Shown here: one piece after another, positions 1-32,000 of the stretch | How positions within the stretch are numbered: position 1 is the first letter of the stretch | Layout of the letters: each line of letters begins with the position of its first letter | Origin: Candidatus Brocadia sp. | GTDB taxonomy: Bacteria > Planctomycetota > Brocadiia > Brocadiales > Brocadiaceae | Assembly (NCBI GenBank): GCA_021650915.1 | Contig: CP091279.1 | Location: 2,190,001-2,222,000, forward strand | Length of the DNA: 32,000 nt | Direction: 5' to 3' | Made by a program: the position numbers and the translations under genes | The notes under the pieces: generated by a model | What the model was told of the DNA's origin: nothing | Seen by the model: only the letters and a program-made list of their open reading frames with translations | Database searches by the model: none

Positions 1-875
<875 letters not shown>

Positions 876-1198
876 AAGCAAAACTCCTTTAAAGAAAAGT
901 TGAAACTTTTAATGAACAGAGAAAATTCTATGTTAGATATAACTTTTTGTCAAATCAAAAGTTGGGTAAGATTTCCATAAAGCTTGCATTCTCCCTTACT
1001 CGTTGATAAAATTGTCATAAATTATGTTGTGTGATGCATTGCAACCAGAACAAGCCTCTCTATGATACCCAGAAAAAGGGGAAAAGCAGGGCGTGCTTCC
1101 ATTCTTTTGCATGTCCATGTCTTGTAAAACATATTTTTCCTTAAAAACAGGAATCGAAACGTATTTTGTTCCAAGAAACATCAGGAAGAGGGGAATCT

Positions 1199-2647
1199 AT
1201 GAATTTGAAGAAACTCTATTGGATGACAATTATTGCCACGTGGGGTTCTTTTTTTTATCCGCATGAAAGGGCTTTTTCTTCTGATGTCTATTTTGCGAAT
1301 CGGGAGATTAAAAAGCAAATAGTAAGCGCTATTGAAGGATGTCGCGACTCTATAGATATCGCGGTTTCTGATATCACTGCCCATGATTTTCTCGCTGCCC
1401 TCGTTAAGGCGCAGAAACGAGGGGTAACCATCAGGATGGTGGTTGGCAAAAAGCCCGCTTTCATGAAAGAAAGTTTGCCGGCCATTGACAAGGATGGGAA
1501 GGTTGTAATCAAGGTCTTGTCTCAAAAAGGAAGAAGGCAGAATAATTTTGTGATTTTTGATTCTCAATTGCTGGCAATAGGGTCATATCCCTGGAGAAAG
1601 AATGCTAGTAATTATAATCGCTACGATCTGATTATTACCGACGAAACGAAATTAGTGGTTAAGTATCAAAGGGAATTTGACCGCTTATTTCAGGAGGAAA
1701 GGACCGCAAGCGGAGGAGTGAATGCGGTTATTGAAGAAAAAAAGAAGGAGAAACCTGCAGATACGGACACATCAGACATTATTCCAAAGGGCATGGATGC
1801 GATAAATCAGACGGTAGCGCCGAATTATAAGGCGCTTCTACCAGAAACACCGGATGGATTGATTGCCATGAGTTTTGAAGACTTTGATAAAGTCTTTGGA
1901 ATAGCAAGCGAGTTATCCGATGAGCAAAAAGAACGCTTGTGGAGCCGGTGTGAGGGGAAAAGAGTAAAGTGGAATGGCAAAGTGGCGTATCTTGGGTGGG
2001 GGCTGATAACCGGGTGGATGATGAATGTAAAATACGAAGATACCGGTGTTGAGGTAAAGCTAAGCTCCGCCCATAAGGACCATTTTTCTCAGGTAAAATT
2101 CGGCAATACTGTGACTTATACCGGAAAGCTTACTGCACGGGTAACAAGGATATTTCCGTATAAACTGGAAGATGGTGATGTGCTTCACATTGAGAATACC
2201 CGCCCGCAGCCGGTGAGCGACAGCGAACTCGTTGAAGACCCATATACGGTGCCTGTTTCGCAAGGGCCAAAAAAAATATTCCTGGTAGAGTCGTTTGAGG
2301 ATCTGGACAGTATCTTTGGCAAAGAGAGTAAGGTATCCGAAGCGCAGAAGGAAATTGCATGGGGGAAATACAAGGGAAAATATGTCAGCTGGATGGGACA
2401 GATTATGTGTAAAAATGTAAATGTTGCTACTGGTTTGCGCATGGGAATGACGCAAAAAACAAAGGGGGATGTAGAGGTAAAAATCAGTTTGGCAAAAAAG
2501 GATAAAGTGTTAAAATTCCACGATGGTGAAACAATCCTTTATACGGGAAAATTGGTGGAACGGTGCGGAGATAGTACGCCGTATATTTTGGAAGACGGAG
2601 ATATCATGACGACGAAAGAGTCGAGCATGGGAATTGGTGGCATGTAA
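1199..2647 (+). CDS. Secreted PLD/Nuc-like (HKD-fold) domain protein with a degenerate catalytic motif, plus two copies of a ~110-aa C-terminal repeat
   Basis: The track ORF 1166..2647 starts at TTG. The ATG at 1199 is preceded by GGAAGAGGGG and gives the signal-like N-terminus MNLKKLYWMTIIATWGSFFY. AHDFLAALVKAQKRGVTIRMVV ... QNNFVIFDSQLLAIGSYPWRKNAS aligns to the Nuc/PLD HxKxxxxD..GSxN region, but with H->Q and K->N. The internal repeat is SFEDFDKVFG...YKLEDGDV versus SFEDLDSIFG...YILEDGDI. Confidence 0.75.
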   Translation: MNLKKLYWMTIIATWGSFFYPHERAFSSDVYFANREIKKQIVSAIEGCRDSIDIAVSDITAHDFLAALVKAQKRGVTIRMVVGKKPAFMKESLPAIDKDGKVVIKVLSQKGRRQNNFVIFDSQLLAIGSYPWRKNASNYNRYDLIITDETKLVVKYQREFDRLFQEERTASGGVNAVIEEKKKEKPADTDTSDIIPKGMDAINQTVAPNYKALLPETPDGLIAMSFEDFDKVFGIASELSDEQKERLWSRCEGKRVKWNGKVAYLGWGLITGWMMNVKYEDTGVEVKLSSAHKDHFSQVKFGNTVTYTGKLTARVTRIFPYKLEDGDVLHIENTRPQPVSDSELVEDPYTVPVSQGPKKIFLVESFEDLDSIFGKESKVSEAQKEIAWGKYKGKYVSWMGQIMCKNVNVATGLRMGMTQKTKGDVEVKISLAKKDKVLKFHDGETILYTGKLVERCGDSTPYILEDGDIMTTKESSMGIGGM

Positions 2648-2696
2648 TATCATGCGGGATTTTGTCGTATTTCGCGTTTAGCGAAGAGAGGTAGCC

Positions 2697-4529
2697 ATGA
2701 TGAAAAAAATGCTGATGGTACCGGCTATAGCATTCATACTGCTTGTTAACGGAAAAGACATAGTATGTGTTGCGGAAAGTTATGAAGCACTTATGGCAGA
2801 GGGGGATGCTTACGTTCGAAAACAGATGTATCAGGAAGCCCTTGGGGCATACGAGGATGCAATACGCCTGAAACCGGACGCTTTTGAGGCTTGGTGCAGT
2901 AAAGGTGTTGTCCTTGACTATTTTGGCAAATACCCGGAAGCCATTGTATCGTTTGAAGAGGCGATTAAACATAAGCCGGATTATTATGAGGCATGGTACA
3001 TGAAGGGAAGGTCTCTTGATCATGCTGGCAAATATGAAGACGCAATAAAAGCAGTTAATAGGGCACTGGAGATTAAACCCGACGATATGATGGCGCTCTA
3101 CAACAAGGGGAATGTGCAAGATCATATCGGTGATATTGAGGGTGCCATTGAGACCTACAACCGGATTCTCAGGATACGGCCAGATGAACACGAAGCATGG
3201 AATAACAAGGGGTTGGCTTTGGTAAAAATCCCTGAGAGGAGAAAAGATGCGCTGGAGGCATATGATAAGGCAATTGCAATTCAGCCAAAGTATTATGAAG
3301 CCTGGATAAACAAAGGAAACTGTTATGTAAGATTGCGAAGATATAAGGAAGCCGTTGATGCTTACGATAAGGCTATAGAGATAAAGCCCTCTGAACACGC
3401 AGCGTGGGCGGACAAAGGTTTTACGCTCGCTGATCTTGGCAATTATAAGGGCGCAGTAGATGCATTCAACAAGGCGATTGAATTAAAACACGATTCTTAT
3501 GCTGCCTGGAACGGGAAGGGGCTTGCCCTGGATGCCTTAGGCAGGTATGAGGAGGCGCTTGCCGCATATGAAAAGACCATAGCTATTCAACCGGACTCCT
3601 ACGGAGCATGGACCAATAAAGGATTGGCATTGTCCCGCCTCGGGAAATATGCAGAAGCCGTTACCGCCTATGATATGGCATTAAAAATCCAGCCAGACTC
3701 GTATGAAACTATGACGAACAAGGGATGTGAGTTGTTTAAATTAGGGAAACCGGATGAGGCAATAAAGGTCTTTGATGCTGCGATAAAACTCAGACCGGAT
3801 TATCCTCAGGTATGGAATAAAAAGGGATATACCTTGGCGCAAATGGGAAGGTTTACGGAAGCTGTGGCGGCTTTTGATAACGTATGCCAAATCATTACTG
3901 ATGAAGAAGCGGCAAACATACCGCGACAGGCAAAGCTCAAAAATGAAGCGCTGGTTGAAAAGGGGTATGCCCTCGTACAACTTCAGAAGTATGAAGAAGC
4001 AATTAAAACGTTTGACAAGGCGCTGCACATTAAGTCCGATGCCTTCGATGTATGGGTGTACCAGGGGATTGCTTTCAAACAATTAAAGAAATATTCAGAA
4101 GCATTACATGCCTTTGATAAGGCAGCGACGCTGAGCGGCAATGTGCATGAAGCGTGGAATTACAAGGGATATGTGCTTGAAGAAATGGGGAAAAAACAAG
4201 AGGCGCTTGAGGCATATACCAGGGCTATCCAGATTCAACCCGACTTTTTTGTGGCATTAAATAACAAAGGACTCTTGCTGGATACCATGGGTAATCATCA
4301 GGAGGCAATAGGGGAATACGACAGGGCATTAAAAGTAAAACCGGATTTTGATGCGGCGTGGTTTAATAAGGCGTGCGCTTACGCCTTGCTTTCAAATAAG
4401 GAAGACGCATTAATTTCACTCAAAAAAGCCATTGCGTTGAATCCTCAATACAAAGGCCTCTCCAGGACGAATCCTGATTTTGCCATCCTGGACGGTGATC
4501 CTGCATTTGAGCAGCTTGTGGGCAAATAG
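2697..4529 (+). CDS. Exported tetratricopeptide (TPR) repeat protein, about 16-17 tandem TPR units
   Basis: The 610-aa ORF has a hydrophobic N-terminus (MMKKMLMVPAIAFILLV). It then repeats a 34-aa pattern (AWxxKGxxLxxLGxYxEAxxAYDKAIxIxPD) along its whole length. Confidence 0.9.
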   Translation: MMKKMLMVPAIAFILLVNGKDIVCVAESYEALMAEGDAYVRKQMYQEALGAYEDAIRLKPDAFEAWCSKGVVLDYFGKYPEAIVSFEEAIKHKPDYYEAWYMKGRSLDHAGKYEDAIKAVNRALEIKPDDMMALYNKGNVQDHIGDIEGAIETYNRILRIRPDEHEAWNNKGLALVKIPERRKDALEAYDKAIAIQPKYYEAWINKGNCYVRLRRYKEAVDAYDKAIEIKPSEHAAWADKGFTLADLGNYKGAVDAFNKAIELKHDSYAAWNGKGLALDALGRYEEALAAYEKTIAIQPDSYGAWTNKGLALSRLGKYAEAVTAYDMALKIQPDSYETMTNKGCELFKLGKPDEAIKVFDAAIKLRPDYPQVWNKKGYTLAQMGRFTEAVAAFDNVCQIITDEEAANIPRQAKLKNEALVEKGYALVQLQKYEEAIKTFDKALHIKSDAFDVWVYQGIAFKQLKKYSEALHAFDKAATLSGNVHEAWNYKGYVLEEMGKKQEALEAYTRAIQIQPDFFVALNNKGLLLDTMGNHQEAIGEYDRALKVKPDFDAAWFNKACAYALLSNKEDALISLKKAIALNPQYKGLSRTNPDFAILDGDPAFEQLVGK

Positions 4530-4594
4530 TTATTCGCATGAGAAACGGGCGAAAGCTGCAAAGTACACTCATGGGGCAGTAAAAGGGTGTCTTG

Positions 4595-6052
4595 TCATAA
4601 TGTTTTCTCATCGTGCCTGTGGAAGGTGAGGATTATCATTTTTTGTGTGCTGGCAGTGACCTTTACCTTGTTGTCAACACAGATTCCCAGAGCACAAACG
4701 GGCTGATTATTCATTACAATGATAGGGATGGTATCCCGTTCTTTTACCGGTACTTTTTTATCAACGAAAAGGTCCTTCAGTTTTTTGTGTCCCTGGGTGC
4801 CTAACGGTGAAATCTTGTCCCCGTCTTTGCGCATCCGTACGGAAAGTGGCATGGTGATACGGTGAAAATCAAGGGTTTCCTGATTTCTTGGTTTCTGTTT
4901 TTTGTAGGTTTCCAGGGAGAAGTTTTGCATAGCTGAAATTTCAGCTATCAGGTGCCCCAGAGGATAAACAGGCGTTATTCCCGGTATTTGGACAAGGGTT
5001 TCTGATGTTGGTGTGCTTCGTGCGGAGACAAGCGCTTTTTGAAAATGAAGCATGCCGTGCTCGTGCCATAAGGATAGGTTCCCAGGTAATTGGAAATGAC
5101 GCCCTTTCCCTTTCCTGGATATTTCATCCAGTATCTTTGTGTAATGGTCATAGGTGATCGCGTTTAATGGGATCTGCAAGGTATTCAAAATTTCTCGTAA
5201 CACAAAATATTGCAAGACCCTGGGATATTGTGTTAAACAGCGGGTGTTAATAGTACACGAATCCTGCTTTTTTTCCACGGGTGAAACTGCCAATATTTTT
5301 TTTGCCTCCGTGACGAAAAACTCATTGTGGAGATTGAGGATTTGGCTTAGTTGTATGAGGAGATTTTTTATATTGGGATTGTAGTGGTTTTCCAATGAAG
5401 GAATTAATTCGAGTCGTATCTTATTACGGAGGTATACGGGTTTGTAATTGGTGGCATCTGTTCTGTAACTGCGTCGTTTTTCCTCCAGGTATTCGATAAT
5501 TTCCTTTCTCCAGATAAAGAGCAGGGGGCGCACGAGATGTATCGGCGAACCTGTGGCTAAGGGGCGTTTTAGGGGTATTCCGCTCAGTCCCAGGGTTCCC
5601 GTTCCCCGGATTAGCCGGTGAAGAATGGTTTCAGTGTTATCGTCCGCCGTATGCCCGGTTACTACGGCAGAGGCGTTATATCCTTGTGCCGATTCCAAAA
5701 AAAATTTATATCGCTCTCTCCGGGCGGTCTCTTCAATGGAACGCTTCGTTCGGATCGCAATCGTTTCGATATTGACGCTTTTCAGGATGAAGGGCAGGGA
5801 AAGTTCGTTCGACAAAGCTTGGACAAATTGTGCGTCCTCTTCCGAAGATTTTCCCCGTAGTTGATGATTAAGATGCGCTAAAAATAAACTGAGACAGAGG
5901 CTTTTCGCCGAGTTGAGGGCATGGAGAATTTTAATGAGAGCAACGGAATCGGGCCCTCCGGAGACTCCGACAATGATTGCATCATGAGGTTTTATAAGCT
6001 GGTATTTCGTTATGGTATGGAAAATCTTGTAAGAGAGTTTATCTAAGTGCAT
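4595..6052 (-). CDS. tilS: tRNA(Ile)-lysidine synthetase
   Basis: It carries the PP-loop motif IIVGVSGGPDSVAL and HTADDNTETIL. The C-terminal TilS substrate-binding region is DGDKISPLGTQGHKKLKDLFVDKKVP. The track start at 6088 is TTG, so the ATG at 6052 (MHLDKLSYKIF...) is preferred. The start remains uncertain. Confidence 0.88.
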   Translation of the reverse strand: MHLDKLSYKIFHTITKYQLIKPHDAIIVGVSGGPDSVALIKILHALNSAKSLCLSLFLAHLNHQLRGKSSEEDAQFVQALSNELSLPFILKSVNIETIAIRTKRSIEETARRERYKFFLESAQGYNASAVVTGHTADDNTETILHRLIRGTGTLGLSGIPLKRPLATGSPIHLVRPLLFIWRKEIIEYLEEKRRSYRTDATNYKPVYLRNKIRLELIPSLENHYNPNIKNLLIQLSQILNLHNEFFVTEAKKILAVSPVEKKQDSCTINTRCLTQYPRVLQYFVLREILNTLQIPLNAITYDHYTKILDEISRKGKGRHFQLPGNLSLWHEHGMLHFQKALVSARSTPTSETLVQIPGITPVYPLGHLIAEISAMQNFSLETYKKQKPRNQETLDFHRITMPLSVRMRKDGDKISPLGTQGHKKLKDLFVDKKVPVKERDTIPIIVMNNQPVCALGICVDNKVKVTASTQKMIILTFHRHDEKTL

Positions 6053-6162
6053 GACCAGAACTATATCTGGTTGGTTGGAGCATGTCAAGTTTAGAAATAG
6101 GTTGACTTTGGTTTTGAGGTTCGTAAAATATTCTCTGGGTATATTTTTTATCGAAAGACGCT

Positions 6163-6645
6163 ATGGACAGAGACAAAAAGTATGTCTGGTTTTCCCTCTC
6201 GGTACTTTTCATTTGCGCGGGAATATGCGCTGGTGTCAGGGACGTCTGCGGTGAGGCGTTAAAAAGAAACAAGGTATTGCCAATAAATGTAGCCGGAATT
6301 GAGTTGGAGATAGAGTTGGCAACTACCTCCGAAGAGCAAATTTTAGGTTTAATGTATCGTGATACTTTAGACGATGATGGAGGAATGCTCTTTGTTTTCC
6401 CGAAAGAGAAACATGTATCCTTCTGGATGAAAAACACGCGTATTCCCCTCTCTATCGCCTTTATTAAGGCAGATGGCCGAATTATGCAAATAGAATCCAT
6501 GAAGCCCTACAGTTTGGATTCCCACGTTTCAAGGGAAAAAGTCAAATATGCCCTTGAGATGAAAGATGGCTGGTTCCAAGCACGGAAGGTAAAAGAGGGT
6601 GATATCGTAAGGATACCACAGGCCTTTGATGGCAAGGGGGAATGA
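6163..6645 (+). CDS. DUF192 domain protein with N-terminal signal/anchor
   Basis: MLFVFPKEKHVSFWMKNTRIPLSIAFIKADGRIMQIESMKP...ALEMKDGWF matches the DUF192 (COG1430) pattern as I remember it. The N-terminal segment is hydrophobic (WFSLSVLFICAGICAGV). Confidence 0.75.
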   Translation: MDRDKKYVWFSLSVLFICAGICAGVRDVCGEALKRNKVLPINVAGIELEIELATTSEEQILGLMYRDTLDDDGGMLFVFPKEKHVSFWMKNTRIPLSIAFIKADGRIMQIESMKPYSLDSHVSREKVKYALEMKDGWFQARKVKEGDIVRIPQAFDGKGE

Positions 6646-6846
6646 AAGATAAAGGCATAATACTCCCTGAGAAAAGGGAAGAACGTAAAAATATTTTTGC
6701 AAATAATTGACAAGATACGGATGAGAAAAACTCTTTTTGACTATTGGCTATGAAGAGCGGAATAAAAAGCGCCGGTACAAAAAAGAAAACAACAGAGAAG
6801 AAAAATAAGCAATCTTAAACCTTTTCTTGCTATAGGTATTACAAAC

Positions 6847-7485
6847 ATGACGATGTCAGTGAGTATCATGAATGAGAAAGACGGCTCGGAGATGGTTTTT
6901 GTGCCGTCGGGTGAATTTATTATGGGTGAGGAAAGAAAGGTGGTTTCTATTGAGGCCTTTTATATTGATAAATTTCCCGTAACAAATTCTCAATATAGGA
7001 AATTTCTCGGAGAGGCAGGGTCGCAGGAACCTTTATTTTGGAACAATGAGCGATTCAATCAGCCAGCACAGCCAGTGGTGGGCATTAGCTGGAAAGATGC
7101 CGTTTCTTACGCAAAATGGGCAGGAAAACGGCTTCCCCGGGAGGTAGAATGGGAAAAGGCGGCGCGGGGAACTGATGGCAGAGAGTATCCGTGGGGAAAT
7201 ATACAACCGGATAGCATGAAAGCTGTTTACAATCAGGACCCCAATACGGGCGCCCCGGCGCCGGTTGGCAGTCGAAAAGAAGGGGTGAGCCCTTATGGTT
7301 GTTATGACATGGCAGGCAATGTTTGGGAATGGTGTGAAGATTGGTATGAAGAAGCAAAATTTCGCGTAGTCAGGGGAGGATCATGGCTCAACCATCATTA
7401 TATTCTGAGGAGCGCCTATCGGAGTTGCAGTTATCCCGAAGGAAAAGATAACAATGTCGGATTCCGTTGCGTCAAAGATGCGTAA
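6847..7485 (+). CDS. Formylglycine-generating-enzyme (SUMF1/FGE-sulfatase) domain protein
   Basis: Motifs seen: FYIDKFPVTNSQYRKFL, PVVGISWKDAVSYAKWAGKRLPREVEWEKAARG, GNVWEWCEDWY, RVVRGGSW and GFRCVKD. These are the classic FGE-sulfatase domain signature blocks. Confidence 0.85.
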   Translation: MTMSVSIMNEKDGSEMVFVPSGEFIMGEERKVVSIEAFYIDKFPVTNSQYRKFLGEAGSQEPLFWNNERFNQPAQPVVGISWKDAVSYAKWAGKRLPREVEWEKAARGTDGREYPWGNIQPDSMKAVYNQDPNTGAPAPVGSRKEGVSPYGCYDMAGNVWEWCEDWYEEAKFRVVRGGSWLNHHYILRSAYRSCSYPEGKDNNVGFRCVKDA

Positions 7486-7488
7486 TGA

Positions 7489-7932
7489 CTATCTTTTCAT
7501 GATCCCTAATGCTTTGAGTGATAAATGGATATCGTATTTCCCATCAAACTTGAATCCTTCGTCAAAGACCTTCTTGAGATCGTAACTATTTTTAAAGTCC
7601 TCTGGTGAATCAGTTTCGGTTTTCCCCATGAGACCGCTTTCTACCAGGTTAAAAACAATATTTCCAAAGTCTGCATCCTGTTTTATACCCCAGAGTTCGA
7701 ATACGGTTAAAGACATAAAACCGAATTGTTTTAACGCATATTTTCTGATACCCTCCATGAGTTGTTTGCCCGTTACATGGCGATCGGCATCCGTTGTTTT
7801 ATGCTGATTTTTGCCAAGCATGTTTGTGGTGTAGTCAAGGGCCTCAAATACAAATTGGTAAGCTTGCAAAGAATAGCGCGGGTCTTTCTTCATGATCTCT
7901 TTTATCTTGTGCCATGCCTTTGTCATATCCAT
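7489..7932 (-). CDS. Conserved hypothetical protein (resembles the PVC-restricted Minf_1886-type family; assignment from memory)
   Basis: This is a clean 147-aa ORF with globular composition. It is tightly packed 28 nt downstream of metG on the same strand. The YSLQAYQFVFEALDYT ... VTGKQLMEGIRKYALKQFG pattern is recalled from Planctomycetes/Verrucomicrobia hypothetical proteins. Confidence 0.6.
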   Translation of the reverse strand: MDMTKAWHKIKEIMKKDPRYSLQAYQFVFEALDYTTNMLGKNQHKTTDADRHVTGKQLMEGIRKYALKQFGFMSLTVFELWGIKQDADFGNIVFNLVESGLMGKTETDSPEDFKNSYDLKKVFDEGFKFDGKYDIHLSLKALGIMKR

Positions 7933-7960
7933 TACTCCAAAACTCCAAACATTAAAAAGG

Positions 7961-9511
7961 TTAAACGGATTCGATTCGTGGGAATAAAGGTTTCCCTCTT
8001 CGGGTGATGGTACCTTCCTGAAAATGCTCTTGAAATGCTAAACAAGGGGGCCGATCGTTTTCTAATATCCCAAGTTGTCGTTGAATTTCTGCAGCAGTTG
8101 TTGGCATGAACGGATAGATGAAAACAGAAATGTCTTTGATCGCTTGTGCCAGGGTGCCGATGACGGAGACAAGCTGCGGCCTTGACTCAGCGGTTTTCGC
8201 CAGCAGCCAGGGTTTCTTGTCTTCTATGAATTTATTCGCTTTGCCAATAAATTCCCAAATAATTTCCAGCGCTCTGCTAAACTGGAGATCTTCCATTTCA
8301 TGATCCATGGTATCACGGGCAACTCGTGATGCCATCATGAGTTCATCATCCGCACGGGGAACTTCAGGGATGATTCCCTGAAAATATTTTTCGATCATGG
8401 TTAAGGTGCGTTGCAAGAGATTGCCAAGATCGTTACCAAGATCAGAATTTATCCTCTGAATGAGAGCGCTGTACGAGAAATTCCCATCTGACCCAAAAGG
8501 AACCTCTCTCAGTAAAAAATACCGGTAAGCATCCGTCCCGTAAGACCGGATAATACTGTGCGGATCTATCGCGTTTCCCAGAGATTTCGATATCTTCTGC
8601 CCCTCAATTGTCCACCAGCCATGCGCAAAGATTTTTAACGGCAAATCTATTTTTAACGACATGAGTATTGCCGGCCAGATGACTCCGTGAAACCACAGGA
8701 TTTCTTTCCCGATGATATGAACGTTTGCAGGCCAGTACTTGTGAAATGTTTGCGGGTCGTCATCATACCCTAATGCAGTAATATAGTTCAGCAGGGCGTC
8801 AATCCAGACGTATATCGTATGCGTTGGATCCGAAGGAACGGGAATACCCCATTCTACGGCAGAGCGACTGATGCTGACATCTTCTATCTGAAATTTCATC
8901 CTCTGCAGTAATTCGTTTCTTCTCGACTCTGGCTGGACAAAAGAAGGGTGCTTATCATAATACTCAAGGAGATTTTTCTGATATTTCGACAACCGGAAAA
9001 AATAATTTTTTTCTTTTACTTTTTCAACCGCCCGGTTGCATTCAGGGCATTTTTTTTCTTTCAGCTGCGATTCGATCCAGAAACTCTCGCAGGGGATACA
9101 GTACCATCCTTCATATTCTCCCTCGTAGATATCGCCGTTTTCGTGGATTTGTTGAAAGATTTTTTTAACGCGACGGCAATGCCGTTCCTCAGTTGTCCGT
9201 ATGAAATCATCATGTGAAATATTGAGGTCGTTCCACAAGGTTTTGAATTTTTCTACCACGTCATTTACAAATTCCAGAGGAGATTTATTACCGGTTTGCG
9301 CCGCCTTTTGGATTTTTTGTCCATGCTCGTCCGTTCCTGTCAGGAACAACACATTAGAATTCCTGGCTCTTTTATATCGGGCCAGTACGTCAGCAGCGAT
9401 GGTCGTGTAAGAATGCCCGATATGCGGTATGTCATTAACATAATAGATCGGCGTGGTGAGGTAAAAGGTATTTTTACTCAAGACCACAATCCTTTTCGCA
9501 GAGATGATCAC
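7961..9511 (-). CDS. metG: Methionine--tRNA ligase, short form without the C-terminal tRNA-binding domain
   Basis: Seen: the HIGH motif (TTPIYYVNDIPHIGHSYT), the KMSKS motif (KISKSLGN), and zinc knuckles (CIPCESF / CPECNRAV). 9511 is a GTG that overlaps ricT by 38 nt. Comparison with other MetRS N-termini suggests a start at GTG 9487 or TTG 9481, so the start is uncertain. Confidence 0.9.
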   Translation of the reverse strand: MIISAKRIVVLSKNTFYLTTPIYYVNDIPHIGHSYTTIAADVLARYKRARNSNVLFLTGTDEHGQKIQKAAQTGNKSPLEFVNDVVEKFKTLWNDLNISHDDFIRTTEERHCRRVKKIFQQIHENGDIYEGEYEGWYCIPCESFWIESQLKEKKCPECNRAVEKVKEKNYFFRLSKYQKNLLEYYDKHPSFVQPESRRNELLQRMKFQIEDVSISRSAVEWGIPVPSDPTHTIYVWIDALLNYITALGYDDDPQTFHKYWPANVHIIGKEILWFHGVIWPAILMSLKIDLPLKIFAHGWWTIEGQKISKSLGNAIDPHSIIRSYGTDAYRYFLLREVPFGSDGNFSYSALIQRINSDLGNDLGNLLQRTLTMIEKYFQGIIPEVPRADDELMMASRVARDTMDHEMEDLQFSRALEIIWEFIGKANKFIEDKKPWLLAKTAESRPQLVSVIGTLAQAIKDISVFIYPFMPTTAAEIQRQLGILENDRPPCLAFQEHFQEGTITRRGKPLFPRIESV

Positions 9512-10343
9512 AGGCAGTTTCTTTTTGTCGCACAGAGTCTCTTACCTTGTCAATAATATCAGAAACTGATGTGCTAATCTTGCTTCCGTTCTCCAATTCA
9601 ATGGTAACCTGTTGTTGTAATACATCGTAACTAACAACCTCACCAATTCCCTGCGTAGTTTTGACAACAGAACCTTTTCTCGGCACCGTATATTTTAATT
9701 CTTCATAGACTTTGTCTTCATAACGCAAACAACACATGAGTCGTCCACATCGACCGGATATCTTGGACGGATCTAACGTGGCCTTCTGATTCTTCGCCAT
9801 TTTCATCGTAACAGGTTCGAGATTTTTCAGGAATGACCTGCAGCACAACTCCCGTCCACAGTGTTCGTAATCGGCCAAAAGTCTAGCTTCATCACGAACC
9901 CCGATCTGTTTCATTTCTATGCGTGCCTGGTATTCCTTTGCCAAATCTTTTACAAGCTCACGGAAATCTACGCGTCCGTTTGCAAGATAGTAGAAGATAA
10001 TTTTTTTGGTTCCAAAAAGGTGTTCAACGCTCGCCAATTTCATGACGAGATTGTGGTCTTTTATCTTTTTTTGGCAAAATTTGAATTCGGTGGGAATTAA
10101 CTCATCGTGGATTTTTTTCTGTTTTTCCCTGTCATCAGGGGTGGCTTTTCGCAAAATTTCTCCAAGATTTTCCGTTGTGGCATCATCGTTAATTTCTTTG
10201 ACTTTCGTGACTACCTCGCCAAACTCTACGCCCCGATGAGAACGAATGATAACCGAATCGCCTTTTTTGAGAGCGTCAAAGGATGTATAGAAATCGGATG
10301 TGTTTTTCAGAACACCGTATCGAATCGTTAGAATATGTCGCAT
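9474..10343 (-). CDS. ricT: PSP1 C-terminal domain protein (RicT/YaaT-like)
   Basis: It carries the cysteine-rich PSP1 signature EHCGRELCCRSFLKNLEPVTMKMAKNQKATLDPSKISGRCGRLMCCLRYE. It starts at ATG and its 3' end overlaps the metG start region. Confidence 0.85.
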   Translation of the reverse strand: MRHILTIRYGVLKNTSDFYTSFDALKKGDSVIIRSHRGVEFGEVVTKVKEINDDATTENLGEILRKATPDDREKQKKIHDELIPTEFKFCQKKIKDHNLVMKLASVEHLFGTKKIIFYYLANGRVDFRELVKDLAKEYQARIEMKQIGVRDEARLLADYEHCGRELCCRSFLKNLEPVTMKMAKNQKATLDPSKISGRCGRLMCCLRYEDKVYEELKYTVPRKGSVVKTTQGIGEVVSYDVLQQQVTIELENGSKISTSVSDIIDKVRDSVRQKETACDHLCEKDCGLE

Positions 10344-10391
10344 GAAGGTGTATGATAAAAGAGATGCATCCTGGCAACTACTTGGTTGTTA

Positions 10392-10420
10392 ATAATAACA
10401 ACTCTATCACGTCTTGTCAA
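10392..10420 (-). promoter_or_regulatory. Sigma70-type promoter for ricT-metG
   Basis: The minus strand reads TTGACA (complement of 10415-10420), a 17-nt spacer, then TATTAT (complement of 10392-10397). This lies about 50 nt upstream of the ricT ATG. Confidence 0.55.
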
Positions 10421-10854
10421 GTTTTACGGTCTTTTGGCCAGGGTAATGTCAAGGTCTGTATCGGCAAGATAGCAAGACAGGGAAACGTAGGGCAGGAAAG
10501 CTTATTAAACCAGTAAATAGTAGGCATTCATAGGAATGAAAACCAAATAAGGATGAATATTCAAATCCAATTTTTATAGAGAGGCGCCTATGAGATCATT
10601 ACCGATAAATGGTAAATCTGAATCTATGCGGAAATTTCTTTAGTGTCAGGAGTGCGCGAAAGGCAGAGAAATGGCCGGACATCATCACGATCTGTCGTTT
10701 ATCCGACAGGCATCCGGATTACGACCAGATTACATTAGATCTCTCACGCAGAAAAGTAGAATGGCAGGTGTTTAATACGACTGAAATGGTTTGCATAAAT
10801 CCTGCGTCAGCTTGTGCATCTGAATACTCAGGATATATCCTTTTCTTTCAGCAT

Positions 10855-10891
10855 CTCTACCCTCCTTTGCACCGGGATAGGGAGGGTAGAG
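10855..10891. terminator. 11-bp perfect stem hairpin immediately downstream of the first PEP-CTERM mini-gene
   Basis: CTCTACCCTCC (10855-10865) pairs with GGAGGGTAGAG (10881-10891) around a 15-nt loop. It sits 25 nt beyond the stop at 10916. The U-tract on the minus strand is poor. Confidence 0.45.
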
Positions 10892-10915
10892 AAATTTTAG
10901 ATAACGAAAAGTATT

Positions 10916-11164
10916 TTATGAAATCCCATCCTTAGCGTCGTTCTGCTGACCAGCTAATTCCTTTGATTTCCACTTGCTTCTTAAATAACGTAAGCCAACC
11001 AGTGCACTGCCACCGGCTGCAAAAAGGGCATAACTAATTGGCTCAGGCACAGGTTTCGGTGGTTTATTTTTCCTTCCGTTAGCATCTGCAGAGTTGACAA
11101 CGATCATTGTGGACAACACAATGGCAGATAAACAACCTCCAAATGTTAACAATCTTTTTCTCAT
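10916..11164 (-). CDS. Mini PEP-CTERM protein (82 aa), copy 1
   Basis: The ATG at 11164 is preceded by AAAGGAGGAATGGAAT. The sequence is MRKRLLTFGGCLSAIVLSTMIVVNSADA (signal peptide) - NGRKNKPPKP - VPEP - ISYALFAAGGSALVGL (TM) - RYLRSKWKSK (basic cluster). This is the canonical PEP-CTERM sorting signal. The track start at 11215 is an upstream TTG. Confidence 0.8.
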   Translation of the reverse strand: MRKRLLTFGGCLSAIVLSTMIVVNSADANGRKNKPPKPVPEPISYALFAAGGSALVGLRYLRSKWKSKELAGQQNDAKDGIS

Positions 11165-11281
11165 ATTCCATTCCTCCTTTTTAGCGATTTTGTTAAATTT
11201 TCCATTACAACACAATTTTTGTCAGTTACCCGTTCCTTTTTCCCTCACCCTATAAACCGGCATTAGGGTAAGTACTTGACA

Positions 11282-11509
11282 TTATTCTGCTGACAAATCA
11301 CTTCCTTTTGATTTCCACCTGCTTCTTAAATAACGTAAACCAACTAACGCACTACCTCCGGCGGCAAAAAGGGCATAACTAATCGGCTCCGGCACAGGTT
11401 TCGGTGGTTTATTTTTCTTTCCGTTAGCATCTGCAGAATTGATAACAATCATCGTGGACAACACAAGAGCAGATAAACAACCTCCAAATGTTAACAATCT
11501 TTTTCTCAT
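11282..11509 (-). CDS. Mini PEP-CTERM protein (75 aa), copy 2
   Basis: It has the same architecture and is near-identical to copy 1 (MRKRLLTFGGCLSALVLSTMIVINSADANGKKNKPPKPVPEPISYALFAAGGSALVGLRYLRSRWKSK). The ATG at 11509 has the same GGAGGAA RBS. Confidence 0.8.
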   Translation of the reverse strand: MRKRLLTFGGCLSALVLSTMIVINSADANGKKNKPPKPVPEPISYALFAAGGSALVGLRYLRSRWKSKGSDLSAE

Positions 11510-11700
11510 ATTCCATTCCTCCTTTTTAACGATTTTGTTAAATTTTCCATTACAACACAATTTTTGTCAGTTACCCGTTCCTTTTTCCCTCACCCTATAA
11601 ACCTGCATTAAGACAAAGCCTGCTGCAAGATTGAGACAGGACAGAAGAAACCGATGCCTGTATTTGCGTATCAGATCCTTCTCTGGAAACAGCTATTAAA

Positions 11701-11876
11701 CAAAAAAAGCCTTACTGCCAACGGATACAACTTTTTTCGGCAGTAAGGCTATCTTTTTCTAGCTCAACTTCCTATTCGCTGGAAAAGATCCTTTCCTTTG
11801 CGTCCCCCGATCACTCGGGGTTTGCCTTTATCGTGTGCTTCTATCTTTCAGAGCTCAGCATGAACTTTTTTTGAGA
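11701..11876 (-). ncRNA. Candidate small RNA / leader: copy 1 of a 3-copy structured motif
   Basis: Box B (11786-11833) contains the hairpin CCCCGA-GUGA-UCGGGG on the minus strand. Box A is the 5' arm of a 12-bp terminator hairpin (11739-11750 pairs with 11708-11719) followed by a U run. A promoter lies upstream (next feature). The 5' end is inferred from the promoter only. Confidence 0.35.
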
Positions 11877-11882
11877 TATTGC

Positions 11883-11912
11883 AGTATATGTTATCACAGA
11901 ATTCATTGTCAA
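11883..11912 (-). promoter_or_regulatory. Sigma70-type promoter facing the motif copy 1
   Basis: The minus strand reads TTGACA (complement of 11907-11912), an 18-nt spacer, then TATACT (complement of 11883-11888). It starts 43 nt after the folC stop. Confidence 0.5.
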
Positions 11913-11954
11913 GAAAAAAATAGCAAATTTATATTTCTTTTTAAAAGGCAATCT

Positions 11955-13325
11955 TCATGAAATATACAAAGCTTGTCTGGCTTCTCCCGCCACATAAGAG
12001 GAACCGGTAATACAGATCATGTCTTCATGGGAAGCCATTTGTTTTGCCATGATTACGGCATCTTGGACGTTATTTACTATCTCTGGCTGTTTACCGCTGA
12101 TACGCTCTATCCTCTGATATAAATCTCCTGGGGCGGCAGCGCGGGGATTTTTGCTTCTGGTTACAATAATCGAGTCCGCTTCCATGACGATTTCCTTCAG
12201 GATAGTGTCCATATCCTTGTCCTGCGAGAACCCCAGCACGATGATTAACTTCCTGAAGGTGAAATTTTCTATCAGCGCCTTTTTCAGGAATCGCATGGAA
12301 TCGGCGGTATGCGCAAAATCCAGAATAATACAGGGGTTTTCTGCAATAACTTCGATCCTCGCCGGACAATGGAGCGCGGCAAGGGCTTTCCGAATGGTGT
12401 CATCATTTACAGCAATGATGCCCCGCTCCCTGAGAATTTCTAATGCACCAAAAACCAAAGCACAGTTTCTTGCCTGATGAATGCCAGCAAGGGGCAGGTA
12501 AATATTGTCATAGGTATATCGCCAGGTCTTTATCCGGCACAATATCCCCCGTATGCCATCCTTCACAAGGTGTTTTACCTCTTCAATCCAAATATCCCTG
12601 CCGAGAAGATACAGGGAGGCATTCTTCTCCCTGCAGGTTTTTTCCACGACGGAAAGGGCTTCTGCCCCTTCTATACCGGATACAAGCGGAACACCTTGTT
12701 TGATGATACCGGCTTTTTCATAGGCAATGCTCGAAAGGGTGTTACCCAGGATAGAGGTATGATCGAATCCGATATTGGTAATAATTGATGCCAGCGGCAC
12801 GACCACATTGGTTGAATCAAGGCGCCCGCCGAGCCCGACCTCCAAAACGGCCATTTCTGTTCGCTTCCTTTGAAAATACACCATGCTTAGCGCCGTAAGG
12901 ATTTCAAAAAAGGTGGGTGATGCGGACGGAGACGTTTCCTGTAAATACCGGATGTATGGCTGCAGTTCGTCCATGATACTGGCAAACTCGGTCTCAGCTA
13001 TTTTCTGACGATTTATCTGAATACGTTCTTTTAGATCAATGAGGTGGGGTGAGGTAAAAAGGCCGGTAACAAGACCGGCGTATTCCATAATGGTGGCCAT
13101 CATAATAGCCGTAGAGCCCTTCCCTTTCGTGCCGGTAATATGAACACAGGAAAGGTTTTTATGGGGATTTCCCATATGAGCAAGCAATTTTTCCATCCTG
13201 TCTAAACTGAAAGTGGATGCATTATACTGGTAGCTAATCAGCTTCTCATAATCGATTGCTTTATAAAGAAATGCCATCGCCTCCTGGTAGGAGGAAAATG
13301 CTGCTTTGTCTTGTTGATTATTCAT
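11955..13325 (-). CDS. folC: Bifunctional folylpolyglutamate synthase / dihydrofolate synthase (Mur-ligase family)
   Basis: Seen: the P-loop VHITGTKGKGSTAIMMA, followed by LFTSPHLIDLKERIQIN and VLEVGLGGRLDSTNVV. At 456 aa it has the typical FolC length. Confidence 0.88.
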   Translation of the reverse strand: MNNQQDKAAFSSYQEAMAFLYKAIDYEKLISYQYNASTFSLDRMEKLLAHMGNPHKNLSCVHITGTKGKGSTAIMMATIMEYAGLVTGLFTSPHLIDLKERIQINRQKIAETEFASIMDELQPYIRYLQETSPSASPTFFEILTALSMVYFQRKRTEMAVLEVGLGGRLDSTNVVVPLASIITNIGFDHTSILGNTLSSIAYEKAGIIKQGVPLVSGIEGAEALSVVEKTCREKNASLYLLGRDIWIEEVKHLVKDGIRGILCRIKTWRYTYDNIYLPLAGIHQARNCALVFGALEILRERGIIAVNDDTIRKALAALHCPARIEVIAENPCIILDFAHTADSMRFLKKALIENFTFRKLIIVLGFSQDKDMDTILKEIVMEADSIIVTRSKNPRAAAPGDLYQRIERISGKQPEIVNNVQDAVIMAKQMASHEDMICITGSSYVAGEARQALYIS

Positions 13326-13479
13326 TCCTTCGTTTGTTAAGGGGTTAGTTCTTTGGTGGCGTAGAAAAAAAGGAGACTTGGCTAAAGAAAAAGCCCTCTA
13401 AATACGGTAAAAATAGTTTAATAAAGGAAACGAAACCATAAAGAAAAGGAGGGCGATATGGGAGTTACTCTATGCACAG

Positions 13480-13508
13480 ATGGTATCACAATAGGATTTG
13501 GTTGTCAA
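13480..13508 (-). promoter_or_regulatory. Sigma70-type promoter for folC
   Basis: The minus strand reads TTGACA (complement of 13503-13508), a 17-nt spacer, then TACCAT (complement of 13480-13485). It lies about 150 nt upstream of the folC ATG. Confidence 0.4.
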
Positions 13509-13761
13509 TTTCGCGTTTAATTAGGCTGCCTTCGGCAGCGATTTTTCATCTCTCCTCTAAAAAGAAAGGATTCAAAAGCTTGAGATTCCCTACTGCCAGG
13601 GCTACCGAAGAATTTTATCCGGAAAGTACTGATTGGGTTTGGTGAGAGCGTCATGGTGTGATAATCATATAGAAGGCTCCTTCACAAAGCGATGCGAAAA
13701 TGTATCATAGAGGCATCGTGAAATAAACCATGAAAACAGTAAGAAAGAAGGAGGAGCAGAT

Positions 13762-13821
13762 ATGAGTTATTTTGTGGGAATAGATTTGCATTCGGATAAT
13801 AGTTACGTGGGGGTGATAGAT
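13762..13821 (+). pseudogene. IS110-family transposase, 5' fragment (20 codons)
   Basis: GGAGGAGCAGAT-ATG, then MSYFVGIDLHSDNSYVGVID. The reading frame then runs into the inverted repeat of the nested IS and stops. Confidence 0.8.
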
Positions 13822-15673
13822 AGTGTCTGAACGAAAACGCACTTTTTGTAAAAGTGCGAGGTCGATTTTCTATTTACCAATAGATAATTTTAAGATTTGA
13901 GATTAGGGTTTTTGGCAAAAATACTGTTCTTTTACATATTTCCCTTGTTTTCCCCTTTATTTTAGCCTTGTCTGGGCGTACCTGCCTCCCGGCAGACTGT
14001 TTTTCTTCGTGTTTTTTGCTTGCTTAGGCGGCTTTTCGCAACTTTTCGCACTGCTTCCGTGCCTTCTCCTGCAGCACGTTTCCCAGCTTGTGCAAATTCG
14101 CAGCTAACACGCCCATTGCACAATATCTTTTAAAGGCATGCAGCCCTTTGTCCGGACACCTATCCAAGCCGTGATGCTCCAAACGATTGATATCCGATTC
14201 TACCGCCGAGTGCTTGTGCCTTAGCTTCTTAAATGTCTTACCCGATTCCTCTTCCTGTTCCGCCTTATTCTTCTTGCCCTTCTTGGGAAGGATTACCTCT
14301 GGTATATACAAACTCAGCAACTCTTTATTCTCTTTCTTGTAAAAACCTTTATCAAAACTTATACTCTTTATTGTGCCTTCTCCGTAACGGCTCAACAACC
14401 TATCTGCCAATGGAATTACCAACGATACATCCGCCTGTTTTTCTCCTACCACATGGTCCACGATGAAACCCCACTGATCGCTTGCTACCAGAATATTATG
14501 TCCCAACTCTACCCTTTTGTTTGACTTGCCTTTGTACAGCCACTCCGTATGCGGCTCAAACAACGAATGAACCTTTTCTGCCGCCGGTATTACCTCATCC
14601 CGGATCACCCTTCTCTCCACCAGGTCTATCTGTTTATTCAACATCCCGTGAAAATACTCCAGTGTCCCTATTTTCCCTGCATGCTTGTCTACCTGGTTCG
14701 TCGTTAGCACCTTTTCGTAGATGGCTAACAGACTCGCTCCTATCTTTTCACTCAAACCCCTCGATAATTCCAAGTAACTCCTCACATGCTCTTCCTTGTT
14801 TTTCCCCCCCGCTGCTTGACGCCTTTGCGCTTATCCTCATCAGCTTTTTTAACTCTCTCCTCCAATATTTGCTCTTGCGCCATCCTTTCCCCGCCAGGAT
14901 GCCTTCCTCTATTGCATCCTCTATCATGTCCAGACTCTTGCGTCCCGCATCCCACAATAAATTCATATCGGTCGGAAAGTGTACATTCGTCTCTAACACA
15001 TACGTATCCACCTTAATACACAGTCCTTCGTCCTTTTTTTTAACCAACTGATGCCCCGATGATATCACCACTTCATTTATCTGCCTGAGGGTCTCCTCAT
15101 CCAACAATCTTATATTGTCCTTGATGCTCTGCATCGAAAAAACCTTCGCCTCTCCAAATGCCGTCTCAACCCCCATTATCTGCCTGATAAGTTTGTGATG
15201 GTTGGCAAAATCCTCCAACCTGTCATAATCGGCATCTAACCCTAATCTTACCACCGACAACACCAAAATATGCCATAAATCCATCCCATATCTTCCCGTC
15301 TTTTTCTTCCCCTTCGTTACCTTCGCCTCTAATATCCGGAATACCTCCTCGTTCAACTCCGGTGTAACATAGATATGTTGCAACGCCCTCAGTATCGGTG
15401 GTAGCTCATCTCGACTCTTTATTGGCAGTTTTACCCCTGAAATGGGTATGATGCCAAGCTTCAATTGCTGCTCAAATCTCTTTCTCATCTTCTATCGAAT
15501 GTCCTTTGGCTAGTGGGTTAATGAACCGAATATTTGGACTCTTTATACCCAGAATCCCTTCATTTTCGCCATATTTTACCCTTTTACCCGAAAAAATTCA
15601 ATGACTTTCATGAACATTTTTCACCAGCTTCTCCTTACTTTACAGGGCTCTGGGGGGTTTCCGTTCAAACACT
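13822..15673 (-). mobile_element. 1852-bp IS (IS5/IS1182-like DDE element) nested inside the IS110 transposase gene
   Basis: The terminal inverted repeats are AGTGTCTGAACGAAAACGC (13822-) and the reverse complement of the right end, AGTGTTTGAACGGAAACCC (-15673). The flanking 4-bp direct repeat is AGAT (13818-13821 and 15674-15677). The family assignment rests on a DUF772-like N-terminal region and a DDE-type C-terminal region, and is uncertain. Confidence 0.8.
14024..15488 (-). pseudogene. DDE transposase of the nested IS, split into two overlapping ORFs by a frameshift at a G7A5 run
   Basis: ORFs 14748..15488 and 14024..14785 are in frames +1 apart. Removing one G from the run (complement of 14804-14810) would read ...AKASSSGGKNKEEHVRSYLELSRGL... 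continuously. The C-terminal part contains ...SFDKGFY...HSAVESDINRLEHHGLDRC.... Confidence 0.75.
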
Positions 15674-15677
15674 AGAT

Positions 15678-16634
15678 AAGAACGATAGTCGGATATTTGG
15701 GAAGAAGCTCCCCAATGATCTTGGCTTAATATTAAAGGAATTAAAGCCGTTTCAGAAAGAGATAGAAGGGATCGTGGTAGAGTCGACGTACAACTGGTAT
15801 TGGCTGGTGGACGGATTACAGGCGGCGAAATACAAGGTACACCTGGCAAATCCTGCGGAAATGCAGCAGTATAGTGGAATGCAGTACACGGACGACACAT
15901 GGGATTCCTATTGGTTGGCGCACATGCTCCGATTAGGTATACTGCCGGAAGGCTATATCTATCCGAAAGAGATAAGGCCGGTACGGGATTTATTGAGAAA
16001 GCGAACCATGTTGGTACGGCACCGGACGGCGCACCTATTAAGCCTGCAAAATATGGTGAATCGCAATACCGGAAGAAAGGTGAACGTCAACGATGCGAAG
16101 AGACTGAGCGAAGAAAAGATAAGCGAGCAGTTAACGGACAAACACCACAAAATGGCCGTGCAGAGCGACAAGGCAGTCATAGACTTTTTCCATGAACAGA
16201 TAGACCGGATAGAAAAGGCCGTACTGAAAGAGGTAAAATTACGATATCCGTATGAAGAACTGCTCACCGTGCCGGGGATAGGCAAGATATTAGGGATAAC
16301 GATCATGCTTGAGACCGGAGATATCAACCGATTTCCCACGGTATCAGATTATTCTTCATACTGCCGGTGTGTATCGTCCCAAAAGATATCAAACGGGAAG
16401 AAGAAAGGAGAGGGGAATAAGAAGAACGGGAATAAGTATTTGGCATGGGCATATGTGGAAGCGGCAAATTTTATGCGGAGGTATAGTGAACCTGCCAGGA
16501 GTTGGCATCAACGCAAGGCAGCGAAGACGAACAAGATCGTGGCGATTAAGGCATTGAGTAACAAGGTAGCCAGGGCGTGCTACTTTATCATAAAAGACCA
16601 AACGCCATTTGATCCGAAGAAATTATTTCAATAG
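15678..16634 (+). pseudogene. IS110-family transposase, 3' fragment (318 codons)
   Basis: This is the in-frame part of track ORF 15534..16634, beginning at KNDSRIFGKKLPNDLGLILKELKPF. The 48 upstream codons are read-through of the nested IS end. Confidence 0.8.
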
Positions 16635-16636
16635 AA

Positions 16637-17019
16637 CTGTGAGTGGAGCAGGGAACCAAAGAGATACAAAGTGGTTTATAAAACCCAAACCGAATGGAAA
16701 CTGTTCCACTCACCAGAGAAAGGAGTAAGGGAAAGGGAATCCCGGATACTTTTGCCAATAATCGGTACGAGGGGTGGCAGAAGATTGCCTTGGAAAAAGC
16801 CATTCATGGGTTATTCAACACCCGAAAAAAGATATGTTTAAAGAGGAAGTCATGTGAGGAGCAAAGGCAAAGGAACAAGTGCAAGAGAGGAGGGCCAGAT
16901 CACAGAGATGAAAGAGCAGGGAAGCAGAGGTATGTAAAGGAATGAAAGAATGGGACAGTGAACCGGTAGTGGGGTTGGTAATCAATCCATGAGGTTTGAT
17001 TGGGAAGCTGTTCCATTCA
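16637..17019 (+). repeat. Two paralogous long stem-loops in the non-coding region 3' of the IS110 transposase
   Basis: Hairpin 1 pairs 16639-16651 with 16701-16713 (13 bp, one G.U). Hairpin 2 pairs 16948-16958 with 17008-17018 (11 bp, one G.U). Both enclose a 49-nt loop, and the arms differ by a compensatory G-C to A-U change. Confidence 0.4.
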
Positions 17020-17404
17020 TAAAACAGGGGCTGAAGGCATCATCTTCAAAGTCCGCCTATGCTGCGAGCCACAAGGGGTTGGCCAGAGAGCCACAGGTTT
17101 GTGACAATCAATTGGACACAGCATGGTACCAACGATTTTCTGGGGCAGAAACTTGCCAGGGGCAAAGGAATTCATCATATAAGCATGTCCTCATGTACAT
17201 GGGGAATAATTCCTGAATGTGTGCTGGATTTGTTCAGCACGAGCCTAGATCCGGATGGGTGACTGGTGCGGATTTATAATCCGTAACTGAAAAACCTGAA
17301 AATACGGGTGCGGTCAATGGGATGAATGCTTGCCAGACAATAAAATTATTTCGTTTGATAATGCAAAAAATCTGCGATTTTTTGCTACAGAAAATCTTTT
17401 TCGC

Positions 17405-17433
17405 TTGACAAAAGCCTTCTAATGGGTGACAAT
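17405..17433 (+). promoter_or_regulatory. Sigma70-like promoter, or the outward -35 of the IS110 right end
   Basis: TTGACA (17405-17410), a 17-nt spacer, then GACAAT (17428-17433). A 10-bp AT-rich hairpin (17363-17385) lies just upstream. Confidence 0.35.
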
Positions 17434-17462
17434 CCTCCACTCCAATCCTCCACAATCCTCCA
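17431..17462 (+). repeat. Three tandem AATCCTCCA units followed by a CCCC/GGGG hairpin and T5
   Basis: AATCCTCCA occurs at 17431, 17444 and 17454. This is followed by AATCCCC-ACATTA-GGGG-TTTTT (17462-17483). Confidence 0.6.
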
Positions 17463-17524
17463 ATCCCCACATTAGGGGTTTTTCAACTGAGTCATGTATA
17501 GGTGAGACGCTGTCCCGGCACTCT

Positions 17525-17740
17525 TCACTCGAGGATCTCTAGTTCAGCAATCTCGCCTTGTGGTGTCCGCCTCAGCACTCGTACGGATTGGTCAGGCCGG
17601 AGCACACCCGGGTCAACCAGAATTCCGGAACGACGTATCGTTGCACCTTCAGCAAGCATGACATGTTCGACTCCATTTGCAGTTTGCAACGCGAGCTGCA
17701 ATGGCCAGCTTTCCATTACTCGAAGAATCTTGCCTTTCAT
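17525..17740 (-). CDS. Small hypothetical protein (71 aa), probable beta-rich fold, downstream partner of the S1 protease
   Basis: The sequence is MKGKILRVMESWPLQLALQTANGVEHVMLAEGATIRRSGILVDPGVLRPDQSVRVLRRTPQGEIAELEILE. It has an alternating hydrophobic pattern, a GGAG 10 nt upstream of the ATG, and the same GC-rich composition as the protease gene. The overlapping plus-strand ORFs look like shadows. Confidence 0.5.
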   Translation of the reverse strand: MKGKILRVMESWPLQLALQTANGVEHVMLAEGATIRRSGILVDPGVLRPDQSVRVLRRTPQGEIAELEILE

Positions 17741-17764
17741 AACACAGCATCTCCAATAGAATAA

Positions 17765-17789
17765 GCGGGCAGCGGAAGATGCTGCCCGC
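17765..17789 (-). terminator. 9-bp GC-rich hairpin between the protease and the 71-aa ORF
   Basis: GCGGGCAGC (17765-17773) pairs with GCTGCCCGC (17781-17789) around a 7-nt loop. On the minus strand it is followed by UUAUUCUAUU. It could be a partial terminator or an mRNA processing/stability element. Confidence 0.45.
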
Positions 17790-17812
17790 CGCTCATAGCC
17801 GTGACAGGCAAA

Positions 17813-18817
17813 TCAACTATTTCGCCAAGCCATCATGTTGTTGAAAACCGCCGCAACAATGCGAGTCGAACTATTTGGACAACCGCCATAGGCGTGGATA
17901 CCCACCGCATGACGCTGACCATTAAGGTAACGCCACGTTGGACTACCGCTTTGTCCGCCGTACGTGTCGAGCATATAGTAGAGTTTGCGAGCGGTCATGT
18001 TGGTTATCCTGCCAGCATTGAACCACTGTGTACCGGGTGGTTTGTCACCAGGGTACCCAGAGTTGTTCGCGAGAAGGTTTAGTAGCGAGGCATCCGTCAG
18101 TGCTGCGAAGCCGAACCAGCCGACCTGATTCCCGAGCGAAGCACTGGACAAAATGATGCATCCATAATCGTAGTTCGGGTCGGCATTATTCGTCCAACCA
18201 GTGACGCTACGGAAAGACGTTCCGATCATCGATCCATACGGCCGCGATGCTCCTCGCATGCCTGGAATGACCTCGATCTGACGTGCCCAACCACCGTTGG
18301 CGCTAGAATAGACGCAGTGTCCGGCGGTCATCACTGCTTTAGGGCCAATGAACCAACCTGTGCACCCACCACGCGCGCCGTTTGGAAACGTGATTATTAG
18401 TTTGCAGATCCACCGCCATGGGACCACGGTAGTGCTTGTTACCTCGACACGGTCGTCTCGACCACACACACTCTCAAGTGGAGATCCTTCCGGCCTGCAC
18501 TCACACAGGTCAACCAATTCGTCGGTAAGAATCTCCACTGGCATTCCTTCACCGAGCGCCCGTTGCGGATCAAAGCCTGGCAAGCTTTCAAGTTCCCCGC
18601 CCCGTGGCTCTCCGTCAAAACTCTCAGCGACTTGATCAACGGTCACTGCCGCTTCCCCCCCCGCCATGCCTTCGAGGCGTCCCTCGCTACTGACTGGGGC
18701 ATGCAGAGAACCTGTAGACTCGCCTGAACTGCCGCCACCGCCACATCCACCGGGCTGTGAGTCACCGACATTCCCGGGTCTTTCTGTTCCGGAACTACTC
18801 TCATGGTGTTGAGACAT
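17813..18817 (-). CDS. Trypsin-like S1 serine protease (V8/Glu-specific-endopeptidase-like, COG3591 type) with a Gly/Ser/Glu-rich N-terminal extension and no recognisable signal peptide
   Basis: The catalytic contexts are MTAGHCV (His), YDYGCIIL (Asp) and DTYGGQSGSPTW (Ser). The strong RBS AAAGGAGGTTATC precedes the ATG. The N-terminal ~130 aa are low-complexity and acidic (SQPGGCGGGGSSGESTG...). Confidence 0.85.
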   Translation of the reverse strand: MSQHHESSSGTERPGNVGDSQPGGCGGGGSSGESTGSLHAPVSSEGRLEGMAGGEAAVTVDQVAESFDGEPRGGELESLPGFDPQRALGEGMPVEILTDELVDLCECRPEGSPLESVCGRDDRVEVTSTTVVPWRWICKLIITFPNGARGGCTGWFIGPKAVMTAGHCVYSSANGGWARQIEVIPGMRGASRPYGSMIGTSFRSVTGWTNNADPNYDYGCIILSSASLGNQVGWFGFAALTDASLLNLLANNSGYPGDKPPGTQWFNAGRITNMTARKLYYMLDTYGGQSGSPTWRYLNGQRHAVGIHAYGGCPNSSTRIVAAVFNNMMAWRNS

Positions 18818-19015
18818 GATAACCTCCTTTAACTCGTAATTGGGACCCCCATTGAACCGTGTCGTGCTGGCGGGTCCGATGCCAAGCCGTTCGACTTACT
18901 GTTTAGTGTGTGTATGGGTTTCGCTCTTTCCTTTAACACATCCTTTCTTGTCTGGTGCGGGCAATCAATGTGGCCTAACAAAAAAGTCTCACAACAAAGG
19001 TGTCCCCTAAACATC

Positions 19016-19145
19016 TTCGGCAGTAAGGCTGTCTTTCTATTTTCCTGAAATCCCCCTTAGTCCCCCTTTTATAAAGGGGGGATTTAGGAGGATTAAAGAC
19101 CCCATTACTTTGCGTCCCCTAATCACTCAGGGTTTGCCTTTGTCG
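19016..19145 (-). repeat. Copy 2 of the 3-copy structured motif (no terminator 3' arm; expanded spacer containing a C/G palindrome)
   Basis: Box A is at 19016-19040. Box B is at 19098-19145 with the hairpin CCCUGA-GUGA-UUAGGG (one G.U). The spacer holds CCCCCTTT-TAT-AAAGGGGG (19062-19080). The element starts directly after the stop codon of the 94-aa ORF. Confidence 0.5.
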
Positions 19146-19430
19146 TTATGTTTTTTGTTGTATTGCCTTTATTCCTTCATACCTGCTCCGATTTATTCGA
19201 TAGTAGATATGTGCATCTTTTCCTTTGTGCTCAAGCAGAATGCCTTGCGCTACCAGTTCCGAGAGAGATTCTTTGACCTCACTTGCCTTATGCCTGACCT
19301 TTTGCTTCAACAACCACCATTCCGCGACACCCTCCAGCGTGTCCTCTGCATCGGGATATTCGGACAGATAGGCTAGTATCTCCTGCATAATGTATGGCTT
19401 TCCCGTCGCACACTTTTCATGCTTGTCCAT
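19146..19430 (-). CDS. Small hypothetical protein (94 aa) with a C-terminal winged-helix-like segment
   Basis: The sequence is MDKHEKCATGKPYIMQEILAYLSEYPDAEDTLEGVAEWWLLKQKVRHKASEVKESLSELVAQGILLEHKGKDAHIYYRIN.... It has globular composition and sits about 75 nt downstream of a sigma54-type promoter. There is no strong SD. Confidence 0.55.
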   Translation of the reverse strand: MDKHEKCATGKPYIMQEILAYLSEYPDAEDTLEGVAEWWLLKQKVRHKASEVKESLSELVAQGILLEHKGKDAHIYYRINRSRYEGIKAIQQKT

Positions 19431-19515
19431 AATTTATTTGAAGTTGAGATGCTTCCTTACGTTCGCAATGACAAGCCGTCCTTTCGTTTTCTGTAATTAC
19501 CAACGATCTAATGTT

Positions 19516-19533
19516 AAAGCAACCGTCGTGCCC
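19516..19533 (-). promoter_or_regulatory. Sigma54 (-24/-12) promoter
   Basis: The minus strand reads GGGCACGACGGTTGCTTT. That gives GGCAC at -24 and TTGCT at -12 with exact GG-N10-GC spacing, against the consensus TGGCACG-N4-TTGCW. Confidence 0.55.
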
Positions 19534-19869
19534 TCATGGACAAAATTCATTGCATAAAAAGTCGAACTGCTTTCAAATGCCGATCAATGAAGGGATTGGA
19601 GATGTTTTTTGTAAATTTTGAGATCAGACCGAATCTTTGATTTTTCACGTAATTCAAGTATGTACTATGTTCTTCTTGTCTTGGCTATTTCGACGAAAGA
19701 TCGGTAAGGTACTTTCAGTAAACAAGTTAACGGCAGGATAAATTTATCATAGGCAATGCAGGTAAATGTCATGGTTAATAGTATTATCCTGTAAAAATCT
19801 TTTCTTATTAGCAAGTTTCCTAACAACCCCTCTCTGTCCCTCTTTAACAAAAGGGGAATTGACTGATGA

Positions 19870-21315
19870 TTAGTTCTTTTCTTTTGGGTGAGACGGGGTA
19901 ATGCTATGTGTTTTGGTCCTATAGTTTTCCGGGTTGATGTGGTGTTTACGGATCAGTTGCCAGAATGCCCGACGATCCTTCCTGGCGGCCTGTGCCGCTT
20001 TGGTAATGTTGCCGTGATGGGCAAGCAAGAGGCATTGAATATACGCCGTTTCAAATTGTGCGATGATCCTCTCTTTTGCTTCCTGAAAAGACTCCGCCTG
20101 CACACCGGTTTCCGGAGACGGTAGGGCAAGATCTTCTTTCCCTATAATCCTCTGATCAGAGAGGACAACTGCCCGCTCGATTACATGCTCCAGTTCTCTC
20201 ACATTACCATGCCAGTCAAGGAGCGGGAGGAGTTGCAGTGCATCAGAGGAGAATTCGACGGCCTGTTTGTTGTACTCGTCTGCATACTGAGACAGGAAAT
20301 GTCTGGCGAGAAGGGGAATGTCGTTGCGTCGTTCCCGCAGGGGGGGCAGGACGAGGTGGATGACGTTTAATCGATAGTAAAGATCCTGGCGGAATCTCTC
20401 CGCCCTTACCGCCTCTTTCAATTCGGCATTCGATGCGGCAATGACCCGCACGTCTGCCTTGCATACCTTCGGAGAACCGAGCGGCCGGTATTCTTTCTCC
20501 TGGAGAAAGCGCAGCAATTTGACCTGCGCAGGGAGGGAAAGACAGTCTATTTCATCCAAAAAAAGTGTACCACCCGCAGCCTCCTGGATTAACCCCTGTT
20601 GGGATGAAGTGGCGCTGGTAAATGCGCCCGGCTTGTGGCCGAAGAGTTCGTTTTCGAGCAGTTCCGTGGGAATGGCGCCGCAGTTGACCGGGATGAACGG
20701 CTTGTCCGCCCGCGGGCTGAGATAATGGATCGCCCGGGCGCATACCTCCTTCCCGGTGCCGGTTTCTCCACTGATCAGGACCGTTGCGTCACTCTTCGCC
20801 ACACGGGGGATTTTCTGTATCTCTGCCAGAAAGGCCGGATCTTTCCCGATGATGTGTTGCAGTCCAACCTTTTCCAAAAGGGTTTGGTGGAGTATTTCTG
20901 TCGGCGTATTTTGCACCAGTAATCGCCAGATACGGGGAATGATATCGGCTGGTCTGAGCGGTGGCGTAATGAAATCGGTTACACCAGCCTTAAGCAAATC
21001 AAGGATCTCCTCATGCGGACATTCGTCTATGACCAGAATGACCGGTGTTTTCATAAATTTGGTTCGTAAAGACTGCAAGAGTGCACTGGCATGATGAAAT
21101 AAGGTGTGGGGTGAAATGAGAAGTATTATATCTGGATAGAAACGTGGGGCGATTCCAGCAAGGTCACTGGTAAGGAGATCGGATGCCTCTATCTTTACGG
21201 ATTCATAATGCAACGGGGTGTTTAGGCCGCTGGATGATTCGAGAACCCCTTGCAACATCTGACCAAGACTGGATGTGGGGTTAATATCAAGAAGCAATAG
21301 CTTGCCCTGTTTCAT
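19870..21315 (-). CDS. Sigma54-dependent transcriptional activator (NtrC/AtoC-type bEBP) with a degenerate receiver domain
   Basis: The AAA+ sigma54-interaction domain shows GETGTGKE, ENELFGHKPGAFTSA (a GAFTGA variant), LFLDEID and RQDLYYRL. The Fis-type HTH is HGNITKAAQAARKDRRAFWQLIRKH. The N-terminal receiver-like domain lacks the conserved Asp, Thr and Lys positions. Confidence 0.9.
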   Translation of the reverse strand: MKQGKLLLLDINPTSSLGQMLQGVLESSSGLNTPLHYESVKIEASDLLTSDLAGIAPRFYPDIILLISPHTLFHHASALLQSLRTKFMKTPVILVIDECPHEEILDLLKAGVTDFITPPLRPADIIPRIWRLLVQNTPTEILHQTLLEKVGLQHIIGKDPAFLAEIQKIPRVAKSDATVLISGETGTGKEVCARAIHYLSPRADKPFIPVNCGAIPTELLENELFGHKPGAFTSATSSQQGLIQEAAGGTLFLDEIDCLSLPAQVKLLRFLQEKEYRPLGSPKVCKADVRVIAASNAELKEAVRAERFRQDLYYRLNVIHLVLPPLRERRNDIPLLARHFLSQYADEYNKQAVEFSSDALQLLPLLDWHGNVRELEHVIERAVVLSDQRIIGKEDLALPSPETGVQAESFQEAKERIIAQFETAYIQCLLLAHHGNITKAAQAARKDRRAFWQLIRKHHINPENYRTKTHSITPSHPKEKN

Positions 21316-21338
21316 AAAGCCCCCTTTTTTATATAAAT

Positions 21339-21492
21339 AAAAAAAGCCTTACTGCAAAAATGTTTTGGGAAAACACCTTCGGCAGTAAGGCTATCTTTTC
21401 TTGTGGCAAGGCTATCTTATGAACTCACATCCCTGTACGTCTCAAGACCCTTTCCTTTGCGTCCCCTGATCACTCAGGGTTTGCCCTTATCG
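21339..21492 (-). repeat. Copy 3 of the 3-copy structured motif, ending in an intrinsic terminator ~24 nt upstream of the bEBP start codon
   Basis: Box B is at 21445-21492 with the hairpin CCCUGA-GUGA-UCAGGG. Box A forms an 11-bp hairpin (21382-21392 pairs with 21345-21355) followed by a U run (complement of 21339-21344). The sequence TTTATTTATATAAAAAAGGGGGCTTT-ATG follows. Confidence 0.5.
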
Positions 21493-21646
21493 AAATGTAT
21501 CTGTTAGATATGTGAGCAAAACAAACGCCAATGCCATGGCATGAGAAAAATTGTTTGCAAAATTATTTGATATGCCGTGAGTTTTAATCACTTATAAACA
21601 AAAAAAGAAAGGTTTGAATAACAACAGATGAATGCAAAAGATATTC

Positions 21647-21706
21647 GAAAAGTGTGTCATGGCACACTTGTGTGACGTTACACTTGTGTGCCATGACACA
21701 CTTTTC
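21647..21706. promoter_or_regulatory. 60-bp palindrome (two perfect 21-bp arms), candidate regulator/enhancer binding site
   Basis: GAAAAGTGTGTCATGGCACAC (21647-21667) and its exact reverse complement (21686-21706) are separated by 18 nt. ACACTTGTGTG is also directly repeated (21664 and 21680). Confidence 0.5.
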
Positions 21707-21814
21707 TTTAAACGCATACCATGATTGTCGTGCTCAACAATTTTATCCTTGCTTTACCCCCCATATTCCTGTTATTAGTGGTATTTGCTGATTTTTGAAA
21801 GAGATAACATGGTT

Positions 21815-22027
21815 GAAACCACAGATTTCACAGATTGCGCAGATAGTCTTAAAAGCTGATGGCCCTCACGTTAACCCGAATAAGCAGGAAAATACAAGGT
21901 TTAAAGCACAGAGTGTGTGAGTCAACCCTGTCAGGGTTTTAAACCCTGACAGGGTTAGTTTTCTTCATATTTTTGCTACATTGTTACAATTTTTTTTATC
22001 TGTGCAATCTGAGAAATCTGTGGTTCC
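21815..22027. mobile_element. MITE-like element: 31-bp terminal inverted repeats (28/31 match) around a 151-bp core with a 15-bp perfect internal hairpin
   Basis: The left inverted repeat is GAAACCACAGATTTCACAGATTGCGCAGATA (21815-21845). The reverse complement of the right inverted repeat is GGAACCACAGATTTCTCAGATTGCACAGATA (21997-22027). The internal hairpin pairs AACCCTGTCAGGGTT with AACCCTGACAGGGTT (21924-21956). It has no coding capacity. Confidence 0.5.
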
Positions 22028-22061
22028 TGTCGTTACGAACAAAAGGAAAGGACAGACGTGA

Positions 22062-23474
22062 ATGGAAGTTTTTTTTCATCCCTCATCAGTTGCCATCGTA
22101 GGCGCCACGGAAAAACCAGGCAGCCTGCCGGGCATTATCCTGAAAAACCTCCTCGATATGGGTTTTCAAGGCAGGATGTATCCGGTAAATCCGAAATACG
22201 AGACGGTCTTCGGCTTGCGATGTTTTCCCTCACTCCTGGATATTCCGGATGAAGTAGCGCTAACCGTCATTGCTATCCCAGCTCCATTGGTGCTGGAGGT
22301 AGTGCAGCAACAGGCACGGAAATGCATTCACCATGCCATCATTATCAGCGCCGGTTTTCGGGAGATGGGTGTGGAAGGCACGAAAATGGAAGAGGAGATC
22401 AAGCAGGTTGCAATCAAAAATGATATCAGAATCCTTGGGCCGAACTGTTTGGGCGTTCTGGATAATTATGCAAATTTCACCACCTCGTTTCTGTCGTGGG
22501 AACGGGTGAGCTACCCGAAAAAAGGCTCCCTGTCGATCCTCTCACAAAGCGGTGCCTTTGCCATTGCCCTGCTGGACCTGGCATCACAAGAGGGATTGGG
22601 CATAGCAAAAATGGTAAACTACGGAAACAGGCTCGACGTGGGGGAGTCTGCCCTCCTGCCGTTTTTGCGGGACGATGCCCATACCAGGGTAATTGCCATC
22701 TATATGGAATCAGTTGATTACGGCAGGAGGTTTATTGAAGCAGCCAGGTCGTGTTCTGAAAAAAAGCCTATTGTGGCCCTCAAGGTTGGGAAGGGAGCCG
22801 CCGGTATTGCCGCAGCCAGGTCACACACGGGCGCTATTGCCGGGAACTACGCAATCTACCAGGCCGCATTCCTGAAGGCGGGTATTATTGAGGCAAACGG
22901 TCTGGAGGAATTTATCGATGGCGTAAAGGCGCTGTCCATGCAAAGCCCGCCCAGGGGAAATCGCATCCTTATTGTCACCAATGGCGGCGGCTTTGGCGTT
23001 ATTGTGGCTGACCACTGTTCAGAGAACGGACTCGATGTCCCGCTCCCCTCTGCGCAGCTAAAGGAGAAGCTCCGCAACAAATTATCAGCATTCTATGTTG
23101 TGAGCAATCCCGTTGATTTAACCGGAAGCGCGTGCGACCGGGATTATCACACGGCATTGACTGCGTGCATGGCAGAAAGCGATGAATACGATGCGGCCAT
23201 TATCATACCGCTTATGGCGCCGCAGGGCATGACGGAAAAGGTGGTGGATCTTATTGCGGATACGATGAAACGATCAGGAAAACCAGCCGTTATATGCACG
23301 GTGGGCGGGGCGTTTACCCTGAAGATCAAACAACTCTTTGAAGAGCGCGAGTTTCCCGTCTATCCCTCTCCCGAACGGAGCGCAAAGGCCATGTCCATGC
23401 TGCTGAAGAGGAGAAAATTACAGGAAGACGTTCAGAGAAGTAGTCACACAAAGTTACAAAGCCACAAAGAATGA
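22062..23474 (+). CDS. ADP-forming acetyl/acyl-CoA synthetase alpha-type protein (CoA-binding plus succinyl-CoA-synthetase-like domains)
   Basis: Seen: FFHPSSVAIVGATEKPGSLPGIILKNLLDMGFQGRMYPVNPKY (CoA-binding Rossmann), the SQSGAF motif, and the phosphohistidine loop AARSHTGAIAGN. No ATP-grasp (beta) part is present in this ORF or adjacent to it. Confidence 0.85.
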   Translation: MEVFFHPSSVAIVGATEKPGSLPGIILKNLLDMGFQGRMYPVNPKYETVFGLRCFPSLLDIPDEVALTVIAIPAPLVLEVVQQQARKCIHHAIIISAGFREMGVEGTKMEEEIKQVAIKNDIRILGPNCLGVLDNYANFTTSFLSWERVSYPKKGSLSILSQSGAFAIALLDLASQEGLGIAKMVNYGNRLDVGESALLPFLRDDAHTRVIAIYMESVDYGRRFIEAARSCSEKKPIVALKVGKGAAGIAAARSHTGAIAGNYAIYQAAFLKAGIIEANGLEEFIDGVKALSMQSPPRGNRILIVTNGGGFGVIVADHCSENGLDVPLPSAQLKEKLRNKLSAFYVVSNPVDLTGSACDRDYHTALTACMAESDEYDAAIIIPLMAPQGMTEKVVDLIADTMKRSGKPAVICTVGGAFTLKIKQLFEEREFPVYPSPERSAKAMSMLLKRRKLQEDVQRSSHTKLQSHKE

Positions 23475-23528
23475 AGATATACCATCCGCAGCAAGGCCGC
23501 AACCAATTCTCCGTTGTGAAAAGCGGGA

Positions 23529-23612
23529 GATTGCTTCAGACAAGCCCATCGCAATGACACTGGCTATACCTTTGATGACATACGGTACGTTGTCATTGCA
23601 AGCGAAGCAATC
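23529..23612. repeat. Nested palindromic (REP-like) element between convergent genes
   Basis: The outer stem pairs GATTGCTTC (23529-23537) with GAAGCAATC (23604-23612). The inner stem pairs GCAATGACA (23551-23559) with TGTCATTGC (23591-23599). Confidence 0.55.
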
Positions 23613-23731
23613 CTTCTCTCACAAACAAACGGTACCTGCTGATAAGGAGGATTGCGAAAAAACTTACAAAAAAAGAGATTTTTGCACAGTAATATTATCA
23701 TGCGGTATGCTCTTGTGCCAGGGAGGACACG

Positions 23732-24751
23732 TCAGGGTACGCGTATCCAGACATGTTCCATGAAAATAGCGGCGAAAAGGAACGCCATGCTTGCGATGAT
23801 GGGATAGCGATAAAGGTCTTTTCTCTTTACCACGGTTTCTATGACAATTTTATCTTTTTCCATAGCATCGATCGCATTATAAAATTTTGCGACCTCTTCA
23901 AAATTCTCTGCATGGTAATACCTCCCGCCGGTCGACTCAACAGCCTCTTTTAATTCTTCAATATGCTGGGCCGCGACTTCCGGGTCTACACCCGTGACAT
24001 CCGATGCCTTGACCGCTACGACGTATGCCTTGATTCCCATTCTCTTCAGCAGGCGCAGGGGCCGGGTGGGCGAGATACCAATATTGTATATGCCATCGGT
24101 AAAGAGCACAACCAGCTTGTTCTTGAGCACCTGTCTCTTTTCCATTTCTTTGGCAAAGGAAATGGCGTAATCGGCAAGGTATTCTTTGTTAATGCTGTTT
24201 CTCAATTCTTTTATCGTAAATTGCTTTCCCAGCTCTTTTTCAAAGAGCGCTGCAAGAGAGGTAAAGAGGCCTTCCCCAATGGCCGTCTGATAGCCCACCT
24301 GAGAGGCCTGCACACGCGCCAGGGATTTCTCCAGCAGTTGGGTTTCCATCGTGGGTACGACAATGAGGGCAGCGTCCGTGCCAAAGATGGTAATACTAAT
24401 GAGATCATTCGGCCGTTTTTTTATAAAATCCCCCACAATTTTTTTAATCGTTTCGATGGCCGTTCCCGTCATGCTAAAAGAGGTGTCTATGACAAGGGCA
24501 ATCTCACGTCCAAGAAGATCTGTTTGTTCCTGGCGGTACTTTGTCTGGGGATGCGCGACGGCAACAATTGCAAAAAATACGGCGACAAAAAAAACGGATC
24601 TATTGAGACGGGGAATGATCCTCATGAACCCCGAGGATTCTTTAACGTGGGAGACACTGGAATACCCGATAAACTTCTTCTCCCGCCAAAAAAACCATAG
24701 GAAACCAAAAGGAATAATGAGGAGAAGGAACAAGGGGTTTGCAAAGGTCAT
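23732..24751 (-). CDS. von Willebrand factor A domain membrane protein (BatA-like)
   Basis: The N-terminal TM is MTFANPLFLLLIIPFGFLWFFW. The VWA MIDAS motif is ALVIDTSFSMTG. There is a C-terminal TM. It is the last gene of the MoxR operon. Confidence 0.85.
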   Translation of the reverse strand: MTFANPLFLLLIIPFGFLWFFWREKKFIGYSSVSHVKESSGFMRIIPRLNRSVFFVAVFFAIVAVAHPQTKYRQEQTDLLGREIALVIDTSFSMTGTAIETIKKIVGDFIKKRPNDLISITIFGTDAALIVVPTMETQLLEKSLARVQASQVGYQTAIGEGLFTSLAALFEKELGKQFTIKELRNSINKEYLADYAISFAKEMEKRQVLKNKLVVLFTDGIYNIGISPTRPLRLLKRMGIKAYVVAVKASDVTGVDPEVAAQHIEELKEAVESTGGRYYHAENFEEVAKFYNAIDAMEKDKIVIETVVKRKDLYRYPIIASMAFLFAAIFMEHVWIRVP

Positions 24752-24787
24752 GTATCGGTACCTGGATGTTTTGGAATTTCAAAGTTT

Positions 24788-24856
24788 GAGATTCTTCGGT
24801 CGTTTTACTCCCTCAGAATGACACCATTTGTCATTCCGGGCAAAGCGAGGAATCTC
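24788..24856. repeat. Second copy of the nested palindromic (REP-like) element, intercistronic in the MoxR operon
   Basis: The outer stem pairs GAGATTCTTCG (24788-24798) with CGAGGAATCTC (24846-24856), 10 of 11 positions. The inner stem pairs GAATGACA (24816-24823) with TGTCATTC (24829-24836). It shares the core TGTCATT(G/C)C...AAGCGA(A/G)G(C/G)AATC with 23591-23612. Confidence 0.5.
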
Positions 24857-26258
24857 ATTTCATGTTAAGGCCAGTCCTTTCGATCATCTCTTTTACACCC
24901 TGCAGCATGCTGTCTACCGGCTCTTTTCCCAGATGTCTTCCAAAAATCAGCTCGTCGAGCTGTTTCAATACGGTCTGGATGATCGCTGAAACTTCTTCCG
25001 GAAGTTGTTTTTGCGTATCGTATTTCAGGAAGTCCGACGTCGTGACAGATTGTGCCTGCTCATTTGAAATGCCGATAAGCATACCCGCATACGTCCGCAG
25101 CGCCTTGTTGATGTTGTGAATCGCATTCCTGCTGATGGCTTCATCGTCGGTATACTGAAATGACGCCAAGGTATTTTCCAACCTCTCCAGGGCAATGCGG
25201 GGAGTTTCAACTGCAGGTTTTGGGGCTGCGGGTGACCATCGTCCCGCAAGAGAACGCAAGGTCGTTATCCCTAAAAAAACAAACAAAAGAATACCTGCCC
25301 CCATCGGTAAATATCCATGGGAAAAGACGTCTTTCCGGGAATATGACATGGGGCCCTTGATCCCTTCCAATGGCACGTCCACCGCCTTGAGAAGGCTGTT
25401 TAGAATGACAGGAATAGACGCAGTCTTTACTTCCTGCGTTTCAATAAGCGTACTCCCGGACTTTGCAGCATCAGATTGCGAAGGCGACTCTTCGTAATAC
25501 AAAACCGTGAGCTCAGGAATTTCAGCGGCCTTTTTTTTCCCTGTCAATTCATAGAGGGAAAGCGTGTAGGTTATGAGTGTTTTTTCAGTGGTCCCTTCCG
25601 CACTTTTCTTTATCTCCCTTTGCAGGACTTCAAAGGGAGAAAAATTCAGTTTTTCAATGCTTTCCCACAACAAGTTTACCTTTTTTTCATGCCGTATGGT
25701 AAGGGTATAGGTAATCCGGTCGCCAATGGCAATGACATCCCTATCCACCTTGCCTTCCACATGAATTGGCACCTTTTTAATGGCAACGGGCGCAGAGGTT
25801 GCCATGCCCTCCGTCTTATCTACCTCGTTCCGGTACGGAAGGGAAAAGGCCGGGATTGAATAGATACCCGTCTTGACGTCTGAAGGCAAAGAAAGGGCAT
25901 AGGTAACGACGGCATAGTCATGTTCATTATCAAAGATTTGACGTTCCCCTACGGTTACATTTTCTACCGTAAAGGGAGAAAATGTTATCTTGCCCATCCC
26001 TTCCAGATTAACCGTCACTCCCAGCTTCCACATGATCTGAACGGTCAAATGCAATGTCTTCCCTGTAATGAGCCGGTAATCATCAATAAAGGTCCAGATT
26101 TCCAGGGGCTGGTCTGTCAGGGCAAACTCCGCTACCTCCACCTCCACCGCCGGCGCTGGTATCTGGGGTTGCTCCTGAGCGTATGCACGCATAAAACTAT
26201 TTCCCGGGAAAATTGCGCCGATAATGCCCATCCATAGGGCGATCCTGATATATTTCAT
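24855..26258 (-). CDS. Exported/membrane protein of the MoxR-DUF58-VWA operon (BatD-like; function uncertain)
   Basis: This 467-aa ORF has a signal peptide (MKYIRIALWMGIIGAIFPGNSFMRAYA) and a TM helix near residue 325 (LPMGAGILLFVFLGITTL). Its position is equivalent to BatD-type proteins in aerotolerance-type operons. Its ATG overlaps the DUF58 stop (ATGA). Confidence 0.5.
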   Translation of the reverse strand: MKYIRIALWMGIIGAIFPGNSFMRAYAQEQPQIPAPAVEVEVAEFALTDQPLEIWTFIDDYRLITGKTLHLTVQIMWKLGVTVNLEGMGKITFSPFTVENVTVGERQIFDNEHDYAVVTYALSLPSDVKTGIYSIPAFSLPYRNEVDKTEGMATSAPVAIKKVPIHVEGKVDRDVIAIGDRITYTLTIRHEKKVNLLWESIEKLNFSPFEVLQREIKKSAEGTTEKTLITYTLSLYELTGKKKAAEIPELTVLYYEESPSQSDAAKSGSTLIETQEVKTASIPVILNSLLKAVDVPLEGIKGPMSYSRKDVFSHGYLPMGAGILLFVFLGITTLRSLAGRWSPAAPKPAVETPRIALERLENTLASFQYTDDEAISRNAIHNINKALRTYAGMLIGISNEQAQSVTTSDFLKYDTQKQLPEEVSAIIQTVLKQLDELIFGRHLGKEPVDSMLQGVKEMIERTGLNMK

Positions 26259-27109
26259 CTTCTCCTTCTTCCCCCTCTCCTTATACGCCTGTCGAAAAAC
26301 TCAGAGATTTTTTTTATCCATACTTCCTCATCTTCATCCGTAAATAACGGAATATAATCGATATTTAACTTCTTCAATAACGTCAGGCAAGGCAGAAATC
26401 CTTCCTGCGCAGTTGCAATGCCCAGTGGTTTTATCATGCCGGTCTCCATATCTTGCACCGTGAGAAATCCCCTTGCGTAAGGCAAGGCATTCTCTCTTCT
26501 GTCTGAAATGATCACGGGGACGATCTCGTGAAAAGAGGAAAGCGTTTTCAGAGATTGCTCGTAATTGTAGGGCGCCAGGAAATCCGACAAGATAAACACG
26601 AGGGCTGGCTGGTGTATTTTTTCATGCAAAAAGGTAAACGCCTTGTGAAAATCGGTATGTCTGCCTGCAGGTGTTGCAGGGACAATGCTTTTTGCCCGGA
26701 TAAACGCCTCTTTCTCGCCGGCTTGTGGCTGGATAAAGTTCTCTACCCTGTCGGTAAAGGTAAGAAAGCCGATTTCATTGCCGGCCTCCGAAGCTGCGTG
26801 GACAAGGGTAAAAAGAATGGCTGATTGAACATCTTCTTTTGTGTGGCAAAACGACCCAAACTTCTCCGACCGGCTTTTATCTACCAGAAAGATAATCGTG
26901 ACCCGTTTATCCACGAATTTCATGCGTACATGAAGCCTCCCCGTCTTTGCCGTCGCTTTCCAGTCGATGGCTCTACAATCATCTCCCGGCTGGTATTGCC
27001 GGAGCTCGTCAAGTTCCAGTCCGTGGAGTGCATTCATGTAGCTGGAAAATGATCCTGCAAAGAGGTTTCCAATCAATCGCTGCAGAGTAAGCCGAATCCT
27101 TTTCTTCAT
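26255..27109 (-). CDS. DUF58 domain protein
   Basis: LRQYQPGDDCRAIDWKATAKTGRLHVRMKF is the DUF58 signature. It sits in the canonical position directly after moxR. Confidence 0.85.
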   Translation of the reverse strand: MKKRIRLTLQRLIGNLFAGSFSSYMNALHGLELDELRQYQPGDDCRAIDWKATAKTGRLHVRMKFVDKRVTIIFLVDKSRSEKFGSFCHTKEDVQSAILFTLVHAASEAGNEIGFLTFTDRVENFIQPQAGEKEAFIRAKSIVPATPAGRHTDFHKAFTFLHEKIHQPALVFILSDFLAPYNYEQSLKTLSSFHEIVPVIISDRRENALPYARGFLTVQDMETGMIKPLGIATAQEGFLPCLTLLKKLNIDYIPLFTDEDEEVWIKKISEFFDRRIRRGGRRRR

Positions 27110-27114
27110 CTGGC

Positions 27115-28110
27115 TTATTCCAATATGGGAACCTGATGAAGGATTTTCTCAATAATATCGTCAGCATCGATGCCCTGGGATTCTGCCTCATGAGTAAGAA
27201 TGATTCTGTGCCGTAAAACAGGATAAGCCATGTCGTGGATATGTTCGGGCAATACCATGTCGTCTCCGTGAATAAAGGCATACACACGGGATGCCCGCGC
27301 TAAGGCGATGGTAGCCCTGGGTGAGGCGCCGTACATCACAAGATTTTTTATCGTACCGTTGCCGGCTTCCGGCCTTGTTGCCCTGACTAATCGGGTAATA
27401 TATTTTATCGTGACTGATGTCCCATGCAATGGCAACCACTCGGAAATCATATGCCGGAAAGAGAGCACCTCCCGGGGGGATAAAACAACCGCCAGTTCTT
27501 CTTCACCGTCCCGAATCTGCCTTTCTGTGATTTCTCGTTCGTCTCCGTAGGGCGGATAATGAATTTTCAGTTTGAACATAAATCGGTCAATTTCAGCTTC
27601 AGGCAACAGATAGGTACCCGAAATCTCAATCGGATTTTGTGTCGCCAGCACAAGGAAGAGTTTTTCCAGAGGGTAGGTCTCCCGGCCAATCGTTACCTGC
27701 CTCTCCTGCATTGCCTCAAGTAAAGCGCTCTGCACCTTTGCCGGTGCGCGGTTAATTTCATCGGCCAGCAGGAGATTGGTAAACACAGGGCCTTTTTGTA
27801 ACCGGCTTTTTCTTGTTTCCGGGTCCCACATTTCAAACCCGGTGATATCGCCGGGAATAAGATCAGGCGTAAATTGCACCCTTTGGAATTTTGCATCCAA
27901 TATCCGGGCAACGGTTTTTACCGCAACGGTCTTTCCAAGTCCAGGATACCCTTCCAGCAGGATATGACCATCCGAGAGCAAGGCGACAATGATCCCCTCG
28001 ATCAATTCTTCCTGGCCGACAATGACCTTTCCCACTTCCCGTTTCATGGTTTCGACCTTTTCTTTTACAAAATTTCTATCCCGTATCACGGTTTTTAACC
28101 TAGTCTTCAC
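27115..28110 (-). CDS. MoxR-family AAA+ ATPase
   Basis: Seen: VGQEELIEGIIVALLSDGHILLEGYPGLGKT (Walker A), LLADEINRAPAKVQSALLEAMQERQVTI (Walker B/sensor) and ASPRATIALARA. The start is GTG at 28110. An alternative ATG at 28047 is possible. Confidence 0.9.
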   Translation of the reverse strand: MKTRLKTVIRDRNFVKEKVETMKREVGKVIVGQEELIEGIIVALLSDGHILLEGYPGLGKTVAVKTVARILDAKFQRVQFTPDLIPGDITGFEMWDPETRKSRLQKGPVFTNLLLADEINRAPAKVQSALLEAMQERQVTIGRETYPLEKLFLVLATQNPIEISGTYLLPEAEIDRFMFKLKIHYPPYGDEREITERQIRDGEEELAVVLSPREVLSFRHMISEWLPLHGTSVTIKYITRLVRATRPEAGNGTIKNLVMYGASPRATIALARASRVYAFIHGDDMVLPEHIHDMAYPVLRHRIILTHEAESQGIDADDIIEKILHQVPILE

Positions 28111-28196
28111 AGCTCATTATCCCCCCCTCTGAATTTTTATTTCACAGGTTTTTTTCAGCCAACATGCTCCATTGCGCACCCACCTCTAACCGCAGA

Positions 28197-28225
28197 ATTA
28201 TATATTTTTATTTTTGTGTTTACAA
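28197..28225 (-). promoter_or_regulatory. Sigma70-type promoter for the MoxR operon
   Basis: The minus strand reads TTGTAA (complement of 28220-28225), a 17-nt spacer, then TATAAT (complement of 28197-28202). Confidence 0.45.
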
Positions 28226-28326
28226 ACAAATAATAATTCTTTATTGCCACAACTCAATGCAATTTCAGTAAGATAGCGCATTATGCAGAAAAAAATTTTC
28301 ACAAAAACAAATCCTGCTTCACGCTT

Positions 28327-28342
28327 TGGCATTTTATATGCT
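28327..28342 (+). promoter_or_regulatory. Possible sigma54 (-24/-12) promoter upstream of the GltS-like gene
   Basis: TGGCATTTTATATGCT has correct GG-N10-GC spacing. There is one mismatch in each element relative to TGGCAC / TTGCW. Confidence 0.3.
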
Positions 28343-28382
28343 CTTTTCTCCGGAGCACTCTCGCTTTCCTGATAAATTTGTA

Positions 28383-28411
28383 TTGACAGTAAATTTAAAA
28401 AGGTGTATATA
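28383..28411 (+). promoter_or_regulatory. Sigma70-type promoter for the GltS-like gene
   Basis: TTGACA (28383-28388), a 17-nt spacer, then TATATA (28406-28411). It lies about 85 nt upstream of the ATG at 28497. Confidence 0.55.
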
Positions 28412-28496
28412 TTCAAAGTTTCAATTGCAAATATTGAATACCCTATTAATTATCAGTTACTTTTGATAAATCTCTTCATCAGAAAGGGGTTTGAAA

Positions 28497-30170
28497 ATGT
28501 CTTTTTCAAAACCAAATGCGTCAGCGGCAACACGTACAAAAAACAGAACACCAAGTGACCGAACGTCTGCAAGTGGCATGTGTTCGGTTTGTGTAGATGA
28601 CTGTCCGGGTATATGTGAAATTGGAAAATCAGCCTACAGAGCGTCTGAAAATCTGTATCCACAGCCGTTTGGCATAATCACTGCCGGAGCAGATAAAGAA
28701 TATCCGGTAGATTTTTCACACTTAAATATTATGGGGACAGCCGTCGGAGCCGTGGGAATTGAAGCCGACAGTGACAAGGCAATCTTTGAGAACGTAAACA
28801 CGGAAACGAGGCTGGGGAACGACAAGGGAATTAAGCTGCGATTGCCGATCATGATACCAGGTCTTGGATCGACGAACGTTGCCAAGACACACTGGGATGG
28901 GTTGGCTATCGGTTCTGCCATTTCCGGGACAGGCCTAACGATTGGGGAAAATGTCGGCGGCATGGATGTCAATACCAGATTAGAAAACGGAAAAATAACC
29001 CATTGCCCTGATATCGAATACCGGGTAAAGGCCTATCAGGACTGGCAAAAGGACGGATACGGCGTTATCGTAATGCAGGAAAATGTTGAAGACAGCAGAT
29101 TAGGCGTCCTTGAGTATGGCGTAAACAAATTAGGGGTGCAGGCCGTAGAACTGAAATGGGGGCAAGGCGCCAAGGATATTGGCGGAGAAGTTAAGATTAA
29201 CTCGCTTGAAAAGGCAAGATTGCTGCGAGACCGTGGTTATATCGTGCTTCCCGACCCCTATGATAATAATACTGTCTCCGTTTTTGGCAAGGCCTTTAAG
29301 GAATTTGAAAGACATTCCAGGGTTGGAATGGTCAATGAAGAAGGCTTTGTAAAACGGATTGGAGAATTAAGGAAGGCCGGCGCAAAGTATGTGTTTCTGA
29401 AGACGGGTGCCTATCGGCCAGCAGACCTTGCCAGGGCAGTGCGTTACTGTTCCGTCGCCAAGGTTGATGTTTTGACCGTGGATGGGGCTGGCGGTGGCAC
29501 GGGTATGAGCCCGTGGCATATGATGAACGAGTGGGGGGTACCAACATTATACCTTGCTTCCCTTACCTATAACTACATCCATAAATTAGCTTCTGAAGGC
29601 AAGCATGTGCCGGACGTTATTCTTGCCGGCGGATTTGCGTTCGAGGACGACATCTTTAAGGCTATGGCGCTTGGCGCTCCATACGTCAAAGCAGTGGGTA
29701 TGGCGCGTTCCCCGCTCTGCGCAGCGCATGTTGGAAAGTTAGTTGCCGATCAGATCAAGAAGAACTCCGTTGACAAAACGATAGAGCCCTATGGCAAGAC
29801 GATGGATGAAATTTTCGTGCTGGCGACCAGAGTGAAGAGGCTATTCAATTCGGACGGACGGGAAGTGCCTCCAGGGGCAATTGGGGTGTATTCATACTAC
29901 CAGCGGTTATCTCAGGGGTTGCGACAGTTAATGTGCGGTTCGAGAAAATTTGGACTGGAGCATTTAACACGAAACGATGTCGTCACCCTGACTCGCGAAG
30001 CAGCAGAAGTAACCGGCTTAAGATACATCATGGACGCTGACAGTGAATTGGCAGAACAGATACTGGCGGGAAAAGAAAAAGCTAACGCTAAAGTGGCAGT
30101 AAAGACAAAGCCCAGGGCAACCCCAAAACCTGCGGCAAAGGCAAAAGGCAAGATAAAGAAGAAGAAATAG
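28497..30170 (+). CDS. Glutamate-synthase-related FMN-binding domain protein (COG0069 type) with an N-terminal Cys cluster and a Lys/Ala/Pro-rich C-terminal tail
   Basis: The GltS FMN-domain signature is VLTVDGAGGGTGMSPWHMMNEWGVPT. The N-terminal cluster is CSVCVDDCPGICEIG (C-x2-C-x3-C-x3-C). The tail is KANAKVAVKTKPRATPKPAAKAKGKIKKKK. The ATG at 28497 is preferred over the track TTG at 28491. Confidence 0.8.
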   Translation: MSFSKPNASAATRTKNRTPSDRTSASGMCSVCVDDCPGICEIGKSAYRASENLYPQPFGIITAGADKEYPVDFSHLNIMGTAVGAVGIEADSDKAIFENVNTETRLGNDKGIKLRLPIMIPGLGSTNVAKTHWDGLAIGSAISGTGLTIGENVGGMDVNTRLENGKITHCPDIEYRVKAYQDWQKDGYGVIVMQENVEDSRLGVLEYGVNKLGVQAVELKWGQGAKDIGGEVKINSLEKARLLRDRGYIVLPDPYDNNTVSVFGKAFKEFERHSRVGMVNEEGFVKRIGELRKAGAKYVFLKTGAYRPADLARAVRYCSVAKVDVLTVDGAGGGTGMSPWHMMNEWGVPTLYLASLTYNYIHKLASEGKHVPDVILAGGFAFEDDIFKAMALGAPYVKAVGMARSPLCAAHVGKLVADQIKKNSVDKTIEPYGKTMDEIFVLATRVKRLFNSDGREVPPGAIGVYSYYQRLSQGLRQLMCGSRKFGLEHLTRNDVVTLTREAAEVTGLRYIMDADSELAEQILAGKEKANAKVAVKTKPRATPKPAAKAKGKIKKKK

Positions 30171-30230
30171 CGACACGTATTCTGATTTCTTTCGTCAAAC
30201 GACGGCTAGTAAAAAGGGAATACCATGACA

Positions 30231-30270
30231 GGGTTTTCTCCTATCCGGAAGATAGAAGAAAACCCTTTTT
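30231..30270 (+). terminator. Rho-independent terminator of the GltS-like gene
   Basis: GGGTTTTCT (30231-30239) pairs with AGAAAACCC (30257-30265). An inner CTATC/GATAG stem is present, followed by TTTTTGTTT. It overlaps the TTG at 30269, which argues for the ATG at 30299 as the next gene's start. Confidence 0.7.
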
Positions 30271-30298
30271 GTTTATTCGCACAGGGAGCGCTATTATT

Positions 30299-31567
30299 AT
30301 GAAGAATGGATGTCTGTCAGGTCTCTTTTCGTTTGTATTCCTGATAACCCAATCTTTTTGTCTTGGGCAGGACAGAGAATCCCATGGCAGATTTCTGGTA
30401 AGGGAATATCTGAAAAGCGATACCGAGGCTGAAAGAGAGACCATACTGAAGAAACTGAATGCATTACCAGCTACTTTTGATGAAGTTAAAGAATGGCTGA
30501 AACTTTCTGACGAATATCCGCCCCAACAGCCAGGTTTACACCGGGAATTTGCCCCAGTTGGCGAAAGAAAGGGTGAATATTTTATCTCTGTCCCGTCTTC
30601 TTATACACCGGATCGGTCATGGCCTATGATAATAGCATTGCATGGAGTTGGTGGCAATGGTTATGAAATGGCAATGAAATGGTTAAAGTCAACGACACAT
30701 TATAATGAATTTATTATTGCAGCGCCTACCTACGGATCAGGATTATGGTGGAAAGAAGAGCCGGAAAAACTGGTACTTTCCGTACTGGACAAGGTAAAAC
30801 GGAGTTACCGTATCGATACCAACAGGATTTACCTCACGGGGTTTTCAAGCGGTGGGCACGGGGTGTGGTATTTCGGAATCCGTTATCCCTGGCTTTTTGC
30901 TGCGATAAACCCCATTGCCGGTGAGTGTCCGCTCCCCTCTTTCCTGGTAAACCTGAAAAATGTACCTGTCTTTATCGTTCATGGTCTAAAAGATACCGTT
31001 ATTCCGGTTGAGGCGGGAAGGGATGCGGGTTCCAGGCTGGAAAGACTTCATTATAATGTTCTCTGTCAGGAATTGCCGGAGCTCAAACATCAGTTTCCTG
31101 CAGAGGCGGCCGGAAAGGTGCTTGAATGGTTTCGCATGAATAAGAGGATGCCTTATCCGAAAGAAATACGATTTTCCACCGAATCATTGAAATATTCGTT
31201 TGCGTACTGGATTGAAATAACGGAATTCTCCGAGCTCATAGGACAAGTTCTGGGAGTTTACAAAGATATTTCTGGCAAACTGATAAGACCTGAAGGGGCA
31301 TCGGAGACGGCAAAAATTGAAGGGGTTGTGCAAAAAAAGGATAACGAGATTTTCTTAACTACCCACGGAATAAAGGCGCTGCGTCTTTACCTGGAAGACG
31401 GTTTCGTGGATATGGAAAGCCCCCTTCGCGTATATATCAATGGCAAATTAGTATCGTTTGAAAAGGTGGAAAAGGATATACGAGGCATGCTTGATGCTGC
31501 AAGAAAGAGGAACGACCGCGAGGCCTTGTGTTCCGCTTATGTGGATATAAAAATTCCCCTGGATTAG
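30299..31567 (+). CDS. Secreted alpha/beta-hydrolase (esterase / PHB-depolymerase-like family)
   Basis: The signal-like N-terminus is MKNGCLSGLFSFVFLITQSFCLG. Also seen: IIALHGVGGNG, the nucleophile elbow LTGFSSGGHG, and FIVHGLKDTVIP. An additional ~130-aa C-terminal region has unknown function. Confidence 0.7.
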   Translation: MKNGCLSGLFSFVFLITQSFCLGQDRESHGRFLVREYLKSDTEAERETILKKLNALPATFDEVKEWLKLSDEYPPQQPGLHREFAPVGERKGEYFISVPSSYTPDRSWPMIIALHGVGGNGYEMAMKWLKSTTHYNEFIIAAPTYGSGLWWKEEPEKLVLSVLDKVKRSYRIDTNRIYLTGFSSGGHGVWYFGIRYPWLFAAINPIAGECPLPSFLVNLKNVPVFIVHGLKDTVIPVEAGRDAGSRLERLHYNVLCQELPELKHQFPAEAAGKVLEWFRMNKRMPYPKEIRFSTESLKYSFAYWIEITEFSELIGQVLGVYKDISGKLIRPEGASETAKIEGVVQKKDNEIFLTTHGIKALRLYLEDGFVDMESPLRVYINGKLVSFEKVEKDIRGMLDAARKRNDREALCSAYVDIKIPLD

Positions 31568-31705
31568 CACCATTTAAACCGGGGATATCAGTCACTACCT
31601 GGCGTATTTCCGCTATAAGCGGGTAAAAACAGGCATTCCGTCACGGAATAACCTTGGTAATACCGGTTCAAATGCATTCCGTTCTGATCCGCGGCCTTTA
31701 ATTCA

Positions 31706-31734
31706 TTGACACATTTTTCAAAAATCGTTATAGT
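31706..31734 (+). promoter_or_regulatory. Sigma70-type promoter for the tRNA-binding-domain gene
   Basis: TTGACA (31706-31711), a 17-nt spacer, then TATAGT (31729-31734). Confidence 0.6.
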
Positions 31735-31854
31735 TATAAAAAAATAAATAAGCCTTGTCTTCGTCTCTTATTAACTGCCACATTCGTTTTTGCCGACTAC
31801 CAAGTTTATCGCACGTTTTAAAGAGGCTTATTCATTTTTTACGAAAGGTTTACC

Positions 31855-32000
31855 ATGATCTCGATAGAGGATTTTTTAAAGATAGACCTGCGGGTAGCTG
31901 AAGTAAGGCACGCAGAGCCTCACCCAAACGCGGACAAACTCCTGATACTGAAGATTGATGCGGGTGACGGAATGGAAGGCAGGCAGATCGTTGCCGGAAT
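31855..32000 (+). CDS. Stand-alone tRNA-binding domain protein (CsaA/Trbp111-like), N-terminal 48 codons; continues past the window end
   Basis: My own translation gives [48 protein letters not shown]. This matches the tRNA_bind (EMAP/MetRS C-terminal) domain pattern F.K.DLRV..I...E.HP.ADKL....D.G. It is not in the ORF track because the window edge truncates it. Confidence 0.8.

Follow-up and report, generated by a model that had tools for sequence, protein, structure and literature searches.

The window is a stretch of 32,000 nucleotides of Candidatus Brocadia sp. (contig CP091279.1, positions 2,190,001 to 2,222,000 of the forward strand). Its minus strand carries three loci that share two conserved boxes, Box B and Box A, which are present exactly as described in an earlier interpretation made from the letters alone (the sequence-only reading). 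A window-wide Rfam scan with curated thresholds returns exactly three matches, each of them on the minus strand and assigned to the c-di-GMP-I clan (CL00126), and a permissive scan of the window yields no copies beyond these three. The sequence-only reading took the motif for an unrecognised family, but the clan matches score 54-62 bits, above gathering, and assign it to a family already described. The aptamers were also scored with a family covariance model (R1), which was built from 48 copies and finds 127 copies in 738 kb of relatives' loci. The matches, the aptamers and the genes downstream of them are the following:

11735-11835, minus strand: Rfam match of copy 1, RF03167, 62.1 bits (gathering score 59, E = 1.4e-12)
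11735-11838, minus strand: copy 1 c-di-GMP-I aptamer (Box B, spacer and Box A), Rfam clan match, 100.6 bits with R1
11282-11509, minus strand: first gene of copy 1, a 75-aa putative PEP-CTERM mini-protein (TIGR02595, 18.6 bits, cut-off 16)
10916-11164, minus strand: second tandem putative PEP-CTERM mini-protein, 82 aa, belonging with the first to a 300-nt duplication
19016-19148, minus strand: Rfam match of copy 2, RF01051, 54.3 bits (gathering score 35)
19015-19150, minus strand: copy 2 c-di-GMP-I aptamer, whose P2 insert is long and pairs with itself, 96.8 bits with R1
17813-18817, minus strand: gene of copy 2, encoding a trypsin-like serine protease of 334 aa (PF00089, E = 2.4e-8)
21378-21495, minus strand: Rfam match of copy 3, RF01051, 56.7 bits (gathering score 35)
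21377-21497, minus strand: copy 3 c-di-GMP-I aptamer, 113.5 bits with R1
19870-21315, minus strand: gene of copy 3, encoding a sigma-54-dependent activator of 481 aa whose N-terminal domain is atypical (PF00158, E = 1e-67)

Copy 1 lies between folC and the duplicated PEP-CTERM mini-genes, as the sequence-only reading had placed it; the FolC of the window is encoded identically in three NCBI assemblies, which share the order folC, riboswitch, mini-genes, PSP1/RicT, metG. The 75-aa mini-protein consists of a signal peptide, approximately 12-15 residues, VPEP, a transmembrane segment and a basic tail. By profile score the mini-proteins are borderline members of the PEP-CTERM class, over the NCBIfam cut-off and under that of Pfam (PF07589, 18.8 bits for the 75-aa protein, cut-off 20.7). 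The distance from the copy 1 terminator to the first mini-gene is approximately 180 nt, and because this gap holds weak promoter-like sites, transcription of the mini-genes independently of the riboswitch is possible. The protease gene of copy 2 has a good ribosome-binding site (AAAGGAGG), and its product is 42% identical to a Ca. Brocadia pituitae protease (L090) whose gene also follows a GEMM-I copy; in another Brocadia genome (L098), a GEMM-I copy likewise precedes a similar protease of 367 aa. At copy 3, the order of riboswitch, terminator and sigma-54 activator is kept in three Brocadia genomes, in which the proteins are 73-75% identical. Across the family, 70 of 85 copies have an open reading frame of at least 120 aa on the same strand starting within 600 nt downstream, compared to 26 of 85 in the opposite-strand control. 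The other genes found downstream encode N-acetylmuramoyl-L-alanine amidase-domain proteins, DUF1559/prepilin-type proteins, Flp pilins and large secreted proteins, and the gene set is the classic GEMM set of "environment, membranes, motility".

Aptamer fold and anatomy

The c-di-GMP-I fold is known from crystal structures of the family, and the two boxes map onto the GEMM-I aptamer as follows: Box B comprises the 5' junction, a two-pair mini-helix and the first hairpin capped by GUGA, and Box A comprises the 3' strand of helix P2 and the ligand-contacting CUGCCGAA junction. The corresponding parts of copy 1 are:

11805-11820, minus strand: first aptamer hairpin, CCCCGA/UCGGGG paired over 6 bp and capped by a GUGA (GNRA) tetraloop at 11814-11811
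11742-11797, minus strand: helix P2, with its 5' strand at 11797-11785 and its 3' strand, within Box A, at 11755-11742
11784-11756, minus strand: length-variable distal P2, from the Rfam structure line and pair counts

The segment between the boxes, which the sequence-only reading had called a non-conserved spacer of 25-60 nt, measures 39, 71 and 56 nt in copies 1, 2 and 3, respectively, and corresponds to distal P2, at which the Rfam model too has an insertion of variable length; across the family this insert ranges from 26 to 166 nt. The layout proposed earlier, of a handle, a variable guide and a terminator, is replaced by one in which the variable segment belongs to a helix and its flanks pair with each other.

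Several results indicate that the structure goes beyond chance. The three leaders fold better than shuffled sequences (z of -4.2 to -4.9; none of 200 shuffles equals any leader), and the aptamer-only transcript of copy 2 takes the aptamer shape unaided when folded. The compensatory changes that the sequence-only reading had seen in the 6-bp stem capped by GUGA are borne out: at pair 4 of the hairpin, copy 1 has C-G where copies 2 and 3 have U-A, and pair 5 is G.U in copy 2. In 108 copies collected with a search pattern that left pair 4 free (Y with R), this pair is U-A in 86, C-G in 13, U.G in nine and C.A in none, although approximately 10.4 C.A combinations are expected under independence (Fisher p = 2e-11, with relatedness ignored). 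In the alignment of 127 copies, which are mutually related and were fitted to the model, so that the pairing figures are supportive and not formal statistics, 93.1% of cells are paired compared to 27-50% when the 3' partners are slid, both sides change in 11 of 20 pairs, and the observed covariation score is reached by no shuffle.

Compared to RF01051 and to Vc2 of Vibrio cholerae, the anammox copies have the same two-helix aptamer, the same GNRA tetraloop on the first helix and the same core, GGCAAAC followed by GACGCAAAG, and they likewise form 5' leaders on the strand of a downstream gene with surface, pilus or regulator-type functions. They differ in being a uniform sub-lineage, with a GUGA loop, a CCCUGA/UCAGGG stem and an invariant AGCCUUACUGCCGAA strand, and in having a long, variable P2 insert. 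The tetraloop is GUGA in all three copies of the window; the columns of the CUAAG...AUG receptor align poorly and with low posterior probability, and no evident counterpart of the canonical 11-nt tetraloop receptor is seen. Downstream genes for PEP-CTERM mini-proteins and for a sigma-54 activator are specific to the anammox lineage. Since the curated Rfam model detects all three copies and the anatomy is that of textbooks, the finding is an ordinary one: the motif is a known riboswitch class with canonical anatomy, and adds nothing new in kind to RNA biology.

Terminators and predicted switching

The regions flanking the aptamers contain the following features:

11883-11912, minus strand: candidate sigma-70-like promoter of copy 1, by consensus match only, with -35 TTGACA at 11912-11907, an 18-nt spacer and -10 TATACT at 11888-11883
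11698-11750, minus strand: predicted intrinsic terminator of copy 1 in the minimum-energy fold, with its 5' arm AGCCUUACUGCCGA at 11750-11737 and its 3' arm at 11721-11708
21339-21392, minus strand: predicted intrinsic terminator of copy 3, which ends in U7 and has the P2 3' strand and junction as its 5' arm
18980-19027, minus strand: degraded expression platform of copy 2, a hairpin of -10.5 kcal/mol and then U6 at 18985-18980

The promoter-like site that the sequence-only reading had noted upstream of copy 1 is found at 11912-11883; it matches the consensus at 11 of 12 positions and is the joint best site in 14 kb, in a scan that is overall barely above background (27 sites compared to 22.6 expected). 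Transcription from this site would start at approximately 11876, about 40 nt ahead of the aptamer. A good sigma-54 promoter sequence for copy 3 (GG-N10-GC at 21531-21515) was considered and set aside, as it is not conserved in three orthologous loci.

The proposal that Box A forms the 5' arm of a terminator before a U-run holds for copies 1 and 3, and copy 2 keeps such a terminator in degraded form only. The hairpin of copy 1 has 14 bp and is followed by a U-run (11708-11702) and then GUUU, and its 5' arm AGCCUUACUGCCGA overlaps the P2 3' strand and the junction that contains the C92 equivalent described below. The weak hairpin of copy 2 still uses CUUAC of the P2 3' strand, its 3' arm differs at four of ten bases from the GCAGTAAGGC that is usual in the family, and the minimum-energy fold of this leader pairs the 5' edge of the aptamer with downstream sequence; copy 2 may be constitutive, decaying or otherwise regulated, and its regulation is uncertain. 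In the family, at least 89 of the 105 copies that could be evaluated have a terminator overlapping the P2 3' strand by 8 nt or more, counted with an anchor pattern that takes in AGATAGCC variants, and the median hairpin is -22 kcal/mol. A partial duplicate of Box A lies near copy 3, and the anchor of the copy 3 terminator was placed by inspection.

The fold containing the terminator is favoured over the fold in which the aptamer is enforced by 14.8 kcal/mol in copy 1 and by 23.0 kcal/mol in copy 3, and such an energy gap, as calculated, is the arrangement expected of a ligand-dependent, co-transcriptional ON switch. In the absence of ligand, the terminator would win and transcription of copies 1 and 3 would stop approximately 175 nt from the start; c-di-GMP bound to the nascent aptamer would hold the P2 3' strand, the terminator would be blocked, and the polymerase would read into the genes. 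High c-di-GMP would then raise the expression of the PEP-CTERM mini-proteins (copy 1) and the sigma-54 activator (copy 3), and probably also that of the secreted-type trypsin-like protease (copy 2, the terminator of which is degraded). The ON direction is predicted from mutually exclusive pairings and thermodynamic folding: since the 5' arm of the terminator is the P2 3' strand of the aptamer in copies 1 and 3, these two copies would be ON switches under kinetic control. Taken with this predicted logic, the three loci are very probably c-di-GMP-I (GEMM-I) riboswitches in the 5' leaders of mRNAs.

It is quite unlikely that the same riboswitches turn their genes off upon binding the ligand, or act on translation. 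ON and OFF members are both known in the c-di-GMP-I class, the start codon of the copy 3 gene is only about 24 nt past the U-run, and in a minority of copies (for example the Jettenia-type L011, L045, L063 and L064) the 5' arm of the terminator is on a duplicated P2 strand, which hints at another logic; in copies 1 and 3, however, the aptamer and the terminator cannot coexist, so that the ligand can only disfavour the terminator, and the ribosome-binding sites are outside the switching sequences.

The interpretation favoured by the sequence-only reading, an independent trans-acting or guide-like RNA of approximately 175 nt composed of a handle, a variable targeting segment and a terminator, is very improbable. 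A discrete transcript of about this length, from promoter to terminator, is expected without ligand in any case, the middle segment does differ among copies, and terminated leaders of other riboswitch classes are known to act in trans, as do the SAM riboswitches of Listeria. Against these points, the variable segment is flanked by the pairing strands of P2 and is mostly self-paired, the copies are upstream of genes on the same strand, and the whole unit matches a known cis-regulatory family. Complementarity of the spacers to other parts of the window is at chance level: the longest complements are 9-13 nt, and those of shuffled spacers average approximately 10 nt and reach at most 12-13 nt. 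The other possibility that the sequence-only reading had named, a leader, was the right one, and the copies are best regarded as cis-acting riboswitch leaders.

Contact nucleotides and ligand class

In Vc2, c-di-GMP is contacted by G20, A47 and C92 (numbering from PMC6140456 and PMC4744006), for which copy 1 has the following equivalents:

11826, minus strand: G20 equivalent, the first G of GGCAAA, by the Rfam alignment, 27 nt before the A47 equivalent
11799, minus strand: A47 equivalent, the first A after GACGC, by the Rfam alignment, with no indels relative to the model
11739-11740, minus strand: the CC of the invariant CUGCCGAA junction, one C of which, most likely the second, is the C92 equivalent

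The spacing of 27 nt between the first two in copy 1 is that of Vc2 and Vc1, and the preference for the second C follows the Vc2 structure. The three equivalents are canonical in all three copies of the window, as in Vc2. In the family alignment, all 127 copies have G in the G20 column, 126 have A in the A47 column, and 123 have C in each of the two C columns of the junction. The interhelical C-G pair, a feature of the class (PMC4744006), is likewise conserved at the level of sequence, as 125 of the 127 copies have the C of GACGC and 123 have the bulged G in A-G-CC. Because these G20, A47 and C columns are near-invariant, the contact set, as judged from the alignment, is of the canonical c-di-GMP type, and binding of c-di-GMP by the anammox leaders is predicted from it.

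A different ligand, either 3',3'-cGAMP as in the GEMM-Ib type or one suited to 'GGC' variants of altered specificity, has a very low probability. The best-scoring model for copy 1 is that of the 'GGC' variant, RF03167 ('c-di-GMP-I-GGC'), while its RF01051 score is masked by clan competition; approximately half of the related anammox copies tested also pass the RF03167 gathering score, and the base immediately 5' of the G20 equivalent is A in copies 1 and 2. Replacement of G20 by A yields the cGAMP-sensing GEMM-Ib class, which needs this A (PMC6140456), but the A before GGC is not position 20, as the 27-nt spacing and the Rfam alignment identify G20 with the first G of the invariant GGC. Thus the anammox copies share the fold of the Geobacter GEMM-Ib riboswitches (such as Gs1761) and have G where the latter have A. 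The name 'GGC' is said to encode positions 20, 47 and 92. The consensus of RF03167 is identical in architecture and has G after GACGC (GACGC-G-AAG in the model), in the A47 column; the window copies and all but one of the family copies keep A there, and this defining G is absent. The RF03167 scores of copies 2 and 3 (55.6-57.0 bits) differ from their RF01051 scores by 1.3 bits or less; the RF03167 label arises because near-equal models compete, not because the copies are variant. This is a pitfall for annotation, as pipelines may mislabel the approximately half of canonical anammox aptamers that pass the RF03167 threshold.

Relatives in anammox genomes

One genome per species was searched for exact matches to Box B, which gives 103 stretches, mostly from anammox Brocadiaceae, with hosts that include Ca. 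Brocadia pituitae, B. sapporoensis, B. carolinensis, Jettenia, Scalindua and Loosdrechtia. Several loci have three or four copies in 8 kb, some of them in tandem, and in the complete genome of B. pituitae the eight loci examined together contain at least 11 copies. Rfam independently assigns copies in 17 of these loci to the same clan. Many copies carry an extra conserved element, UAC-ARGGAWG-UA, inside P2.

A possible though rather unlikely further conclusion is that a near-invariant cassette of aptamer and terminator has been amplified to a dozen or more loci per anammox genome, by copy-and-paste spread or under an added constraint. The reason to consider it is that the hairpin with GUGA, the AGCCUUACUGCCGAAGAUGUUU strand and, in many copies, the extra P2 element recur across paralogues and genera, which is more conservation than the fold requires. 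Were this so, the added constraint could come from a partner protein, or from a function of abundant terminated leaders in trans or as sponges, on top of control in cis. That the boxes mark the termini of a miniature mobile element or belong to another dispersed repeat is extremely improbable, despite the unusually high sequence identity across many copies per genome and across genera, the clustering of copies and the nearby IS elements (14024-16634), since Box A and Box B are not mutual inverted repeats, substitutions keep the RNA pairing on one strand only, and the orientation of copies is tied to the downstream genes.

With the loci taken as c-di-GMP-I riboswitches, the remaining value of the analysis is modest and local, consisting of a candidate anammox regulon and the labelling pitfall of RF03167. 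The candidate c-di-GMP regulon comprises, in the window, the PEP-CTERM mini-proteins, the trypsin-like protease and the sigma-54 activator, and in relatives, amidases, pilins and large secreted proteins. No description of riboswitches in anammox bacteria or Planctomycetes was found in the searchable literature. The GEMM-Ib riboswitches of Geobacter are present in many copies per genome and have terminator-based ON platforms upstream of genes for extracellular and surface functions, and the anammox leaders resemble them in copy number and in the predicted platform. According to the part of PMC13375341 that cites Guo et al. 2017, c-di-GMP is linked to anammox aggregation and to the formation of granules in wastewater treatment, and the leaders described here might contribute to such a link. 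The pairing of a c-di-GMP riboswitch with a protein bearing a PEP-CTERM sorting signal also occurs in a different phylum, in Methylophaga nitratireducenticrescens GP59, where c-di-GMP riboswitches adjoin PEP-CTERM genes and most riboswitch transcripts are higher in biofilm (PMC12530212); that study is without riboswitch class or expression-platform analysis, and the proteins of the Brocadia window differ in being mini-proteins of 75-82 aa.

Classification and structural variation of related aptamers

The score of RF03167, the model of the 'c-di-GMP-I-GGC' variant with G at the A47 column, was at or above its gathering threshold and exceeded that of the canonical c-di-GMP-I model (RF01051) in roughly one in two of the anammox copies that were tested. 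The loci in which RF03167 outscored the canonical model are L004, L008, L017, L025, L052, L056, L081, L093, L101 and L103 (L-numbers denote fetched related loci, mostly from anammox genomes). The canonical A is kept at the variant-defining position in all RF03167-favoured anammox copies, which would be mislabelled by automated annotation.

The ligand-contacting CUGCCGAA junction is altered in a minority of family copies, with the substitution CUGCAAAAG found in L090 and L020 and the substitution CUGCCAAAG in L032, L042, L071, L085 and L098. The altered copies, which might differ in affinity or specificity, include both protease-linked copies of other Brocadia genomes (L090, L098), unlike which copy 2 of the window has a canonical junction. 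A different layout of the expression platform is present in L001, L011, L023, L045, L063 and L064, mostly from Ca. Jettenia; here the strand occurs a second time (ACCUUAC...), separately and after the 3' strand of the aptamer (AGCCCUACUACCGAA), and this second copy constitutes the 5' arm of the terminator; therefore, no nucleotides are directly common to aptamer and terminator.

The P2 insert of the family contains a semi-conserved element, UAC-A[ACG]GGA[AUC]G-UA, at a fixed offset approximately 20 nt past Box B (the 5' junction and GUGA hairpin) in family alignment A2. It is present in 43 of 113 inserts, compared to five expected from shuffled sequences (shuffle maximum, 13), and it may serve in a tertiary contact or in protein binding. 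Among the window copies it occurs only in copy 3.

Copy 3 and the sigma-54 activator gene

The features of copy 3 and its surroundings, all on the minus strand of the window, are as follows.

19870-21315, minus strand: sigma-54 activator gene
21405-21418, minus strand: degenerate Box A duplicate (AAGAUAGCCUUGCC) within the P2 insert
21426-21437, minus strand: UAC-A[ACG]GGA[AUC]G-UA element
21515-21531, minus strand: sigma-54-like promoter match upstream of copy 3 (TTGGCG-N-TTTGCT; spacing, GG-N10-GC)
21652-21700, minus strand: 15-bp perfect inverted repeat (TGTGTCATGGCACAC...GTGTGCCATGACACA), approximately 130 nt upstream of the sigma-54-like match

In the minimum-energy fold of copy 3, the 5' strand of P2 pairs with the Box A duplicate instead of the real Box A (the 3' strand of P2 and the ligand-contacting junction), and the duplicate could be a decoy that stabilizes the OFF state. 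The duplicate is shared with the orthologous locus L093 and absent from L004 and L101.

By sequence, the inverted repeat and the sigma-54-like match resemble an enhancer and a sigma-54 promoter for the activator gene; neither is kept in three orthologous loci. The N-terminal 150 residues of the activator have no receiver-domain match in Pfam, and the usual context of the phospho-acceptor reads DIILLIS, lacking the terminal Asp; therefore, phosphorylation control may be missing from this protein, in which case the riboswitch would be left as a main input.

Surroundings of copies 1 and 2

The genes downstream of copy 1 encode extremely small PEP-CTERM proteins and lie in a tandem duplication.

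10916-11164 and 11282-11509, minus strand: PEP-CTERM mini-proteins
10962-11261 and 11307-11606: tandem duplication of the mini-gene with approximately 95 nt of its 5' region

The duplicated units are 300 nt long with 94% identity and a spacing of 345 nt. Because L107, a near-identical strain with identical FolC, has a single mini-gene behind the same riboswitch, the duplication is polymorphic. In each mini-protein, a signal peptide that ends near ADA is followed by approximately 12-15 residues (NGKKNKPPKPV) and then the VPEP sorting motif, such that trimming at both ends would leave next to nothing. None of the ORFs scanned in the window was seen to encode an exosortase.

Upstream of copy 2 is an ORF with no match in Pfam or NCBIfam.

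19146-19430, minus strand: 94-aa ORF, its 3' end coinciding exactly with the 5' edge of the aptamer of copy 2

Given this abutment, copy 2 may be transcribed by read-through from the gene of the 94-aa ORF rather than from its own promoter.

Two insertion-sequence genes (14024-16634) lie between folC and the copy 2 region. In Ca. Brocadia pituitae and Brocadia sp. MAG_8, group II intron domains are located no more than a few kb from riboswitch copies.

14024-14785 and 14748-15488: DDE transposase, apparently split into two overlapping ORFs
15534-16634: IS110-family transposase
L017 1191-2109 and L093 814-957: group II intron domains (RF02003, RF00029)

In conspecific assemblies an IS110 gene is directly upstream of folC, with different neighbours, which indicates rearrangement of this region between strains.

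Follow-up and report, generated by a model that had tools for sequence, protein, structure and literature searches.

Positions 17525-18817 of a 32,000-nucleotide stretch of Candidatus Brocadia DNA, the whole of which is here termed the window, form a self-contained two-gene module that moves between lineages. The first gene encodes an S1B glutamyl endopeptidase zymogen made in the cytoplasm and the second, directly downstream, a 71-aa protein (Table 1). In Ca. Brocadia fulgida the pair sits behind a Brocadia-specific cassette made up of a bEBP (sigma54 activator) gene led by a putative c-di-GMP-I-GGC riboswitch, a sigma54 promoter and a small ORF, with a second such riboswitch, likewise putative, at its end.

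Table 1. Features of the locus; the protease, 71-aa gene, hairpin, riboswitch, sigma54-like site, 94-aa gene and bEBP are all on the minus strand of the Ca. Brocadia fulgida contig
Feature	Position	Strand	Basis or remark
Split DDE (IS4/IS5-type) transposase, flanking insertion sequence	14024-15488	-	two ORFs; Pfam
IS110-family transposase, flanking insertion sequence	15534-16634	+	Pfam
71-aa partner gene, single domain, without signal peptide in this copy	17525..17740	-	ORF, homologues, AF2 model
GC-rich hairpin between protease and partner gene	17764..17790	-	10-bp stem, 8 GC pairs, weak U tail
Protease ORF, 334 aa	17813-18817	-	Pfam Trypsin, E 2.4e-8
Catalytic domain, S1B glutamyl endopeptidase (residues 116-334 plus stop)	17813..18472	-	modelled, pLDDT mostly above 85
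Pro-region of protease (residues 1-115)	18473..18817	-	homologue alignments, 1p3c alignment register, AF2 model
Leader between Brocadia cassette and protease start	18818..18971	-	homology to other Brocadia cassettes stops at ~18970
Riboswitch expression-platform terminator, decayed here	18972..19035	-	5' arm overlaps aptamer 3' strands
Putative c-di-GMP-I-GGC (GEMM-I variant) aptamer	19015..19147	-	Rfam RF03167, full model 1-80
94-aa (80 aa as annotated) small gene BROFUL_01234	19146..19430	-	homologues only in Ca. Brocadia
Sigma54 -24/-12 promoter-like site GGGCACGACGGTTGCT	19518..19533	-	~90 nt upstream of 94-aa gene
bEBP (sigma54 activator), 481 aa	19870..21315	-	Sigma54_activat E 1e-67, Pfam and NCBIfam
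Second putative c-di-GMP-I-GGC aptamer, 5' leader of bEBP gene	21377..21494	-	57 bits, E 7e-12

Linkage, distribution and base composition

In about 40 of 77 genomes, which come from many phyla and include an archaeon, the partner gene lies directly 3' of the protease gene on the same strand, and it is the only neighbour conserved across the protease loci. The two proteins have also diverged together (Mantel r 0.65, with 0 of 2000 permutations as high), and the pair that had been picked out from a single sequence is thus kept across genomes. Homologues of the protease share 77-82% identity in Limisphaerales and Nitrospira and 53-63% in archaea, and the family is found in archaea, mycobacteria and cyanobacteria. 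The protease sequence is very highly conserved, with a dN/dS of 0.08. Farther homologues lack the 71-aa partner and pair with a CarboxypepD_reg protein or an S8 subtilase instead, and archaeal relatives without the partner also occur. Relatives on plasmids are all distant (46% identity or less); the copy on a B. cereus megaplasmid has a leaderless S8 peptidase ahead of it and no partner. In Nitrospira CP054184 the S1B protease and partner, a second S1-like protease with a 100-aa gene and an M4 protease with emfourin follow one another in series on one strand, and the emfourin of this island is a true one, matching PF20242 at 4.5e-14. A literature search on DUF5666, on COG3591/V8-like proteases and on leaderless glutamyl endopeptidases found nothing on the protease/71-aa pair.

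Horizontal spread is argued from the patchy cross-phylum range, which reaches one archaeon. The module has cross-phylum and archaeal homologues and adjacent IS110 and IS5-type elements, and Pfam recovered both of the insertion sequences that the initial annotation had placed on the other side of the pair. The same annotation had estimated that 17.49-18.83 kb is richer in GC than its surroundings, and this was borne out by calculation: 17486-18830 has a GC of 0.552 where the window averages 0.453 (sd 0.031, windows of equal length), the highest of 614 sliding windows. The excess is found at codon positions 1-2, where the protease has a GC1 of 0.58 and a GC2 of 0.555 while GC2 of the neighbouring genes is ~0.35-0.40. 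GC3 of the protease (0.54) is level with that of its neighbours, namely the bEBP gene (0.564), an acetyl-CoA synthetase-like gene (0.58) and the IS genes (0.54-0.56). The rise in GC therefore reflects a protein rich in Gly, Ala, Pro, Arg and Ser and not foreign codon usage. Codon-level composition was also searched for an atypical signal as the mark of an island and none was found at GC3, and synonymous divergence (dS) from the nearest homologues in other phyla is saturated. GC richness thus falls away as a sign of foreign origin, and the earlier proposal of a horizontally acquired module stands on range and IS neighbours and not on composition. A 16-nt inverted repeat flanking 17458-19601 was considered as the ends of an element and rejected as chance, there being twelve such pairs in 6.6 kb.

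Since amino-acid composition accounts for the GC excess, the peak might be a compositional accident over an ordinary secreted nutritional protease followed by an unrelated ORF, and the closest solved relatives of the enzyme are indeed secreted. This is hardly credible, however, as no homologue in the family has a signal peptide and the downstream ORF is conserved, under selection and co-inherited in about 40 genomes.

The protease and its partner protein

The nearest solved structure to the protease is the glutamyl endopeptidase 1p3c of Bacillus intermedius (E 4e-25) and the V8 protease 1qy6 also matches (E 2e-11). With these glutamyl endopeptidase I/V8 enzymes (MEROPS S1B, which also include S. 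aureus SspA) it has in common the chymotrypsin fold and the catalytic triad, at ~30% identity to 1p3c as estimated from the alignment. His167, Asp217 and Ser290 match the 1p3c triad in the alignment and are kept in 55 homologues, across which there are 63 invariant columns, E115, H167, H308 and C313 among them. The invariant His308 pairs with the 1p3c His that lies beside the S1 pocket in the motif G-V-H-N-A-G, so that the G-x-H-x-x-G histidine of S1B enzymes is kept. The predicted mature N-terminus falls in the same register with a Glu before it, as the invariant Glu115 aligns to position -1 of the mature Bacillus enzyme. Glu115 is on this alignment the predicted site of activation cleavage, and cleavage after Glu is the predicted specificity of the protease, supported by the conserved His308 at the S1 pocket.

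Characterised S1B members typically have a signal peptide whereas the Brocadia protease has none: no hydrophobic stretch was seen in its first ~50 residues nor at the N-terminus of about 80 homologues inspected. The earlier description of an S1 protease with an intact His/Asp/Ser triad and without a signal peptide therefore holds, and extends to the homologues. An N-terminal extension is likewise present, at 115 aa and not the ~130 aa first given. This pro-region has motifs of its own, and conserved islands in it read HESSS, PVSSEG, DQVAESFDG, GELESLxGFDPxRALxEG and ILTDEL; the motif V-S-[SGN] is 11-fold enriched. In the AF2 model pro-region residues 61-70 are docked at pLDDT 92, and the linker 114-131 falls below 50 and is flexible. 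The invariant C118 and C313 are a further difference from V8-type enzymes. Together with C138 and C168 they make up four conserved cysteines, which would suit an oxidising, extracytoplasmic site. A strong RBS (AAGGAGG) is found 5 nt ahead of the ATG. The Brocadia protease and its relatives make up a tight clade of their own that is spread over phyla and reaches the archaea. Proteases of a type known only from secreted enzymes thus include a large intracellular branch, with high conservation and exchange between domains. Leaderless S1B proteases are often found in islands with other leaderless proteases, which raises the question of regulated proteolysis or self/non-self functions.

The 71-aa ORF is a real gene. 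It has 25 close homologues at 60-77% identity in which ESWPLQ is invariant, 223 cluster representatives were retrieved in a profile search, and its dN/dS of 0.21-0.28 indicates purifying selection. The beta-rich character first proposed for it agrees with a confident AF2 model (pLDDT 94.9) of six strands, all-beta and without any helix. The ESWPL residues 10-14 are modelled between strands 1 and 2, E10-S-W-P13 being the invariant loop, and Glu68 is likewise invariant. The protein is a divergent DUF5666/CusF-like small beta-barrel. Searching with a profile of the family brings up DUF5666 repeat proteins that match PF18914 (P0235 at 1.8e-37, P0163 at 2e-10 and P0157 at 5e-8), the retrieved proteins carrying PF18914 and PF11604 repeats. 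The 71-aa protein itself is below the Pfam threshold and has no match even at E <= 1, whether to DUF5666 (PF18914) or to Emfourin (PF20242), and there was no match in NCBIfam, PADLOC or PHROGs. Foldseek against the PDB gave weak hits only, to generic OB folds (E 0.02-0.1). Generic DUF5666 proteins are secreted and multi-repeat, whereas this is a single domain with a subfamily-specific E-S-W-P loop and is tied to a protease gene; the E-x-x-P core of the loop is kept in distant family members and absent from generic DUF5666 repeats. UFM1 appeared below threshold when the profile was compared with PDB sequences (E 0.05) and was rejected, the model being all-beta without a helix. The partner has a lipoprotein signal peptide in one gammaproteobacterium and in many filamentous cyanobacteria, in all of which the protease is still leaderless, and the V-S-[SGN] motif recurs in the linkers of 10 of ~17 such lipoprotein partners.

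The upstream Brocadia cassette

The sigma54 promoter, 94-aa gene and bEBP gene reported upstream on the same strand are all present. GGGCACGACGGTTGCT is the only sigma54-like site in the window with one mismatch or fewer and is conserved in the copy of the cassette at L093; it lies 700 nt from the protease, ahead of the 94-aa gene. The 94-aa protein is possibly a wHTH protein: it has a weak match to a PHROG 'transcriptional regulator' (E 0.06) and nothing was found for it in Pfam or PADLOC. The bEBP is 75% identical to one that precedes an 86-aa homologue in another Brocadia genome. The bEBP, promoter and 94-aa gene form a cassette found only in Brocadia, which precedes other genes in other Brocadia genomes. 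No bEBP is found among the conserved neighbours of the protease loci. In 81 loci there is no conserved sigma54 site upstream of the protease, and a site with <=2 mismatches lies within 260 nt in just 5 of the 81. Sigma54 control, which the initial annotation had suggested for the module, is thus not tied to the protease outside Brocadia. A second site picked by eye at ~18872-18886, which is 55 nt from the protease on its upstream side, was rejected: it has 4 mismatches and was not recovered in the search, and no such site is conserved elsewhere.

The element adjoining the protease, which had been missed earlier, is from its sequence a putative c-di-GMP-I-GGC riboswitch aptamer. It lies 198 nt upstream of the protease ATG and scores 55.6 bits against a gathering score of 59 (E 1e-10 to 2e-12), being 3.4 bits short because of a 50-nt loop insertion. 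Orthologous copies at L090, L092 and L093 pass the gathering score (59.4-61.3 bits), with the copy in the bEBP-leader position of L090 at 61.3, and a third copy in the window scores 62.1 bits. The match to the GGC variant of c-di-GMP-I (GEMM-I), RF03167, is full-length and the terminator overlaps the 3' side of the aptamer in the orthologous copies. Unlike c-di-GMP-I riboswitches at the 5' end of a transcript, this aptamer sits after a small ORF. From the overlap of terminator and aptamer the element would be an ON switch. The terminator is decayed in the window copy (-12.1 kcal/mol, z +0.4, against -29.1 kcal/mol, z -7.8, in the L093 orthologue), so transcription from the sigma54 promoter probably runs on into the pair. 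Riboswitch control of the protease pair is predicted from this arrangement. To our knowledge the ligand of the c-di-GMP-I-GGC variant has not been established; the Brocadia context offers a concrete regulon, of proteases, for this orphan riboswitch and a natural system in which to seek the ligand.

Cyclic-dinucleotide-type control in Brocadia would also suit an anti-phage or conflict module, in which an abortive-infection-type protease effector is restrained by the small protein, as the initial annotation had suggested. The sporadic range across lineages, a TIR-domain protein two genes off at L009 and, within the Nitrospira island, genes for methylases and Csm6/Cas02710-like proteins point the same way. 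The riboswitch is, however, part of a Brocadia cassette used for other genes, and no sensor (NTPase, STAND, CARF or cyclase) is conserved beside the pair. PADLOC-DB v2 and NCBIfam gave no defence match for the protease, the 71-aa protein or the 94-aa protein, the best PADLOC trace being a sub-threshold Avs1b match of 24 residues around the catalytic His (E 0.02). No tie of the pair to a known conflict or defence system was seen, and a defensive role is very unlikely. The finding of a single relative in the 2.9 million viral contigs of IMG/VR also counts against it. A phage origin was rejected as well, with that one relative and weak matches to Staphylococcus and Listeria phage records.

Function of the pair

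The reading put forward here, to which a little less than an even chance is given and which is drawn by analogy, is that the 71-aa protein is the cognate inhibitor of the protease, the zymogen activating itself after Glu115. The partner is so read because the pair adjoins a protealysin-like M4 protease and emfourin in the Nitrospira island, and the inhibitor or immunity option of the initial annotation thereby gains indirect support. The 115-residue pro-region would hold the protease inactive until a cut after the invariant Glu115, probably made by the protease itself, frees the N-terminus. S1B glutamyl endopeptidases need a free N-terminus to form the Glu-binding pocket. The partner would then bind the mature protease 1:1 and block it, the likely contact being its invariant exposed Glu10-Ser-Trp-Pro loop in the S1 site. 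A parallel may be seen in emfourin, whose gene comes just after that of the leaderless M4 protease it blocks, protealysin. Protealysin and emfourin are a documented intracellular protease and 1:1 active-site inhibitor in one operon, and a protective role has been demonstrated for emfourin (PMC9505478). The purpose of the Brocadia pair could be regulated intracellular proteolysis or that of a toxin/immunity-like pair.

Protealysin-emfourin of Serratia proteamaculans (M4 and a family I104 inhibitor) is likewise bicistronic, the second gene after that of the leaderless zymogen encoding a small non-secreted protein of about 70-100 aa, and both kinds of pair lie side by side in the one Nitrospira island. 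The protease is a metalloprotease there and a serine protease here, and the 71-aa protein does not match PF20242 and is predicted to fold differently, so that the likeness to emfourin is one of gene organisation only. Staphopain-staphostatin (sspB-sspC, scpA-scpB) and AprA-AprI/Inh also have a small beta-barrel inhibitor encoded directly downstream of the protease. AprI is periplasmic and AprA has no N-terminal signal, and the lipoprotein partners of leaderless S1B proteases show a like arrangement. Staphostatins and AprI, however, block cysteine or metalloproteases, and the 71-aa protein resembles them neither in sequence nor, with any confidence, in structure; no similarity to known inhibitor families was detectable. 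That the partner might inhibit through a product-like tail ending in a C-terminal Glu/Asp was considered and rejected, as the C-terminal residue is not kept in distant members.

Several observations speak against an inhibitor. Lipoprotein partners are exported while the protease is leaderless, and a cytoplasmic inhibitor should not leave the cytoplasm. Distant protease homologues pair with other proteins, without the 71-aa partner, and a zymogen with its own pro-region does not strictly need a separate blocker. The four conserved cysteines of the protease, too, would suit a place outside the cytoplasm. At L008 two intact partner genes are kept beside fragmented protease genes, which speaks for an inhibitor.

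The same locus would fit an effector/immunity pair, in which the protease, released from the producer through lysis or a non-classical, unlinked route, attacks neighbouring cells and the partner is the immunity protein. The partner would then follow the target compartment of the protease, being a periplasmic lipoprotein in many cyanobacteria and cytoplasmic in Brocadia. A leaderless enzyme with a small downstream protein, exported or not, is the pattern of secreted effectors and their immunity proteins, and the conserved cysteines, the patchy cross-phylum range with adjacent IS elements and the whole partner genes beside decayed proteases at L008 all agree with it. The same reading has been proposed for protealysin/emfourin (PMC9505478). 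It is nevertheless unlikely, since the loci show neither a secretion-system gene nor a delivery domain (PAAR, Rhs, MIX and the like) nor any other conserved neighbour, archaea, mycobacteria and cyanobacteria have no common delivery machinery and the protease dN/dS is unlike that of fast-evolving polymorphic toxins.

It is similarly improbable that the partner is a substrate, an activator or co-factor, or a membrane-anchoring adaptor of the protease and not its inhibitor. The protease might for example cut it at the invariant Glu10 or Glu68, or be recruited by it through the V-S-S motif that the two have in common. Its invariant Glu residues do fit the predicted specificity of the protease, V-S-[SGN] is both enriched in the pro-region and recurrent in the linkers of lipoprotein partners, the zymogen has its own inhibitory pro-region, and DUF5666 domains elsewhere are repeat modules outside the cytoplasm that are not known to act as inhibitors. 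A cut at Glu10 would, however, strip strand 1 from a very compact barrel, which is odd for a signalling substrate, and in the same islands the one combination of leaderless protease and small downstream gene that has been characterised is that of an enzyme and its inhibitor.

If the partner is an inhibitor it would represent a new inhibitor family for V8-type glutamyl endopeptidases, for which we know of no dedicated bacterial protein inhibitor, and would provide a first function for DUF5666-like barrels. A wider proposal, which is rather doubtful as a whole, is that the 'ESWP' barrel defines a new family of Glu-specific S1B inhibitors, that leaderless zymogens and their blockers travel as mobile cassettes and that in Brocadia a riboswitch/sigma54 cascade switches on intracellular proteolysis. 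The S1B, CarboxypepD_reg and emfourin pairings would in that case belong to one broad unrecognised class in bacteria and archaea, and the ligand of the GGC variant would be a second messenger acting through a two-tier cyclic-dinucleotide riboswitch.

Under the inhibitor reading the hairpin between the two genes may set the ratio of protease to partner product. The GC hairpin that had been reported there is present, with a stem of 10 bp and not 9 bp, and has a folding energy of -25.7 kcal/mol (z -1.7). Hairpins of 12-18 bp with a different sequence are found in the same place at L006, L011, L016, L017, L018, L023/L040 and L024.

The protease and the 71-aa gene as a unit

Scanning one genome per species turned up at least 309 protease relatives, in taxa that include Cyanobacteria, Alpha-, Beta- and Gammaproteobacteria, Mycobacterium, Planctomycetota, Verrucomicrobiota, Acidobacteriota, Chloroflexota, Bacteroidota and three archaeal lineages, and 77 loci were retrieved. 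In about 40 of these 77 the next ORF downstream, co-oriented with the protease gene, is a match to the 71-aa profile; nearly all of these loci have protease identities of at least 58%. An all-against-all clustering of neighbours left this partner as the only broadly conserved one. Across 47 loci the pairwise distances of protease and partner show a correlation (r 0.65, with 0 of 2000 permutations as high), and the genes flanking the pair vary between loci. These comparisons bear out the proposal of a module in the initial annotation and indicate a two-gene unit that is inherited and transferred together. The 71-aa ORF, also put forward there, is a real gene, with 25 close homologues in which the E-S-W-P-L-Q motif is invariant, a dN/dS of 0.21-0.28 and a GGAG 10 nt 5' of the ATG. 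The identical protease protein is also found on contig LAQJ01000135.1 of assembly GCA_000987375.1. At one locus from another genome (L006, 10292-14906; contig of 3.57 Mb) an array of about 30 tRNA genes, adjoining an HNH gene, lies 2 kb downstream of the pair, and this region may be mobile or prophage-like.

Features of the window around the protease pair
Feature	Position	Strand	Basis
bEBP gene	19870-21315	-	ORF and domain match
94-aa ORF	19146-19430	-	ORF call
Protease gene	17813-18817	-	ORF and domain match
71-aa ORF (partner)	17525-17740	-	ORF call
IS110-family transposase	15534-16634	+	domain match
Split DDE transposase	14024-15488	-	domain match
c-di-GMP-I-GGC aptamer (RF03167)	19015-19147	-	55.6 bits, E about 1e-11, full-length match, 50-nt loop insertion
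Second c-di-GMP-I-GGC aptamer, before bEBP gene	21377-21494	-	61.3 bits in the counterpart at Ca. Brocadia locus L090
Third c-di-GMP-I-GGC aptamer	11735-11835	-	62.1 bits, exceeding gathering score

The GC peak described earlier is real, at 0.552 in 17486-18830 vs 0.453 +/- 0.031 window-wide and the highest in the window, but it does not serve as an argument for foreign origin. The GC3 of the protease gene (0.54) equals that of its neighbours while its GC2 (0.555) far exceeds theirs (about 0.35-0.40), so the peak stems from a Gly/Ala/Pro/Arg/Ser-rich protein and gives no sign of recent acquisition. Saturation of synonymous sites between this gene and its closest cross-phylum homologues agrees with this. 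Two short direct repeats, ACAATCCTCCA[CA]TCC, lie 23 nt apart (17429-17466) on the border of the GC-rich segment, just 3' of the 71-aa gene. The suggested link to conflict or defence systems found no counterpart in PADLOC or NCBIfam, none of whose defence models matched; 2.9 million viral contigs yielded one relative, and only distant homologues were found on plasmids.

The protease precursor

The protease matches Pfam Trypsin, and its best solved-structure matches are glutamyl endopeptidases (Bacillus intermedius 1p3c, E 4e-25; V8 protease, E 2e-11), with His167, Asp217 and Ser290 aligned as the catalytic triad and His308 aligned with the conserved His beside the S1 pocket. The protein collection held 1717 homologues at E <= 1e-5, the top 120 being 57-89% identical. 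A signal peptide was found in none of the homologues inspected, in keeping with the earlier description of a leaderless trypsin-like enzyme. The 115-residue N-terminal region is not junk; islands within it (HESVSSE-like, PVSSEG, AESFxG, GELESLxGFDPxRALxEG and LTDEL) are conserved across phyla. In the homologue alignments it closes with an invariant Glu115, followed by [ST]-V-C-G-x-D-D-R.

Ser116 aligns with residue 1 of the mature Bacillus enzyme (1p3c), and a cut after Glu115 would therefore yield an N-terminus in the canonical register. In the V8 family the free N-terminus contributes to Glu recognition, so that the full-length protease should be a zymogen, inactive until its N-terminus is freed; the Glu at -1 makes self-activation by cleavage at this site plausible. 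The AlphaFold model agrees with the zymogen reading, with a confident catalytic domain, residues 61-70 of the pro-region docked (pLDDT 92), residues 1-34 disordered and a flexible linker at 114-131. Four cysteines (C118, C138, C168 and C313) are invariant or nearly so in the homologue alignment, one of them being the third residue of the enzyme in its predicted mature form and another belonging to the GGCPN wall of the S1 pocket; they suggest a possible disulfide or redox switch, which would be odd for a cytoplasmic enzyme.

The partner and its putative role

The partner is modelled as a six-stranded barrel (pLDDT 94.9) in which residues 10-14 (ESWPL) form the turn joining strands 1 and 2, and comparison with PDB folds gave only weak, generic matches (OB folds). 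An exhaustive profile search with the partner family reached 223 cluster representatives, among them forms with lipoprotein signal peptides and secreted proteins with 2-9 tandem copies, the latter DUF5666 and CusF_Ec by Pfam. The 71-aa protein of the window is under the Pfam threshold, and we call it a divergent DUF5666-like domain rather than a DUF5666 member.

The most telling context for the role of the partner is a Nitrospira chromosome (CP054184.1; locus L096, 9001-13775), where the protease is 82% identical to that of the window and three cassettes share one strand: the S1B protease with its partner, a second S1-like protease (409 aa) with a 100-aa ORF, and a protealysin-like M4 protease with emfourin (PF20242, E 4.5e-14). 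Emfourin is encoded in one operon with the intracellular protease protealysin, downstream of it; emfourin binds the protealysin active site 1:1, and its deletion is harmful (PMC9505478). By analogy with this neighbouring system, the 71-aa protein is proposed as the cognate inhibitor of the protease. It would offer the Glu-specific S1 site its Glu10 (in E-S-W-P), which no other invariant acidic residue matches in lying on an exposed loop stiffened by Pro. Distant partners keep the E-x-x-P core of this loop, and generic DUF5666 repeats lack it. At a further locus (L008, 7000-8222 and 11645-12430) the pair occurs twice amid several transposase genes, each time with an intact partner ORF and a fragmented protease; this fits a protective role, though the fragments may be decay or long-read assembly error.

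The main difficulty for the inhibitor reading is that many filamentous cyanobacteria, and one gammaproteobacterium, have a partner with a clear lipobox signal peptide next to a protease that is still leaderless; partners are leaderless in Microcoleus, Brocadia, Nitrospira, Limisphaerales and one archaeon, among others. This variation suits an immunity protein, located where an incoming or exported protease acts, and equally an adaptor of the protease; both stand as rival readings. The pro-region has an 11-fold higher density of the short V-S-[SGN] motif than the catalytic domain, and of about 17 lipoprotein partners 10 carry it again in their linkers. In the form x-V-S-S-x it is common to the pro-region (HESVSSE or HxxVSSE; residues about 5-10 and 41-45, window 18683-18805) and to lipoprotein partner linkers (NQSVSS or PVSS; L017, L020, L021, L024, L026, L028, L029, L031 and L033). 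The pair is best described as a new form of the arrangement of leaderless protease and small downstream inhibitor, the inhibitor role being putative.

Behind more distant proteases comes a small CarboxypepD_reg (PF13620) protein, which is a lipoprotein in Bacteroidota and lacks a leader in Mycobacterium and an archaeon. As it takes the place of the DUF5666-like gene and is again lipoprotein or leaderless, it counts as a second small beta partner, unrelated to the first (loci L063, L064, L066-L069, L071, L073, L075, L076, L078, L084 and L086). A leaderless S8 subtilase occurs near distant relatives at some dozen loci, as well as on a B. cereus megaplasmid, and a BTAD/TPR regulator stands beside them in Roseobacter-group genomes. 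Another island holds the S1B pair, a 322-aa gene with a 119-aa gene, and an S8 protease with a 79-aa gene. Multi-protease islands, with leaderless S1B, second S1-like, M4 or S8 enzymes and a small ORF after each, were seen at L096, L098 (9001-13843) and L031 (5995-11432).

The Brocadia regulatory cassette

The sigma54 elements of the initial annotation are present, the best site in the window (one mismatch) lying some 90 nt ahead of the 94-aa gene, but they are not a trait of the module. The 94-aa gene (annotated as BROFUL_01234 in Candidatus Brocadia fulgida) is confined to Brocadia, in several copies; in other Brocadia genomes its homologue is preceded by a 75%-identical bEBP and followed by four small ORFs and a giant S8-OmpA protease, or by a radical-SAM gene. 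Neither aptamer nor sigma54 site was found beside the pair in other taxa. The riboswitch is the element to be added to the earlier description, and the sigma54 attribution is to be corrected. The cassette of 94-aa gene and riboswitch is multi-copy in Ca. Brocadia (L090, 7001-14261; L093, 7001-14285; L092, 1977-3577), and its cargo includes 1800-2000-aa S8 peptidases with OmpA or PG-binding domains, so that proteases recur as cargo of this riboswitch.

Alignment of cassette copies shows homology over the 94-aa gene and ~170 nt past it, ending near 18970. The stretch past the gene corresponds to the c-di-GMP-I-GGC aptamer, which in the window scores slightly below the gathering score of 59; its orthologous copies straddle that threshold, at 58.9-60.7 bits. 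With three RF03167 aptamers within 32 kb, Brocadia appears to make heavy use of this orphan riboswitch variant. Downstream of the third lies a pair of paralogous small genes (11282-11560 and 10916-11215) whose products each begin MCCNGKFNKI. A strong terminator (-29.1 kcal/mol, z -7.8) comes after the aptamer at L093 and uses the 3' strands of that aptamer as its 5' arm, an overlap that implies an ON switch. The window terminator has a mutated 3' arm and, at -12.1 kcal/mol, is no better than shuffles. The protease ATG lies 198 nt past the aptamer, about the spacing of cargo genes in other cassettes. Our reading of these sequences is that a mobile pair was taken up as cargo of a Brocadia cassette, whose elements probably follow one another as riboswitch, bEBP, sigma54 promoter, small ORF, riboswitch and cargo. 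With the terminator weakened, expression of the pair would probably depend mainly on the sigma54 step, via putative read-through. The receiver-like domain of the bEBP (residues 1-70, 21100-21315), read by eye, has Ser at the expected phospho-acceptor Asp (DIILLIS), as has its L090 orthologue (DMIILIS), and the protein may be a phosphorylation-independent activator.

Follow-up and report, generated by a model that had tools for sequence, protein, structure and literature searches.

A class-I cyclic-di-GMP riboswitch as a probable transcriptional ON switch of a sigma-54-dependent activator gene in Candidatus Brocadia

Introduction

Vc2, the c-di-GMP-I riboswitch located upstream of tfoY in Vibrio cholerae, is the structural reference of its class, and it controls a transcription regulator, so that cyclic-di-GMP (c-di-GMP) acts there through a secondary regulator. 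Cd1 of Clostridioides difficile, located upstream of flagellar genes, is a c-di-GMP-I transcriptional OFF switch that works with an intrinsic terminator. The ligand of the GEMM-I motif was reportedly identified by Sudarsan and co-workers in 2008. The element described here has the same aptamer class as both; it is placed, like Vc2, to control a transcription regulator, and its predicted control by an intrinsic terminator resembles that of Cd1. It differs from Vc2, which has a GAAA tetraloop with its receptor and no simple overlapping intrinsic terminator, in its GUGA loop and its clear terminator platform.

The closest described arrangement is type 2 of the Rfam family RF01051 (GYRA loop, terminator over P2; Weinberg et al. 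2007). The account of GEMM in Weinberg et al. 2007 includes: a conserved AAA internal loop, a GNRA tetraloop and an AAA linker as the features of P1a; a GYRA-loop class without the 11-nt tetraloop receptor; 78 of the 322 instances with a terminator that overlaps P2 on its 3' side (the arrangement of their Fig. 2B); the prediction that more ligand gives more expression; and the frequent occurrence of the motif in certain orders of Planctomycetes. The Brocadia element shares with type 2 the full-length model match, the P1a internal loop, the AAA linker, the GUGA loop without the 11-nt receptor, the canonical G/A/C contacts, a terminator that uses the 3' side of P2/P1b as its 5' arm, the predicted ON polarity and the occurrence in Planctomycetes. 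It differs in a 45-nt distal P1b insertion carrying a duplicate of the P1b 3' strand, in its regulated gene (a sigma-54 activator) and in a promoter possibly of the sigma-54 type.

The output of sigma-54-dependent activators (bEBPs) is also controlled by c-di-GMP in the case of FleQ, VpsR and FlrA, whose AAA+ domain is homologous to that of the activator studied here; these proteins bind c-di-GMP directly, whereas here a riboswitch in the activator mRNA would make the link, at the level of RNA. The window analysed is the whole stretch of 32,000 nucleotides of Candidatus Brocadia sp. (contig CP091279.1, positions 2,190,001 to 2,222,000). The element involves no new RNA class or mechanism: publications of 2007-2008 already cover the class, its architecture, the logic of its polarity and its distribution over phyla; what is new, as read from the sequence, is only the target gene and its wiring in anammox bacteria. 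A limited literature search gave no paper on riboswitches of Brocadia or other anammox bacteria, nor any on a c-di-GMP riboswitch controlling a bEBP gene, which is weak evidence.

Results

A c-di-GMP-I aptamer precedes the activator gene

The window was scanned against Rfam 15 at the gathering thresholds, giving exactly three matches; each belongs to the c-di-GMP-I clan and lies on the minus strand. These correspond to the three copies of a motif recognised in the first-pass annotation, whose box B hairpin is P1a of the aptamer in copy 3.

11735-11835, minus strand: third aptamer (copy 1), match to RF03167, 62.1 bits
19016-19148, minus strand: second aptamer (copy 2), match to RF01051, 54.3 bits
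21378-21495, minus strand: c-di-GMP-I (GEMM-I) aptamer upstream of the activator gene (copy 3), match to RF01051, 56.7 bits
21491-21494 and 21378-21381, minus strand: P1 of copy 3, UUCG pairing with CGAA
21464-21479, minus strand: P1a of copy 3, GC/GC pairs plus CCCUGA-GUGA-UCAGGG, with a GYRA-type tetraloop
21446-21456 and 21384-21395, minus strand: P1b of copy 3, 5' strand (AGGAAAGGGUC) and 3' strand, with a 45-nt distal insertion

The match of copy 3 covers the model over its full length (positions 1-87 of 87), well above the gathering threshold of 35 bits, with an E-value of 1e-08 when the whole window is searched with 4227 families. P1a reads GC-AAA-CCCUGA-GUGA-UCAGGG-GAC-GC and continues with an AAA linker to P1b; it has stems of 2 and 6 bp, the AAA internal loop between them and a GNRA-type GUGA tetraloop, which places copy 3 in the GYRA class, without the 11-nt receptor. 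The ligand-contact positions are canonical: a G before the GC pair, an A after GACGC and the junction CC at 21381-21382, which we take to be G20, A47 and, within the CC, C92 in Vc2 numbering. By every sequence-level test of membership, the element before the sigma-54 activator gene is an ordinary c-di-GMP-I riboswitch, and its canonical binding-site nucleotides point to c-di-GMP as the ligand.

It is highly improbable that the aptamer senses another dinucleotide, either 3',3'-cGAMP (the case of Geobacter GEMM-Ib) or the unknown ligand of c-di-GMP-I-GGC. Several orthologous leaders (61-67 bits) and copy 1 do score over the RF03167 cut-off of 59, and scores just over this cut-off reflect the similarity of the two models; the best family for copy 3 is RF01051. 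The A47-to-G change that defines c-di-GMP-I-GGC is absent, with A in all copies: the three copies of the window and all the orthologous ones read GACGC-A-AA or GGCGC-A-AA, not GACGC-G-AA. The change of G20 to A is said to define cGAMP selectivity, from work by Kellenberger and by Nelson in 2015. It is absent as well, the G20 equivalent being G in copy 3 (AAGG-GC) and in all its relatives, and both c-di-GMP-I-GGC (RF03167) and GEMM-Ib were rejected.

The aptamer overlaps an intrinsic terminator

The aptamer runs into a hairpin that ends shortly before the start codon of the activator gene. All the elements listed on the minus strand in the first-pass annotation were present, including the terminator close to the ATG: an 11-bp outer stem, an inner stem, a U7 tract and then 23 nt with the ribosome binding site (RBS).

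21345-21392, minus strand: intrinsic terminator hairpin, 11 bp, one bulged C and 11 bp, loop CCC (22 bp)
21382-21392 and 21345-21355, minus strand: outer stem of the terminator, AGCCUUACUGC / GCAGUAAGGCU, 11 bp
Minus strand: inner stem of the terminator, GAAGGUGUUUU/AAAACAUUUUU with loop CCC
21339-21345, minus strand: U7 tract of the terminator
21320-21326 and 21313-21315, minus strand: RBS AAGGGGG and start ATG of the activator gene
19870-21315, minus strand: gene of the sigma-54-dependent activator (bEBP), 481 aa, Pfam PF00158 (1.3e-67) and PF25601

The structure is that of a Rho-independent terminator, a stable GC-containing hairpin directly followed by a U tract. The minimum free energy fold of the full leader includes the 11+11-bp hairpin before the U7, and the 188-nt leader folds with -60.7 kcal/mol, compared to -41.3 ± 3.9 for dinucleotide shuffles (z = -4.9; 0 of the 200 shuffles as good). 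A simple terminator scanner missed the hairpin, probably owing to the bulge.

Three elements of the aptamer, namely the 3' strand of P1b, the junction CC and the 3' strand of P1, make up the 5' arm of the terminator (21371-21392). Aptamer with bound ligand and terminator should therefore exclude each other, and ligand binding should block the terminator, that is, the leader would be an ON switch. The cis-regulatory leader with a riboswitch- or attenuator-like arrangement that had been postulated upstream of this gene is thus a c-di-GMP-I aptamer overlapping an intrinsic terminator; ligand, class (GEMM-I) and ON polarity had not been named in the first-pass annotation. Only 23 nt, mostly RBS, separate the U7 tract from the ATG, which leaves no room for a promoter, so that in this genome the activator gene should be transcribed only by read-through. 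The class-I c-di-GMP riboswitch very probably makes the leader a transcriptional ON switch for the gene at 19870-21315.

In the proposed mechanism, the transcript would originate upstream of 21495, for which the sigma-54-type candidate at 21516-21530 is one possible promoter (see below), and the aptamer (P1, P1a with its GUGA loop, P1b) would emerge first. Binding of c-di-GMP would lock P1 and P1b, making AGCCUUACUGC-CGAAG unavailable and blocking the 22-bp terminator, and RNA polymerase would pass the 23-nt spacer into the activator gene. Without c-di-GMP, GCAGUAAGGCU, extended by the inner stem, would invade P1b and P1 to form the terminator, and transcription would stop at the U7.

The opposite polarity, an OFF switch in which c-di-GMP promotes termination as in Cd1, has very little probability. 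Both polarities reportedly exist in the c-di-GMP-I class (Sudarsan and co-workers, in 2008). The Cd1 design works with an antiterminator that is disrupted by the ligand, and an OFF switch requires here an antiterminator competing with the terminator and disrupted by P1; no separate antiterminator appeared in the folds of the leader. The terminator's own 5' arm is instead the 3' half of the aptamer, so that the bound aptamer excludes the terminator and the two compete directly, with a predicted polarity opposite to that of Cd1. The ON polarity is what this overlap of aptamer and terminator suggests.

The leader is conserved in Brocadiaceae

Recurrence of the leader before orthologous bEBP genes had been proposed as a check at first pass. 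Aptamer and terminator were found there in a further eight sequences from Brocadiaceae, which stand for about six additional lineages (loci L007, L087, L088, L089/L090, L091/L092, L093, L094 and L097). The Rfam scan placed the c-di-GMP-I aptamer directly upstream of the gene and in the same orientation in L007, L087, L088, L089/L090, L091/L092, L093 and L094; the sequence of L097 starts inside the aptamer and that of L096 inside the terminator. Neither aptamer nor terminator was found in the 250 nt upstream of the gene that are present in L095. The orthologous activator proteins were about 64-78% identical (loci with a listed value), and the closest homologues among the matches listed were annotated as Ca. 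Brocadia. A protein of identical sequence is encoded on LAQJ01000135.1 of GCA_000987375.1, which we take to be Candidatus Brocadia fulgida. The assembly GCA_000987375.1 is among those used in a paper on anammox genomes.

All the leaders contain AGCCUUACUGC...GCAGUAAGGCU and then a U tract, and the RBS sequence GGGGGCTTTATGAAACAG is kept in the orthologues. Of the 16 Brocadiaceae riboswitches, 15 retain the 3' arm of the terminator, while loops and flanks diverge. The outer 11-bp stem is 99.4% paired across 15 Brocadiaceae riboswitches, with four one-sided changes that preserve pairing as wobbles and no compensatory double changes in this set; since one arm is fixed by the aptamer, covariation in the outer stem is uninformative. 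The homologous terminator hairpins, where fully captured, had dG values of -21 to -28 kcal/mol.

The spacing downstream of the aptamer was variable. The aptamer-to-ATG distance is 63 nt here and in L091/L092, and 160-320 nt elsewhere; the terminator-to-gene distance in the other species is 100-320 nt, partly made up of MITE-like insertions (the extra spacer of L089 and L093 is a MITE-like insertion in otherwise collinear sequence). The compact arrangement looks ancestral. The earlier proposal that there is no room for a promoter between terminator and RBS thus holds here and in L091/L092 (23 nt) and does not extend to the species with 100-320 nt between terminator and gene, where an internal promoter could exist.

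These distances also bear on a very unlikely alternative: a separate promoter for the activator gene, with aptamer and terminator yielding a short RNA of their own, about 160 nt long (e.g. an sRNA or a sponge that binds c-di-GMP). Such a terminated RNA would be stable and structured, and in most orthologous loci the gene lies 100-320 nt from the terminator. It is opposed by the gap of just 23 nt, mostly RBS, between U tract and ATG here and in L091/L092; by the orientation and adjacency kept in all the Brocadiaceae loci with enough upstream sequence (with L095, 250 nt upstream, lacking the leader); and by the MITE-like insertion into otherwise collinear sequence, which explains the longer spacers of L089 and L093.

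Activator homologues from other phyla were about 50-60% identical. No aptamer was detected by Rfam near the activator homologues of 20 distant loci, and a core-motif regular expression gave no match in 80 loci outside Brocadiaceae, among the matches listed; the idea that the riboswitch generally accompanies this bEBP family was rejected within these 20 (Rfam) and 80 (regular expression) non-Brocadiaceae loci.

A duplicated P1b strand is present in three species

The spacer between P1a and the terminator contains a duplicated sequence, as seen at first pass: AAGATAGCCTT occurs twice on the minus strand, at 21408-21418 and 21387-21397.

21408-21418, minus strand: first copy of AAGAUAGCCUU, inside the 45-nt P1b insertion, duplicating the true P1b 3' strand
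21387-21397, minus strand: second copy of AAGAUAGCCUU, running on as ...ACUGCCGAAGG

The duplicate was found only in the leaders of the window, L089 and L091, and matches at 10/11 nt, compared to a background best of about 6/11 in other inserts. In ligand-free folding of the window leader the first copy replaces the true P1b 3' strand, and the folds of the growing transcript contain a decoy helix with the P1b 5' strand from 101 nt onward. For the leaders with the duplicate, the ligand-free probability of the true P1b pairing was 0.00 (window), 0.08 (L089) and 0.06 (L091), whereas the bEBP leaders lacking it (L007, L087, L093, L094) gave 0.81-0.99; low values were also obtained without a duplicate, in copy 1 of the window (0.19) and in L095 (0.22). 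The ligand-free fold constrained to the aptamer had -22.6 kcal/mol versus -32.8 with the duplicated strand (nearest-neighbour energies), a difference of 10 kcal/mol, indicating that the aptamer can form only with help from the ligand, from tertiary energy and from kinetics.

These thermodynamic predictions are compatible with a three-state switch, in which the first AAGAUAGCCUU would be a decoy that frees the true strand for the terminator, and the ligand would drive the exchange from decoy to true strand. The early decoy helix, the near absence of true P1b pairing wherever the duplicate is present, the 10/11 match and the retention of the duplicate in three species are in line with it. We consider it rather unlikely, given that: the duplicate is present in 3 of the 7 leader lineages with an examinable insert (L097 is cut), which puts it outside the core mechanism; the whole insertion is conserved to a similar degree among the three species, with no specific signal of selection on the duplicate; CCUUG has an alternative partner in CAGGG/CAAGG, giving a distal P1b hairpin like that of the related copy-2 insert of L091; and the duplicate-free copy 1 and L095 also pair poorly. 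The three-state reading refines the ON-switch model and does not replace it. The duplicate is restricted to three related species and is a lineage-specific embellishment that could act as a decoy tightening the OFF state; if so, the switch would be less leaky and its c-di-GMP threshold higher.

The activator and its likely target

The N-terminal domain of the activator is receiver-like but degenerate; it is followed by an AAA+ domain for sigma-54 interaction and, at the C-terminus, by a region resembling a helix-turn-helix. The AAA+ domain has GAFTSA in place of the GAFTGA loop, with the AAA lid present, which places it among the sigma-54 AAA+ activators, and it matched the FleQ chains of the PDB with about 1e-68 to 1e-67 and VpsR with 7e-52. 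There was no Response_reg Pfam match in the protein at E ≤ 0.001, and no NCBIfam equivalog reached its cut-off. The N-terminal 150 residues align with receiver domains yet are degenerate: the conserved receiver Lys (DFLTKP of NtrC1, PDB 1ny5) is replaced by Pro (DFITPP), and the phospho-acceptor position, according to our mapping of the Asp, is Ser or Leu throughout the activator family. The activator therefore appears unable to be phosphorylated, and it is plausible that control of its amount by c-di-GMP substitutes for the phosphorylation input.

Three conserved features follow the activator gene.

19735-19750: palindromic upstream site ATGATAAATTTATCCT (consensus AGGAYAWATTTATCCT)
19518-19533, minus strand: strong, near-consensus sigma-54 promoter GGGCAC-GACGG-TTGCT, preceding the 94-aa ORF
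19146-19430, minus strand: conserved 94-aa ORF, downstream of the activator gene in every locus

The AGGAYAWATTTATCCT palindrome is kept in all the Brocadiaceae loci and in the locus of a Deltaproteobacterium (L098), and is probably the enhancer of the promoter at 19518-19533. The sigma-54 motif upstream of the small ORF is kept in 10 other loci, including L098, whose counterpart of the 94-aa ORF is 45% identical. From this conserved adjacency, the 19518-19533 promoter is the probable target of the activator. High c-di-GMP would then likely lead to more of the non-phosphorylatable activator and so turn on the conserved sigma-54 promoter downstream.

A candidate promoter of the leader

The activator leader is separated from a divergent gene at 22062 by the intergenic region 21496-22061.

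21516-21530, minus strand: candidate sigma-54 (-24/-12) promoter TGGCGT-TTGTT-TTGC(T), recognised by pattern match

This is the only TGG-N8-TTGC match within 21496-22061, it has the correct orientation, and its predicted start lies near 21503-21505, about 10 nt upstream of P1. The locus L094, a distant one within Brocadiaceae, has a similar motif (TGGTAT-TTGTC-TTGCT) at the same relative position. In the window as a whole, matches to the loose sigma-54 pattern are about as frequent as expected by chance (7 versus 6.1), and a sigma-54-like motif is absent at the leader in five other species, two of which show sigma-70-like boxes. Altogether, 21516-21530 may be a sigma-54-type promoter of the leader, a proposal that stops somewhat short of probable.

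The first-pass annotation had found no convincing sigma-70 promoter upstream of this copy, in agreement with a simple scan that gave no minus-strand match between the aptamer and the divergent gene (21496-22061); a sigma-70 promoter was accordingly rejected for the leader of the window. By eye, sigma-70-like boxes are present in L093 (TTGACA-N17-TATTTT) and L091, indicating that the promoter type of the leader is not conserved. No AGGAYAWATTTATCCT enhancer motif was found upstream of 21530 at ≤3 mismatches, the only good match being 19735-19750; autoregulation of the activator via the enhancer of the small-ORF promoter is thus not supported, and the lack of the motif also speaks against the sigma-54 candidate at 21516-21530.

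Discussion

The activator gene is placed between two of the three aptamers of the window. Copy 2 begins where the 94-aa ORF ends, at its stop codon, and is followed by a gene for a trypsin-like protease.

17813-18817: trypsin-like protease gene (Pfam Trypsin match)

The position of copy 2 is also occupied by an aptamer in the orthologous Brocadiaceae loci, and the genes following it are variable, with the trypsin-like protease in the window and, in other loci, C1 or C70 peptidases besides further genes. Copy 1 has an overlapping terminator of the same type (11703-11750) and lies upstream of two tandem genes for small PEP-CTERM proteins.

Brocadiaceae thus possibly contain a feed-forward AND gate in which c-di-GMP is needed twice, and we advance this tentatively on the arrangement of the locus: two c-di-GMP riboswitches bracketing a module of pseudo-receiver bEBP, sigma-54 promoter and 94-aa ORF. 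First, c-di-GMP would be needed for read-through into the activator gene. The transcript that depends on the activator would then require c-di-GMP a second time, at the second riboswitch, before the variable cargo genes are reached; in several loci these encode secreted proteases, and in others they differ. A decoy copy of the P1b strand may additionally raise the threshold of the first riboswitch in the lineage of B. fulgida.

The riboswitch links c-di-GMP to a sigma-54 regulatory module in Brocadia; this second messenger is implicated in how anammox biomass aggregates and forms granules. The activator module is conserved across phyla, and among the matches listed its riboswitch control occurs in Brocadiaceae only. 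If the feed-forward arrangement is correct, riboswitches would have taken the place of the phosphorylation control that the activator has lost, and the arrangement would be a natural example of layered second-messenger logic. It would also offer a handle on the c-di-GMP-dependent expression of proteases and surface proteins in anammox bacteria.

A conserved promoter and small ORF downstream of the activator gene

The 94-aa ORF (19146-19430, minus strand), which follows genes of the activator's bEBP family, is preceded by two conserved elements:
19518-19533, minus strand, near-consensus sigma-54 promoter
19735-19750, palindromic upstream site

Conservation of both the promoter and the palindrome spans the Brocadiaceae to a Deltaproteobacterium (L098:9633), which makes the bEBP and the small ORF a cross-phylum module.

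The ORF is followed directly by a further riboswitch (copy 2):
19016-19148, minus strand, second c-di-GMP-I aptamer

The start of this aptamer coincides exactly with the ORF's stop codon, an arrangement common to all of the orthologous loci. The 3' arm of the copy 2 terminator (region 18990-19030) has decayed in this genome, with UGUGAGAC in place of GCAGUAAGGC, leaving only a weak hairpin (-10.5 kcal/mol) ahead of a U6 tract, whereas the full arm is retained in the orthologues.

Repeats and insertions at the orthologous loci

In the orthologous Brocadiaceae locus L094, a tandem repeat (CCGTTTAAA/CCGTTTTAAA)n fills the distal loop of P1b, the second aptamer hairpin of the riboswitch (875-950); hairpins rich in GTTTAAAC, related to this repeat, were observed in several copy 2 riboswitches (L007, L087, L095). 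MITE-like elements were present in orthologous leaders at differing insertion points; their terminal inverted repeats centre on TTTTTGAAAAA/AACTAAATT, and a GTAGGGGC...GCCCCTAC hairpin lies in their interior. They are inserted between the terminator and the RBS (L089:2830-2990, L093:440-610) or upstream of the aptamer (L007:1500-1640). In L089/L090, a group II intron D1-D4 domain (6259-6402; RF02003, 84.6 bits) is found downstream of the orthologous activator locus, a short way ahead of the homologue of the small ORF and of the second riboswitch.

The divergent intergenic region

Two 16-bp palindromes spaced 34 bp apart, GTGTGTCATGGCACAC and GTGTGCCATGACACAC (21650-21710), lie within a larger inverted repeat in the divergent intergenic region. 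The activator leader's candidate sigma-54 promoter is approximately 120-190 bp downstream of these palindromes, which are similar to CRP/FNR-type sites (TGTGN-N6-NCACA). A related sequence, AAGTGTG-N7-CACACTT, occurs in the L089 upstream region. A perfect palindrome with 15-bp arms, AACCCTGTCAGGGTT-TTA-AACCCTGACAGGGTT (21924-21956), is located upstream of the first of these genes; the second entry is positioned upstream of that divergent gene:
22062-23474, plus strand, CoA-ligase-like gene
23732-28110, minus strand, MoxR AAA_3 ATPase, DUF58, BatD-like and VWA gene cluster (Bat/aerotolerance-type operon)

Riboswitch copy 1 and the PEP-CTERM genes

Copy 1 (aptamer 11735-11835) has a TTGACA-N18-TATACT promoter and an overlapping terminator of the same type as in the activator leader. 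Two transposase genes separate it from copy 2, and a gene pair lies downstream of it:
14024-14785, minus strand, DDE_Tnp_1 transposase gene
15534-16634, plus strand, IS110 family transposase gene
10916-11606, minus strand, two tandem small PEP-CTERM proteins

The PEP-CTERM pair sits in a 300-nt direct repeat (10962-11261 versus 11307-11606, 94% identical). The placement of copy 1 ahead of this pair would link exosortase-type surface proteins to c-di-GMP.
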